The position numbers and the translations under genes are program-made. This document shows, piece after piece, positions 1 to 64,000 of a DNA stretch of 64,000 nt. A model generated the notes under the pieces. That model was not told where the DNA came from, did not search any database, and saw nothing but the letters and a program-made list of their open reading frames with translations. The first letter of the stretch is position 1, and every line of letters begins with the position of its first letter. The DNA is from an uncultured Candidatus Binatia bacterium (lineage in GTDB: Bacteria; Desulfobacterota; Binatia; UBA9968; CAXXLF01). Location: assembly GCA_965218425.1 (NCBI GenBank), contig OZ244621.1, positions 2,848,001 to 2,912,000 on the forward strand. Direction: 5' to 3'.

Positions 1-366
1 TCTACAGGGTGCTCAGCGAGGTGTTTCCCTATCCGCTTCAATATGTGCTCACAGACAATGGCTCTGAGTTCATGAAGCACTTCGATGGGGAACTGAGGAG
101 GCTGGACAAGGTCCACTGGCATACTTAATCCCAAGAGCCCAAAAATGAATGTCCATGTGGAGAGGTTTAACCGTACCCTTCAAGAAGAGTTTCTCGATTA
201 TCATGAGGAGTTGCTCATGGAGCCGGCAGCCTTTAACCGAGAGTTGATCCCGTGGCTGTTGTGGTATAACGAGGAGCGGCCCCATTGGGGATTGGAGTTG
301 AAGTCGCCTGTGCAATTTCTAATGGAGCAAAGACCCGAAGAGTGCAAAATGTGGTGGCCCAATACA
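1..366 (+). pseudogene. IS481-family transposase 3' remnant (integrase core), frameshifted, cut by the window edge
   Basis: Frame 3 reads ...VLTDNGSEFMKHF...WHT* (TAA 126-128). Homology continues in another frame as PKSPKMNVHVERFNRTLQEEF...WYNEERPH, so there is a 1-nt frameshift near 127. Similarity ends at ...CCCAATACA (366), fitting the TGT...ACA ends of IS481. Confidence 0.75.
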
Positions 367-720
367 GGAACTTGTTATTTCATGAAAGGAAGAGTATGTT
401 CTCTCCACAAGCGGGTGCCTTACCCCTCTTGCCGCAACGGCTGGCGATGACCGAGTTGGCTGTCAGCGTGAATTGGCCAAGTGAGAGCTCCTTGGCGGGT
501 ACCGGTCATCGAATGCATCGTCGGGGAAAATAGTTTCTGAACCGCGCGCCCAGCCCTCCCTTGTATTCGAAAATAGCCGTTGCATTTCGATAAAACTGCA
601 TCCGAATCTCATGGGTAAAGTAAGCAAGGGCGTGTCGATGCGCACCCACATCGGCTCGGGCCTCTATACGTGAGCGAGTTACGGTACGGCCCGGCACAAC
701 ATTATGAGGAGGTATTTCTA

Positions 721-1857
721 ATGAAAAGAATCAGAGTGGCCATCGCCGGTATTGGCAACTGCGCGAGTTCCCTTATCCAGGGTTTGGAATACTACAAGGG
801 ACAGAACGAGAGTGCGTTTGCCGGCCTCATGCATACCCGGATCGGCGATTGGGGTCCGAGCGACATCGAGATCGTGGCGGCCTTTGATATTGATCGGCGC
901 AAGGTGGGCAAGCGGGTGGAGGAGGCGATTTTCGCCGAACCCAACTGCGCCAAGATTTTTCAGCGCATCCTGCCGGTTTCCGACGTCGTGGTGCGGATGG
1001 GGCCGGTTCTCGACGGTGTGGCGTCTCACATGGCCGATTATCCCGATGACGAGGCATTCCGCCCCTCCGACGAGGATCCGGTCGATGTCGTCCAAACCCT
1101 CAAGGACGCCAAGGCTGAAATTCTAGTCTGCTACATGCCGGTAGGCTCTGAGGCGGCGGTTCGGAGCTATGCTCGGGCATGCCTGGATGCCGGGGTCGCC
1201 ATGATCAACTGCGTTCCGGTGTTCATCGCCTCCGATCCCGAATGGGCTGAGAAATTCCGTCGCGCGGCCCTGCCTATCATCGGCGACGACATCAAAAGCC
1301 AGGTCGGCGCCACTATCGTGCACCGAACCCTGACCCGGCTATTCGGAGACAGGGGCGTGTCGCTTGATCGCACCTATCAGTTGAACACGGGCGGCAACAC
1401 GGATTTCCTCAATATGAAGGCTTTAGACCGCCTGAAGTCCAAAAAGGTCTCCAAGACGGAGTCCGTGCAGTCGCAATTGGACGAACGCCTGGTTTCTCGG
1501 GACATTCATATTGGACCGTCCGACTACGTGCCGTGGCAGGACGACAACAAGGTTGCCTTCATCCGGATGGAAGGCCGCGGCTTCGGGGACGTGCCGTTGG
1601 AACTCGAGCTCAGGTTGTCGGTCGAGGATTCCCCTAACAGCGGTGGTGTGGTCATCAATGCCATCCGTTGCGCCAAACTGGGGTTGGAGCGTGGCATCGG
1701 CGGACCATTGGAGGCGCCCTCCGCCTACTATATGAAAAGCCCGCCCAATCAGATGCGCGATTCGGTGGCCTATGATTTGACCGAGAAATTTATTCAAGGC
1801 AGTGATGCCTGCGGTATTTCCAGTATGGAGGCTATTCGAACAACCGTCGGTGAATAG
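721..1857 (+). CDS. ino1: myo-inositol-1-phosphate synthase (inositol-3-phosphate synthase)
   Basis: GIGNCASSL NAD-binding motif, plus GDDIKSQVGAT, QLNTGGNTDFLNM, SKKVSKT and EDSPNSGG. RBS GAGGAGG lies upstream of ATG 721. Confidence 0.95.
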   Translation: MKRIRVAIAGIGNCASSLIQGLEYYKGQNESAFAGLMHTRIGDWGPSDIEIVAAFDIDRRKVGKRVEEAIFAEPNCAKIFQRILPVSDVVVRMGPVLDGVASHMADYPDDEAFRPSDEDPVDVVQTLKDAKAEILVCYMPVGSEAAVRSYARACLDAGVAMINCVPVFIASDPEWAEKFRRAALPIIGDDIKSQVGATIVHRTLTRLFGDRGVSLDRTYQLNTGGNTDFLNMKALDRLKSKKVSKTESVQSQLDERLVSRDIHIGPSDYVPWQDDNKVAFIRMEGRGFGDVPLELELRLSVEDSPNSGGVVINAIRCAKLGLERGIGGPLEAPSAYYMKSPPNQMRDSVAYDLTEKFIQGSDACGISSMEAIRTTVGE

Positions 1858-2725
1858 CTCCGACAATCAGGCTGCCAATAATAGTCCTGGCGGTGCAAAC
1901 GTTGCCCTGACCGTAGCCTCGCCCTGGGTGGAGCGGTTACTCATGCTCCACCGCCAAGTGCGCAGTGCGGTCGCGAATGCAGACCGCGCTGGAACCGGAT
2001 CAAGGAACGCAAAGGGCGACGATGTCAAACGCTTCGACCTGGTCGCCAATGACACGGCTTTAGCTGTCCTGCGGGGACTCCAGTTGCCGATCGTCGTCGA
2101 TTCCGAGGAGAGCGGACCTTTGGAAATCGGTTCCGGCACGCCGCGATACCGTATCGTCCTCGATCCGGTGGATGGGTCCGACAACTGGGCGCAGGGGTTG
2201 CCGTTGTCGGCCTTGTCCTGCGCCGTGCTGCCGGCTGACGCCCCCCTCCATCCCGATTGGGTCGAAGTAGCTCTGGTCGGGCCGCTCGAGCCGGACACGC
2301 CCCTGATCGCGCTCAAGGGCTCCGGTACTTGGCGCGGGAAGGAACGCCTCCGGACTTTCGGCGTCCGCAAGATTGCCGGGGCCACGATCTCAGTCGAACT
2401 CAATCATCATTCCCCGTCGCCGGGCCTTGCCCGTCTGATGGTCGCTGCCAGAGGCGCGCGGTGCTACGGTTGCGCGTCACGCGCCATCTCCCTGGTCGCC
2501 GAGGGCGCGATTGATGCCCATGTGGACGCGCGTGGCCGTCTGACCGCTGAAAGCTACCTCGCTGCCGCACGATTGGTGATCGAGGCGGGGGGCTGGGTTG
2601 TCAGCCCCGACGGTGCGCCCCTGGCGGCGCCGGAGAATTTGACCGACCGCGTCAGTCTGGTCGCGGCGTCGAGCCGGGACCTGTGCGATGAAATCGTGGA
2701 AGTTTTGGGCGATGAACAACACTGA
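1850..2725 (+). CDS. inositol monophosphatase / FBPase (FIG) family phosphatase
   Basis: SEE and DPVDGS metal-binding motifs, plus the RCYGCAS segment. GTG start overlaps the ino1 stop; the exact start is uncertain. Confidence 0.85.
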   Translation: MNSSDNQAANNSPGGANVALTVASPWVERLLMLHRQVRSAVANADRAGTGSRNAKGDDVKRFDLVANDTALAVLRGLQLPIVVDSEESGPLEIGSGTPRYRIVLDPVDGSDNWAQGLPLSALSCAVLPADAPLHPDWVEVALVGPLEPDTPLIALKGSGTWRGKERLRTFGVRKIAGATISVELNHHSPSPGLARLMVAARGARCYGCASRAISLVAEGAIDAHVDARGRLTAESYLAAARLVIEAGGWVVSPDGAPLAAPENLTDRVSLVAASSRDLCDEIVEVLGDEQH

Positions 2726-4088
2726 CTTGACCACGGCGGCGCCGGAGATGGCGCTGATCCTGGCTGCCGGATTGGGGTCGCGGCTTCGACCGCAAACCCA
2801 TACTCCGAAACCCCTGACCAGGGTGCTCGGATTGACCCTCGCGGAACGGACCGTGTGCACCTTGCTGGGCGCCGGCATCCGCCGATTCCTTGTCACCCTC
2901 GGTCATGAGGCTGAAGCGGTCAGGACCCATTTTTCCGATATCGTCCAACGTCGCGGCGTCACGATTGACTTCATCGAAGCCGAGGACTGGGAGCGCGGCA
3001 ATGGCGCCAGTGCCCTGGCGGCCAAGGGTCGCACCGGCGAGGCGCCCTTCTTCCTGGTCATGATCGATCATCTTTTCGATCCCCGGATCGCCCGGGCACT
3101 GGCCGACTACCCTCTTGCACCGGGAGAAATGTGCCTCGCCGTGGACCGCGACAAGTACAGCATCTTCGATCTCGACGATGTTACTCGGGTCAAGATCGAC
3201 GACGGGCGCATTGCGAAGATCGAGAAGACGCTCAACGATTGGGATGCTTGCGACACCGGGGTCATGCTTTGTACGTCCGGCCTGTTCGAGGGTCTCGAGC
3301 GCGCGGCGGCACGCAACGAGCATGGACTCTCCGACGGGCTCAGGGAACTGGCGGGCGAAGGCCGCGCGAGTACCGTCGATGTGACGGGAATGCCGTGGCT
3401 CGATGTGGATACACCCGAGGCCTTGCGTGAGGCCGGACGAAGGCTCATGCGCGACCAGGCCGGTAAAACCCGGGACGGGCCGGTGGCGCGCCATTTCAAC
3501 CGACGAGTTTCCCGTTGGCTCAGCCGCTATCTGGCTGCCACAGCCGTGACGCCTAACCAAATCTCGCTGGCATCCTGGTTGCTGTCGTGTATTGCGGCGG
3601 GATTGATGGCATTGGGCGGCTATCCGACCCTGGCCGCCGGCGGCTTGCTGGCACAACTGACCTCGGTCGTCGATGGATGCGATGGCGAGATCGCCCGGCT
3701 AAAGCATTCGCAGAGCGAGTTCGGCGGCTGGTTCGACGCGGTCCTCGACCGGTATGCCGACGCCATCCTGTTATTCGGTCTGATGTGGCATGAATTCGCG
3801 TCAACCGGCACACACTTGTCTCTCGTGCTGGGATTCGCGGCGATCGTGGGGTCGTTTCTGAACAGCTACACGGCGGATAAGTATGACGGGTTGATGGCGC
3901 ACAGACTGCAAGGCGCCTCATACTTTCGGCTGGGCCGGGACATGCGGGTGTTCGTCATTTTTATCGGCGCCATCTTCAACCTTCCTCTCGTCACCCTGGG
4001 TGTTGTCGCGGTGGTGATGAATGTGGAGGTGGTTCGGCGAATTGTCGTTTGTGCCGGCGCGGACACCAACGTAAAGGAGCGACTTTGA
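2712..4088 (+). CDS. bifunctional inositol-1-phosphate cytidylyltransferase / CDP-alcohol phosphotransferase (IPCT/DIPPS-like)
   Basis: N-terminal NTP-transferase domain (ILAAGLGSRL, PKPL, WLDVDTPE). C-terminal membrane domain with DGPVARHFNR, TPNQIS and the CDP-alcohol motif DGCDGEIAR-x8-G-x3-D-x3-D. Operonic with ino1. Confidence 0.88.
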   Translation: MNNTDLTTAAPEMALILAAGLGSRLRPQTHTPKPLTRVLGLTLAERTVCTLLGAGIRRFLVTLGHEAEAVRTHFSDIVQRRGVTIDFIEAEDWERGNGASALAAKGRTGEAPFFLVMIDHLFDPRIARALADYPLAPGEMCLAVDRDKYSIFDLDDVTRVKIDDGRIAKIEKTLNDWDACDTGVMLCTSGLFEGLERAAARNEHGLSDGLRELAGEGRASTVDVTGMPWLDVDTPEALREAGRRLMRDQAGKTRDGPVARHFNRRVSRWLSRYLAATAVTPNQISLASWLLSCIAAGLMALGGYPTLAAGGLLAQLTSVVDGCDGEIARLKHSQSEFGGWFDAVLDRYADAILLFGLMWHEFASTGTHLSLVLGFAAIVGSFLNSYTADKYDGLMAHRLQGASYFRLGRDMRVFVIFIGAIFNLPLVTLGVVAVVMNVEVVRRIVVCAGADTNVKERL

Positions 4089-4363
4089 AACAGGCGGGTG
4101 AAGAGGGGCGTCATCCTCCTCTCGCCGGCGCGCCGGGAATGGCGGGGACGGCTGTGGTTCGAGTAACGGCCGCAAGGGTAGGGCGTTCGTTTCATTGCTG
4201 GGATCGCCGGGAGATATTGGATAGGGTGCGTAGCCGGGCGCAGATTGAAGATTACTTGATAGCGATAGTGCAGAATACCGAGCTGTCGATTGATCATGCA
4301 TGGCCAAAACTCAGAGCGGTTATGGCTCGGTTGGATCTATTGCGCTAATTAACCGACGTTTGG

Positions 4364-4543
4364 GCAACGGCCCGGCAAGACTTGATCCCTTCTACTCGGG
4401 ATGTCGCGTTCTAATGAGGGGGGCGTGAGGCGCTGCCGGCCCCGATTTAACGGCCCTTTCAGGCCCGTTTTTCGAGCCCGAAATTCCCCGGAAAATCCTG
4501 CCGGTTTCCGGCCCGTTTCCACTTAATTTTGTCAGAATTTCCA
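4364..4543 (+). repeat. non-coding repeat block A, copy 1
   Basis: Aligns by eye with 7552-7735; shared runs include TTCTACTCGGGATG and AACGGCCCTTTCAGGCCCGTTTTTCGAGCCC. Confidence 0.85.
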
Positions 4544-4563
4544 ATTATTGCCGACCGCCTACA

Positions 4564-4816
4564 GGGACTCTGCGGGAGCCGAGACCGGAAATCAGTGACT
4601 TAGAGAGGGTAGAGTGGACCGAGATCGGGACCAAGAAGCAGCTTGACTTGGCAATACTTCAAAGAGTTGTAACGGCATCTGAGCAGTTCGAGATGATCTT
4701 CCCGTCGCAACATGCGCCGAGCGTGACTGAGGGTCCGGCGATTCCGGTAGGCCGTTAACCCATGCCATTTGAGCAGGTGACAAGAGACCCAACAACAATT
4801 GATTGCGGAAGCGCCG
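4564..4816 (+). repeat. non-coding repeat block B, copy 1 (IHF-consensus match at 4590-4602)
   Basis: Aligns with 7286-7507 (GGGACTCTGCGGGAG, GAGACCGGAAATCAGTGACTT, GAGATCGGGACCA, ACAACAATTGATTG). AATCAGTGACTTA fits WATCARNNNNTTR. Confidence 0.85.
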
Positions 4817-5205
4817 AGGTGAGATGGCAGAGTGTACTAGGGCCAAGGACTTTCGTAGAAGAGGTAGAGGATCGATTCTTACGTGATCGAGAAACTGGCT
4901 TGACCGGGGTCGGTGGCGAATTATCTAATAAGGCGGTATAGTTTAGTGAGGTGAGTGGAGATAGGCGGGCAAGTCGGGTTGTAATATAGTACGGTGGGCA
5001 ATATGGTTTGCCGGGTTGCCGGGAGTAGGGACCGAGGCCTGCGTGCGGTATTGAATGAAACTGAGGTAGCAATCAAGAATCCATGGGCCCGACCCCCACA
5101 GTCGTACCGGCGACCTCTGCCGACGCCGAGGTGAAAATCTCCACCACGAACTTCGGAGAGGACACAAATGATTTTCGTTCTCAATCAACCTAAAAAGAGG
5201 CCTGC

Positions 5206-6795
5206 ATGCGCGTATTTTTGATTCACGTTCGCGACCCGCAGTTCTATGCACTGCCGGCGAAAACCCGCGCCAAGAACGGCAACATCCGGGTCATGGGGTT
5301 CCCGCCCATCGGGATCATGTCGCTCTCTGCCGTGCTCAAGCGTGCCGGCCACGAGTGCGTTATGTTCGACCAGGCCAATCCGGCAACACCGACCGAGGTC
5401 ATTATCGAGGAGATCAAGCGGCGGCGGCCGGCGCTGATCGGCCTGAGTTTCCTGAGCACCACGAGCTACCCGTATGCGAAGATCCTGGCCCGGCAGATCC
5501 GGGCGGCCGATCCGACGGTGCGCCTGGCATTCGGCGGGGTATTCGCCACCTTGAACGCACAACTGGTGAAGCGGCAATGCCCGGAAGTGGACTTCGTTTG
5601 CCGCGGCGACGGTGAGCAACTGATTCTCGACCTGGTGGAGCGGCTGGAAGACCCTGCCGACGTGGCCGGGGTTACCTGGGCCAAGGACGGGAAACCGGTG
5701 CATAACCTGGACCGGCCCCTGGAACGCCACCTCGATCAGTGGCCGTTCCCGGACCGGGAGAGCCTTCCCTTGGACTTCATCGAGTCCATGCCCCTCGATG
5801 TGCCCGCGGTCCTGTCCATGGATCGATTTACGACCATGCAGACCTCCCGCGGCTGCCCGTGGCCGTGCGTGTTCTGCGACATTCCGATCTTCAACGAAGG
5901 GAAGTGGCGCTCCCGTTCTCCTCGGCATGTTTTGGAGGAATTCGACCACCTGCAGCGGATGGGCTACGGGGCGGTCTACTTCGTGGACGACCACTTTCTA
6001 CTTCAGCCCAAGCGGATCGAAGCGATCTGCAAGGGTATCAACGAGAGGGGGATCACCATTGAGTGGGGCTGCGAAGGGCGCGTCGACTCGGTCGTCCAGC
6101 ACCTGTTTCCAGCCATGGCCGAGGCTCACTGCCGCACCCTTATGTTGGGAATCGAGTCCGGGAGTCAAAGGGTGCTCGATCGATTAAAGAAGGAACAAAC
6201 CCTTGCAGAGGTTGAGACAACCGTGGCCAATGCCAAGAACGCGGGAATTGAAATCGTGCACGGGTTTTTCGTTATCGGGAGCCCGGACGAGAAGGCTGAG
6301 GATGTTCGCGCCACGTTCGACTTCGCCGCAAGGCTTCCCCTGGACACCTTCGGGTTCAACCGCCTTTGCGTCTACCGCGGGACCCCGCTCTGGCACGAAT
6401 ACGTAGAGCGCGGCTTGGTCAACGACACCGATGATTGGTACAAGTATTTCAAGTGCACGGAGATCGATCCTACCTGTCTTTCCGGCGAAGCCGTAAACGT
6501 CGAGCGGACCGCCGGTTTGCGGCGGCTGTATCGCTACAAGCTCAGGCACTTCCCGCTCCAGACGTTTCGACTGCTGAGGCGTTTCCTCCGTCACATGCCG
6601 CTGCGCGACTTGATCTATCTTATCGGTAAGCCGTTCTTGGGGGCGAAGCGAGGGCCGACCAAGGCCGAAGTGCTTTCCCGCGCGGTCGATCACGGCGAAG
6701 CAAAGTCGGCGGCGGCGGAGCTCACACAGGTATCCGACCCCGTCCTTGCAAAGGTTGTGGAGCAGTCACTGTTGGAACGCCGGCGGCTGCAGTGA
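5206..6795 (+). CDS. B12-binding domain radical SAM protein (class B methyltransferase-like)
   Basis: PPIGIMSLSAVL and GGVFAT...VCRGDGE B12-binding domain; SRGCPWPCVFC (CxxxCxxC); FVDD; LGIESGS. Confidence 0.9.
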   Translation: MRVFLIHVRDPQFYALPAKTRAKNGNIRVMGFPPIGIMSLSAVLKRAGHECVMFDQANPATPTEVIIEEIKRRRPALIGLSFLSTTSYPYAKILARQIRAADPTVRLAFGGVFATLNAQLVKRQCPEVDFVCRGDGEQLILDLVERLEDPADVAGVTWAKDGKPVHNLDRPLERHLDQWPFPDRESLPLDFIESMPLDVPAVLSMDRFTTMQTSRGCPWPCVFCDIPIFNEGKWRSRSPRHVLEEFDHLQRMGYGAVYFVDDHFLLQPKRIEAICKGINERGITIEWGCEGRVDSVVQHLFPAMAEAHCRTLMLGIESGSQRVLDRLKKEQTLAEVETTVANAKNAGIEIVHGFFVIGSPDEKAEDVRATFDFAARLPLDTFGFNRLCVYRGTPLWHEYVERGLVNDTDDWYKYFKCTEIDPTCLSGEAVNVERTAGLRRLYRYKLRHFPLQTFRLLRRFLRHMPLRDLIYLIGKPFLGAKRGPTKAEVLSRAVDHGEAKSAAAELTQVSDPVLAKVVEQSLLERRRLQ

Positions 6796-7285
6796 TAGGT
6801 TTTGCGATTTAGGGTGAGGGTTTGTAATCGCACATCAATCAGGCGGCCGGCCCAAGTAAACAAGGCTCCGGGATCAATTCTTGGTTAATGAGGCGACAAA
6901 CGGAGGCGGGTGTTTCTTGATGAGGCTGAATATCCTGCGAAGATTCATTTTTAGGATATCGGCCATTTCGCCGGCTGATGAATTCGATGTCGGAACAGCA
7001 AGAATAAAGACCTGACGCCGTTGCCCTCATCGTCCCGGATGCCCAACGGATTGCGGGCGCCGGACAACCGCGCGGTCGGCGCCGGGTCCGCCTGTGAGAC
7101 GGTCGTCCCCGGGGGAAGGCGGCCCGCGGTGACCCGGGGGTTGTCATCCACGCGGGGTAGGGCGGCTGGCACGGCCCGGGCTTGCGGCCCCAACGGCGGC
7201 CTCGTCCGCCGGTCTTGGCGTCCGGAGCTCAACGCAGTCATCCTTGGGTATCGTCGAATTAATGATAATCCATCCGTTTTGCGGC

Positions 7286-7507
7286 GGGACTCTGCGGGAG
7301 CGGAGACCGGAAATCAGTGACTTGGAGTGGGTAGAGCGGGGCGAGATCGGGACCAGACAGCTTGAGTTGACGATACTTCAAGGAGTTGTGACGGCATCTG
7401 AACGGTTCGAGTAGATCTTCCGGTTACAGCGATTCAGGCAGGGCGTCAACCCATACGACATGAGCAGGCGGCAAGAGACCCGACAACAATTGATTGGGGA
7501 AGTGCCG
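7286..7507 (+). repeat. non-coding repeat block B, copy 2
   Basis: Diverged direct copy of 4564-4816, with IHF-like AATCAGTGACTTG at 7312-7324. Confidence 0.85.
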
Positions 7508-7551
7508 TATAGCCAGAGGGCTCTGTTAACACACTAAAAATATCGATTTCA

Positions 7552-7735
7552 GCAACAGCCCGGCACGACATGACCTTTTCTACTCGGGATGGTCGCCTTC
7601 CAATGAGGGGGGATTCGTGAGGCGCCGCCCGGCCCGATTCAACGGCCCTTTCAGGCCCGTTTTTCGAGCCCTAAACGCCCCGGAAAATCCGGCAGGTTTC
7701 CGGCCCATTTCCATCCGATTTTGTCGGAATTTCCA
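7552..7735 (+). repeat. non-coding repeat block A, copy 2
   Basis: Diverged direct copy of 4364-4543. Confidence 0.85.
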
Positions 7736-7819
7736 TCTTTTTCCGTTCGCTTAACCGATATTCAAGCCGCGATACCGGAGTGATAAGCCGTGGGTTGAGC
7801 TGATTAGACCACTGCGTCC

Positions 7820-7905
7820 AAATAGACAGGACATTCCAAGAGAGAATTGGTACAATGCAAACTGGAATCCGAAAGGGAAGGAAACCCAAAATAGCAAGAA
7901 GGCGT
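7820..7905 (+). repeat. 86-bp repeat C, copy 1 (upstream of Type III mod)
   Basis: Ungapped match to 14715-14800 with 13 mismatches in 86 nt by manual count. Confidence 0.9.
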
Positions 7906-8040
7906 TCCTGAACCGACCCCGGTTTTACGCCATAGTCGATCGGTTGACCAGGTCACGCTCAAAGAGGGCAAGGCGGCCATCCTGTGGTTCGAACAGGTGC
8001 TCGCCCGCAAAATGAACATCATCGACAAAGAAGAGACCGC

Positions 8041-11000
8041 ATGAGCCAGAAATACGAGAAGCTGAAAACCCTGCTGAAGGAACTGTTCCAGCTCGACCAG
8101 CCCGACTTGGACTTCGGCCTCTACCGCATCATGCACGCTAAGGGGGCCGAAGTATCGCAGTTCTTGGACAAGGACCTGCTGCCGCAGGTGCTGACGGCGT
8201 TCGGCCAATACAAGAGCGCCGACAAGGCGGAGCTCGAAAAGGAGCTGTCGAAGGTGGTCGCGGGCATCGAGGCCGCAGGAATGAACCCCGACGACTCGCC
8301 CAAGGTCAAGGACCTGCGTTCCCAGATCAAGAGCGACACCGTGGACATCGGCGCGCTGGAGAGCGAGACCTACGATCATCTCTATAGCTTCTTCCGCCGC
8401 TACTACTCGGAAGGCGACTTCCTCGCCAAGCGCGTGTACAAACCTGGAGTCTATGCGATCCCCTACGAGGGTGAGGAGGTCGCGCTCCATTGGGCCAACA
8501 AGGATCAGTACTACATCAAGACCAGCGAGTACCTGCGCGACTACGTTTTCCGACTGAGGCCGAACGATGAGAAGAAGCCGATGCGTGTGCACTTCCGCTT
8601 GGCGGACGTCGTCGAGGGCGAGCACGACAATATAAAGGCTGCTGAGGGTAAGGACCGCATGTTCATCCTGGCCGCGCCGGGAGAATCAGGCCATGACTTC
8701 ATAGTCGTGGAAGACGGCGACCAGGGCGAGGAGATCATCATCCGATTCGAGTACCGGCCGGCCACACTCACCGATTGGCCGGAGGCCGGACGCGACGGAA
8801 AGAAGAAGCCCCCGGCCCAGAAGGACCTGAGCGCGCTTACCGCGAATCGCCTGCTGGCCGTGACCGACGCCGCATTGGCGCCATGGATCGTGGAACTGGG
8901 CAAGCTGCACGTCACAGCGGGCGGCGAGCAGGCCGACTATACGCGGCTGGAGGCGCACCTCAAGCGCTACACCGCTCGCAACACCTTCGACTATTTTATT
9001 CACAAGGACCTCGGGGCTTTCCTCCGCCAGGAGCTGGACTTCTACATCAAGAACGAAGTCATGCACCTGGACGACGTGGAGAATGAGTCCGTGCCGCGCG
9101 TCGAGCAGTACCTCTCCAAGATCAAAGTCATCCGCAAGATCGGGGGCAAGATCATCGACTTCCTTGCGCAGCTCGAAGACTTCCAAAAGAAGCTGTGGCT
9201 GAAGAAGAAGTTCGTGGTCGAGACACAGTACTGCATAGCGGTCGGGAGTATCCCCGAGGCGTTCTACGCCGAGATCGCTACGAACCAAGCCCAACGCGAA
9301 GAGTGGATGAAACTGTATGCGATTGACGAGATCCAGGGCGACCTGACCACGCCTGGCTACAGCAAGGAGCTCAAGCCCGAGTTTCTGAAAGCGTACCCAA
9401 CACTGGTCGTGGACACAAGACATTTCGATGTAGGCTTCACCGCACGGCTACTTGAAGCCTTTGGCGAAGTGGACGAGAAGACTGACAGCGTGTTGTTCCA
9501 CAGCGAGAACTTTCAGGCGCTAAGCCTAATGCAGGCACGCTATCGCGGCTACGTGGAGTGCATTCACATCGACCCTCAATACAATACACAAACCAGTGGT
9601 TTCTTGTATCGGAACACATATCAGCACTCTAGCTGGCTTGCAATGATGGCGGAACGGCTTGAAGCGGCAAAGAGCCTTATAACTGACGGTGGGACATTGC
9701 TTTGTCACATCGACGAGAACGAATACGAGCGCTTGTACGTCATGTGCGATGAACTGCTACTACCGAATGCGGGAACGGTCGTGTGGGACAAGCGAAATCC
9801 GATGCTCGGGCGAAGGGGGGTAGCGACCCAGCATGAGTATGTGCTGTGGCGCACTCAAGCTGCTGGTCCGCTTTATCTACGTAGTGCTAATCAACGTCTT
9901 ATCTTACAGAATGCTACGCGAATAGTCGCAGAATGCGGTGGTGTGACGGAGAGAGCAAGGAAAGCCTTCTCAAAGTGGGTGGCGGACTGTCCTGGTCTGT
10001 CTGGAGGAGAACGTGCAAATCGCTATCTTGTCGATGACGGTCGTGTCTTTCAAAGTGTTAGCATGTCCGCCCCAGAGAAGAGAACCGACGCGAAGTTCTT
10101 TGAGCCACTAATGCACCCTAAGACAGGAAAGCCGTGTCCTGTGCCGTTGTATGGTTGGTCTCGTGCCCCTGATACTCTCATAAAGCTGCTCGCAAAGAAC
10201 GAGATTCTCTTCGGTGAAGACGAGTCGGTGCAGCCTAGACTAAAGGTATTTCTAAGAGAGGATTCTCAACGACAAGTGCCGTCAGTTATCCAAGATTCTG
10301 GGCGTGGCAAAGCGGACATGGATAAGCTAGGTCTGAAGTTCCCTTATTGCCACCCACTATCGCTCTACATCAAATTGGTCGGTGCAGCCGCGCCGAGTAG
10401 CGCTGGGGTCGTTTTGGACTTCTTCGCTGGTTCTGGTACAAACGGTCACGCAGTAATCGAACTAAACCGCGATGAAGGCACTCGCAGAGGGGTGGTTCTT
10501 GTCGAGGTTGGTGAGCAGTTCGACAGCGTGTTAATCCCTCGTATCAAGAAAGCTACGTACAGCCCGGAGTGGAAAGACGGCAAGCCCAAGCGCCTTACGA
10601 CACCGGAGGAAGCCGAGCGCAGCCCACGCATCGTGAAGGTCGTCCGTCTCGAATCCTACGAGGACGCGCTCAACAACCTGGAGACCCGCCGAACCGACAA
10701 ACAGCAGCTTCTGCTCGACGACCCCGAGGCGTAAGGCGCGGACGGTCTCAGGGAGCAAGTACACCTCCGCTACATGCTCGATGTCGAGACGCGCGGCAGC
10801 CAGTCGCTGCTCAACGTTCAGGCCTTCGCCGACCCCACGGCCTATAAGCTCAAGGTCAAGCGGCCCGGTTCGGATGAGAGCCGCGAGGTCGACGTTGATC
10901 TGCTGGAGACCTTCAACTGGCTGATCGGCCTCACGGTCCAGCACATCGCTGCGCCCCAGACTTTCAGCGCCGCGTTCAAGCGTGACAGAGAGAAGCGCCT

Positions 11001-11312
11001 GCGGATGAAGGGCCGCCTTAAGCAGATAACAAACGGCCCATACTGGTTCCGTACCGTCACCGGTGCCACGCCCGACGGGCGCAGGACGCTCGTTATCTGG
11101 CGCAAGCTCATCGGCGAGCCGGAGCAGGACAACCTGGTGCTCGACGAGTGGTTCACCAGGCAGGGCTACGCGGCCAAGGATAGTGGGTTCGACCTCATCT
11201 ACGTCAACGGCGGCAACAACCTCGAGAACCTGAAGACCCCCGACGACCTGTGGAAGGTGCGGCTCATCGAGGAAGACTTCCATCGCCTGATGTTCGAGAT
11301 GGAGGGAGAGTG

Positions 11313-11313
<1 letters not shown>
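8041..11313 (+). pseudogene. mod: Type III restriction-modification methyltransferase (Mod), interrupted by in-frame TAA at 10732-10734
   Basis: N-terminal [10 protein letters not shown] and [13 protein letters not shown], motif IV variant HIDPQYNT, motif I DFFAGSGT, and [12 protein letters not shown]. The reading frame continues unshifted past the TAA into ORF 10774-11313 ([13 protein letters not shown]). Confidence 0.85.
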
Positions 11314-14543
<3,230 letters not shown>

Positions 14544-14592
14544 TCGACCAACTTTGCATGGAGCACTGGCCGGGGGTAGGTAACATAAAAAA

Positions 14593-14717
14593 GGGGTCAA
14601 GCTCCAGTAGGATGGTGGTTGTAACGGCCATCGAACCTGAAAGGAGAAGACCCCATGCTTTACGTCGGGATAGACTGTCACAAACGATACGCCCAGATAA
14701 ATGCCATCGACGAGAAA
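14593..14717 (+). mobile_element. IS110-family element 5' remnant: structured leader plus the first ~21 transposase codons
   Basis: AAGGAG RBS, then ATG 14655 encoding MLYVGIDCHKRYAQINAIDEK, a typical IS110 DEDD N-terminus. Truncated where repeat C begins. Confidence 0.7.
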
Positions 14718-14800
14718 TGGATAGGACGTTCCAAAAGTGAATTGGCACGATACAAGCTGGAATCCGAAAGGGAAGGGAACCTAAAATAGCAGGAAAGCGT
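14715..14800 (+). repeat. 86-bp repeat C, copy 2 (upstream of the Mrr-like gene)
   Basis: Direct copy of 7820-7905, followed by TGACCCC at 14804-14810. Confidence 0.9.
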
Positions 14801-14830
14801 GAATGACCCCGACTTCAGGAGGAAACAAAG

Positions 14831-15745
14831 ATGGCGACGATTTGGCGCTTGAACATCAAACCCGATGCAGAGGAGAACATCGACCCAAGAAAGTTTTGTA
14901 TCGATAAAAACATCCTTGGCATCGGCTGGCCAGTAGACTTGGATGAACCTCTGGACTGGAATGATTATTACGTCGCGGGTAAGAAGAAATACCGCGAGGA
15001 AAAGGGTGACAAGGGATGGTGGCCTGCCGTCAACGCGATTCGAAATAGGATGGAGATCAATGACCTTTGCTGGACCCGCGACTGGGACAGCAACTACTAC
15101 ATTGGCCAGATCACGGGCAATTGGAAATACCGTTCTACACGCAATTACCGTGATGCAGACATCGTGAACGTAAGGCCCTGTAGGTGGTTTCAAACCGGCG
15201 GCGTAGATTCGGTCCCAGGAAAGATACTGAATAGCTTCATCCGGAGTAGAACAGTTCAAAAAGTGCACGACGAAACATCGAGTTTCTACTCCAAACTCAA
15301 ATACAACCAACTGAGCAAGGAAGCCGCCTACGACTTGTCTAGTGATAAAAATCCAGACTTGTTTGCCCTGATTTCCTCAGAGGATTGTGAAGACATCGTT
15401 GGGATTTACTTGCAGGAGAAACAGGGCTATAGGCTCATTCCGAGTTCGTGCAGGCACGATACGGTCAAGACCGAATTCGTCCTGAAAACGACGGCAGGGA
15501 AGCAAGCATATGTGCAGGTAAAGCAAGGGGTAGCCATTAACACGGATAAATACAAATACGACTCTAGCAATCCGTGCGAGTGGTTCCTGTTTACGACCAA
15601 CGGGCAATATACCGGTAGAGGAGACAGCCATGTGCATTGTCTCGATCCCGATGATATGCGCGACTTCGCGTTGGCTAATCGAGAACTTATGCCGGACCGT
15701 GTTCGGACATTCATTGACTTCTGCTTTCCAGGTCGGCACTCATAA
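14831..15745 (+). CDS. putative Mrr-like / PD-(D/E)xK restriction endonuclease-fold protein
   Basis: AGGAGG RBS; lower GC than flanks. N-terminal IGW...MEINDL...IGQITG domain; C-terminal CEDIVGIYLQ...EFVL...YVQVKQG (QxK type). Lies next to res. Confidence 0.55.
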   Translation: MATIWRLNIKPDAEENIDPRKFCIDKNILGIGWPVDLDEPLDWNDYYVAGKKKYREEKGDKGWWPAVNAIRNRMEINDLCWTRDWDSNYYIGQITGNWKYRSTRNYRDADIVNVRPCRWFQTGGVDSVPGKILNSFIRSRTVQKVHDETSSFYSKLKYNQLSKEAAYDLSSDKNPDLFALISSEDCEDIVGIYLQEKQGYRLIPSSCRHDTVKTEFVLKTTAGKQAYVQVKQGVAINTDKYKYDSSNPCEWFLFTTNGQYTGRGDSHVHCLDPDDMRDFALANRELMPDRVRTFIDFCFPGRHS

Positions 15746-15827
15746 TTGTGACCGGTTTCCCCATCCCTTCCATCGCCTCGACGAGGTATTCGTCGGCGTA
15801 GCGGATCAGAAACAATTGAGAATGGCC

Positions 15828-15906
15828 TGGAAAATCCGAGAAATTCCGAGGCGAAACGACCCGGAAACCGCCCATGCAAAGCCCCTGAAAGGGGCGTGCA
15901 TCGACC
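15828..15906 (-). repeat. partial, inverted, more diverged copy of block A
   Basis: Reverse complement contains CCCTTTCAGG...CGGTTTCCGG.TCGTTTC...TCGGATTTTCCA, colinear with the 3' half of block A. Confidence 0.5.
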
Positions 15907-16041
15907 ACGCTCGATGCCGCCGGTGCCCGAGCGGCTTACCGACCAGGGGCAGGTTTTCGCTGGACATGAAGGCATGACTGGCTAGCGTGTGACGGAGGTC
16001 ATGGAGCCGGAGCTTATCCGCCCAGGCGTCCGCATCGTTCT

Positions 16042-16362
16042 TCCGTTCTGCTCAAATGCTCGCGTGCGGCACGCGACCTGGAGGAGATCTACGATTACGT
16101 TGATCGGCACGATTCGCCGGGTCGTACCGATTATGTGCCGGAGCGGATCGAAAAAGCGTTCAGCGGCCTTTCCGAACATCCCCAGCGCGGAAGTTACCCG
16201 AAGGAATTGCTGGATATTGGAATTCGGGAGTACCGTGAAGTTTTCTTCAAGCCCTACCGGATCATCTACCGGGTAACCGAGAACAATGTCTACGTGCTGG
16301 TGATTGCCGATGGGCGGCGTGACATGCGGGCTTTGCTGGAGCGACGCTTGCTGCAGGCGTAA
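16042..16362 (+). pseudogene. RelE/ParE-family toxin, 5'-degenerate (no start codon at the expected position, no upstream antitoxin)
   Basis: In-frame SVLL...AARDLEEIYDYVDRHDSPGRTDYV.ERIEKAFSGLSEHPQRG...YRIIYRV...ADGRRDM. Confidence 0.75.
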
Positions 16363-16408
16363 GGCCCGCATTGTGCCGCGGCTCCTCCAGTATCCGGCAC
16401 TGGGCGGC

Positions 16409-16568
16409 ATAGCACCGGCCTTAACGGGCCGGTGAGGATTGAAACACTGTCTACGCGCCGCCTTTATCATCGCACGCTGGTTTTCCCCACACGCGTGGTG
16501 ATGGTCCGTTGTTTCAAGCTGTTTTATGGTGATTGCACGGTGTTCCCCACGCGCGTGGGAATGAACCG
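16409..16568 (+). CRISPR. orphan chimeric mini-array: one 37-bp repeat (16409-16445) and two 29-bp type I-E-like repeats (16480-16508, 16540-16568)
   Basis: ATAGCACCGGCCTTAACGGGCCGGTGAGGATTGAAAC, 34-nt spacer, GTTTTCCCCACACGCGTGGTGATGGTCCG, 31-nt spacer, GTGTTCCCCACGCGCGTGGGAATGAACCG. Confidence 0.75.
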
Positions 16569-16726
16569 CACATGGCATCCGTCGGAAATGAGATTTTGCC
16601 GGGCTGCGTTGGATCGATCGCCGGTACAGCGCCGGGGTTCGGCGGATCTGATCCGATGAGCACACCGGCCGGACGCAGCCTCACCGCGTTGCTGACCCAC
16701 GTCAGCGAAAACATCGACTTAGAGGC

Positions 16727-16771
16727 GGCAGGGCTCAGCTTTCTGATGATGTCGTTCACGTTCGCGGGCAT
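16727..16771 (-). pseudogene. possible N-terminal stub of an XRE/HigA-type antitoxin
   Basis: AAGGAAG RBS-like sequence then MPANVNDIIRKLSPA, resembling N-termini of XRE antitoxins. Only ~15 codons. Confidence 0.35.
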
Positions 16772-17010
16772 GATTACTTCCTTAAATCCACCCGAAGGCT
16801 CCTTTTTTATTTTTGAAACTACTCCCATTCAATGGTGGCGGGAGACTTGGAGGAAATATCATAATACGCTATCGCAACCTCCTTACCCTGAAAATTTTTG
16901 TCCTTCCCTTCCGCCTTGGGCTCAAGTTGACACTATCTCGCGTTACCATTACGCTCTGTTGCGAAGAACTCGATCCTTGATCTTGCATCTTTTTCCCCTG
17001 GAGCGCCCGG

Positions 17011-18435
17011 ATGGAAATCCGTACCGATACCGACGCGAAACAAGAGATGGCCGTACTGACCTTCGCCATACGGTTGATCCTTGCGGAGCTGGATCACCGC
17101 GTCTTGGTGGAGCGGGGTTTGGAAACCTTCTCCGACTTCGGCCGGTGCGAGAGGGTCGCAATCTTTCTGTTGGACCCCTCGGGCGAGACGTTACGGGTTG
17201 AAGGATGCACGGGCGCCAGCCTCGGAGCCGATCCGATTCAATTCCATGTGGCTGGAACTCCGTTTGAAGAGGTGATGAGCTCCAAGCAACCGGGAAAATT
17301 CCGGCTGAACCTGTTGGAGAAGGTCCCTTATCCCACTTACGATTCCGGCGAGGCGGAACGGCAGTGTCTCTGTGTGCCGTTGGTGGAGGCCAACAACAGG
17401 TCCCTGGGCGTGGTTACCTTCGACCAACCGGCCGGGGAATCTCTGGATTCCACCGCTATGCAGTGTGTCCTGATCCTTCAGTCGGTGTTAGCCGTAAGTC
17501 TTGAAAATGCCCGCGTGTTGGGGCGGCTGCGGGAGACTCACGCGGAGCTGGAAACCCTGTATCAGGCCAAGACGAAGATGATCGATCATCTTTCCCATGA
17601 GCTGAAAACACCCCTGGCCGTAATCTCGGCCTCTTCCAAGATATTGTCCAAGGATTCCGTGCGGCGCGATGAGAGACGGTTTTCGTCCGCTCTTCATCGC
17701 ATGGGCCGGAGCATTAAGCGGCTCCTGGAGCTGGAAGAAGAAGCGGGCGATATTGCGAAACAAGGAGGATTTGCAGCCAAAGGCTTATTGGAAGGAATGA
17801 TCCGGCAGTGCCGGGATCTTCTGGAGACCATGGTGGATCAAGGCGATCCGCCGGCTCCGCTGCTGGCCAAGCTCGCTTCGCGTATCGAAGAATGCTATTT
17901 GCCGCTGGTAGATGAACGGAGAGACAGTATCTCGTTGGTTGATTGGGTTCCCGACGTGCTTGCCGGTATTGAGCCTCTCCACCGGCATCGCGATGTGCGC
18001 TTGGAATTGGATTTGCGCCCAGGCCCGGCGGTACGGATGCCGGAGGGGCCGCTGCGCAAAGTGTTCAGCGGACTTATCCGCAACGCCGTTGAAAACACGC
18101 CGGATGGGGGTACCATCAGGGTGGAGGTCTCCCTGGAGGGTGATTCTGTTGCGCTTCGCGTGCGCGACTTTGGTTTAGGCATTAAAAAGGAGGATATGAG
18201 GCAGTTGTTTCACGGTTTTGTCCACACGGGCGACACCGAAGACTATTCATCCGGCAGGCCTTTTGATTTTAAGGCCGGGGGGAAAGGCCTGGACCTCCTG
18301 CGGAGCAAGCTTTTTGCTGAAAGATATGGATTTGATATCCAGGTTGAAAGCAAGTACAGTACCGGCAGCCTCTTCTCCCTGGTGTTCCCGCCCTCCATGC
18401 TCGCTCCGGAGGGGGAAGAACCGCGTGGACGGTAG
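17011..18435 (+). CDS. GAF-domain sensor histidine kinase
   Basis: GAF (LCVPL...LGVVTFD...LAVSLENAR), H-box HLSHELKTPL, N-box LIRNAVEN, G1 DFGLGI, atypical G2 GGKGLDL. Confidence 0.88.
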   Translation: MEIRTDTDAKQEMAVLTFAIRLILAELDHRVLVERGLETFSDFGRCERVAIFLLDPSGETLRVEGCTGASLGADPIQFHVAGTPFEEVMSSKQPGKFRLNLLEKVPYPTYDSGEAERQCLCVPLVEANNRSLGVVTFDQPAGESLDSTAMQCVLILQSVLAVSLENARVLGRLRETHAELETLYQAKTKMIDHLSHELKTPLAVISASSKILSKDSVRRDERRFSSALHRMGRSIKRLLELEEEAGDIAKQGGFAAKGLLEGMIRQCRDLLETMVDQGDPPAPLLAKLASRIEECYLPLVDERRDSISLVDWVPDVLAGIEPLHRHRDVRLELDLRPGPAVRMPEGPLRKVFSGLIRNAVENTPDGGTIRVEVSLEGDSVALRVRDFGLGIKKEDMRQLFHGFVHTGDTEDYSSGRPFDFKAGGKGLDLLRSKLFAERYGFDIQVESKYSTGSLFSLVFPPSMLAPEGEEPRGR

Positions 18436-18463
18436 GAAAGGGACGAAAGGACCATGTAAATCT

Positions 18464-19240
18464 ATGGATGGCGGTGGTGAAAGCAGGACACCGGGACATT
18501 TTTTCAGGGAACTTCAAGTCCAGTTCCTCGTCCATGAGCTCAAGGATCCTATTGCGGTCATCGAGGCGGGAGTCAGATCCCTCCTCGAAAAGGAGGACAA
18601 GTTGGGTCCTCTCTCACCGCGTCAGGAAAGGACCCTGAAGCGCGTACTCAGGGGCGCCTTGAAGGGACGCAGCATGTTGAACAATCTCCTTGAGATCGGG
18701 CGTTCGGAAGCCGGGCAAATAACCGGGAGATCGTTTCGCCCGGCGAAAACGATTTATGCCGATTTACTGGCCTCTATTGAAACCATGGAAGGGGAACTGT
18801 TCGAGCAATTAAATGAACTCACGACCGAGGATGCCGTCTTGAGATTCCTGAACCAGGCCGGAATTTCTCTTTGTATTGCCGCCGACATGGACGCCATGGA
18901 GATCGTTCAGGACGAATCGAAATTCAGTCAGATCGAGGGCAATTTGATCAAGAACGCCCTGCGTTTCCGGAAAGAAAGGCTTGAAATCAAGCTCTTTCAG
19001 GAGAAGGAAACGGTCGTTGTCGAAATAGAAGACGATGGCCCGGGCATCAAACCCGAAGACCACAAACGCATTTTCCAACCTTACGTTCAGGCACAATCCG
19101 AGTCTACCCCGGCGAGAAAGGGTCACGGTCTGGGTCTGGCCGGAGCCCTGATACTGGCCAAAGGACTCGGGGGGGACCTCTCCGTTCAAAGTGAAGCGGG
19201 TAAGGGGGCAACATTTCGGTTCAGCGTGCCCATGAGATAG
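18464..19240 (+). CDS. sensor-less histidine kinase (HisKA plus HATPase_c)
   Basis: VHELKDP, NLIKNALRF, DDGPGI, GHGLGLAG, GATFRF. Start uncertain (GTG 18425 or ATG 18464). Confidence 0.85.
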   Translation: MDGGGESRTPGHFFRELQVQFLVHELKDPIAVIEAGVRSLLEKEDKLGPLSPRQERTLKRVLRGALKGRSMLNNLLEIGRSEAGQITGRSFRPAKTIYADLLASIETMEGELFEQLNELTTEDAVLRFLNQAGISLCIAADMDAMEIVQDESKFSQIEGNLIKNALRFRKERLEIKLFQEKETVVVEIEDDGPGIKPEDHKRIFQPYVQAQSESTPARKGHGLGLAGALILAKGLGGDLSVQSEAGKGATFRFSVPMR

Positions 19241-19338
19241 GAGTGGAGCGGTAAGTGGGTCGAGTTCAAGTTGAGCGGGATATAACATAATGAGTCTATC
19301 TTGAAATGAGTCGGAGTATGGAAAGGAGGGAGTAAAAA

Positions 19339-19851
19339 ATGGCGGAAACGGAATCAACAGCCAGTATCAAGGGTCTGAATGTCCTGGCAGTGGACGATGA
19401 AAAGGATATTCTCGACACCATCGAAGACGTTTTGGATGATGCAAAAGTGGACAGGGCGGAGGACTACGAGAGCGCCTCGCAAAAACTCAAAGATACGAAG
19501 TATGATCTAGCCGTCCTGGATATCATGGGAGTCAATGGACTGGATCTCCTGGTGGAAGCCGTCAACAAAGGGATTCCGACCGTTATGCTGACTGCCCATG
19601 CCGTGAACCCGGAAACCCTCAAGGCTTCCATCACCAAGGGCGCCCTTTCCTATCTTCCCAAGGAGGAGCTCTCGAGGCTGGACGAACTTGTGCCTGAGCT
19701 GCTGGAAGCCCACAGGAAGGGAAATTCCACTTGGCACATCCTGTTCGAGAGAATGGGTAACTATTTTGAAAGGGTTTTTTTACCCGGTTGGGATAAAGAT
19801 GATCCGGAATTCTGGAAATACTACGGATACCTGCATCCGCCGGACTATTAA
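19339..19851 (+). CDS. response regulator receiver protein
   Basis: VLAVDDE, VLDIMG, MLTAHA, YLPK; strong RBS. Confidence 0.9.
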   Translation: MAETESTASIKGLNVLAVDDEKDILDTIEDVLDDAKVDRAEDYESASQKLKDTKYDLAVLDIMGVNGLDLLVEAVNKGIPTVMLTAHAVNPETLKASITKGALSYLPKEELSRLDELVPELLEAHRKGNSTWHILFERMGNYFERVFLPGWDKDDPEFWKYYGYLHPPDY

Positions 19852-20239
19852 GGTCCCCCGTCTCCAAAAAATTAGCAACCCGACGGTACAATGGAACTTT
19901 CGTCTGAATGATTCGCCCCTTCAGACGGCGAAATGATCACTCATCCGGCTCATGCGGATTTGACGAGCGACCCGTCTCGCTACGATCAACGGCTGCTGAA
20001 CTCCGTTTTCTATATCCATCCGTCCAATATGGGCAAGCAGAGCATGATGCTCCACAACCACGGCGTAATTTTCAGCGAGCCACCCATGTCCTAGCAGGCC
20101 GCGTCCTTGGAAACTGCAATCGGAGAGGTAGTGGAGAATGGAGACATTTGCGATATACGCCATTTGCTGGACAAATCCACCCTTACACAGGCTCCGGCGG
20201 GGTCTTAAAGGTATGGAGAGCCCGCAACAGTAAGACCCC

Positions 20240-21478
20240 ATGAGTTTAACCTTTGCCGGATTGATCAGACCCTTTCTCTTTAGCCTGATCCTGCTTGCGC
20301 CCGCTTCGGCTCAGGCGGAAGAATTGGTGGTTGGCATGTCCGCCGCCTTCACGGGGACGTCCCGTGGCCTCGGCATTGAACTGTACAGGGGTTCGATGGC
20401 CTACCTGGAAACCGTCAACCAGGAGGGGGGGATTCACGGCAAGAAGATTGCCATCCGCGCCTATGACGATGGTTACAACCCCACTCCGGCCATTCGAAAT
20501 ACCATCAAACTCGTTGACGAGGACAATGTATTTCTGCTGGTGAATTACGTCGGAACGCCAACGGTGACCCGGGTGTTGCCGCTACTCAAGAATTACAGCA
20601 AGAATCACGTCTTTCTGTTTTTCCCCTTTACAGGGGCAGAGCCGCAGCGTCAACCTCCCTACTCGGAATTTGTCTTTAACCTTCGCGCTTCTTATCGAAA
20701 CGAGACCGAAGGACTGGTCAATCACTTCGTCAAGGTAGGGAGAAAAAAGATCGCAGTGTTTTACCAGGCCGATGCTTACGGGAGAAGCGGTTGGGAAGGT
20801 GTCAAAAACGCCCTTGCGCGCTATGGATTGAAAATCAATGGCGAGGCCACTTATCGTAGGGGCACACAATTCTCTGCGAGTCTGAAACGCCAGATGGAGA
20901 TTCTCAAGGCGGCAGGCCCCGACGCAATCGTTTCCATCGGCTCCTACGCCGCCTGTGCAGCACTGATAAGAGACGCCAGAGATTCCGGCTGGAAGGTTCC
21001 CATCGCCAACGTTTCATTCGTAGGTAGTGAGTCCTTGGCAGACCTCCTCTTACGAAGCGGCAAAGCCAAGGGTACCGATTACACGGGGAACCTCATCAAT
21101 TCCCAGGTGGTCCCTTCTTATGAGGACACGTCACTGCAAGCGGTCAAGGAATATCGGCAGCGGATGGATCGGTATGGCGCCAAGGTACCCGGTCCCTGGG
21201 CCGCCGGCGGGTATCAACCGTTAAGGTACAGCTTTGTGAGCCTCGAAGGCTATTTGAACGCGAAGCTGTTGGTTCATATATTGAGCGACATGGGTCCCAA
21301 TCCGACCAGGGACCGTATCAAGGAGACCGTGGAGAGCGTCCGCCGTTCGGACCTCGGGACGGGAAACCTCATATCGTTCGGACCGGACAAGCACCAGGGA
21401 TCGGACCGGGTTTACTATACCACCCTGAAGAAGAACGAATTCGTTCCCGTGGCGAGCTGGGAACAATGGAAAAAATGA
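20240..21478 (+). CDS. periplasmic ligand-binding protein (branched-chain amino acid / PBP1 type)
   Basis: Signal peptide, GGIHGKKI...YDDGYNP, VGTPT, FNLRASY, SLEGYLNAK. Confidence 0.88.
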   Translation: MSLTFAGLIRPFLFSLILLAPASAQAEELVVGMSAAFTGTSRGLGIELYRGSMAYLETVNQEGGIHGKKIAIRAYDDGYNPTPAIRNTIKLVDEDNVFLLVNYVGTPTVTRVLPLLKNYSKNHVFLFFPFTGAEPQRQPPYSEFVFNLRASYRNETEGLVNHFVKVGRKKIAVFYQADAYGRSGWEGVKNALARYGLKINGEATYRRGTQFSASLKRQMEILKAAGPDAIVSIGSYAACAALIRDARDSGWKVPIANVSFVGSESLADLLLRSGKAKGTDYTGNLINSQVVPSYEDTSLQAVKEYRQRMDRYGAKVPGPWAAGGYQPLRYSFVSLEGYLNAKLLVHILSDMGPNPTRDRIKETVESVRRSDLGTGNLISFGPDKHQGSDRVYYTTLKKNEFVPVASWEQWKK

Positions 21479-23430
21479 GGACCTCAAGGCTATTTACGAA
21501 AACGCTGATTTTGATCGTGATACTATTCGGCGTCATCGCAACCGCCACGTCGGTGCTGTCAGGTTGGACTCTCTACCAAAGCTTAACCACGGAATATCAG
21601 AGCAAGGGTATCGCCATTGCAAAGAGCGTCGCCGATTCGAGCGCAGAAATTCTTTTGAACCGGGACCTGTCCACAGTGCAGGCCATTATCGACCAGTTTA
21701 GCGAAATCGGCGGGGTTGCCTATGTATTCGTCTCCGACGGCCAGGGGGAAATCGTTTCCCACACCTTCGTGCCTGCCGTGCCCAATGAGGTGCTTCCTCT
21801 CATCGAGCAATCCAGGGCGAGTCCATCCACTGGAGAAATGGTAACCACCAAGCTTCAAGTTGAAGGCCTAGGGGACTTCATCCATATTTATGCGCCTATC
21901 ATGGCCGGGGTGGCAGGCTTCGTGCACGTGGGCATGGACCAGAGCTTTATTCGCGCGCAGATCTGGTCCACAGTCGTTAAGCAACAGGGGCTCATGTTTG
22001 CGATCTTTATCCTGAGCATCGTGGCGGCCTACATCCTCGTTAATCGCATTTCAAGACCATTGAACCAGCTGGCGGATTACACTCATTCCCTGGCCTCACA
22101 CGACTTTTCCGCCGGGGTGAATATCCCCGAAGAAATCGAAGCCCTACCGCAAAGGTCCAAAGATGAAATCGGTAAGCTGGCGGAGTCATTTATCGACATG
22201 GAGCGAACCCTGCAGCGCTACCTCAAGGACCTGGAGGAAACCACGGCCTCCAAAGAGAGGATCGAGAGCGAACTGAAGATCGCCCACGACATTCAGATGA
22301 GCATGGTGCCCAAGACATTTCCCCCTTTTCCCAACCGGCGGGAATTTGATATCTATGCAACCCTTGTGCCGGCTCGAGAGGTGGGAGGGGACTTGTATGA
22401 TTTTTTCTTTATCAATGACCACCAGCTCTGTTTCGCCATCGGGGATGTCTCCGGCAAGGGGGTGCCTGCGTCTCTTTTTATGGCGCTCACCAAAACCCTG
22501 TTCCGGGCCACGGGGGGGCGTCGGAATGCCACTGCGGAAACCATCCTAACCCGGCTTAACGCAGAAATTTGCCGTGATAATGAGTCCTGTATGTTCGTAA
22601 CGGCTTTTTGCGGGATCCTGGATGTACGAACGGGGCAGGTGGATTACAGTAACGCAGGCCACAATCTACCCTACGTTTTATCCAATGGGGTCGTCACGGC
22701 GCTGCCCAAGACGGGGGGCATAGCCCTGGGTGTGACCGATTTGGTAAGCTATCAGGCGGGGAAGCTCGTGCTCAAATCTGGAGATCGGCTCATTCTATAT
22801 ACGGATGGTGTAACGGAAGCGATGGATAAAGACGATCAACTTTTTTCCGAGAGTCGCCTGGAAACGACCCTGCGGGGCTTGAATAGGCAAAGCATCAGGG
22901 GAGTCATTGAAAGAGTGGTCGGTGAGGTCCAACTCTTTTCCACCGGCGCACCCCAATCGGATGACATCACGCTTTTGGCGCTTGGATACAATGGGCCTCA
23001 TGAGACTCAGAAGCCAACTCTATCGGTTCAGTTGGAAAACGACCTTGCGGAACTCCAGCGCTTGAACCGACTCCTGGAAGAGTTTGCGGAGCATCACGGA
23101 GTCCCTTCGGAGATGGTGTTTCGAATAACCCTGGTATTGGAGGAAATCATCACCAATGCGATCTCCTACGGTTTCGAAGACAAGTTGCAGCACGAGATCG
23201 CGGTGAGGCTCACATGGGCGGAGCCTGAAATGACCATCGAGGTGGAGGACGACGGCCGCCCTTTCAATCCCCTGGAGGCTCCCCCTCCGGACATGGAAAA
23301 ACCGTTGACAGAAAGAAAGATAGGCGGACTGGGTATCCACCTGGTGCGGGAAATGATGGATGAGCTCGAATATCGGCGTGAAAATGGCAAGAATGTTTTT
23401 ATCCTCAAGACGAAAATTCGGGCGACTTAA
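21475..23430 (+). CDS. membrane HAMP / SpoIIE (PP2C) phosphatase fused to an RsbW-like anti-sigma kinase domain
   Basis: Two TM segments, HAMP, VGGDLYD, GDVSGKG, YTDGVTE, SDDIT, then EEIITNAISYG, DDGRPFNP, GGLGIHLV. Confidence 0.9.
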   Translation: MRTSRLFTKTLILIVILFGVIATATSVLSGWTLYQSLTTEYQSKGIAIAKSVADSSAEILLNRDLSTVQAIIDQFSEIGGVAYVFVSDGQGEIVSHTFVPAVPNEVLPLIEQSRASPSTGEMVTTKLQVEGLGDFIHIYAPIMAGVAGFVHVGMDQSFIRAQIWSTVVKQQGLMFAIFILSIVAAYILVNRISRPLNQLADYTHSLASHDFSAGVNIPEEIEALPQRSKDEIGKLAESFIDMERTLQRYLKDLEETTASKERIESELKIAHDIQMSMVPKTFPPFPNRREFDIYATLVPAREVGGDLYDFFFINDHQLCFAIGDVSGKGVPASLFMALTKTLFRATGGRRNATAETILTRLNAEICRDNESCMFVTAFCGILDVRTGQVDYSNAGHNLPYVLSNGVVTALPKTGGIALGVTDLVSYQAGKLVLKSGDRLILYTDGVTEAMDKDDQLFSESRLETTLRGLNRQSIRGVIERVVGEVQLFSTGAPQSDDITLLALGYNGPHETQKPTLSVQLENDLAELQRLNRLLEEFAEHHGVPSEMVFRITLVLEEIITNAISYGFEDKLQHEIAVRLTWAEPEMTIEVEDDGRPFNPLEAPPPDMEKPLTERKIGGLGIHLVREMMDELEYRRENGKNVFILKTKIRAT

Positions 23431-23433
23431 ACT

Positions 23434-23567
23434 ATGGAAATCGCGGAAGAGCGATGAGCCAATATTATAATTGTCCACGTAATTGGAAAACTCGATGCTT
23501 CCGCATCTAAGGATCTGGAGGCAAAGGTCATGTCCCTAATAGCCGCAAACCACGAAAAACTGGTCTC
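23434..23567 (+). pseudogene. STAS anti-sigma factor antagonist (RsbV-like) remnant
   Basis: MEIAEER*ANIIIVHVIGKLDASASKDLEAKVMSLIAANHEKLV: TGA at codon 8, and homology is lost before the phospho-Ser motif. Confidence 0.7.
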
Positions 23568-23754
23568 AAAAGGGGCACTTAGCTGTCGGCGTGATTTACG
23601 ATGAAGATAGTAACGGTGAATTGAATAAGAGCTTCTCGGGAATTCCCACCGAGCCATTCGGTGCGTCGAACAATACAAAGGATAGGTTCGGGCCACCCAA
23701 ATTTAAAAAGGCCTATGGCCGAGGCGAAGGATTGACCTAAACGTAAGAGAGTGA

Positions 23755-24489
23755 TTGGCGAAAAGGGGCCGGAAGAGGACGGTGGATCCATTCAGCGATA
23801 AGGGAATCGACTGGAAAGCATTTCAATCCCAGCTCGACGAACGCGGGTTTGCGGTCATGCCCGGTGTTCTCACCGCAAAGACCTGCGAGGAAATAACCGC
23901 CTTATATTCTCATGACCAACTGTTCCGTGCTCGGATAGAAATGTCCCGCTATTCCTTTGGCCAGGGGGAGTATAAGTACTTCAAGTATCCACTGCCACTT
24001 TTAATACAACAGATTCGGGAGGCCCTTTATCCTCATCTCGCGCCGCTTGCGAATGAATGGCTCGGTCGGTTGGGAAATGATGGGCCTCGGTTTCCTGACA
24101 AGCTTTCGGACTTCATCCAATTTTGTCATGGTGCAGGCCAGGCGCGTCCCACCCCGTTGATCCTGAAGTATGGCTCCGGTGATTACAATCGTCTGCATCA
24201 AGACCTGTACGGGGAAATTGTCTTCCCCTTCCAGGCGACCATTTTCCTGAGTCAGCGGGGAAAGGACTTCGATGGCGGCGAATTCGTGCTTGCCGAACAG
24301 CGGCCGCGACAACAATCCCGCGTTGAAGTGCTCTGTGTGAATCAAGGTGACGGGGTGATCTTTGGCGTCCATCATCGACCGGTTAGAGGGACACGCGGTT
24401 ATTATCGCGCAACCCTCCGGCATGGCGTTAGCACGGTTCACTCGGGTGACCGCTACACGTTGGGAATCATATTCCACGATGCGAGGTAG
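23755..24489 (+). CDS. 2OG-Fe(II) oxygenase (DUF2086 / prolyl-hydroxylase-like)
   Basis: GQGEYKYF, RPTPL, LHQDLYG (HxD), EQRPRQQSR, RHGVS, RYTLGIIFHDA. Start uncertain. Confidence 0.85.
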   Translation: MAKRGRKRTVDPFSDKGIDWKAFQSQLDERGFAVMPGVLTAKTCEEITALYSHDQLFRARIEMSRYSFGQGEYKYFKYPLPLLIQQIREALYPHLAPLANEWLGRLGNDGPRFPDKLSDFIQFCHGAGQARPTPLILKYGSGDYNRLHQDLYGEIVFPFQATIFLSQRGKDFDGGEFVLAEQRPRQQSRVEVLCVNQGDGVIFGVHHRPVRGTRGYYRATLRHGVSTVHSGDRYTLGIIFHDAR

Positions 24490-24767
24490 GTGAGTTGTGT
24501 TACGAGCCGGAATCAAACAATGTGCCGGCGCCCGTCGGTGGAAACAACGGCGGAGCTCTCCAATCCAACAAAGACTGTCAATTGCCTAACCCCATCTGCC
24601 CTACCTGCCGGAGAGCCGCAATATTGGAAACCATTCTTATTGCGTCGTGGGGACCGTCTACGGGGTGATCATTGGATTTTTCTTGGCCATTATTGCCAGC
24701 AAATACTTGAGCCCGCACCTCCACGACTTCTGATGATTGCATCGCAGGACCGCGGCTAATTTTCACT

Positions 24768-26993
24768 TTACAATTCGAGGCGGCGCAGGCGCAGGGCGTT
24801 GCTGATAACCGATATGGAGCTCAAGGTCATGGTAGCGCTGGCAATGATGGGGCTGAGCACCAGACCGAAGACGGGGTAGAGAACTCCGGCGGCGATAGGG
24901 ATTCCCAGGGTGTTGTAGATGAACGCAAAGAAGAGATTTTGCCGGATGTTGCGCATGGTGCCGCGACTTAGCCGGCGGGCGCGCACCAACCCCCTAAGGT
25001 CACCTTTTAGTAGAGTCATGCCGGCGCTCTCTATGGCCACGTCAGTACCGGTTCCCATGGCAACTCCCACCTGGGCTTGCGCAAGGGCGGGTGCGTCGTT
25101 AACGCCGTCACCAGCCATGGCCACAATATGGCCTTCAGCCTGAGAGCGCTTTACGATTTCACTTTTTTGGTCCGGTAGTACCTCGGCCTCCACATGGTCA
25201 ATACCGATTTTACGCGCCACGGCCTGGGCGGTGGTACGGCTGTCCCCTGTGAGCATTACGATTCGTACCCCTTCGTCGTGAAGCGAACGGATAGCTTCGA
25301 GGGAAGTCGATTTAATGGGATCTGCGACCCCAAGGAGGCCCATGACCTTTCCATCCGCCGCAAGAAACATCACGGTCTGTCCATCCTCGCGTAAGGACTC
25401 GGCCTCGCCTGATAAGTCTCCGGCGGCGATCTTTAACTCGTCGAGTAATGCCTGGTTACCCAGCGCCACCGAGCGCCCCTCAACGGTGGCCACGATTCCT
25501 TTGCCCGTAACCGAGCGAAAATCCCGCACCTCGGCGAGATTCAAGTCTTTTTCCTTGCTCGCTTGCAGTATGGCAGCCGCCAACGGGTGTTCGCTCCCCC
25601 TCTCGAGGCTTGCGGCCAAGCGCAAAAGCTCCTGCTCCGTCTGCCCGGGTATCGTCTTCAGAGAAACGAGGGCGGGCTTTCCTTCGGTTATGGTGCCCGT
25701 CTTATCCACCACCAGAGTGTCAACCTTCTCAAAGGTCTCGAGGGCTTCGGCGTTTTTGATCAACACGCCGGCCGTGGCGCCGCGCCCGCTCCCCACCATA
25801 ATCGCCATGGGAGTAGCTAGGCCGAGTGCGCAGGGGCACGCGATGATGAGCACCGCAACGCTACTCAGCAATGCGTGGGCCATGCGGGGTTGCGGACCCA
25901 TCAGGCCCCAGACCACGAGAGTCACAAACGCCACGAGTATCACCGTAGGGACGAAATACGAGGCCACCACATCCGCAAGCCGCTGAATGGGAGCCCGGCT
26001 GCGTTGCGCTTCGCTCACCATGCGAACAATCTGGGCCAGCAAAGTGTCACTGCCTACGCGCTCGGCTTTCATGACGATGCCGCCGGTGCCGTTTACCGTG
26101 CCTCCCGTAACCTGGTTCCCTGGAGTCTTTTCGATCGGAATGGGCTCGCCGGTAACCATGGACTCGTCGATGGAAGTCGCCCCTGACAATACCACGCCGT
26201 CCACTGGAATCTTTTCTCCCGGGCGGACACGCAGCCGGTCTCCCGGGTGGACACGATCCAAAGGTAGGTCTTCTTCACCTCCGTCGTCGCACACCACCCT
26301 CGCCGTATTTGGCGCGAGTCCCAACAGGGCCTTGATGGCGCTATTGGTCCGGCTCCGTGCATGTAGCTCGAGCACTTGTCCAAGGAGTACGAGAGTCGTA
26401 ATGGTGGCGGCGGCTTCGTAGTAAATGGGTACCACGCCTTCATGGCTCCTAAAGGTTTGCGGGAACAGGTCCGGGAAAAGAGTGGCGAAAACGCTGTATA
26501 CGTATGCCGTGCCAACGCCCATGGCTATGAGCGTGAACATGTTGAAGCTACGATTCAGCAGGGAGGTCCATGCGCGCTGGAAGAAGGGCCACCCGCACCA
26601 GAGTACGACCGGGGTGCTCAGCAGAAACTGAACCCACGTTGAATGCGCGACCGAAATGAGCCCCTGCACAGGTTGCCCTGGAATCATCTCGGACATGGCA
26701 AGAAACAATACAGGTATGGTCAGGATAAGGCCGATCCAGAACCGCCGGGACATGTCCGCCAGTTCGGGATTGGTCTCTCCCTCCGCCGTCGCAACACGCG
26801 GCTCGAGAGCCATCCCGCAAGCCGGGCAGGGGCCGGGCTCGAATTCCAAGACCTCCGGATCCATGGGGCAGATGTAATTCGTCCTAGCCGCGGGGATGGC
26901 GTCGGGGGATTGCTCGAGGGCCATGCCGCACTTTGGACAGGGTCCTGGCTTTGACCGCTGTACCTCGGGATCCATGGGACAAGTGTAGTTCAT
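24768..26993 (-). CDS. copA: copper-translocating P1B-type ATPase
   Basis: Two YxCPMDPE...CPxCGMALE metal-binding repeats, [28 protein letters not shown]. Confidence 0.93.
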
Positions 26994-27382
26994 GCTTTTG
27001 TCTGTGCGAGTGACGTTCTAGAGGCGATTCATGGGGTTTGCCTACGAAACCCAAAACCGACAAAAATGTGAATGTATCAGCGCCGTCAACAATCGAGAGC
27101 CTGCGATCTTACATGCCGTGCTCATGGAACTTGTCATGACGGTTATCATGAATCACAAAACACGTCTACCTGTGCACGGCACCCGGAGCCGCCCATCTCT
27201 GATTTCCATCAGTGCCCACACAGCAGACTCAATTACCGCCCAATAGTCAATCTGTCGAGAATAAACTCTGTCCTCTCAAGGCGAGCCAATTGGTCGGGTA
27301 TGGAGACAAGACGTCAATGTGCCGGGGCCATTTCTTGAGACGGGGCTCCGCCGCATTTTAGTTGGACCGTACTCCGGGATAC

Positions 27383-27415
27383 TTGACAAGCACTTGGAAC
27401 GGCGGGAGAATCACC
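27383..27415 (+). promoter_or_regulatory. sigma70-like promoter, copy 1 (TTGACA-17-GAGAAT)
   Basis: TTGACAAGCACTTGGAACGGCGGGAGAATCACC, near-identical to 31278-31310, upstream of the CoA-transferase gene. Confidence 0.6.
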
Positions 27416-27527
27416 GCTGTTTCGTGAAAGTTTCAAACCGTGGAGTAAAAATAAACTGGCGAAAGACGAAGAACAGAGATGATTTCCACTTCCCCGGATG
27501 AAATGTTGTGAGTCTTTTGGGGCTACA

Positions 27528-28733
27528 ATGACTCAGGCTCTACCCACCGCACTTGAGGGTACGGTTGTAGTCGAAGTCAGCGGTCATGTGGCTGGCCCTT
27601 TTGCAGGTAGTCTCCTTGGCGACCTTGGGTGCGAGGTTATTAAGGTGGAGCTACCGGGAGGGGGTGACACCCACCGCGGCCGTAATCCGAAGTACGAAGG
27701 TTATGGACCAAGCTTCAGGGCGTTAAACAGGAACAAAAAAAGTATCACCCTCAACTTGCAGGATCCGGAAGGCAAGAAAGTACTGCTTCGGCTACTGGAA
27801 AAGTCCGATGTTTTGCTCGAAAACTTTCGCCCGCAGACGCGAAAGCGTCTCGGTCTCGAATACGAAGAGCTCAAGCAACTCAATCCGAAACTCATTCATT
27901 GCTCTATCTCCGGCTATGGTCAAAGCGGACCCTATCGGGACAAACCCGGCTTTGATACCATCGGCCAGGCGTTAAGTGGGATGCTTGGCCTGGTCACGGA
28001 TTTAAACAATCCAAAAGTTGTAGGAGTTTCCATCGCTGATCACACCTCCGGGGTTTTTGCCGCTTACGGAGTCATGGCGGCCCTTCTTGCTCGCCACAGC
28101 ACAGGCCGGGGACAGTTCGTGGACACATCTCTGCTACAGGTGAGCCTGGCATTTATCGAGTCCCATATTGTCGACTACCTAAATGGCGGGGAGGCTGTCT
28201 CCCGAGATAACTTCCCAAGGGGTCGCATTTACTGCTTCATCGCTAGCGATGAGCTGCCCTTAGTGATCCACCTTTCCGGGCACCAGGAGTCATGGGAGGG
28301 AATGGTTAAGGCAGTGGGACGCACCGATTTACTCAAGGAGCCGAAGTTTGCTACTCGTAGAGACCGATGGGAGCACCACCACGAGATCGTTGAATGTCTG
28401 GGAGATGAATTTCGTAAGAGACCTCGTTCCTACTGGCTGGAGGCACTGGAAAAGAATGGCGTAGCCATTGGCCCCGTTTACGCTCCTGATGAAGTCTTCC
28501 AGGACCCCCAGGTCCAACACATGGGGGTGCCTAAGATGATGGATCACCCCACCATGGGGTCCACTCGTCTCATCGGCAGCGCCGTGAACCTCTCCGACAC
28601 CCCACCGCAGTTTATTCGGCCTGCACCCCTATTGGGGGAACATACCGACGAGATACTATCCCGGTTTGGCTATGACGTGGAGGCCATTGAGGGGCTTCGC
28701 GCACGTGGAGTGATATCGAAAAACGAAAAATAG
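27528..28733 (+). CDS. family III CoA-transferase (CaiB/BaiF)
   Basis: AGPFA, NRNKKSI, ENFRP, ISGYGQSGP, SIADH, APLLGEHT. Confidence 0.92.
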   Translation: MTQALPTALEGTVVVEVSGHVAGPFAGSLLGDLGCEVIKVELPGGGDTHRGRNPKYEGYGPSFRALNRNKKSITLNLQDPEGKKVLLRLLEKSDVLLENFRPQTRKRLGLEYEELKQLNPKLIHCSISGYGQSGPYRDKPGFDTIGQALSGMLGLVTDLNNPKVVGVSIADHTSGVFAAYGVMAALLARHSTGRGQFVDTSLLQVSLAFIESHIVDYLNGGEAVSRDNFPRGRIYCFIASDELPLVIHLSGHQESWEGMVKAVGRTDLLKEPKFATRRDRWEHHHEIVECLGDEFRKRPRSYWLEALEKNGVAIGPVYAPDEVFQDPQVQHMGVPKMMDHPTMGSTRLIGSAVNLSDTPPQFIRPAPLLGEHTDEILSRFGYDVEAIEGLRARGVISKNEK

Positions 28734-28787
28734 CGCCAATTTGGTGAGCCAGAGGGGAAGACAAGGAAAACTTAAGGGGGATTACTT

Positions 28788-30002
28788 ATGGACTTTAGCG
28801 TTCAGGCAGATCCGCCTGAGGTCGGCGCGTTTCGGAAGGAAGTCCGCGATTGGCTTCAGGAGAATTTGAAAGGTTCCGAGCACCTGAGGTGGTCGGCGTC
28901 TTGGTCCACACGGGAAAACGTGGAAGAGTACCGGTTGCGGCGTACGCTGGCGGGCAAGCTGGGGAAAAAAGGGTGGCTGTTCCCGATGTTTCCGGTCGAA
29001 TACGGGGGCGCGGCGCTTACAATCAACCACCAGCTGGTGCTGGAGACGGAGTTAGCGAAGTATGGACTCAACCTCAACCATATCTTTTACACCCTAGCTC
29101 GCATTGTTGCGCCGGTCATCCTCAAGTGGGGCAGCGAAGGGCAAAAGCGAGAGTTCTTGCCTCCCATCGTTCAGGGGGAGGTCGCCGTGTGGCAGGTGCT
29201 AACCGAGCCCCAAGGGGGGAGCGACGTGGCGAACTGTCGGACCAAGGCCATTCGGGACGGGGACCACTACGTGGTCAACGGGCAAAAGGTCATGGTTGGC
29301 CATCACCTTCCACCGGATTATCTTTGGGCGCTGGTCTGTACGGACCCCTCTCGTCCTCGGCACGAGAATCTGGGCTGGCTTCATATCCCGGCAAACCTGC
29401 CAGGGATTACCATCCAGCGCATGCACTTGATGATGGGGATCAAGAATTCGGTCTTTTTCGACAACGTGCGCGTGCCGGCAAAATTTTTGGTAGGAGGCGA
29501 GAACAACGGCTGGAAGGTGGCCAACACTCACCTGGAGCTGGAACACGGCGGCGAGGGGAGGGTCGGAACGGACCCCTTGGTGGAGCGGGTGGTGGAGTAC
29601 TGCCGGAGGATGAAAGTCGGCGGGAAGCCTCTGATAGAAGACGAAAAGGTAAGGGACCTCATTGCCGACATGACCATTGAGCTTCACACGGCGAGCCTAT
29701 TCGCCCGGCGAAATTTCTGGCATCGCTTCGTCAGAAAGCCGCACGCTTACGGGGGAGCCCAGTTCCGGTACTACCAGCGCATGGCCCGGCTTAGAAACGG
29801 AGAGCGTTTGCAGCAGATCATGGGTTACGACGCCCTGGTTCCGGATCACGCCGTGCATGAGGTGGTGGACTTTGAGTACGTGGTGCGTAGCGGGCCTGGC
29901 CAACTCCACGGCGGGGGAACGTTGGACACTGATCGGCTGATCTTTGCACGCCGGGTCGGATTGGGCCGCCCTTCCCAGGAAAAGGCACCTGAGACCATTT
30001 AA
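28788..30002 (+). CDS. acyl-CoA dehydrogenase family protein
   Basis: LTEPQGGSDVA, VNGQK, FFDNVRVP, GWKVA, GGGT. Confidence 0.9.
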   Translation: MDFSVQADPPEVGAFRKEVRDWLQENLKGSEHLRWSASWSTRENVEEYRLRRTLAGKLGKKGWLFPMFPVEYGGAALTINHQLVLETELAKYGLNLNHIFYTLARIVAPVILKWGSEGQKREFLPPIVQGEVAVWQVLTEPQGGSDVANCRTKAIRDGDHYVVNGQKVMVGHHLPPDYLWALVCTDPSRPRHENLGWLHIPANLPGITIQRMHLMMGIKNSVFFDNVRVPAKFLVGGENNGWKVANTHLELEHGGEGRVGTDPLVERVVEYCRRMKVGGKPLIEDEKVRDLIADMTIELHTASLFARRNFWHRFVRKPHAYGGAQFRYYQRMARLRNGERLQQIMGYDALVPDHAVHEVVDFEYVVRSGPGQLHGGGTLDTDRLIFARRVGLGRPSQEKAPETI

Positions 30003-30017
30003 TGGAGAGAGTGGATT

Positions 30018-31142
30018 ATGGATTTAGGACTGACTGAAGAACAAAGCATGTTTAAGAAAGTGGCGGCCGACTTTGTGAAAAGCGAGGCGCCGCCTCATGT
30101 GAACACCACATGGTTTCGTAAAAAAGAGACATTCCAGTCTGCTCTCTATCGCAAGGCAGGCGAGCTAGGATGGTTAGGCATGATGATTCCGGAAGGGTTC
30201 GGCGGGGCAGGCGCATCCTTCACTGACTGCGGAATCGTGTTCGAAGAGCTGGGCCGGGCGCCCCTTCCGGGTCCGTTCTTTTCCTCCGGCGTTCTGAGTG
30301 CGCAGTTAGTTATGGAAGGCGGTTCCGAGGCGCAGAAGCGATCTTTGCTTCCAGACATCTGCAGCGCGAAATCCATCGTCATCCCAGCAATCACGGATAC
30401 GGGAGTCCATTGGGGTCCCGAGGCGGTTGAGGTTCGGCTGACCCAAAACGGTGGGGACTTCATATTGGAGGGTACCAAGAGATTTGTGTACGACGCGCAA
30501 GCGGCCACGAGCTTCATTTGCGCGGCGCGGACAGAAAATGGCGGAGTTGCTCTTGTGGTGGTGGATCAATCTGCCCCTGGAATCACCATCACGCCTCGCG
30601 TTGGATTTATGGTATCGGTTGCGGAGGTGCGTTTTGAAAAGGTAGAGACCCCGGCGTCGAATGTCCTGACGGCAGGTGAAGGTTGGCAAGTGCTTGATAA
30701 TGCTTTGGAGAAAGCGATTCCGATTCTATGCGCTTACCAGGTGGGGGCATGCCAAGAGGTTTTTGACCTCACCGTCGAATACACAAAGAACCGTATCGCG
30801 TTTGGTCAACCCATTGGCCGGTTCCAGCGTGTGCAGGACCACTGTGTGGATTTGGCTAATCACCTCGATGCCGCTCGCTGGGTAACCTACGAAACCCTTT
30901 GGAAGCAAGATACGGGTCAGTCGGCCAGGGCTAGCGTGCACGAGGCCAAAGCCGTAGCGAGTTTGGGTTACTATGAGGCGTGTAACTATGCGCACATGGT
31001 CTTCGCTGGACCCGGCACAGACTACCAGCATCCCCTCATGGCCCATAGCGTCATGGCTCACACTCTTTACCAGTACCTGGGGACCCCTCAACACCACAAG
31101 CGCCGAATGATGGATACTCTGTACCCAAGATCAAGCAGGTAA
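30018..31142 (+). CDS. acyl-CoA dehydrogenase family protein (likely partner subunit)
   Basis: LGWLGM...GGAG, EELGR, GTKRFV, RIAFGQPIGRFQ. Confidence 0.88.
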   Translation: MDLGLTEEQSMFKKVAADFVKSEAPPHVNTTWFRKKETFQSALYRKAGELGWLGMMIPEGFGGAGASFTDCGIVFEELGRAPLPGPFFSSGVLSAQLVMEGGSEAQKRSLLPDICSAKSIVIPAITDTGVHWGPEAVEVRLTQNGGDFILEGTKRFVYDAQAATSFICAARTENGGVALVVVDQSAPGITITPRVGFMVSVAEVRFEKVETPASNVLTAGEGWQVLDNALEKAIPILCAYQVGACQEVFDLTVEYTKNRIAFGQPIGRFQRVQDHCVDLANHLDAARWVTYETLWKQDTGQSARASVHEAKAVASLGYYEACNYAHMVFAGPGTDYQHPLMAHSVMAHTLYQYLGTPQHHKRRMMDTLYPRSSR

Positions 31143-31277
31143 GACTATCTTCGCCGTGGGAGCGAGCATAGCCCTTTTCTCCTGGAGGGCAGACGCTCCG
31201 ATTGGCGCGTCCCAACGGCATGGGATTAGCACAATACATTAGTCCAATTTTGTTAGTTGAGTGGAGCTTTGAAAAGC

Positions 31278-31310
31278 TTGACATGCACTCGGAACGGCGG
31301 GAGAATCACC
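31278..31310 (+). promoter_or_regulatory. sigma70-like promoter, copy 2 (TTGACA-17-GAGAAT)
   Basis: TTGACATGCACTCGGAACGGCGGGAGAATCACC, 2 mismatches to copy 1, upstream of the VOC gene. Confidence 0.6.
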
Positions 31311-31411
31311 CCTAATTTGTGGGTTTGCCCGGTGTACAACGCCGAACCGAGTGCCAGCGAGTGATGTAGCCACAAGCTAAGAGAGCCAGCGCTCAAAAAG
31401 GAGGAAAGGAT

Positions 31412-31777
31412 ATGGCAATTGAACTCAACCACACGATCGTGCCGGCACACGATAAGGAGAAATCGGCCAAGTTTTTTGCTCGAATCTTTGGCCTTTCCTA
31501 TGACGGCGAGGTGGCCCACTTTGCACCGGTGCGTGTGAATGGCTCCTTAACCATGGATTTTGACAATCGGTCGGAATTCAAGTCGCACCACTACGCTTTT
31601 AAAGTAAGCGATGAGGATTTCGATCGGATCTTTGGACTAATCCGGGAGGAGGGGATTCCATACGGGAGCGGACCGCGTTCTCTGGAAGACATGCAAATAA
31701 ACCACCGGCGCGGGGGGCATGGTGTCTATTTTCGCGATCCCAACGGCCATGTCCTGGAGCTTCTTACGGTGGATTAA
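31412..31777 (+). CDS. VOC / glyoxalase family protein
   Basis: LNHTIV, HYAFKV, YFRDPNGHVLEL. Confidence 0.9.
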   Translation: MAIELNHTIVPAHDKEKSAKFFARIFGLSYDGEVAHFAPVRVNGSLTMDFDNRSEFKSHHYAFKVSDEDFDRIFGLIREEGIPYGSGPRSLEDMQINHRRGGHGVYFRDPNGHVLELLTVD

Positions 31778-31921
31778 TGAGTCAAAAACCGGATCGGGTT
31801 TTGCAGCATACCCGGCCCATGGCAAAAGCCGAGCCTTGTAAAAATGAGATCTGAGAATAGGTGCAAGTGCTTTCGAACCCATGTGATGAATGAAGCCTTT
31901 TTGTCAATAGGAGGTTGAGCC

Positions 31922-33070
31922 GTGCTTACTCGAGAGATCAATGAAATGTTCACTCGGATTGGTCCTGGCACGCCTGCCGGCAAAATGTTGCGTCGCTATT
32001 GGCAGCCTGTCTGCTTGGTCAATGAGCTTACCGAGGAGAAACCAAAGAAACGTGTCAGAGTGATGGATGAAGAGCTCGTGATTTTTCGTCTGCCCCAAGC
32101 AAACGGCGACCGGCAAGTCCGTTACGGTTGTGTGGCCGAGCACTGCTCTCACAGAGGGACGTCCTTATACTACGGTTTCGTTGAAGAGGACGGAATTAGG
32201 TGTCCCTACCACGGTTGGAAATACGACATCGAGGGAAAATGTATCGAACAGCCCTTCGAAAAAAACCCCCAATTCAAGCACAAGATCCGTCATCCCAGTT
32301 ATCCAGTGGAGAAGATGTGCGGACTGCTCTTTGTCTATATGGGGCCCCCTGAGAAAAAGCCGCTGCTGCCGCGTTGGGATGTGTTGGTGCGGACAGATGG
32401 GACGCGGTCCATTGAAGTCCACCCGGTGCTCAACTGCAATTGGCTCCAGGCCATGGAGAACTCGGTGGACACCCTTCATACTTACTATCTCCACGCCCAT
32501 TCCATGAAGGTAAGGGGCCTTCGCGGAGGAGAGTATTACTACCGGCCAATAGAAGAATACGGTTGGGAGCTTTGTGAATGGGGAATCGTTAAACGCTGCA
32601 GGTATGGAGGTGATAGGCCTGAGATGGAAATACGCCCTCCTTTAGTATTTCCCAATATCCTTCGGATCCCACAGGGGACTGCTCAGGCGCTGCACTGGCG
32701 AGTACCGATTGACGACACCCGTACGCAAATCACGGTCATGCTGTTCGACCCTTCCAAGGATGGTCAGGTGGTGGAACAACCTGGAGATCCGCCCGTCAAC
32801 CGGTTAGACTCGTTGATGACGCCGGAAGGCGAGCACCAGATGACCTCCTTCCCCAGTCAGGACAAGATGGCGTGGGAAACTCAGGGAAGTATTTTCGATC
32901 GGAACGAAGAGAATCTAGGCGCATCGGATGGTGGAATCACCATGTATCGGAAGGTGCTTCGCGAGCAGATCGAGATTGTGGAGCGGGGCGGTGAACCCAT
33001 GGCCCTGGTCCGCGATCCGGAGAAAAACCAGATAATCAATTTCCCCGGCAGCAGAACCCCACTGCGTTAA
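31922..33070 (+). CDS. Rieske 2Fe-2S aromatic ring-hydroxylating oxygenase (phthalate dioxygenase-like)
   Basis: CSH...CPYHGW Rieske motif; ENSVDTLHTYYLH and QD mononuclear Fe ligands. Confidence 0.9.
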   Translation: MLTREINEMFTRIGPGTPAGKMLRRYWQPVCLVNELTEEKPKKRVRVMDEELVIFRLPQANGDRQVRYGCVAEHCSHRGTSLYYGFVEEDGIRCPYHGWKYDIEGKCIEQPFEKNPQFKHKIRHPSYPVEKMCGLLFVYMGPPEKKPLLPRWDVLVRTDGTRSIEVHPVLNCNWLQAMENSVDTLHTYYLHAHSMKVRGLRGGEYYYRPIEEYGWELCEWGIVKRCRYGGDRPEMEIRPPLVFPNILRIPQGTAQALHWRVPIDDTRTQITVMLFDPSKDGQVVEQPGDPPVNRLDSLMTPEGEHQMTSFPSQDKMAWETQGSIFDRNEENLGASDGGITMYRKVLREQIEIVERGGEPMALVRDPEKNQIINFPGSRTPLR

Positions 33071-33236
33071 GAGCGCTGGATTCCCGCCGGCCCTCCAAGG
33101 TAGACGTCAGTTATCCGCTCTGCCTCGGACCGAGATCAGGTGTTTATGCAACCGATTCCTAACATTTCATCCATAATGCTCCTCCTTGCCTCGACCATCG
33201 AAGGAAAAAAGGAGTCAGCGGCCCCTGTTGGAGTTT

Positions 33237-34409
33237 TTACCTCTGAGCTCCAAGCTGACCTAGCGCTTCAGGTGAAAGTGGATCGGTGCGGTAGGTCACC
33301 GGTGGCATGGCACATTCCACGCCTTCCTGAAGGTTGGCCTCGGCAAAGCACCTCCGAACCTCTGGATCCTCGTCTTCATAGTTGATGAGCTGTCCTCCCT
33401 CGCGAACAGGAACCATAACCCTGCTGCCATCGCTATACCGAGTGCTTGCCAAGGGGTTGGAACCTCCATAGCACGCCACATGACGCGCCGGCACCTTGCC
33501 CGTGCTCATGTGCTGGTGGAACCAGCCGTCCGGGGGGCTGTAAATGCTGTTCGGGCCCCAGTGAACCTGGATGACCTTGTCTGCGTGCCCGTCCTGCCAT
33601 GGATGCAAACCAAATTCCTTGGGCCACAGGTTGACGTAGCCCTTGCCTTTAAGGCCCACGAGCACGGCGCCGGGACCGTGGAAATGGGCCTTGTGATATC
33701 TACCCACCGGCCATTCCGAAATATGGCCATAGGGGAAGCGTCCGGCCATCCGGTAGCCGGTGAGCTGCCCGCCCGCCACCTTTTGCTCATGGTCGTCGAC
33801 GACTTCCCTGTTCACGTCACTAATGAAGTTCGTATACCAGGTAGTGGTGTTGTAACGCCCACCTCGAACTCGGTTCTGCGTTTGACTAAAATATTCGTCC
33901 TGACCATTGTAGTAATCGATGAAGTCATACTTGCAGTTGAAGACGAACTCAATCTCGTTCAGGCTGTTCATGATCCTGGGCGCAGTGGTTATGGCAAAGA
34001 AAATCACAGGTTCCGGTCCACCATTGTAAAGCTGATAGTAGGCATTCTTGGGGGGAGCGAACACACTTCCCGGCCCCCACTCGAATATCTGCTTGTGCCC
34101 GTCCTCTTGCCAGATCTCGGTGGCTCCCCGGCCCTCCAGAATCAGCGTAAATTGCTCGTAAAGGTGGTGTTGGACCTCCAGTGCTTTGCCGCCGGGAATC
34201 TCGCACACGAACATACCGCGCTCGGATTGAAACGTGCTCTTCAGTTCGATGAACGTTCCCAGGCCGCCTGTGCGGGCCCAGGGGCGGCGCGGTAGCGCGG
34301 TTACGTCATCCACGCCTGTTACTTCCTTATGGATCGGTATACCTTCACCTTTCATGAATTCTTCGTAAATAAACTGTGGCTGTGTGTTACTGGTATTGGA
34401 TTGCTGCAT
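33237..34409 (-). CDS. bicupin domain protein
   Basis: QHHLYE...GRGATE...FEWGPGS and YHKAHFHGPG...WFHQH cupin motifs. Confidence 0.8.
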   Translation of the reverse strand: MQQSNTSNTQPQFIYEEFMKGEGIPIHKEVTGVDDVTALPRRPWARTGGLGTFIELKSTFQSERGMFVCEIPGGKALEVQHHLYEQFTLILEGRGATEIWQEDGHKQIFEWGPGSVFAPPKNAYYQLYNGGPEPVIFFAITTAPRIMNSLNEIEFVFNCKYDFIDYYNGQDEYFSQTQNRVRGGRYNTTTWYTNFISDVNREVVDDHEQKVAGGQLTGYRMAGRFPYGHISEWPVGRYHKAHFHGPGAVLVGLKGKGYVNLWPKEFGLHPWQDGHADKVIQVHWGPNSIYSPPDGWFHQHMSTGKVPARHVACYGGSNPLASTRYSDGSRVMVPVREGGQLINYEDEDPEVRRCFAEANLQEGVECAMPPVTYRTDPLSPEALGQLGAQR

Positions 34410-34463
34410 GGGCTTTCCTCCTTAATCAGTTCTATGGTCGATCATTGCTTCGCTATGGCTTGT

Positions 34464-35606
34464 TTATCGCCTTTGGGCTTGAGACATCGCTCTTTTGATA
34501 ACTTTTCTCGCTGGTGTCAGATCCATCCATTCCGGGCGAACTGATCTCAGGTATTTCCCTCCTAACTTACGACGGTTTTCAATGGGAACATCATCCTTTG
34601 GGATGTCGATCCTGAGGGAGTCTGCACCGGGCCTGGCCAGCAAGCGGCTCTTTTGATACGCCATCTGTCCTTCTCGCGACAAGAACCAGTTAATAAAAAC
34701 CTTCGCTGCGTTGGGATGCGGGGCTCGATTCAAAAGAACGATATTCCCCAGGATGGGAACGATGCTCGCCCCCTCTTCCAGGCCATAAGGCCTGACCGTA
34801 TCCACTGGAAGCCCCTGCGCCTTGGCCGTGCGCACGCCGTAACAAAAGAGACAAACCGAGTACTTGCCGTTGGCGAGCCAATCAAGCCGCTGCCGTCTGT
34901 CTCGGGTCACTCTAATGTTGGTTTCGCTAAAGAGACGGGTCAAATAGGAGGGCCCCAATTCCGGGTTATTGTACATAAACCGGGTCCCGTGACTGACGAT
35001 ACCCGGTATCATAGGATCCTCGACCACGAGCTCTCCTCTCCATTTGGGTTTAAGCAGGTTCCGGTAAGACGTGATCTCGCCTCGCTTTACAAGGTTAACG
35101 TTGTAATGTACGTAATCCTGCGCGGTGCCTTCAAAGCTGAAAATAAACTTGCCTTCGGAATCTACGTAACTATGCTTGCCCTCAAACCACTTTGACCGAT
35201 CCTTCACCTCCGGCAAGATCAAAGTGGGGGGGATCGGATCAAGGACTTTGGCCTGGTAAAATACCTGATACAGTGTCGTGGGACCAGTAGTAAAAAGGTC
35301 GAGAAGATATTTTCCAGCCCTCCGCTCGGTCATGACCCTTTGTGCCTCTTGAAACCACATGGACATTCTCGTGACGGTCTTGATCTGTGGGTAGGCCTTA
35401 TTAAATTGTTTCACCACGGGATTGAGGCTCGAGGATAGGTAAATGTCCAGTCGTCCCTCTTTTCGTACCGCCGCGAGAGTTCTCTCCCACTCGGCTTTCC
35501 ACGTTGGTTTTGCCTCCCCGGAGAATGCGGGTTGTGCTTTCAGAAAGAACACTCCGAGGAGAACACCGCTGGTCAATACCCCTAAGTATAGGAGGCTCCG
35601 TTCCAT
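34464..35606 (-). CDS. ABC transporter extracellular solute-binding protein (Fe3+/AfuA-like family)
   Basis: Signal peptide, ERRAGKY, LLKPKWRG, NRAPHPNAAKVFINWFLSREGQ. Confidence 0.85.
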   Translation of the reverse strand: MERSLLYLGVLTSGVLLGVFFLKAQPAFSGEAKPTWKAEWERTLAAVRKEGRLDIYLSSSLNPVVKQFNKAYPQIKTVTRMSMWFQEAQRVMTERRAGKYLLDLFTTGPTTLYQVFYQAKVLDPIPPTLILPEVKDRSKWFEGKHSYVDSEGKFIFSFEGTAQDYVHYNVNLVKRGEITSYRNLLKPKWRGELVVEDPMIPGIVSHGTRFMYNNPELGPSYLTRLFSETNIRVTRDRRQRLDWLANGKYSVCLFCYGVRTAKAQGLPVDTVRPYGLEEGASIVPILGNIVLLNRAPHPNAAKVFINWFLSREGQMAYQKSRLLARPGADSLRIDIPKDDVPIENRRKLGGKYLRSVRPEWMDLTPARKVIKRAMSQAQRR

Positions 35607-37071
35607 ATTTATTTCCTCCTTCCCGTCGCACTTATGCCGTATTCATCTGCTAGAACCGCTGTGTGGTGACCTAATCCCTCTGGATTCAGGACACAAAACG
35701 CTAGATGGGTCAATGGTAGTCACCCTTATACATTTTTCGTATTACCTTAACCGTTTCGGTATTGACGCAAGATTAGATATCAGCCCGGCCTACATGTCAA
35801 TCTCCCATGACCGTCACCACTGGAGAGGCTTGACTTCCCAGAGCGGTCTTAATAGAGGTACTTTTATTGAGGGTACGATGGACCGCAATGCAAATACATG
35901 CAGCCAGCGATTAAAAAGAGTACGGGAAAAGAGTGTCACGCCAATTTTAATTTGTTGGTTCGTCTTGGATACTGCAAAGAAGGAGAGGCACGACAATGGA
36001 AAAAATGAAAAACCCGTGGTTGAATCCAGCTAAAGTCGCAAGCCATCTGCTTCTGGCGGTGTGTTTGCTTTATGGGACTCATGCGCGCGCTGCCACGCAG
36101 GAAGAATGGGAAAAGACGGTCGCCGCGGCTGAAAAAGAGGGCCGGGTTAACGTCTATATGTGGGGGGACGTCGCGACCCTAGACGCGGGAGTGTTCCAGA
36201 AAGCCTATCCAGGAATCAAGCTGTACGGGGTGACAGGGAGAAGAGGTATTTTACACCGTGTAATTGCTGAGCGCAGAGCCGGGAAGTATATTCCAGATGT
36301 TTCGATTAACGGGGCCTCTACGAACTACAGATTCTTTTACCGGAAGGGATTCCTGGTTCCCATCAAGCCGGTTTTAGTATTGCCGGAGGTCCTGGATGAA
36401 TCCAAATGGTGGCAAGGTAAGCACCGCTATGTCGATCAAGAGAGAAGGTATGTGTTTGTTAATTTGGGCAGTGCGTCTCAGGGAGGCTTTCATTACAATA
36501 CCAACCTTGTTGACCCCAAGGAATTTAAATCGTTCTGGGACTTTCTGAATCCTAAGTGGAAAGGAAAAATCGAGGCGCAAGACTTAAGGGGAAATCCAGG
36601 ACGAGCTAGGGCACCCCTGACGTTTTTGTATCATCACCCCGATCTGGGTCCCAAATTTCTGCGGCGACTGTTTTCTGAGATGGATATTACACTTTTCAGG
36701 AACGAGCGTTTTGGGACGGACTGGTTAGTGGTTGGAAAATTTTCGATCTGTTTTGCGTGTAATACGCGTCCTGCCAGGCTCCAGGGGCTTGCAGTGGATT
36801 CGTTTGGTCGTATGAAGGAAGGGCAAGGCCTCTCTCCCGGAGGGGGTACGGTAGCTCTTATGAACAGAGCGCCGCACCCGAACGCGGCGAAGGTCTTTAT
36901 CAACTGGTTTCTCTCCCGTGAAGGGCAAAAGACCTACCAGAGCGCGGGACAGGTGCCGGGAGATTCGGGCCGTAACTCCCTCAGGGAAGATATCCCTAAA
37001 GAAGTGATCTGAGGTAGCCCAGGTTTGACGGACACCTAAAAAGGGGACAAGATCCCCGCAGGAGGTGTTCG

Positions 37072-37362
37072 ATGGGCAAGCGAAGGCGTTTCACCCAAGA
37101 GTTTAAGTTGGAAGCTGTTCGACTGCTGGAGGCGGGCGCTCGGCCAGCAGCGGAGATTGCACGGGAACTGGGAGTACCTCGCAATCGACTGTACAAGTGG
37201 CAGGAGCAAGTGACGAGGAAAGGGGCGGCTGCGTTTCCCGGCACAGGTCGAGGTAGAGACAACGATGAGGTAGCACGGTTAAGGCGAGAGCTGGAGCGGG
37301 TAACGGAACAACGAGATATATTAAAAAAGGCCGCAGCGTACTTTGCCAAGGAGCTCAAGTAA
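37072..37362 (+). CDS. IS3 transposase OrfA
   Basis: RRFTQEFKLEAV HTH, RDILKKAAAYFAK, slippery A6G at 37323-37329. Confidence 0.92.
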   Translation: MGKRRRFTQEFKLEAVRLLEAGARPAAEIARELGVPRNRLYKWQEQVTRKGAAAFPGTGRGRDNDEVARLRRELERVTEQRDILKKAAAYFAKELK

Positions 37363-37403
37363 AGTACGCGTTTATACGAGCTCACAGGACAGAGTTTAGG
37401 GTA

Positions 37404-38222
37404 GTGAGGATGTGCGAGGTATTAGAGGTCAGTCGTAGTGGGTACTACGACTGGAGCGGTCGAGGGGAGTCTCGGCGTAGAGCACAGGATAAGGTTGTGA
37501 TCAAAGAGATCCGCAAGGTGCACGAGAGCTACAAGGAAGCGTACGGGGCAGTCAAGACATGGCTGACGCTGAAGGAGGCGGGGGTGACATGTGGGAAGCA
37601 TGGGGTGGCGAGGCTGAGGAGTTTAGTGGGGATAGAGACGCGTCGGGTGCAAAGGTTTCGATTGGCCTACAAGGCTCGTCACAGTGCGCCACCGGCACCG
37701 AACTTGTTGCGTCAACGCTTCGAAGCGTCAGGCCCCGAGCAGGTATGGATGGCCGATATTACCTTCATTGGTACCCGATCTGGGTGGTTATACCTGGCGG
37801 TAGTGGTGGACCTTTACTCTCGGCTGGTGGTGGGATGGTCAATGAAGCAACGTCCCACACAGGAGTTGGTCAGTGAAGCTTTACTGATGGCTATCGAACA
37901 GCGCCAGCCTATGGCGGGGCTGATTCACCATAGCGACCAAGGAATCCAATACGCTAGCAATCACTACGTTGAGTTGCTCAGACGCCATGGGGTGGTGCGC
38001 AGCATGAGCCGCAAAGGGAATTGCTACGACAATGCAGTGGTCGAGAGTTTGTTCAGCTCACTAAAGAATGAACTTGTACACCATCAGGATTATAAGACGA
38101 GGCAGGACGCTAGGTCGGATATCTTCGACTACATTGAACTGTTTTATAACCGAAGAAGAAAGCATGAGTCGTTGGGATACCACACCCCAATGGCATATGA
38201 CTCGATCAAACGTGTGGCTTAA
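37404..38222 (+). CDS. IS3 transposase OrfB (DDE; probably expressed as OrfAB by -1 frameshift)
   Basis: WMADIT, HSDQG, DNAVVESLF, YNRRRKH. Confidence 0.92.
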   Translation: MRMCEVLEVSRSGYYDWSGRGESRRRAQDKVVIKEIRKVHESYKEAYGAVKTWLTLKEAGVTCGKHGVARLRSLVGIETRRVQRFRLAYKARHSAPPAPNLLRQRFEASGPEQVWMADITFIGTRSGWLYLAVVVDLYSRLVVGWSMKQRPTQELVSEALLMAIEQRQPMAGLIHHSDQGIQYASNHYVELLRRHGVVRSMSRKGNCYDNAVVESLFSSLKNELVHHQDYKTRQDARSDIFDYIELFYNRRRKHESLGYHTPMAYDSIKRVA

Positions 38223-38465
38223 TTAACTGTCCGTGAAACCCGGGTCGCTTCAATCCGACCTCAGAGCCGCCGGGGAAAAGGGGTCTACTATATTCCTACA
38301 GACCGATGGGATTTGCTCGACGTGAGACCTATCTTCAAGATTATTAATGATGGTTTGAGGCAGGCCGGGAAGCGATAAGGATGTCGTTAAGTCAATACGG
38401 TGTCTCACTCGGTATTTGGTTCGTGTGATGGACTTTGGTTACAGACACAGGGGGTGTGAAAAAGG

Positions 38466-39350
38466 ATGGCAGATCAAAAGGAATTAGAAGGACGGGTCGT
38501 GGTTGTGACAGGAGCGGCCCGGGGAATCGGTCGTGCCAGCACCAGGGGATTCCTGGCTAGCGGCGCTATGGTGGTGGCGACAGACAAATCCTGGCAGGGG
38601 GCTGATGAGTTTCGTCACGAATTGGAGTCCACCGACAAAGCCATTGCCTTGGATATGGACGTTACCGACAAGGATCAGATTGATCAGGTATATCAGGCCG
38701 CCTTGAAACGGTTCGGCGCGTTTGATGTCGTGTTGAACAATGCCGGGCTACTCCAAATGTTTCTTTACCCCCCCACGGGAAAGAGTACTACTTTGGGCAC
38801 GTCAGATGAAGATTGGGTCAAGATGTTTGACGTAAACGTACTGGGTCCCCTGAGAGTCGTTCGTAAATTCGTTTCCCCGATGATCGAAAAAAAGAAAGGG
38901 AGCATTATCAATATTGTCAGCAGTGGAATATTAAATTTCTCCCGCGCAGGGGGATACACAGCGCTGCGTCCAAACAGCAGGGAGATGCCTTACATGGCGT
39001 CCAAGGCCGCGCTGGCAACCATGAGCTTTTATCTAGCCGATGAGATTCGGGAGCATAACGTTGCGGTCAATACCATAATCCCCGGTCACACCAGGGGGGC
39101 TTGGTTCGACGAAACGATTCGCGCTCGAGTAGCAGCGGGGTACGCACCCGGAAGAAGGCCGGTGACGCCTGAGCATTTGGTTCCCCTTATGATGTTCCTG
39201 GCGTCTCAAGATGGTAAAGGAGTCACAGGCAAGATGTATGACGCCATGGAATGGAACCTGGACCATGGCCAGGGCGGGTACGATGTATGGTGCGACAGGT
39301 CATTGCCTGAAGATATTGAGGCGGCGTTCGCCAAAAGCGGTGCGCCTTAA
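38466..39350 (+). CDS. SDR family oxidoreductase
   Basis: TGAARGIG, NNAG, YMASK. Confidence 0.92.
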   Translation: MADQKELEGRVVVVTGAARGIGRASTRGFLASGAMVVATDKSWQGADEFRHELESTDKAIALDMDVTDKDQIDQVYQAALKRFGAFDVVLNNAGLLQMFLYPPTGKSTTLGTSDEDWVKMFDVNVLGPLRVVRKFVSPMIEKKKGSIINIVSSGILNFSRAGGYTALRPNSREMPYMASKAALATMSFYLADEIREHNVAVNTIIPGHTRGAWFDETIRARVAAGYAPGRRPVTPEHLVPLMMFLASQDGKGVTGKMYDAMEWNLDHGQGGYDVWCDRSLPEDIEAAFAKSGAP

Positions 39351-39493
39351 AAGTCACGAAGTTACTTTGCGCTGATTTTACGAGAGTCTCAGCAGGGGAA
39401 GGCGTGGGGACAGGAATGCTGCCGCGCTCCTGGATACTGCATTACCGCAAGAATCGGGTGGAAACGGTAACCACTCGGTGGCAGGATGGGGAC

Positions 39494-40399
39494 ATGAATG
39501 ATTACGAACGCATTGCTCGGGTTATCCGCCGTTTGGATGAGTGCCACACTGACCAGCCTGACCTGTCGACACTGGCGGAATACGTAGGGTTGAGCCAGTT
39601 CCATTTCCACCGTTTATTCTCTGCCTGGGCGGGCGTCACCCCAAAGGATTTTCTGCAGTGCTTGACGCTATCTCATGCCAAGGAACTTCTTAGGCAGGGG
39701 AAGAGCGTGCTGGACGTCGCCCTGAATTCGGGTCTATCCGGTCCCAGTCGGTTGCATGATCTCAGTGTAAGCTTGGAGGCTGCCTCACCCGGAGAACTGA
39801 AATCGGGTGGTGAGGGGTGGACGATCACAGCTGGCTTCGCTGACAGTCCGTTCGGGCGGTGCCTGGTCGGCAACAGTCCTCGCGGCATCTGTCATCTTTC
39901 ATTTGTCGAGTCGGAAGACGGCAGTGTAGAGTGGGCTGCGCTTCAGGAAAACTGGCCACAGGCGCGGCTGCGTCGGGACGACGCTTTTGCTTCAAGCCTA
40001 TCCGATCGAATTTTCAAGCCCGCCGCCCGTGCAAAATCGCAACAGCCATTGCGGGCATTTGTTGGAGGCACGGTGTTTCAGGTGCGGGTATGGCGGGCAT
40101 TACTTCAAGTTCAGCCGGGCACACTCGTCAGCTACGGTGGATTGGCTGCGGCGCTGGACAAGCCCACTACGTCCCGCGCCGTGGGGACGGCGGTGGCGCA
40201 GAATCCGCTGGCCTACCTTATTCCCTGTCATCGCGTGATTCGTGAGACAGGCATGTTTGGCGATTATCGGTGGGGACGAGTTCGCAAACGTGCGATTGTG
40301 GCCTGGGAGAGTTCTCCGCGTTTCGCCGTTGAGACTCGCAATGGGACTGCCACAAGACTGGAGGAAACGACTAACGAGGAAATCCGGCCAGCACGTTAA
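39494..40399 (+). CDS. AraC-HTH / methylated-DNA-protein-cysteine S-methyltransferase (Ada-like)
   Basis: HFHRLF...GVTPK HTH, GTVFQVRVW, RAVGTA, IPCHRV. Confidence 0.9.
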   Translation: MNDYERIARVIRRLDECHTDQPDLSTLAEYVGLSQFHFHRLFSAWAGVTPKDFLQCLTLSHAKELLRQGKSVLDVALNSGLSGPSRLHDLSVSLEAASPGELKSGGEGWTITAGFADSPFGRCLVGNSPRGICHLSFVESEDGSVEWAALQENWPQARLRRDDAFASSLSDRIFKPAARAKSQQPLRAFVGGTVFQVRVWRALLQVQPGTLVSYGGLAAALDKPTTSRAVGTAVAQNPLAYLIPCHRVIRETGMFGDYRWGRVRKRAIVAWESSPRFAVETRNGTATRLEETTNEEIRPAR

Positions 40400-40595
40400 A
40401 AAAGATTGTCTGGACTAGAATGTCTACCCTCGGAATCGGCGGAAAGCATAACGGGGGGACCGTATGCTTCATTTAAGATTCTTATATTACCGCCGAGGGA
40501 AGTCATGGCAAGAGTATGTACTGATGTATACTGTGCCCGGCAATTCCCCGGTGGCTTTCTATGACATGGTGTGACGAATAGATAAGGAGCAGACG

Positions 40596-41726
40596 ATGGC
40601 TACTCATCTAAAAAGTTTTTTAAGGGTCATGCGGGTTGACCATGTGGGGAGCCTCCGGCGCCCGGCACGATTGCGAGAGGTTTTTGCAAGATACGGAATG
40701 GGGCAGGCGACGGATCAGGAGCTAAGGCAGGCGCAGGACGACGCAATCCAAGAGGTGGTCGCGAAACAGGAAGCGCATGGGCTTCCTGTCGTGAACGACG
40801 GGGAATTCCGCCGCCTCAGTTTTCAGGACAGCTTCACCAGCTCGGTAAACGAGTTTACAGCGGCGAAGAATACGGCACGGGTATCCTTGGGAGATTCTGT
40901 GCAGGTTGAATCTTCCACGGAATCTCCCGGCATGTTCTTGCGGGGCCCCGTGTCTGAACGTCTTTCGCTCATCCGAAACCTTCCGCTGAATGAGTATCTA
41001 TTCACTCGAAGTGTTGCCAACAGACCGGTCAAAGTGACAGTGTTAAGTCCTGATCGCATCTCCCAACGATTTGATTATGAAAAGTCGTATTCGGTGTATT
41101 CCGGGATGGAAGAGTTTCTGGCCGATGTCGTTGCAATCGAACGGCGCATGATCGCCGAATTGGTAGAGGCCGGGTGTCCGTACGTTCAAATCGATGCGCC
41201 CGGTTATACGGCTTATACGGATCCCCGCTTGTTACAACAGATGCGGGCTCGTGGTGAGGACCCGCTGACAAACCTGGAGCATTCCATAAACGCGGACAAC
41301 GCCATCATAGAAGGTTTTCCCGATACTACGTTTGGCATCCACATTTGTCGGGGCAACCGACCTGGCGGGGAGCGTCGGCAGGGCGGATACGATGCCATCG
41401 CGGAGCGGTTGTTCAATAGACTCAACCATAATCGAATTCTATTGGAGTATGACAGTGAACGAGCGGGAGGTTTTGAGCCGCTCCGTCTGATTCCCAAGGA
41501 AAAAGTGGTGGTGCTGGGGCTAATAACCACCAAGGAGGCTCGAATTGAGGCTGCCGATGAACTCAGGCACCGAATCGATGAGGCCTGCCGCTTTCTCTCA
41601 ATCGAGCAGCTAGCGATCAGTCCCCAATGTGGATTTGGCGGTCTTTCCAATAAAGTCATGAGCGAAGATGAGCAGTGGCAAAAGATCGATGTGATGATGG
41701 AGACAGCCACAAAGGTTTGGACTTAA
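40596..41726 (+). CDS. cobalamin-independent methionine synthase II family protein
   Basis: DHVGSL, DGEFRR, HICRGN, LEYD, SPQCGF. Confidence 0.88.
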   Translation: MATHLKSFLRVMRVDHVGSLRRPARLREVFARYGMGQATDQELRQAQDDAIQEVVAKQEAHGLPVVNDGEFRRLSFQDSFTSSVNEFTAAKNTARVSLGDSVQVESSTESPGMFLRGPVSERLSLIRNLPLNEYLFTRSVANRPVKVTVLSPDRISQRFDYEKSYSVYSGMEEFLADVVAIERRMIAELVEAGCPYVQIDAPGYTAYTDPRLLQQMRARGEDPLTNLEHSINADNAIIEGFPDTTFGIHICRGNRPGGERRQGGYDAIAERLFNRLNHNRILLEYDSERAGGFEPLRLIPKEKVVVLGLITTKEARIEAADELRHRIDEACRFLSIEQLAISPQCGFGGLSNKVMSEDEQWQKIDVMMETATKVWT

Positions 41727-41923
41727 TGGCGTCCGGGAATAAGGTTCGTGGCCGCGCCGTTCGCCCTATGTGCCCTAATTCCCGTGACGATTTCTTCCAA
41801 AGGCAGGACAATCGCCGCTGTCTTGTGAAATAATTTCCGGGCACTATACTTACCCACAAGATTAAGCGATCAGGCTTGATACAGTTCCTCTTGAATTGAC
41901 CGGGACTTTGAAGAACTAAAACG

Positions 41924-42907
41924 ATGCTCGTAGTCTCTGCACCAACCCACCATGAATATTTACCCGCTTCGGTCACTGACCTGAAAAATCCGCAAACCGA
42001 TATCCCTCGAATTGCAAAGAACCAAAAGCTGCTGAAAGAGATCGAGGCGGCGGTTAAAAAGATGCCGACGACACACCAACTAGTCCAGGGGGATGCCCGA
42101 GATTTGTCGTTTATAGAGGAGAAGTCCGTTCACCTGGTGGTCACGTCTCCACCGTACTGGGTCTTGAAGAAATACCGTGACCATAAGGATCAGCTCGGTG
42201 ATCTAAAGGATTATGACATGTTTCTCCACGAATTAGACAGGGTCTGGGAACATTGTTTCCGGGTCTTGGTGCCTGGCGGCCGATTAATTTGTGTGGTCGG
42301 CGACGTTTGCCTGTCGCGAAGAAAAAATGACGGCAGACATACCGTCGTTCCCCTTCACTCCTCGATTCAAGAGCACTGTAGAAAGATCGGCTATGACAAT
42401 CTGGCACCGATTATCTGGTACAAAATAGCCAATGCGGTGTTTGAAGCCTCTGGAAACGGAGGAGGGTTTCTAGGAAAGCCCTACGAGCCCAACGCGGTTA
42501 TCAAGAACGACATCGAATTTATCCTGATGGAACGAAAGCCGGGCGGCTATCGGAAGCCTACCGTAGCCACGAGGGTGCTTTCGGTTATCTCGGTCGAAAA
42601 CCACAAGCAGTGGTTTCAATCGATTTGGTCCGGTCTAACCGGCGCCTCGACTCGCGATCACCCGGCTCCGTATCCCGAAGAATTGGCAGAGCGCTTAGTC
42701 AGAATGTTTTCCTTCGTAGGGGATACTGTCCTCGATCCTTTTATGGGAACCGGGACCACAACGGTGGCCGCGGCAAAGTGGGGGCGGAACTCAATCAGCC
42801 TCGAGATCGACCCTCACTATTTTGAATCTGCGGAGAAAAGGATCAGGCGTTCGACGGGCTCTCTGTTCTCTAAGGCCAAAGTCACCACTGACATGAAACC
42901 AAAATAG
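41924..42907 (+). CDS. beta-class N4/N6 DNA methyltransferase
   Basis: TSPPY (motif IV) precedes HPAPYP and LDPFMGTGTT (motif I). Confidence 0.92.
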   Translation: MLVVSAPTHHEYLPASVTDLKNPQTDIPRIAKNQKLLKEIEAAVKKMPTTHQLVQGDARDLSFIEEKSVHLVVTSPPYWVLKKYRDHKDQLGDLKDYDMFLHELDRVWEHCFRVLVPGGRLICVVGDVCLSRRKNDGRHTVVPLHSSIQEHCRKIGYDNLAPIIWYKIANAVFEASGNGGGFLGKPYEPNAVIKNDIEFILMERKPGGYRKPTVATRVLSVISVENHKQWFQSIWSGLTGASTRDHPAPYPEELAERLVRMFSFVGDTVLDPFMGTGTTTVAAAKWGRNSISLEIDPHYFESAEKRIRRSTGSLFSKAKVTTDMKPK

Positions 42908-43636
42908 GTGATGGATCACGAGGATAGAGTCAAGAAAGCGGTTCGATATTTCTGGAGGATTAGAACTCAACAGCTCAAAAAACAAGGTTCAGTCAGCGGG
43001 AGGAAAGATACCGGCAATCGAAGCGCCGTCACCGGCGGCAAGCATCTCGATGGGTTCATAAATCTATTCGCGGAACTGCTTTCGGAAGCCGGCTTGCCTG
43101 ATTCCACGATTCATACCACTTCCACCACGCTCCCTGGCTACTTCAGGCCGACAAAGAACTGGGACCTCGTAGCCGTCGTAGACGGTCAATTACTAGCGTC
43201 CATTGAATTCAAAGCGCACGTTGGCCCGTCGTTTGGCAACAATTTCAACAACCGGGTTGAAGAGGCGCTCGGCAATTCTACGGATCTTCTGACCGCATAC
43301 CGGGAGGGTAAATTCAAACCATCCCAAAAGCCATGGCTCGGATGGTTTATGGTGTTGGAAGAAACCTCAAAGTCAATCTCGCCGGTTAGGGCCGACGAAC
43401 CTTATTTCGAAGTCTTTCCGGAGTTCAAGAATTCGTCCTACTCGCGACGCTATGAGCTTTTCTGCGAGCGATTACTGCGGGAACGACTGTATGACGGTGT
43501 ATGCCTGATCCTTTCCGACAAAAAGAGCGGTTTGAGGGGCCATTTTACCGAGCCAAACCCGGAACTTAGCTTCACCACCTTTGCAACCTCCTTGAGCGCC
43601 CATGCAATGGTGTATGCAAACTTACGCAATAAATAA
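42908..43636 (+). CDS. PaeR7I/XhoI-family Type II restriction endonuclease
   Basis: RSAVTGGKHLDGF, LPGYFRPTKNWD, IEFK, SFGNNFNNRVEEALG, AYREG. Confidence 0.88.
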   Translation: MMDHEDRVKKAVRYFWRIRTQQLKKQGSVSGRKDTGNRSAVTGGKHLDGFINLFAELLSEAGLPDSTIHTTSTTLPGYFRPTKNWDLVAVVDGQLLASIEFKAHVGPSFGNNFNNRVEEALGNSTDLLTAYREGKFKPSQKPWLGWFMVLEETSKSISPVRADEPYFEVFPEFKNSSYSRRYELFCERLLRERLYDGVCLILSDKKSGLRGHFTEPNPELSFTTFATSLSAHAMVYANLRNK

Positions 43637-43797
43637 AAAGCGGAACCCGTAGATTCATCACATAGGGGCATCGGGATTGGACGGCGGCACGCTAATGCGG
43701 ATTTTGACAGGCTAAAGTAAACGTAAAGTATAGTCGACCGTACTAGTCCATATTGAACATGCAAGAAGTCCAGTGAAGGTTTTCGGCATAACTGAAT

Positions 43798-44862
43798 TTG
43801 AATACCCCGGCGCATTGGAGGTGGATCGTATTAAAATCCCTGTCGCAAGAATTTGAACGGTTTGGAAAGGAGGAGTGTTATAAGTCTTGTCCCTTCTATG
43901 CGCGCCTCTCATTGGGGATTGCAGATGATCCAGAGTTACTCGCGTTGGCGGCGCATGCCCGAAAAGGCGAGAGGGCGCCCAATCTGTTCCTTGCCGCCGT
44001 GCATTTTCTGATTCTCAAGGGGGCTCAACACCCACTTTAGATATTCTACAAGAGTACTGCTCAACCTACCGACTGGGCTGAAGACCCATACCCCAATTTT
44101 CGCTTGTTTTGCCTTGAGCATATCGATCAGATCCGAACTCTGATTTCAACCCGTTCAGTCCAGACCAACGAGGTTGGGCGGTCCGTGTTGCTGCTGCCGG
44201 CATTTGTTCTGGTGTTACGTCTAGTACAGCTCCGATCGCTTCATCTCCTGGAAATCGGTGCCAGTGCCGGCTTGAACCTTCTTTGGGACCGCTACGGGTA
44301 CAACTACGGAGATGGCCCGCGATGCGGAGACGTGAACTCACCTGTCCAGATAACGTGTTCCTTGCGGGGAAAGTTGCGACCACCTCTTCTGAAATCGTTC
44401 CCAGAAATAGGGCTTCGCCTGGGAGTGGATCTCAACCCCGTTGACGTTCACGATCCTGACGCAACCCTTTGGCTTCGCGCCTTGGTCTGGCCGGGGGATA
44501 AAAGAAGGGCCGAGCTGCTGCAACAGGCCATCGAAGTGGCAAAGCAAGATCCTCCCTCACTCATGGCCGGAGATGGGGCAGAGCTTCTAGCCAGCATGCT
44601 GGAGCGTGTACCGAAAGACGGAGCCTTGTGTATCTTTCGCATGTTCACCAACCTCTCGCCAAAGGGTCGGGAGCAGTTTTCCTCTCTAATCGCTCACCAC
44701 GGATCCGAGCGGGATCTTTTTCTGGTTTCTACCTCGGGGAAGGGAAGCCACGCGGATCAGTCGGCAATTGAGCTGGTTTCGTACATCGACGGCGTCAGGT
44801 CAGAAAAGCTTCTGGCAAATTGCGAAAACCACGGCCAGTGGATCGAGTGGCTGGTCGAGTGA
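43798..44862 (+). pseudogene. DUF2332-family protein with in-frame TAG at 44038-44040
   Basis: PNLFLAAVH before the stop; VQTNEVGR, EIGASAGLNL, GVDLNP, LRALVWP after it, in the same frame. Confidence 0.8.
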
Positions 44863-45039
44863 TAGTCAAGATTGTTCTCTCTGTTCAACCCTTCAGTCCA
44901 TAGATGTTTTCAAGTTCGGATCTGAAAGTCCGGCAGTGCTCGCAGCACATTGCGAAAAGGCTGGTGAACTGGATCAAACACATGTGAGACAGATTTAAAC
45001 TACAAGGGAGGGGTCTCGTAACAACTAAATGAGTCCTCC

Positions 45040-46092
45040 ATGACCTTGTTCGCACTGAACCGGCAATTCAACTGGGCTTGCCGTCATCTCAACACAAATC
45101 TCTCCCCCAATGAGCGCCATCGACTTAGAGCCCTCCTTTTGTGCCAGCACACCAAAGACGTAAAGCTCACCCGCCGCACTTTTGACCTGAGCCGACCTAC
45201 TCTTTACCGCTGGCTCCATCGCTTTGATCCCAACAACCTCGGCCCCCTACGAGAGCGTTCCCGTAAACCTCACCGGTTCACACGGCCCCAATGGCCCCTG
45301 GCCCTCAAGCAGGCAATACTACGCTTAACAGAGCAATATCCCCGCTGGGGTAAGAACAAACTCCTCGTGCTACTTCAAAACGAAGGCTTTGAGGTCTCTG
45401 CCCCTACTGTGGGCCGTATTCTCAACTCTGTTAGGCAGCGCGGACAGCTCTTGGAGCCCAAGTTCACTAACATCTCTGCCAAAAGACGGCGCAAGCCAAG
45501 GCCCTACGCTATCGGTAAACCCAAAGACTATCAGCCCCTTTACCCTGGCGACCTGGTTCAGATCGACACCCTCGACATCGGTCCCGTGCCAGGCGTGATC
45601 CTCAAACAGTTCACTGCCCGCGATGTGGTCTCGCGCTGGGACGTACTCGAAGTTCATCGTCAAGCTAGCGCTTCCCTAGCCGCCTCGTTCATCCATACCA
45701 TCAAGGCTCGTATGCCCCTTGGCATCCGGGCCTTGCAGGTCCATGGGGGCTCAGAATTGTTCTGTGATTTTGAGACCCGCTGCCAACAACATGGCATCCG
45801 GTTGTTCGTCGTGGCGCCTAAAAGCCCTAAGCTCAATGGCGCTGTGCAACGGGCTAACCGTACTCACACCGAGGAGTTCTATGAGGTCCAACAGTGTGCT
45901 TGGACCGTTGAGGCTCTTAACCAACAACTGCTCGAATGGGAACGGACCTACAATACGGTACGGCCCCACCAGGCACTTAATGACTTAACTCCCTTGCAAT
46001 ATCTCCAAGACCGAGGCATCGTAGCCCGATACATTCGGTTGACACTTCAGGCATGCAGGAATAAACTAACCGCCAAACCACGAATTTCTTAA
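45040..46092 (+). mobile_element. IS481-like transposase (HTH plus integrase core) with degenerate DDE residues
   Basis: SRPTLYRW, RSRKP, PRWGK, PGDLVQIDT, then QVHGGSEL and NGAVQRANRT where D and E are expected, YNTVRPH. Possible left end TGT at ~44983. Confidence 0.8.
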
Positions 46093-46298
46093 AATCGATT
46101 TTATGATGAAAGGCTTGAGCGACTCATCAGGAAGGCATGAAAGCCCGGGTCAGCTCAGCTCAGCCCTGCCCCCCAATATAATTACAATATTGGATTCGGC
46201 GCTGGTCTCCAAGAGGCTAGCCGTAATTTGGCTGCGAGAACAGCTTATTACAACGGGAGTCATATTGGTATTCAAGCAAATTGAGTCAATAGTGAAGA

Positions 46299-47261
46299 AT
46301 GGCAATTAACCTCGACAAGCCGACGCAATGGAAGACTGATATTGCACAATCGGTGGACATGTATAACGACTGGTTCATGAAATTTGCGCCCCAGGCGTTT
46401 CGTACGACGCGAGTTCGGACGACGATTGATGTTGAATCAACCCTTGGCTCGACTGGTAACATGGCTAACATTCGCCCAATCATCATGCGGCAGCGTCCGG
46501 AAATCCTGCCGACTCTCCGCATGTCCACTTGTCCGCCCCTCGCTGTGGATCGCCTTGTTGGTCTCGCAGATGTTCCAACTAACTTGGTAAAGAGCATGGA
46601 AGTTGAGAAGAAGCTCCCACCGCGCATGGATCATTCAGACATCGACAGAAATTTAAATAAGATCGCTAGAATCATTCGGAAAATGGTGGATCCCGACATC
46701 TTTACTTGGATCGGACGGAATAAATAGGCGACCAAGACCGAAATTCACCGCGCTGCGACTATCGTTGCAGACCGCCTCTGCGGAGCCGTTGCAAACCCTA
46801 TCATTCGTAACGCACAGGAGAAGCGACAGCTCGCCGCGATCAAGAAATGGCTCGAAGCGCGCCGCTACAAGCAGCTAACTGCTGGCGATGGTACGCGATT
46901 TGATGCTATGAGGCCTGGCACCTTTTCCTTCCGCACGAACGTACCTGTTAAACTCGAAGGCGGCGTTCGGAGCGTAAACATTCCTATTGACGCGGTTATA
47001 ATGCCGAAGACCGTTAAGAAAGGGGCGTTCCCAATCTTCTTCGAGGCGAAATCGGCTGGGGACTTCACAAATACCAACAAGCGCCGTAAAGAAGAAGCCA
47101 TGAAGATGGCGCAGCTTCGCTCAACGTATGGAACGAAAGTGCAATTTAATCTTTTCCTCTGCGGCTACTTCGACAGTGGTTATCTCGGTTATGAAGCTGC
47201 GGAAGGCATCGATTGGGTGTGGGAACACCGCATCGATGACCTCGCCCTGTTTGGAATTTAA
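46299..47261 (+). pseudogene. XamI-family Type II restriction endonuclease with in-frame TAG at 46725-46727
   Basis: SVDMYNDWF and LRMSTCPPLAVDRL before the stop; NPIIRNAQEKRQ, IDAV, EAKSAGDFTNTNKRRKEEA, WVWEHR after it, in the same frame. Confidence 0.85.
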
Positions 47262-47263
47262 CA

Positions 47264-48865
47264 ATGGGTAATACGATCGACACCCTCGAAAAGCACCGCC
47301 TGGCACTTCAGGCCGAACTCGATGCCGGAAAGACGCAGGCCGAGAGAAACCGGCTCGGCCAGTTCGCTACGCCAACTGCTCTCGCTGTCGATATCCTTAA
47401 CTACGCGGCAACCATCCTTCCAAAAGGGGAGAGGGTGCGCTTTCTCGATCCCGCCATCGGGACGGGAGTCTTCTATTCGGCCCTTCGGAAGGTACTCCCG
47501 AAACAGAGGATTGCCGAAAGCTTCGGGTTCGAGATTGATTCCCATTACCAAAAACCCGCCTCGCAGCTTTGGGAGAAGTCTGGTCTTGCGATGAAGCTCG
47601 CTGACTTCTCGCACGAGGAGCCGTCTCCCCGTTTCAATCTCATCGTTTGTAATCCACCCTACGTGCGGCACCACCACTTGCAGAGTGGAGACAAGTCTCG
47701 TCTGCAACTTCGCATCTACAACGCAAACGGCATGAAATTCAGCGGGCTTGCCGGGCTCTATTGTTACTTTCTCGTCCTCTCGCGAGCCTGGATGGCTGAC
47801 AGCGGTATCGCCGGATGGCTTATACCAAGTGAATTCATGGACGTGAATTACGGCCAGGCCTTAAAGCGATTTCTTCTTGACAAGGTGACGCTCCTTCATA
47901 TTCACCGCTTCGATCCCAGCGATGTGCAGTTTGCAGACGCCCTTGTCTCATCGGCCGTCGTCTGGTTCAGGAACTCCCCGCCACCAAAAGATCACAAGGT
48001 GACGTTCACTTTCGGCGGCACGCTTCTTGACCCGAAGCTCTCACGCGAAGTCCCCGCGAAGGCTCTCTACCACGAGCTGAAATGGACTCGGTTCCCCGCT
48101 GCGGACATCCGTAGCACGGATGCCATCCCGACACTTGCGGACTTCTTCCAAATCAAGCGTGGCATTGCAACCGGAGATAACAAATACTTTATCCTCACCG
48201 CGGAAGCGATCCAATCACTCGGCCTTCCATCCAAACTTTTGCATCCCATACTTCCTAGCCCGCGCCATTTGCCAGACGATGAAATAATGGCTGACAAAAA
48301 CGGGCTGCCTCTGATCAAACATCAGCTTTTCCTTCTTGACACGCAGCTTTCCGAAGACGAGATCAAAAAACACTTTCCCCCCCTATTCGCATATCTCCAA
48401 GACGGTAAGTCCCGTCGTATACATGAACGCTATCTCTGCCGACATCGCAGCCCTTGGTACGCGCAGGAGAATCGCCCACCTGCCCCTCTCGTTTGTACCT
48501 ACCTCGGCCGTGGTGACGTGAAGACCGGCCGAACTTTTCGTTTTATTCTTAATCACTCGAATGCCACTGTTGCGAATGTCTATCTCGCCATGTATCCAAG
48601 GCCGAGCCTCGCGCGAGCAATAGAACGCAATTCCACACTGATCCGCCGGGTCTGGGAGCTGCTTAACCAAATCACGCCTGATCAGCTTCTTGGTGAAGGT
48701 CGTGTATATGGCGGTGGTCTTCACAAGCTCGAACCCAGCGAACTGGCAAAGGTGAACGCCACAACTATTGCCAAGTTGATCCCGGACTTCAAACTATCGC
48801 CATCCAGTAAACAGCTCGGCTTATTCTGGGGTAACGAAGAGTTGCCCGTTAACAAATCTTTATAG
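47264..48865 (+). CDS. gamma-class N6-adenine DNA methyltransferase (partner of the XamI-like nuclease)
   Basis: GQFATP, LDPAIGTG, CNPPY, RGIATG, GRVYGGGLHKLEP. Confidence 0.92.
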   Translation: MGNTIDTLEKHRLALQAELDAGKTQAERNRLGQFATPTALAVDILNYAATILPKGERVRFLDPAIGTGVFYSALRKVLPKQRIAESFGFEIDSHYQKPASQLWEKSGLAMKLADFSHEEPSPRFNLIVCNPPYVRHHHLQSGDKSRLQLRIYNANGMKFSGLAGLYCYFLVLSRAWMADSGIAGWLIPSEFMDVNYGQALKRFLLDKVTLLHIHRFDPSDVQFADALVSSAVVWFRNSPPPKDHKVTFTFGGTLLDPKLSREVPAKALYHELKWTRFPAADIRSTDAIPTLADFFQIKRGIATGDNKYFILTAEAIQSLGLPSKLLHPILPSPRHLPDDEIMADKNGLPLIKHQLFLLDTQLSEDEIKKHFPPLFAYLQDGKSRRIHERYLCRHRSPWYAQENRPPAPLVCTYLGRGDVKTGRTFRFILNHSNATVANVYLAMYPRPSLARAIERNSTLIRRVWELLNQITPDQLLGEGRVYGGGLHKLEPSELAKVNATTIAKLIPDFKLSPSSKQLGLFWGNEELPVNKSL

Positions 48866-48908
48866 CAACTGCGGGTGCTCCCGCGCCGCTAAAGGCGGAT
48901 ATTTGGCA
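48843..48908 (+). other. possible degenerate integron attC-like site
   Basis: TAAC box overlapping the gene end (PVNKSL*), TATAGC/GCTAAA inner arms, central GCGGG..CCCGC hairpin, degenerate right end TTTGGCA. Confidence 0.3.
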
Positions 48909-49174
48909 GCCAATTTCTAAAATTGTTGTCGTCAGATAACTCTACAAACTCTGCTTCGAAAATTCGAAAAAAGAATGTCTTTCCACAGTCTATCGATATG
49001 CGACTAGGTATCCTAAAAAAACCACTTGCTTCTTGCTAATGTTTTAACCTAAACGATTATTTTTAATCATGTCTTTCTGCGCAATTCCCGTTATCGTGAC
49101 GTGAGCGTTCCCATGAGTGTGAGCCGTTAACCTCCAAACATCACGCCCTTGACATTAAAAACAGGGCAGTCTAA

Positions 49175-49196
49175 TTGTCGACAGGCCTGTAGACAA
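49175..49196. promoter_or_regulatory. palindromic operator, probable GntR/FadR autoregulatory site
   Basis: TTGTCGACAGG|CCTGTAGACAA (one mismatch), between TTGACA (49149) and the GntR start. Confidence 0.65.
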
Positions 49197-49207
49197 CAGG
49201 AATTCTA

Positions 49208-49942
49208 GTGGGACAACGAAAAACAAGTCAAAATTCCAGCGGCACGCTGGTTCAACGGACCCTCGATGCTCTAATGAGCGAGATCATGAGTGGTCGGCTG
49301 AGACCCAACCAGAGGATCAGCGAGATCGCCACGGCAAAGAAGCTGGGTATCAGTCGATCCCCTGTACGAGAAGCGCTGCGCATCCTGGAGAGGGACGGTC
49401 TGGTTACCTATGAACCCGGTCGGGGTGTCACGGTTACCGACATTACACCGGAAGATGCTGACGAACTCTATCTTATCCACGGTCACCTGCTTGGTCTGGC
49501 GATGCGATTGGCGTGTCAGAAGATGACGGCCGGCGACATTAGCAAGATTGCTGGCCTGGTGAAGTCACTCGGGTCCGCAGTGGACAGTCAGGATCGACAA
49601 CGCTTCGTGGATCTACGGGCACGCCTCGAGCAGACCATTGCGGAGAAGGCTCTATCCCCCCGGCTTGCACGTCTCCTGTCTGTAATGGGTCATCCCAGCG
49701 CTCGTTACCGCGCGCTGCACGTCAATGTGCCGGGCTATATGGACGACGTCGTTAAATGCTACGAGGGGATTGCAAAGGCGTTTCACGATAGGGACGCAGA
49801 TCAAGCGGAGGAGCTCAGGTTGCGAATTGTTACTCTCGGAAGGGAGTTGTTAAGGCGGTATTTTATGACGCCGGGCGCTGCGGAGAATCTAGAAGAGCAA
49901 AGCGCAAAGGACATAGCGCAAAGCAGTCTGAGGATGAATTAA
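49208..49942 (+). CDS. GntR-family (FCD) transcriptional regulator
   Basis: LGISRSPVREAL..LERDGLV wHTH plus a helical C-domain. Confidence 0.9.
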   Translation: MGQRKTSQNSSGTLVQRTLDALMSEIMSGRLRPNQRISEIATAKKLGISRSPVREALRILERDGLVTYEPGRGVTVTDITPEDADELYLIHGHLLGLAMRLACQKMTAGDISKIAGLVKSLGSAVDSQDRQRFVDLRARLEQTIAEKALSPRLARLLSVMGHPSARYRALHVNVPGYMDDVVKCYEGIAKAFHDRDADQAEELRLRIVTLGRELLRRYFMTPGAAENLEEQSAKDIAQSSLRMN

Positions 49943-50070
49943 AGTGATAGGGTGTCGAGGGTTGGGTATAGGGAGCTGCAAATCGAAGATTGAGGGTCGA
50001 GGATAGGAGAGAGAAAGACGGCAGGCAGGAACAAAGCAAGTGCATTGCGGTAAGAGGAAAGATCAGAAAG

Positions 50071-51075
50071 ATGGCGGAGATTAATATTCAGGTTCCGGAT
50101 GTGTTTTTGACGCGGGCGTTGGTTGATGGGAGTGTCAGGGTGGAAAGGTTCCCGGTTGTGTTTAAAGGCTCGGTATTCGATCAGCGGACGTCTAGACGCC
50201 TTCGGGGGGAGGTGGAAGAGGAGTGGGCCGGGACAGAGCAGGTGCTGACGGATTACCTCGTGCGATTTGCCAAGGGGCAAGAGCCAAATCTCGTGATACT
50301 ACCCATCTTTGTTACTCGAGGAATGAACCATCGAAAGTTCGTGATGCAGCGGGGATCTCTCATGCCGAAGGACCTCGCCGGGAAAAAGGTTGGCATGGGG
50401 CGGGTTCTGGGGGCCACCAGCGTCTTCCTGCGTGGGCTTCTCGCCGATGACTACGGCGTTAGCCGTGACCAGGTGCCATGGGTGGCGGCGGAGCCCATCA
50501 CCAGCGATGGAGCTATGGGTGGCGAGTGGAAACACCTTTCGCAACGGGGTGGTGTAAGACCGCCGGAATTGATCCCTCAATTAGAAAAAGGGGAACTGGA
50601 TGCCGTGATCTATCCCGGAGGCGCAGGCGGACATTGGTTCAACTGGGCTGTTGAAGGAGGAGCAGGTAAGAGCCCCAACCCTTATGGAGACCTCGAGCAG
50701 ATGGTTAAAAATAGTTCTAATTTGTATTTTCCGGTGGGAGATGTGGAGACACAGGTCCAGTGGTTCAAGCGTTGGGAGTACTATCCCCTCTATCATTGTT
50801 TGGCCGTCCGCCGCAGGGTTGCCGAGAAAAATCCCGGTCTGTGCGCTGCGTTGGTAAGCGCCTTTAATAAAGCCGCAACTGTGGGAGTGCGTTATCTGAC
50901 CCCGGAGCAGCAAGAGCTGTTCGGTCGTGAGATAAAACTCCTGGGAGTGGATCCAAACCGAAGCGGGCTTACCCCTTTAAATGTCAAGAGCGTGGAGAAG
51001 TGTATGGATTATCTCGCAGCGGATGGATTCCTCCCGCGACGGCCCACCATGAAGGAGATTTTTCCCTTTAATTAA
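50071..51075 (+). CDS. 4,5-dihydroxyphthalate decarboxylase-like / PBP2-fold protein
   Basis: TRALVDGSV, LPIFVTR, DLAGKKVG, RGLLADDYGV, YPLYH.LAVRR. Confidence 0.65.
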   Translation: MAEINIQVPDVFLTRALVDGSVRVERFPVVFKGSVFDQRTSRRLRGEVEEEWAGTEQVLTDYLVRFAKGQEPNLVILPIFVTRGMNHRKFVMQRGSLMPKDLAGKKVGMGRVLGATSVFLRGLLADDYGVSRDQVPWVAAEPITSDGAMGGEWKHLSQRGGVRPPELIPQLEKGELDAVIYPGGAGGHWFNWAVEGGAGKSPNPYGDLEQMVKNSSNLYFPVGDVETQVQWFKRWEYYPLYHCLAVRRRVAEKNPGLCAALVSAFNKAATVGVRYLTPEQQELFGREIKLLGVDPNRSGLTPLNVKSVEKCMDYLAADGFLPRRPTMKEIFPFN

Positions 51076-51109
51076 TTCAACAATTGCGAATGAGAAGAAG
51101 GAGAGGTAA

Positions 51110-52261
51110 ATGAAAGTCTGGATTTTTGTGCGTATCGGTTATCCCAAGCGGGTCACCGGAGATTACTTGATGGCAGGGCGAAACTATGACCGCGCACTTG
51201 GCCTCGAGATCTACGACGAGGCCATGGATTTCATTCGACGGGCGGAAGAGGTGTATGGCTTCGACGGACTCTTCTTCCCGGAGCATCATGCCCGAGCGGC
51301 CAACGGTCTTTCCCCTTCGCCAAATCTTTTCGCCTCTGCGGCGGCGGTTATGACAAAAGAGATCAAAATCGGACTCATGGGAAACTGTTTACCGCTGCAT
51401 CATCCGGTTCGGCTGGGTGAAGAGCTGGCCCTGCTGGACAATCTGAGCCACGGACGGCTCGTGGTGGGGCTCACCCGTGGAGGTGATTTTTGGGCCTTTC
51501 ATATTCCAGCGTCCGAGTCCCGGGAGCGTTTCGAGGAGGGTTGGGAGATCATCCAGAAGGGGTGGCAGGCGGAGGAGCCATTCGAGCACCATGGTAAGTA
51601 CTGGGACCTGGAGTACATCGCCTTCTTGCCAAGGCCTCTGCAGCAGCCCGTCCCGGAAACGTGGATCCCGTCCATCAGCGCGGAAAGCATCGAGTGGGCT
51701 GCAAAGAACCGCGTGAGGCTGGCGGCTTCATGGTCGCCCACGGAGCAGATTCAAGAGAGTTTTGAGTATTATCGCCGTTACGCCAAGGAAAACTGCGGTT
51801 GGGAACCCGGACTGGATCATTGCGTGGTATCGCGGGATGTATACGTGGCCGAGACCAATGCGAGGGCTCGTGAAGAGGCGGAGGCACAGCTCAAAGTGGG
51901 GCCGGCTGAGGAATTCGGCGGGTCGCCGGCCAAGTACGGCCGGAGTGTGGAGGATAAGTATTTCAGTGAACGAGCCACTTCTTACAAAAAAGGCCAGCAC
52001 GTGGGTGTGATGGAAATCAAAGGCTGGTCCTATGAAGACCTGCAGGCTTCAGGGATCGCCATTTCCGGCGATCCTGATTACGTCACCGAGCAGATCCTCC
52101 ACCAGGCAAAAACACTCGGGATGAACAAAATCATGTTGCGGCCGGTCTTTGGTAGACTCCGATTGAATCAGGTGCAAAAAAGCATGGAGCTTTTGGCGAA
52201 GGAAGTAATGCCTAACTTGAAAAAGGAAGCCCCTGCCAGGGCGGCCGGGGCTTCTTCATAA
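51110..52261 (+). CDS. LLM-class (luciferase-like) flavin-dependent oxidoreductase
   Basis: FPEHH, PSPNL, PLHHPVRLGEE...LDNLSHGRL, PRPLQQP. Confidence 0.9.
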   Translation: MKVWIFVRIGYPKRVTGDYLMAGRNYDRALGLEIYDEAMDFIRRAEEVYGFDGLFFPEHHARAANGLSPSPNLFASAAAVMTKEIKIGLMGNCLPLHHPVRLGEELALLDNLSHGRLVVGLTRGGDFWAFHIPASESRERFEEGWEIIQKGWQAEEPFEHHGKYWDLEYIAFLPRPLQQPVPETWIPSISAESIEWAAKNRVRLAASWSPTEQIQESFEYYRRYAKENCGWEPGLDHCVVSRDVYVAETNARAREEAEAQLKVGPAEEFGGSPAKYGRSVEDKYFSERATSYKKGQHVGVMEIKGWSYEDLQASGIAISGDPDYVTEQILHQAKTLGMNKIMLRPVFGRLRLNQVQKSMELLAKEVMPNLKKEAPARAAGASS

Positions 52262-52278
52262 AATAATTAGGAGGTCCC

Positions 52279-53319
52279 ATGAAACGGAAACGACGGTCCT
52301 TTTGGTTGTCCGTTAGTTGGTTGGCGCTTGCGTTGCTTTTCATGACCGTATGGCATGGGCTAGCTCCCGCGAGTGAAAGTTTCTACAAAGGGAAAACGAT
52401 CACTGCCCTTGTGGGTTATTCCCCCGGTAGTGTAATCGATCTGTTTGCGCGGGTAGTTGCGCGTCACATCTCTAGGTATATCCCTGGTGAGCCGAGCGTC
52501 ATAGTGCAAAACATGCCGGGAGCGGCGAGTCTGGTCGCTGCCAATTTTCTTTATAACAGATCAAAACCCGATGGCCTTACCTATGTCGTTTTAGGTACAA
52601 ACATACCCATAAGGCCTTTGGTTGACCCTCAGGGGATAGCTTACGACCCAACGAAGTTTACCCCCATAGGTAGTGTTTCCAAGGCCCGGCAGATTTTAAT
52701 CATTCGGAAAGATCGACCGTGGAAAACAATAGACGATCTGAAAAAGACGAAAAAACCGGCTCACTTCGGAGCTTCTGGAGTTGGGAGCGGACCCTATGTA
52801 ATTCCCAGGCTAACCGCGGAGGTGCTGGGTCTGAACATCAAGATGGTCGCCGGGTACAGTGGAGGTGCTGCTGTCGATATGGCACTGGAGTCTGGCGAGG
52901 TAGATGGACGATCTACTACGGTGGAGCTCTTATTGTCCCGGAGCCGCCGGTTCCTCGATGACGATTTAATCATTCCTCTCGTTATGGTGGCGCAGGAGAG
53001 GCATAGCACTTTCCCTGACGTTCCCACGCTCTACGAGCTTGCGCCTGAGAAGAAGGAGCTTCTCGATCTAGTCCTGGGCCCCAGCCTGTTTTTCTTTGGT
53101 TTCCACACCCTTCCTCCGGCAGTACCGGACGATCGGGTGAAGACGTTGAGGACGGCCTTCCGATCACTCTTTCAGGATCAGAAGTTCACTAAAGAAGTAA
53201 CAAAGTTTGCGATTGTGGCCCCTACTTTCGGGGAGGAGCTCGAAGCGATAATCAAAAAGATCGCCGCAATCCCGCCAGATCAGCAGAAACGGCTTAGAAG
53301 GATTTGGGGTAAAAAATAA
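52279..53319 (+). CDS. Bug/TctC tripartite tricarboxylate transporter substrate-binding protein
   Basis: Signal peptide, FYKGKTI, VQNMPGAAS, KPDGLT, GYSGG, GEVDG, PDVPT. Confidence 0.88.
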   Translation: MKRKRRSFWLSVSWLALALLFMTVWHGLAPASESFYKGKTITALVGYSPGSVIDLFARVVARHISRYIPGEPSVIVQNMPGAASLVAANFLYNRSKPDGLTYVVLGTNIPIRPLVDPQGIAYDPTKFTPIGSVSKARQILIIRKDRPWKTIDDLKKTKKPAHFGASGVGSGPYVIPRLTAEVLGLNIKMVAGYSGGAAVDMALESGEVDGRSTTVELLLSRSRRFLDDDLIIPLVMVAQERHSTFPDVPTLYELAPEKKELLDLVLGPSLFFFGFHTLPPAVPDDRVKTLRTAFRSLFQDQKFTKEVTKFAIVAPTFGEELEAIIKKIAAIPPDQQKRLRRIWGKK

Positions 53320-53416
53320 TGGGCCGAAAAATCTGTGAGGCGAGCCGTTGTTGAAAGGTCGTCAGGGCCGAGAGGTTGCTTTGATTTGGTGTTGATTTAC
53401 GACTAGGAGGTGAACC

Positions 53417-54796
53417 ATGGCATTTGATTCCTTGCGCGAGTTTGTTTCGTCTCTCGAACGAATGGGAGAGCTTAAACGTATCAAGGCGGAAGTAGATCCG
53501 GTCCACGAACTGGGGGGCATCTCCTATGTGTCGTTACTCCGAAAAGAACCTGCGCTCATGTTTGAAAACATCAAAGGGCACAAAACCCCTGTGCTGACGA
53601 ATGTCCTGTCCACGGACAAAAAGGTTGCCGTCGCTTTGGGAGTGGAAGGCGACATGAAGGAAGTGTTCAAGAAATTCCTTTCCGGTTTCAATGAAACGGT
53701 TCAGCCCGTGGAGGTCAAGGGGGGGCCATGTAAGGAGATCGTTCACAAGGGAGACGAGGTCAATCTTGAGGAGTTCCCCACGCCGGTCTGGCACGAGAAG
53801 GACATTGGACCCTATATCGGAACCTTCCATGGTTGCATCTCGAAAGATCACGAGACCGGCGATCTCAACATGGGTATGTATCGGCTGTTGATAAAGGATA
53901 AAGATACACTTTACATGTCCATGCATAGGGATGGAATGAAACATTTTCGCGGTTGGGAAGCCCACAATAAGAATATGCCGATGTCCATCGCCATCGGCAT
54001 GGAACCTACTCTCTGCATCGCGTCCATGAACCCCATAAGCTCCGGCCTGGCCCGGCACGCCGAGTTTGCTTTTGCCGGAGGGCTCAGACAGAAACCCGTA
54101 GAGCTGACCCAATGTGAGACCATCGACATGCCTGTCCCCGCCCATTCAGAGATTGTGATTGAAGGCGAAGTGCAGGCGGGAGTCCGGGTGTTGGAGGGCC
54201 CCCATGGGGAGTCCCACGGCTTCTACGGGACCGAAGAGGAAGGATGCGTCATCAAGGTGAAGTGCATCACCCATCGGAAAGACCCCATCGCACAGGGGCT
54301 CATTTGCAACTACATGGAGGATGGTGGAAAGCGAATCACCCGCTCTGCAGTTCTCTGGGGTAAATTGAAGAGTCTAGGTACGCCCGGCGTGGTGGACGTG
54401 AGGTTCCCGGATCCCGGCTGCGGTAGGGAGATATGTATCGTCGCCGCCGATGTCACCGAACCGGGCCATGCCAATCAAATTATCGATACGGTTTGGGGCG
54501 TCAGCACCATCATTCCGAATTGGGTTATCGTCGTGGATGCGGACGCGGACCTGGACGATTGGAACGATATCTGGTGGAGGTTGTACACCATGGCGCTGCC
54601 CCACAGGGATATCTGGATCACGCCTCCGCGCCAGAAGGGCGGCCACCAGCCCATGGTCAAGCAGGGCTTTACCTCACGGATCGGCATCGACGCCACGTCA
54701 AAGTTCAAAGAAGTTGAATTTCCGGAAAAGAATATAGTGAGCCGGGAGCTGACCCAGAAGGTCCTGAAGCGATGGAAAGAGTTGGGGCTTGAATAA
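53417..54796 (+). CDS. UbiD-family (prFMN-dependent) decarboxylase
   Basis: NMGMYR, EIVIEG, EGPHGE, VVDAD, RIGIDAT. Confidence 0.9.
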   Translation: MAFDSLREFVSSLERMGELKRIKAEVDPVHELGGISYVSLLRKEPALMFENIKGHKTPVLTNVLSTDKKVAVALGVEGDMKEVFKKFLSGFNETVQPVEVKGGPCKEIVHKGDEVNLEEFPTPVWHEKDIGPYIGTFHGCISKDHETGDLNMGMYRLLIKDKDTLYMSMHRDGMKHFRGWEAHNKNMPMSIAIGMEPTLCIASMNPISSGLARHAEFAFAGGLRQKPVELTQCETIDMPVPAHSEIVIEGEVQAGVRVLEGPHGESHGFYGTEEEGCVIKVKCITHRKDPIAQGLICNYMEDGGKRITRSAVLWGKLKSLGTPGVVDVRFPDPGCGREICIVAADVTEPGHANQIIDTVWGVSTIIPNWVIVVDADADLDDWNDIWWRLYTMALPHRDIWITPPRQKGGHQPMVKQGFTSRIGIDATSKFKEVEFPEKNIVSRELTQKVLKRWKELGLE

Positions 54797-54837
54797 GTTA
54801 TTGATTAACAACAGGCCGATGAATAGAGTCTAATCGT

Positions 54838-57078
54838 ATGGCTAAGGTTGTTGGATCGTCTTTACCCCGGGTGGAAGGTTATTCCAAAGTCACCGGCAGC
54901 TGTCTCTACGCCGCCGATTTCCAGCGTCCGGGAACCCTGTGGGGTAAAGTGCTCCACAGTCCGCTTCCCCACGCGCGGATTCTCAATGTGGATACCAGCA
55001 AAGCCCTAAGCCTTCCAGGGGTCAAAGGTGTCATTACTGCTAATGATATTTCGCCTCGATTGGTGGGGGCCACCCTAAAAGATATGCCGATCCTTGCAAA
55101 GGACCGGGTGCGTTTTGTGGGTGAGGAGATTGCAGCGGTGGCTGCGGTGGATAAGGATGTGGCGGAAGAGGCCCTAGGGCTCGTTGAAGTGGATTATGAG
55201 GAGTTGCCGACGGTTTTTGATCCCCTCGATGCCATCAAACCACAAGCCCCACTCCTGCACTCGGATTATGTTTCCTATGAGGGGCCTCACACCAAAGTTC
55301 CCCATATGCACAACGTCCAGACCCTGGTTCGTGGCGGTAAAGGAGATATGGAGCTGGGTCTTCGCGAGTCCGACCGGGTCTTCGAGAATACCTTTCGTGT
55401 TCAGATGGTGCACCAGAGCTACATTGAGCCTTATGCCTGCACTGTGGAGGTGGATGCCGAAGGTCGAGTGGCGGTCTGGGTTTGCAATCAGGCGTTCTTC
55501 AAACTGCGCAAAGTCCTGGCCCAATATCTGGGCATCGAAGAAAAGACGATTACAATCTTTCCCAGTAACATGGGAGGCTCCTTTGGCGCCAAAGACTTTC
55601 TCACCCATGTGCCGGCGGCCTATTATCTTTCCCGTATCACGGAGAAGCCCGTTAAGTTTGTGAAAAGTTACGCCGAGGAGCTTACGGCCAGCTGTCCCCG
55701 CCATCCGGCGGTAGTGAAACTTCGTACCGGCGTAAAAAAAGACGGAACCCTGTGGGCGTGGGAAGGCAAGACCTATTACAATGGCGGTGCCTATGGGGCG
55801 TTTAAGCCCAATCCCGTGGCATCCATGAGCGGCGCCTTTATGGTGGCAGGGTCCTATCGTATCCCCCATACGCGGCTAGAGGGCTACTGTGTTTATACGA
55901 ATCAGGTGCCTTGCGGTTATTTTCGTGCCCCGGGGGAGACCCAGACCCTGTTCGCGGTGGAAAGTCATATGGATATCATGGCAGAGGCGTTGGGGTTGGA
56001 TCCATTGGAATTTCGGCAGCGGAATGCACTCAGGGAAGGAGACACGAGGGCCACGGGCGAACCTCTGAGGGATCCCCATGCCGTGGACGTTCTGCGCAGA
56101 GTCAAACAGCTCTCGAAATGGAAACCGTCAAGAAGAGCGGTGAAAAGAAACGGCCATCTTCTGGGCCGGGGCATCTCCCTTGGTGACCGCCACGTGGGTC
56201 ATGGGGAGTCGAGTTTTGAATTGTATCTGGAAAAGGATGGGCGCCTTCGATCGGTGAGCGGGGTCGGCGACAACGGCGTGGGGGCCTATACCATGCACCG
56301 CCAGGTGGTTTCCGAAACACTCCAGGTGGATCCGAATCTCGTCCAAATCGAAGTGAGGGATACGTCCTCGGCTCCTTACGATCAGGGTATTATGGGGGCC
56401 CGGGGCACCCATATTGAAGGAATCGCCATTCAACAAGCGGCAAACTCCCTAATTGATAAATTATGTGAGCTTGCGGCGGCGTCCTGGGATGTGAGTCGCC
56501 AGGAGGTCGCCTGGTCTGAAGGTCGTGTGGTCCATAAACGCGATCGTAAGAAGAGATTGGCATTGAATGGTCTTGCCAGGATCCAAGAAGAACCCACTCG
56601 CGGCTTCGGTCATTACAGCGGACACAAGCCTGATGTCTATTCTTTTCAGTCGGTGGTGGCGGACGTGGAAGTTAGCGCAGAAACAGGCCAAGTTAAAGTG
56701 CAGCGTCTATACTTTGTTTACGATGCAGGTCGTATAATCAACCCCGTGATCCACCAGGGACAGATCGACGGTGGCGTCGTCCAGGGCTTGGGGTACGCCC
56801 TCTCGGAAGAGCTTCTGCTCGATGACGGCAGGGTTACCACGACGAGCATGGGCGATTATAAGATATTTACCATCCAGGACGTTCCATCGCTTACGACGTC
56901 TCTGGTCCAAGCCAAGGTGGGCCCGGGTCCCTTCGGTACAAAGTCCGTCGCTGAAGCCGGTATCAGCATCATTGCACCTGCAGTTGTTAATGCCGTGTAT
57001 AATGCCACGGGGGTGAGGATCCACGAGATTCCCATCACCGCGGAAAAGATACTCAGAGGTTTAGCCGAAAATAATTAG
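54838..57078 (+). CDS. xanthine dehydrogenase-family molybdopterin-binding large subunit
   Basis: KVTG, SPLPHARI, HQSYIEP, GGSFGAK, FRAPG, GQIDGG, GPFGTKSVAE. Confidence 0.92.
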   Translation: MAKVVGSSLPRVEGYSKVTGSCLYAADFQRPGTLWGKVLHSPLPHARILNVDTSKALSLPGVKGVITANDISPRLVGATLKDMPILAKDRVRFVGEEIAAVAAVDKDVAEEALGLVEVDYEELPTVFDPLDAIKPQAPLLHSDYVSYEGPHTKVPHMHNVQTLVRGGKGDMELGLRESDRVFENTFRVQMVHQSYIEPYACTVEVDAEGRVAVWVCNQAFFKLRKVLAQYLGIEEKTITIFPSNMGGSFGAKDFLTHVPAAYYLSRITEKPVKFVKSYAEELTASCPRHPAVVKLRTGVKKDGTLWAWEGKTYYNGGAYGAFKPNPVASMSGAFMVAGSYRIPHTRLEGYCVYTNQVPCGYFRAPGETQTLFAVESHMDIMAEALGLDPLEFRQRNALREGDTRATGEPLRDPHAVDVLRRVKQLSKWKPSRRAVKRNGHLLGRGISLGDRHVGHGESSFELYLEKDGRLRSVSGVGDNGVGAYTMHRQVVSETLQVDPNLVQIEVRDTSSAPYDQGIMGARGTHIEGIAIQQAANSLIDKLCELAAASWDVSRQEVAWSEGRVVHKRDRKKRLALNGLARIQEEPTRGFGHYSGHKPDVYSFQSVVADVEVSAETGQVKVQRLYFVYDAGRIINPVIHQGQIDGGVVQGLGYALSEELLLDDGRVTTTSMGDYKIFTIQDVPSLTTSLVQAKVGPGPFGTKSVAEAGISIIAPAVVNAVYNATGVRIHEIPITAEKILRGLAENN

Positions 57079-57177
57079 ATTTCTCGGTTGGATTTTGGAT
57101 TTGGATCACGAAATCGTGACAAAGATAACTCGCGTCCTTCGAGAGCCTTGGGACCCCGAGGGGAAGCGAGGGGCAAA

Positions 57178-57310
57178 GGCGCAGAGAATTAATTTTTTGT
57201 TTGTCGGGAGACGACGATTGGGCAAAAGGGATTTCCTCAGGATGTTCTGCGTCTCTGCGGTGAAGTGTCCGAATCCTTATCCGCGATAATCGGCGAAAAT
57301 CCGCGGTTAA
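57178..57310. repeat. possible REP-like intergenic palindromic element
   Basis: CGCAGAGA...TCTGCGTCTCTGCGGTGAA and ATCCGCG...AATCCGCGGTT motifs. Only one copy in the window. Confidence 0.3.
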
Positions 57311-57358
57311 GTTAGTCGAGAGTAACTGGTCTGAACATGCTATCGGTAAGACTCTAAT

Positions 57359-58798
57359 ATGCCGTTCACAAGCTTCAGAGAGTTCATCCAGCGGGTAGAT
57401 CAGGCCGGCGATTTGCTGAAAGTCGATGGCGCCGATAGGGAGGCGGATATCGGCGCCCTCACCGAACTCATCTCGGCAAGCTCAAAACATCCCATGCTTC
57501 TCTTCGACAAGATCAAGGGGTATCCCCAGGGATTTCGTGTGGCCGCGAAACCACTGGCTGGAGTTAAACGCATGGCAATGGCTCTGGAATTGGATCCGGA
57601 GTTAAGTCATGTGGACTTGGTCAAGGGTTGGAAAGAGCGGTTAAAGACCTTTCGACCGCTTCCCCCCAAAGAAGTCAAGGACGGCCCGGTACGGGAAAAT
57701 GTCTTTGGATCAGGGAAAATAGATCTCTCAAAGTTTCCCGCACCCAAATGGCATGATCTGGACGGTGGATTTTACATTGGCACGGGGAGTTGTGTCTTCC
57801 TTCACGACCCGGACGGTCAGTGGGTTAACATGGGGGTCTATCGCGTGGTGGTACACGATGAAGGGACTTTGGGGATTTTCATCAATCACATTCAACACGG
57901 CAGACAGATCCTGCAAAAGTACTGGGCGCAAGGAAAGAGCTGTCCTGTGGCATTGTCCTTCGGGCAGGATCCGGCGGTTTTTCTTGCGGCGGCCCAGAGA
58001 GAACCCTGGGGGGTGGAGGAACTGAGCGTGGCCGGATGGCTTAGGGGAGAGCCGGTGGAGTTTTTCAAGGGCGAGGTAACGGGACTGCCAATTCCTGCCA
58101 CGGCGGAAATCGTAGTGGAGGGTGAGATCCCGCCGTTCGACAAAGAATCGCGTTCGGAGGGACCCTTCGGTGAACGAACGGGATACTACGCCACGGGCTT
58201 GAGGAACGAACCGGTCATCAAGGTCAAGTCTCTCATGCATAGAAACGATCCCATCATTTTCGGCGAGCCTCCGCTGAGACCCGTGCCCGGCATGGATCAC
58301 TTCGGCATCCCGCTGCCTGCGGCCGGTGTTTGGTCCGCGTTGGAGTATGCCGGTGTTCAGGACGTCAAGGGGGTCTGGCAGCATGGACCCTTTGCCACGG
58401 TGATTGCCATCAAGCAGCGTTATGAGGGGCATGCCAGGCAGGCGGCTTCAATCGCCTTGGGGGTCAGGGCCACCCTCGCCATGTGTCGATTCGTTATCGT
58501 GGTTGATGAAGATATCGATCCCGCCAATCTGAGCGACGTCTTTTGGGCGGTGACCAGTCGATGTGATCCCGCCGTTCAGAGTGAGGTCCTAAAAGATTTT
58601 CCCACCAGCGATATCAATCCAAGGGTCCCTCCCGATGAAAGAGGGCAAGGTCGCTTTGTCTCATCCAGGATGATCATAGACGCCTGCAGACCGTTTCGAT
58701 GGCTGGACAAGTTCCCCGTCTCGAATGTTATGAGCGCCGAGAGAAAAAAAGAAATGACCAGGAAGTGGCAACCCATTCTCAAGAAACTTGAAAAGTAG
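57359..58798 (+). CDS. UbiD-family (prFMN-dependent) decarboxylase
   Basis: NMGVYR, EIVVEG, EGPFGE, VVDEDID, RMIIDAC. Confidence 0.92.
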   Translation: MPFTSFREFIQRVDQAGDLLKVDGADREADIGALTELISASSKHPMLLFDKIKGYPQGFRVAAKPLAGVKRMAMALELDPELSHVDLVKGWKERLKTFRPLPPKEVKDGPVRENVFGSGKIDLSKFPAPKWHDLDGGFYIGTGSCVFLHDPDGQWVNMGVYRVVVHDEGTLGIFINHIQHGRQILQKYWAQGKSCPVALSFGQDPAVFLAAAQREPWGVEELSVAGWLRGEPVEFFKGEVTGLPIPATAEIVVEGEIPPFDKESRSEGPFGERTGYYATGLRNEPVIKVKSLMHRNDPIIFGEPPLRPVPGMDHFGIPLPAAGVWSALEYAGVQDVKGVWQHGPFATVIAIKQRYEGHARQAASIALGVRATLAMCRFVIVVDEDIDPANLSDVFWAVTSRCDPAVQSEVLKDFPTSDINPRVPPDERGQGRFVSSRMIIDACRPFRWLDKFPVSNVMSAERKKEMTRKWQPILKKLEK

Positions 58799-58808
58799 TC
58801 GAGTCGTC

Positions 58809-59855
58809 ATGGCTGTTCTCAAACCTGAAAAACGGGACCAGATGTTCATGGAGTCGGTCCAATTTGCCAAACAGGAGGCGGAACAACGGCAAAAGGCCCC
58901 TGTTATTGTCAAGGCGGCTGAGATCGAGGCCCAGTTCAAAACCCATCCCCACGTCTATCTGGTGGATCCGCGTCTGGGTTTTCATAATCGGACCTTTCGG
59001 TTCTGGATCAACCGTATACCTGCCGGTGAAGAGGAGGGTATGGGGTGGAAAACCCTGGGTCACCGCCACACGGTGGAGGCGGTGATACACGTTCTCCAGG
59101 GAAATGGACACAGCATCATCGACGGGATTCGTTACGATTGGGAAGAAGGGGACTTTATCTCGGTTCCTATGTTTGCCTGGCATCGCCATCTCAATACCGG
59201 TGGCAAGGATTTCGTTTACGTAGCAGCCACAACAGGGCCCCTCTCGTTATCCTTGGGGCTGGCGGTCTATGAAGACGAGCGTTACCCGGAGTACTGGGTC
59301 TTTGGCGGTAAAGGGGAGCAGTCCATGCAGTCGCTGATCCCCGGAGCAGGCGAGGGAAACCGGATCCGCATGAAAACGGAATCCCACCGCCCTGCTAAAA
59401 ACGTTACCGATGGGCTCTACGAAGAACACCTGCTCTTTGCCAGCCGTGAAGAAAAGAAGCGGAAGACGGGCCGGGTATTGAAAAAAGGCCGGGACATTCA
59501 GTTCGAAATGACTCCCATGGGAAAGTTGGCCTACGTCATTGACCCAAAAACGAATTTTTTCATGCGGGTCCTGGGAACCTTAATGGCGGAGATCTCGCCG
59601 GGGAAGTGCTCCGGTGCACACCAGCATATATATGAGGAGGTCAATTACGTTCTGTCCGGGAGCGGTTACAGCATCATTGAAGACAAGCGTTACGATTGGG
59701 GTAAGGGGGACGTCCTCTGTCTACCGGTTTTCAGCTGGCATCAGCACTTCAATACTGGAGCAGATCCAGCCCGCTTCCTCGTACATCACAATCGTCCCCT
59801 CATGGAGAACCTTGGCTTTATGTACGTCCAGCAAGGCGAGGAGACAAATGAATAA
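58809..59855 (+). CDS. bicupin protein (gentisate 1,2-dioxygenase-like fold)
   Basis: GHRHTVE...WHRH and HQHIYEE...WHQH cupin pairs. Confidence 0.82.
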   Translation: MAVLKPEKRDQMFMESVQFAKQEAEQRQKAPVIVKAAEIEAQFKTHPHVYLVDPRLGFHNRTFRFWINRIPAGEEEGMGWKTLGHRHTVEAVIHVLQGNGHSIIDGIRYDWEEGDFISVPMFAWHRHLNTGGKDFVYVAATTGPLSLSLGLAVYEDERYPEYWVFGGKGEQSMQSLIPGAGEGNRIRMKTESHRPAKNVTDGLYEEHLLFASREEKKRKTGRVLKKGRDIQFEMTPMGKLAYVIDPKTNFFMRVLGTLMAEISPGKCSGAHQHIYEEVNYVLSGSGYSIIEDKRYDWGKGDVLCLPVFSWHQHFNTGADPARFLVHHNRPLMENLGFMYVQQGEETNE

Positions 59856-59897
59856 TCGGTTCGACCGATGTTTCACCAACCGTGACCGGAAATTGGC

Positions 59898-60740
59898 ATG
59901 GGTAACGAAATCTCAAACATGGAGCGCTTGAAGCAGCTCGTCGACCGCCCGGAGGAGGCCATTGACCTTGCCGAGGCGGCCCTGCTGATTGCCCAAGGTG
60001 AGTATCCCCAACTGGATATCGGCGCCTATCTTGAGAGACTCGACCACCTGGCCGGGAAGGTGCGCGCAAGGCTTTCGCCAGGCGCACCTCCAGAAAAGAT
60101 CGTTGCCGCCATGAACCAACGCTTGTTTGAGGAAGAAGGGTTCGCGGGCAACACCGGGCGATATTACGATCCTCGCAACAGCTTTCTTAACGATGTGCTG
60201 GACCGCAGGATAGGTATCCCCATTTCTCTTTCCATCGTGTATATGGAGGTGGGCCGACGCCTCGGGCTATCTCTCGAGGGCGTGTCATTCCCAGGTCATT
60301 TCCTGGTCAAGCTGGAGCTGGAAAACGGCGAAGTGGTACTGGACCCCTATTCCGGAGGTGCCAGCTTGAGCGAGCGAGAATTGGGTAAACGCTTGCGCCG
60401 GTTCCATGGCGACCTATCAGGAGTGTCCATCGATCGGTTTCTCACCGGTGCAAGTAAGAAAGAGATTTTGGTCCGCATGCTGCGTAATTTGAAGGCTATC
60501 TATTTGCATCGGGAAGATTTTGCGAGAGCACTATCAGAGGTCCAGCGAATACTCCTCATTATGCCCGATCTCGCGGAAGAGTTGCGTGACAGAGGGCTAT
60601 TATACGAACGTCTGGAATGTGCGCAATCGGCGCTTCAGGATTACCGACGGTATCTTGAGCTTGAACCGAACGCGCGCGACGTTCGGGTGATTCGTAGTCG
60701 CATCATCAATATCGAGAAGACGTCGACGGCCCTTCATTAG
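59898..60740 (+). CDS. SirB1-family transglutaminase-like / TPR protein
   Basis: YYDPRNS, RIGIPISL, FPGHFL, RMLRNLK, RDRG TPR tail. Confidence 0.88.
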   Translation: MGNEISNMERLKQLVDRPEEAIDLAEAALLIAQGEYPQLDIGAYLERLDHLAGKVRARLSPGAPPEKIVAAMNQRLFEEEGFAGNTGRYYDPRNSFLNDVLDRRIGIPISLSIVYMEVGRRLGLSLEGVSFPGHFLVKLELENGEVVLDPYSGGASLSERELGKRLRRFHGDLSGVSIDRFLTGASKKEILVRMLRNLKAIYLHREDFARALSEVQRILLIMPDLAEELRDRGLLYERLECAQSALQDYRRYLELEPNARDVRVIRSRIINIEKTSTALH

Positions 60741-60778
60741 CCCCGGTAACAATCCGGCCGAGGCACCTTTTTTCTTCG

Positions 60779-62533
60779 CTACCCTGTGTACTCCCGGTAC
60801 AAATCCTCGATTTTCTCCTTTACCCGACCGATTTTCTTGGCCAGTTCGTTCAACTGAGCCAGATTGTTGCGGTTCGCTTCGATAGCGAGTTGCTCGTTGT
60901 ATTTCTTCAACGTGTCTTCGCTTTTTATGATCTGGGCTTCGAGCTTTGCGATTCTGGCGTTTTCCCTGCGTTGCGCTTTTTCACGTTCTTTTCTCTCGTG
61001 GTAATTATTCCGCGACGTTGGCGTCTTGCGTGCGCCGCTGGTTTCGGCTTCGTCCTCCCATCCGATCTTTTCTAAAAACTCGTCATAGCTTGAATTGAAG
61101 ACATCGACTTTGCCGCGGTGAAAGACGATCAGTTTAGCGGCTAGGGCCCGAAGAATCCGTTCGTTATGGGTGACAATCAACAAGGCCCCGGGAAAGTCTT
61201 GCAGGCTCTCAATCAATGCCTCGATGGATTCCATGTCAAGGTGGTTGTTGGGTTCGTCCAATAAAAGCAGGTTTGAAGGATGAGCGAGGATCTTGGCCAA
61301 GAGAGTTCGACTTCTTTCGCCGCCGGACAACACGGACACTTTCTTTAAGGCCAAATCGCCGCCGAACATCATCGTGCCGCATAGGTTTCGAACCTGCGTA
61401 CGTGTCAATGCAGGATTGGTTCTCTCGATTTCTTGTTCGATGGTTAACTCTGGATTGAGCCTTTGAATATTGGTTTGGCCGAAGTATCCCAGTTTCACGC
61501 CCGAATGAGTCTTGATCTCGCCCTCAAGCGGTTTGAGTCCGCCGGACAGGACGTTTAACAAAGTCGATTTGCCTTTACCGTTTTTGCCGATCACCCCGAA
61601 TCGGTCGTGTGCGTTGATGGTTAGATTCATGTGCCGAAACAAAACATCGTCGGAGGTGTAGCCAAATGAAATATTACGCGCATCCAGTAGTGTTTTGGCC
61701 GCAAAGGCAGCGTGCCTAAACTCAAAATTCAAAGACTCAATATCCGCGAGCCCATCGAGTTTGAGGATTTTCTCCAGTATTTTGATGCGTGACTGAACCA
61801 TTTTGGCTTTTGAAGCCTGGGCTCTAAACCGATTGATAAAGGCTTCAGCGTGGGCCCGTTTTTTCTCTTCGTGGGCGCGGGTCTTTTCGTGTATCTCGTC
61901 TTCGAGGACGATTTGAGCATAGGCCTGGGCGGTGCCGCCTTCGAATTTGCGGATTTTCTGGCGATGGATAACCGCGGTGTGCGTGGTGACGCTGTCCATA
62001 AAGTCACGATCATGGGAGATCAAAATAAGCTCGCCTTTAAAATTGACCAGAAACCTTGCGATCCAACGAACCGATGTGATGTCGAGGTAGTTTGTCGGTT
62101 CATCAAGCAAGAGCAGATTGGGGTCGGAGAGTAGAAGCTTTGCAAGGTTAATGCGAATTTGAAAGCCGCCGGAAAACTCATGAGGCGCCCTTTCAAGATC
62201 GGCGTGGGAAAATCCCAGACCGAATAAGATGGCTTCAGCCTTATAAATGAAGTGGGATTCTTCTTCCGGCAGTCCTCGAGCCGCTTCCTCCAAAATCGTG
62301 GGCCGGGTAAAGTGTAAGTGCTGCTCGAGATGGCCGATGCGATAGTTCCGCGGGATGGTGATCTCGCCGGAGTCGGGCTCTTCTTGTCTCAGAATGAGTT
62401 TAAATAGGGTGGATTTGCCGTGGCCGTTGCGTCCTACGAGGCCCAGGCGATCACCCGCATTCATCTGTAGCGTGACGTCGGCGAAAAGCTCACGGGCAAA
62501 ATAGGACTTGGAAAGTTGTTTGATCTTAATCAC
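60779..62533 (-). CDS. ABC-F family ATP-binding protein
   Basis: Two ABC cassettes (GRNGHGKST...FSGG...LDEPT; GKNGKGKST...LSGGE...LDEPN), no TM segments, coiled-coil tail. Confidence 0.92.
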   Translation of the reverse strand: MIKIKQLSKSYFARELFADVTLQMNAGDRLGLVGRNGHGKSTLFKLILRQEEPDSGEITIPRNYRIGHLEQHLHFTRPTILEEAARGLPEEESHFIYKAEAILFGLGFSHADLERAPHEFSGGFQIRINLAKLLLSDPNLLLLDEPTNYLDITSVRWIARFLVNFKGELILISHDRDFMDSVTTHTAVIHRQKIRKFEGGTAQAYAQIVLEDEIHEKTRAHEEKKRAHAEAFINRFRAQASKAKMVQSRIKILEKILKLDGLADIESLNFEFRHAAFAAKTLLDARNISFGYTSDDVLFRHMNLTINAHDRFGVIGKNGKGKSTLLNVLSGGLKPLEGEIKTHSGVKLGYFGQTNIQRLNPELTIEQEIERTNPALTRTQVRNLCGTMMFGGDLALKKVSVLSGGERSRTLLAKILAHPSNLLLLDEPNNHLDMESIEALIESLQDFPGALLIVTHNERILRALAAKLIVFHRGKVDVFNSSYDEFLEKIGWEDEAETSGARKTPTSRNNYHERKEREKAQRRENARIAKLEAQIIKSEDTLKKYNEQLAIEANRNNLAQLNELAKKIGRVKEKIEDLYREYTG

Positions 62534-63089
62534 GACAGGTTGGTCCGCTAGAAGATCGAGTCACGTTAATCAAGTGCGCGGTTCGGAAAATCAATTATTG
62601 TTGTTTAGATCGAGCGCGGTGCCAGAAGGACAAATGAGCGTCTAACCACTGATAGTGGTTAACCTCATAGTCTTCATCGAACGGGGATTTATCATGGCCC
62701 GGGCGCGCACGCTGGCAATCACAATCAGAGTGCGATTTTATCATTCTTTTGACAGAATTTCGACTCGCGGCATAGCCATCGAGGATTTGGCATGAGTGGC
62801 CGCTCTGCCCATTGACGTCCCGGGGCAACAAACGCAAAGCCGTTGAATCGCATCCCTGAACGATTGACAACCCTTTCCCCTGTGATATTGGTCTCTAAGT
62901 TTCAAACCCATTGAGTCCTGAGGGTTTGTCTGGACCGAGGTAAGGGGGAGATGTTATATCCATCAAGAGCTGCGGCTAGCTAATCAGCAAACACTAACTC
63001 GGCCGCTAACTAACTGGCAACTGAGATGTCGGGTGACGATTTATGTTCCCCTTGACATGATCTCTGGTGAGAGATAGAGGCATGAACTG

Positions 63090-64000
63090 ATGTATCATGG
63101 AGTCAAAGTCTTGGACGTTCACAGTCACGTCCATGACATCTCGATGACCGACCGGAGTCTACAGCCGCGGCTTGCTACCCCGTTTTGGAGCTCTCTCGCG
63201 GGCTTGCCTGGCCTCGGCGCTTCCAAGCCGCTTCCAAGTCCCATTGGTCCTGGCAAGCATTCCCAGCAACCCGGGAACAGAGACGAAGACTTCAATGCCG
63301 TGGTGGCCGCTCTTGCCAAGTACATGGACGCCCGCAACATCGATACTCAGATCCTAAGCCCTCACCCACTCCAGATTCACGGCTGGATGGAGGATGAAGT
63401 TCTCTTTAAAAGTTGGATGAGCTACTCCAACGACTTGGTCTTCAAGTTAGTCCAGGCTCAACCTGCTCGTTTTGTTGGAGCCTGTCACCTTCCACAGCGC
63501 GCGGATGCCAAGGATACCACTCATTGTCTAGAGGAACTAGAGCGCTGCGTGCACGAGTACGGGTTTGTCGCCACCTACGTTTCGCCGGACATCACCGGCA
63601 AGGGTGACACGCCCACGATGAATATGCCGTACTGGCACCCTCTCTACGGAAAATGTCAGGAGCTCAACATCCCTATCATTGTGCATGGCACGGATAAACT
63701 TGACCCTCGTTATCGCACCATGAACGTCAGCCGGTACTTTGAGTTCAACTTCATACCTCCACAGTCAATGGCGTGCGCGACCCTGCGGGTCAATGACCAG
63801 TTCGAACACTTTCCCGGGCTAAAGATTATTATCTGCCACTGTGGCGGCTTTATCGATCGCCTCGGAGAGGGCCACCCTTACCGTGCTAAAATTAAAGACA
63901 ATTCCAACAACCTGTTCTACGACACCGCTGCCTATGACTTGGATTTCCTTTCTCTGGCTATTAAGCAGCGCGGCGCCTCCCAGTTTGCCTTTGGCACGGA
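63090..64000 (+). CDS. amidohydrolase family protein (Amidohydro_2), runs off the window end
   Basis: Not in the ORF track because there is no stop in the window. ATG 63090 gives MYHGVKVLDVHSH...YSND...PARFVG...EELERC...IIVHG...ICHCGG...YDTA...FGT. Confidence 0.85.
   Translation, partial: MYHGVKVLDVHSHVHDISMTDRSLQPRLATPFWSSLAGLPGLGASKPLPSPIGPGKHSQQPGNRDEDFNAVVAALAKYMDARNIDTQILSPHPLQIHGWMEDEVLFKSWMSYSNDLVFKLVQAQPARFVGACHLPQRADAKDTTHCLEELERCVHEYGFVATYVSPDITGKGDTPTMNMPYWHPLYGKCQELNIPIIVHGTDKLDPRYRTMNVSRYFEFNFIPPQSMACATLRVNDQFEHFPGLKIIICHCGGFIDRLGEGHPYRAKIKDNSNNLFYDTAAYDLDFLSLAIKQRGASQFAFGT

Follow-up and report, generated by a model that had tools for sequence, protein, structure and literature searches.

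A Head-to-Tail Mini-Array of Type I-C and Type I-E Repeats as Probable Layered Debris of Successive CRISPR Systems in a Binatia Genome

Orphan and degraded CRISPR arrays are shaped by repeat-mediated deletion (PMC4524480), and one degraded array in Marinomonas occupies a place that once held a type III-B system (PMC5576922), according to the accessible parts of these reports. Regulatory mini-arrays, in the available portion of their description, are conserved, are found within cas loci or close to them, and recognize PAM-flanked targets in promoters (10.1101/2023.03.03.530964), while the accessible account of RNA anti-CRISPRs (Racrs) presents solitary repeats carried by mobile elements and mostly matching a system of the host (PMC10651486). 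Repeat variants and recombination between arrays, but not joints across subtypes, are treated in the available sections of two other studies (10.1101/2022.05.19.492656; PMC12282179). Among the main texts searched, mostly open-access, we found no survey of arrays with cross-subtype junctions.

Here we analyze a locus that resembles each of these systems only in part. It lies in a stretch of 64,000 nucleotides, hereafter the window, taken from the genome of an uncultured Candidatus Binatia bacterium (G000), which consists of a single contig (C1) of 4.46 Mb and is 97% complete. A first-pass annotation of the window had described an orphan array formed by a 37-nt hairpin repeat (R1) and two 29-nt repeats of I-E type (R2 and R3), beginning 46 nt past the stop codon of a ParE toxin gene; the lengths and positions of its parts (37-34-29-31-29 nt at 16409-16568) and its distance from that stop, at 16362, are exact (table 1). 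Like the orphan and degraded arrays, as the accessible texts present them (PMC4524480; PMC5576922), the locus is cas-less, short, degenerate, and placed at a site of gain and loss; whereas those arrays hold one repeat family each, here two subtypes and probably three families stand head-to-tail in 160 nt. With the regulatory mini-arrays, crlRNAs, and CreTA modules, as far as the available portion of the source describes them (10.1101/2023.03.03.530964), it shares the number of two to three repeats, the degenerate distal repeats and a toxin-family gene nearby. In contrast to them it is neither in nor beside a cas locus, is not conserved in the relatives searched and has no PAM-flanked promoter target, its toxin gene is broken, and one of the two machineries is missing. 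Racrs and other solitary repeat units, in the accessible part of their description (PMC10651486), likewise consist of a cas-less repeat in a variable region, and R1 does fit a subtype of the host; however, the present locus is not solitary, has no recognized prophage context and no detected promoter, and its cognate systems no longer function or are missing. We consider it quite probable that the locus is layered debris, left by CRISPR systems that succeeded each other at a single site and have since eroded.

Table 1. Coordinates of the locus, its neighborhood and related features (window positions unless a genome or locus handle is given).
Feature	Position	Strand	Remarks
Dispersed non-coding repeat, transposase-like start	14567-14817		up to 50 overlapping matches elsewhere in genome
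Second dispersed repeat; abuts and truncates parE	15778-16071		up to 12 matches elsewhere in genome
parE-family toxin pseudogene, 5'-truncated	16069-16362	+	no antitoxin in front
R1, type I-C CRISPR repeat, nearly intact	16409-16445	+	37 nt
Joint 1 / spacer 1	16446-16479	+	34 nt, size of a spacer
R2, type I-E repeat, GTTTT...GGTCC sub-family	16480-16508	+	29 nt, stem broken by one change
Joint 2 / spacer 2	16509-16539	+	31 nt
R3, type I-E repeat, GTGTT...GAACC sub-family	16540-16568	+	29 nt, one stem change
Old spacer stub	16569-16599	+	31 nt, common to orphan I-E repeat at G000:1125 kb
IS1182-family element end, first 7 bases	16600-16606	+	assigned via sister orphan locus
Small-gene 5' end stub	16728-16783	-	74% over 57 nt to G000:2037107-2037163
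cas2 matches of spacer 2	G000:C1:224889 and 2766985	-	12/13
I-C repeats before genes	L157, L158, L165, L166, L177, L179 (~1500)
I-C repeats before genes	L025, L030, L031, L035, L042, L163, L169, L178; G000:C1:2315652-2315691

Could the juxtaposition of unlike repeats be an artefact of assembly? The genome is derived from a metagenome and such repeats are common to members of the community, which would favor an artefact joining two repeats; yet contigs from three of four runs, belonging to three studies, cover 16416/16417-17200 or beyond and read through all joints with zero differences, even if one run among these comparisons may be the source sample of the genome itself. The contig of the fourth run covers 16428-16649, and one contig joins parE to R1 (16244-16438). 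Misassembly, named beforehand as a finding that would overturn the first-pass reading, thus has next to no probability on the evidence of contigs.

Judged by sequence likeness, R1 is a type I-C repeat, because its family forms the 11-repeat array that follows a complete I-C operon in genome G187; it differs by one mismatch from each of the two repeats at the decayed I-C locus of G000. Its hairpin is far stronger than those of shuffled sequences (z -4.77; 0/200 shuffles), while the hairpin of R3 is weak by the same comparison (z -1.65) and the fold of R2 is no better than shuffles (z 0.05); Rfam gave no match in the 64-kb window. Outside the loop, R2 shows one difference from a 20-copy repeat of genome G416 and four from an R3-type orphan at 1125 kb of G000, R3 shows one difference from that orphan and four from the G416 repeat, and the two differ from each other at five positions, whereas only 4 of 136 pairs of neighbor repeats in real I-E arrays have at least five differences. 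R2 and R3 probably derive, by this comparison, from different I-E arrays of two sub-families. Given this difference and a period of 60 between R2 and R3, against 61 in 17 of the 20 I-E pairs measured, joint 2 may also be a recombination joint, and its length, one base under that of usual I-E spacers, would possibly mark a second scar. All three repeats therefore belong to families known from I-C or I-E arrays, as their comparison shows, but the locus differs from such arrays in that no leader is recognized (the leader motif of related arrays is not seen by eye, in keeping with the first-pass description), the I-E stems are broken, and no run of like repeats at the period of the subtype is present, there being a single I-C repeat and two unlike I-E repeats.

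Additional orphan repeats occur in the same genome: an I-C repeat at 2315652, the I-E repeat at 1125350-1125378 mentioned above, and a third I-E orphan of 28 nt at 2847473-2847500 (-), about 500 bases before the window. R3 and its flank are duplicated at the 1125-kb orphan (67 nt, 88% identity, with 38 downstream bases in common); both this duplication and the loss of the parE start had been overlooked in the first-pass annotation. The flank of the sister orphan corresponds to bases 1-65 of a 1.6-kb element that has five near-identical copies, the transposase of which is of the IS1182 family, and an IS1182-like end also follows the third orphan, so that element ends adjoin all three I-E orphan loci, amounting to two independent events. 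I-E remnants that point outward, accompanied by IS1182-like ends, lie at both edges of a 17.5-kb island (2847473-2847500 (-) and window 16540-16606).

The absence of cas genes from the window stands: genome-wide tblastn with 15 Cas proteins found matches only at 208-226 kb and 2767-2773 kb. None of eight I-E proteins was matched by tblastn, and Cas7e (TIGR01869) was not detected in G000 while being detected in the positive controls G145 and G245; these searches were added to Pfam searches for I-E genes that had weak controls (1 of 14 control genomes positive). Looking elsewhere in the genome for loci with these repeats, as had been proposed, hence yielded a decayed I-C locus but no I-E locus. 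The former, at 208290-212654, contains part of cas3 next to a piece of IS3, cas5c, cas8c, and cas7c at full length, and a truncated cas4 fused to a two-repeat array and followed by an HNH gene, whereas cas1c and cas2 were not found there. Wrecked as it is, this locus could possibly still provide a Cas3-less Cascade with one spacer. Two further systems of the genome have long arrays with a repeat unrelated to R1-R3 and a fused cas4-cas1 gene; we take them to be I-B systems of Myxococcus type. Cognate genes for acquisition and interference are consequently lacking, I-E having none and I-C being without cas1, cas2, and a whole cas3.

This gene content bears upon the proposal that the locus could be a Racr-like decoy, a solitary repeat unit on a mobile island that would soak up I-C and I-E subunits. 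R1 does match a subtype present in the host, the site is a variable island, and the accessible part of PMC10651486 includes an I-C Racr situated 11 nt behind a gene. On the other side, the host I-C system is already dead, I-E is absent and the two intact systems use an unrelated repeat; no phage or acr genes were recognized when 23 ORFs, up to 35.6 kb, were scanned with Pfam, and both R1 and the hybrid pattern were absent from the viral contigs scanned. The pipeline of the Racr study, as its accessible text explains, discards repeats associated with other repeats (PMC10651486), and the present locus has three repeats at spacer distances instead of a single unlinked one. We regard a decoy as highly improbable.

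The combination of I-C and I-E repeats is not restricted to this genome. A GTDB scan for an I-C end followed by an I-E start 25-45 nt on returned 26 loci, of which 14 were judged genuine by eye and 12 were dropped because they lacked an I-C hairpin or were REP-like or coding; a metagenome scan with a 10-40 nt spacing returned 45 loci with 17 distinct genuine joints, again by eye. Rows dropped from the latter were duplicates, chance matches or REP-like sequences (L076, L081, L083, L096, L104, L105), arrays with a repeat that by itself satisfies both parts of the pattern (L089, L092, L111), and I-E spacers containing an I-C end (L082, L085, L094, L106, L116, and duplicates). With one joint common to both scans, 30 distinct I-C-to-I-E junctions were obtained for the one order, one orientation, and 10-45 nt range covered, the hybrids being chosen by eye. 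Two other searches gave nothing usable, an 11-base pattern run over 61 relatives performing at chance level and a relaxed I-E regular expression being too loose for the genome. As to the dropped rows, L089, L092, and L111 are long arrays of a 29-nt repeat that combines an I-E-like hairpin with an I-C/I-B-like tail, and at L082 (~1200) a spacer of a long I-E array includes the end of an I-C repeat over 16 nt, which suggests that one system sampled the array of the other.

The commonest layout among the genuine joints is an I-C array closing with one I-E repeat: I-E contributes a lone repeat in 23 of 31 rows (maximum 6; two of the 31 rows stop at most 45 bases from the locus edge), and at least 10 I-C repeats precede the joint in 13 of 31. 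I-C cas genes were found in 5 of the 31 short loci and I-E genes in none; in the five hybrid-bearing GTDB genomes tested, all drafts, Cas7e and Cas6e were absent throughout and Cas1 was present in four. Cas-less stubs with one repeat of each subtype, like the present locus, are L053, L059, and L078. Joint lengths range from 11 to 43 nt overall, and from 11 to 39 nt in the scan at 10-40 nt, where 11 of 17 are below 30 nt; they are too varied for spacers, real I-C arrays having periods of 63-75 and real I-E arrays the nearly constant period given above. The spread in the 10-40 nt scan fits either two half-spacers joined at random (KS p 0.33) or a flat distribution (p 0.85) and, because it has a spacer-sized mode, the 34-nt length of joint 1 is no sign of a real spacer. 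Joint 1 would instead mark where two arrays recombined.

Genus g29, which belongs to this class, presents a series of full and collapsed states. One site immediately ahead of a GYD-domain gene keeps a remnant made of an I-C repeat, a spacer and another I-C repeat. G145 and G245 have a complete I-E operon, with 67 or 35 repeats that run up to this remnant, and in G145 the contact is made by a degraded repeat belonging to a second I-E family; G277 has I-B-type repeats in that position; in G169, a genome without Cas7e, one I-E repeat stands on it behind a restriction system; and in G056 and G082 the remnant is alone. G169 is the mirror image of the present locus, and its fuller sisters reveal its origin. 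Of 29 loci retrieved solely for their similarity to R1 or R3, 8 have mixed joints, and mixed joints are head-to-tail in 12 of 12 cases (perhaps seven independent events) and within 1-3 nt of repeat ends in 5 of 12 (about two independent). The first-pass annotation had offered fused debris of two arrays as an alternative, and every comparative test (recurrence, joint geometry, the g29 series, and the missing genes) backs it; relatives with full arrays reduced to stubs, which it had imagined, are not seen at this locus among those searched, but analogous states are found in g29.

The same evidence could be read in a more specific way, under which the locus is still a relic but its joints were made when an incoming CRISPR-cas locus landed in the resident array, either through Cas1-Cas2 nicks at repeat ends or through recombination with a spacer holding a piece of the other array. 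The uniform orientation and the close joints just mentioned agree with this, as does the reuse of a single g29 site by I-E and I-B systems, while the L082 spacer would be precisely the substrate needed for recombination. Joints of 11-43 nt, however, fit random joining, ordinary replacement with the flanking genes as anchors would give the same co-orientation, a 10-nt I-C end in four other I-E spacers may be due to chance, and the present locus provides no direct evidence for such landing, which we deem quite unlikely.

The surroundings of the locus form an island with restriction genes and element debris; in particular, the segment 14567-16860 is debris of mobile elements and genes. The toxin neighbor noted in the first-pass annotation does belong to the parE family, but it is a start-less fragment without antitoxin rather than an intact toxin gene of the kind found in CreTA-like modules: its Pfam match (PF05016) starts at profile position 9 of 89, the first in-frame start codon lies at 16135, within the domain, and related contigs have a normal parE N-terminus before 16065. 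The stub downstream of the array, encoding 24 amino acids, has no Pfam match; the fuller copy of its gene presumably encodes a protein resembling a helix-turn-helix antitoxin. In the same-genus genome G001 the flanking core genes are about 5 kb apart with other content, compared with about 17.5 kb here. The array is kept in none of four family relatives, and 31 of 401 genomes of the class have matches, only through the repeats among the matches listed. Window positions 7984-15745 encode a type III-like methylase and a restriction helicase and, after these, a 304-aa protein with no Pfam match. Contigs reveal strains that skip 14706-15778, and the gene of the 304-aa protein therefore resembles an excisable cassette flanked by dispersed repeats.

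Two features of the presumed spacers had suggested a functional design. The motif TTTAT...AT(C/T)GCACG is indeed common to both, but the overall likeness is weak (p = 0.22, 0.31, and 0.016 by three scorings), and the complementarity of spacer 2 to the end of R1 exists over 8 nt but is equally weak evidence, its p value of 0.009 referring to a match selected post hoc. That spacer 1 is a duplicate of spacer 2 was also considered and is unsupported by the likeness scoring. The proposed comparison with viral, phage, and plasmid sequences produced nothing significant: there was no exact 20-nt match in viral contigs, no phage match overlapping a spacer, and best E-values of 0.3 and 2 in the plasmid search. 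Most real spacers find no match either. The suggested search for PAM-flanked targets in the host fared no better, the best self-matches with PAM having seeds of 9-10 nt that 29 to 40 of 40 shuffles equaled or exceeded. With TTC, which we assume to be the I-C PAM, the best seed of spacer 1 is 9 nt (equaled or exceeded by 30/40 shuffles); with AAG, the I-E PAM in the available portion of 10.1101/2023.03.03.530964, that of spacer 2 is equaled or exceeded by 29/40. A 10/12 match in parE lies within the coding region and is flanked by a repeat-like AAC. The first 13 bases of spacer 2 (16509-16521) match the coding strand of both cas2 genes of the genome; as a target this was rejected, with about 0.2 such matches expected by our estimate in the regions scanned, a mismatch in the seed and no I-E effector.

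These results weigh on the idea of a Cas-guided regulator, a crlRNA of CreA type in which Cas5c would process R1-spacer-R2 and a Cas3-less I-C Cascade would repress a promoter. Intact cas5c, cas8c, and cas7c next to a broken cas3 are what it would need, a degenerate distal repeat and a nearby toxin-family gene recall mini-arrays in the accessible part of 10.1101/2023.03.03.530964, and short targets are hard to detect according to the same text. Conversely, the seeds of both spacers are no better than shuffles, the parE match lies in the coding region, with a repeat-like flank, of a gene that is itself a start-less fragment, the I-C genes are at a distance of 1.8 Mb around the contig, no sigma-70 promoter-like site was found in 15700-17050, and the locus is unconserved in the relatives searched. 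A regulator of this kind is very unlikely. The broader first-pass proposal of a regulatory or decoy locus using two Cas machineries in trans finds no support either, as no I-E machinery was detected in the genome, and a regulatory or decoy RNA appears unsupported on sequence grounds.

How, then, might repeats of probably three families have come together in so short a space? Under the reading as layered debris, one site of the island would have been occupied in turn by an I-E system, probably by a second I-E system, and then by an I-C system, each newcomer or deletion removing the older cas genes, leader, and array front while leaving the trailer. Arrays without their own Cas1-Cas2 would have shrunk by repeat-to-repeat recombination to one repeat each, and the joints between unlike repeats would have persisted as spacer-sized scars, because that recombination cannot remove them. 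Mobile elements would later have eliminated the genes and leader of the I-C system, trimmed the distal end, and produced the second copy of R3 and its flank. Since no longer, earlier state of this locus was found in a relative, its history is borrowed from analogues; we infer on this basis the order of events and the joining reaction, and the remnant would by now be devoid of function. The cas-less, degenerate, and unconserved condition of the locus agrees with such a history, as do the analogous full and collapsed states elsewhere.

Three observations sit less comfortably with erosion. The genome retains full-length cas5c, cas8c, and cas7c together with a nearly intact R1, so that a transcript could be cut and bound in trans; samples of three studies carry an identical locus, which agrees with a single recent strain but gives no sign of continuing loss; and the joints within 1-3 nt of repeat ends exceed the expectation for random joining (5/12, about two independent). 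A bolder scheme supposes directed homing of newcomers to the repeat ends of arrays of another subtype, leaving an ordered record of trailers, the stubs of which could be recruited, R1 being cut by the Cas3-less I-C Cascade and a fixed guide closed by the foreign I-E hairpin. We hold this combination, drawn from sequence comparison, to be unlikely.

If layered debris is the correct reading, mixed-repeat mini-arrays would be a normal end state of CRISPR turnover, of which the present locus is an example, and caution would be warranted for pipelines that label cas-less repeat pairs near toxin genes as regulators or RNA anti-CRISPRs. Stacked trailers would reveal which subtypes a lineage held, and in which order, even where cas genes are gone, and the rate and direction of subtype replacement would thereby become countable from genomes. 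Directed joining, if true, would constitute a new route of integration for CRISPR loci. The single locus matters little in this respect; it is the recurring pattern that carries interest.

Two minor observations concern I-C repeats outside arrays. The spacer of the g29 remnant is nearly unchanged in six genomes (L018, L021, L027, L028, L032, L034; ~1430-1610), and as a functional mini-array this remnant would be a stronger candidate than the present locus. I-C repeats, or their 3' half alone, also lie 0-11 nt before the start codons of ordinary genes (table 1); one of these genes encodes a TPR protein and others presumably an rRNA methyltransferase-like and a dehydrogenase-like protein. Because the hairpin has decayed in six g29 genomes while the 3' 15 bases of the I-C repeat are unchanged, this pattern suggests that the repeat tail may have been retained as a ribosome-binding site.
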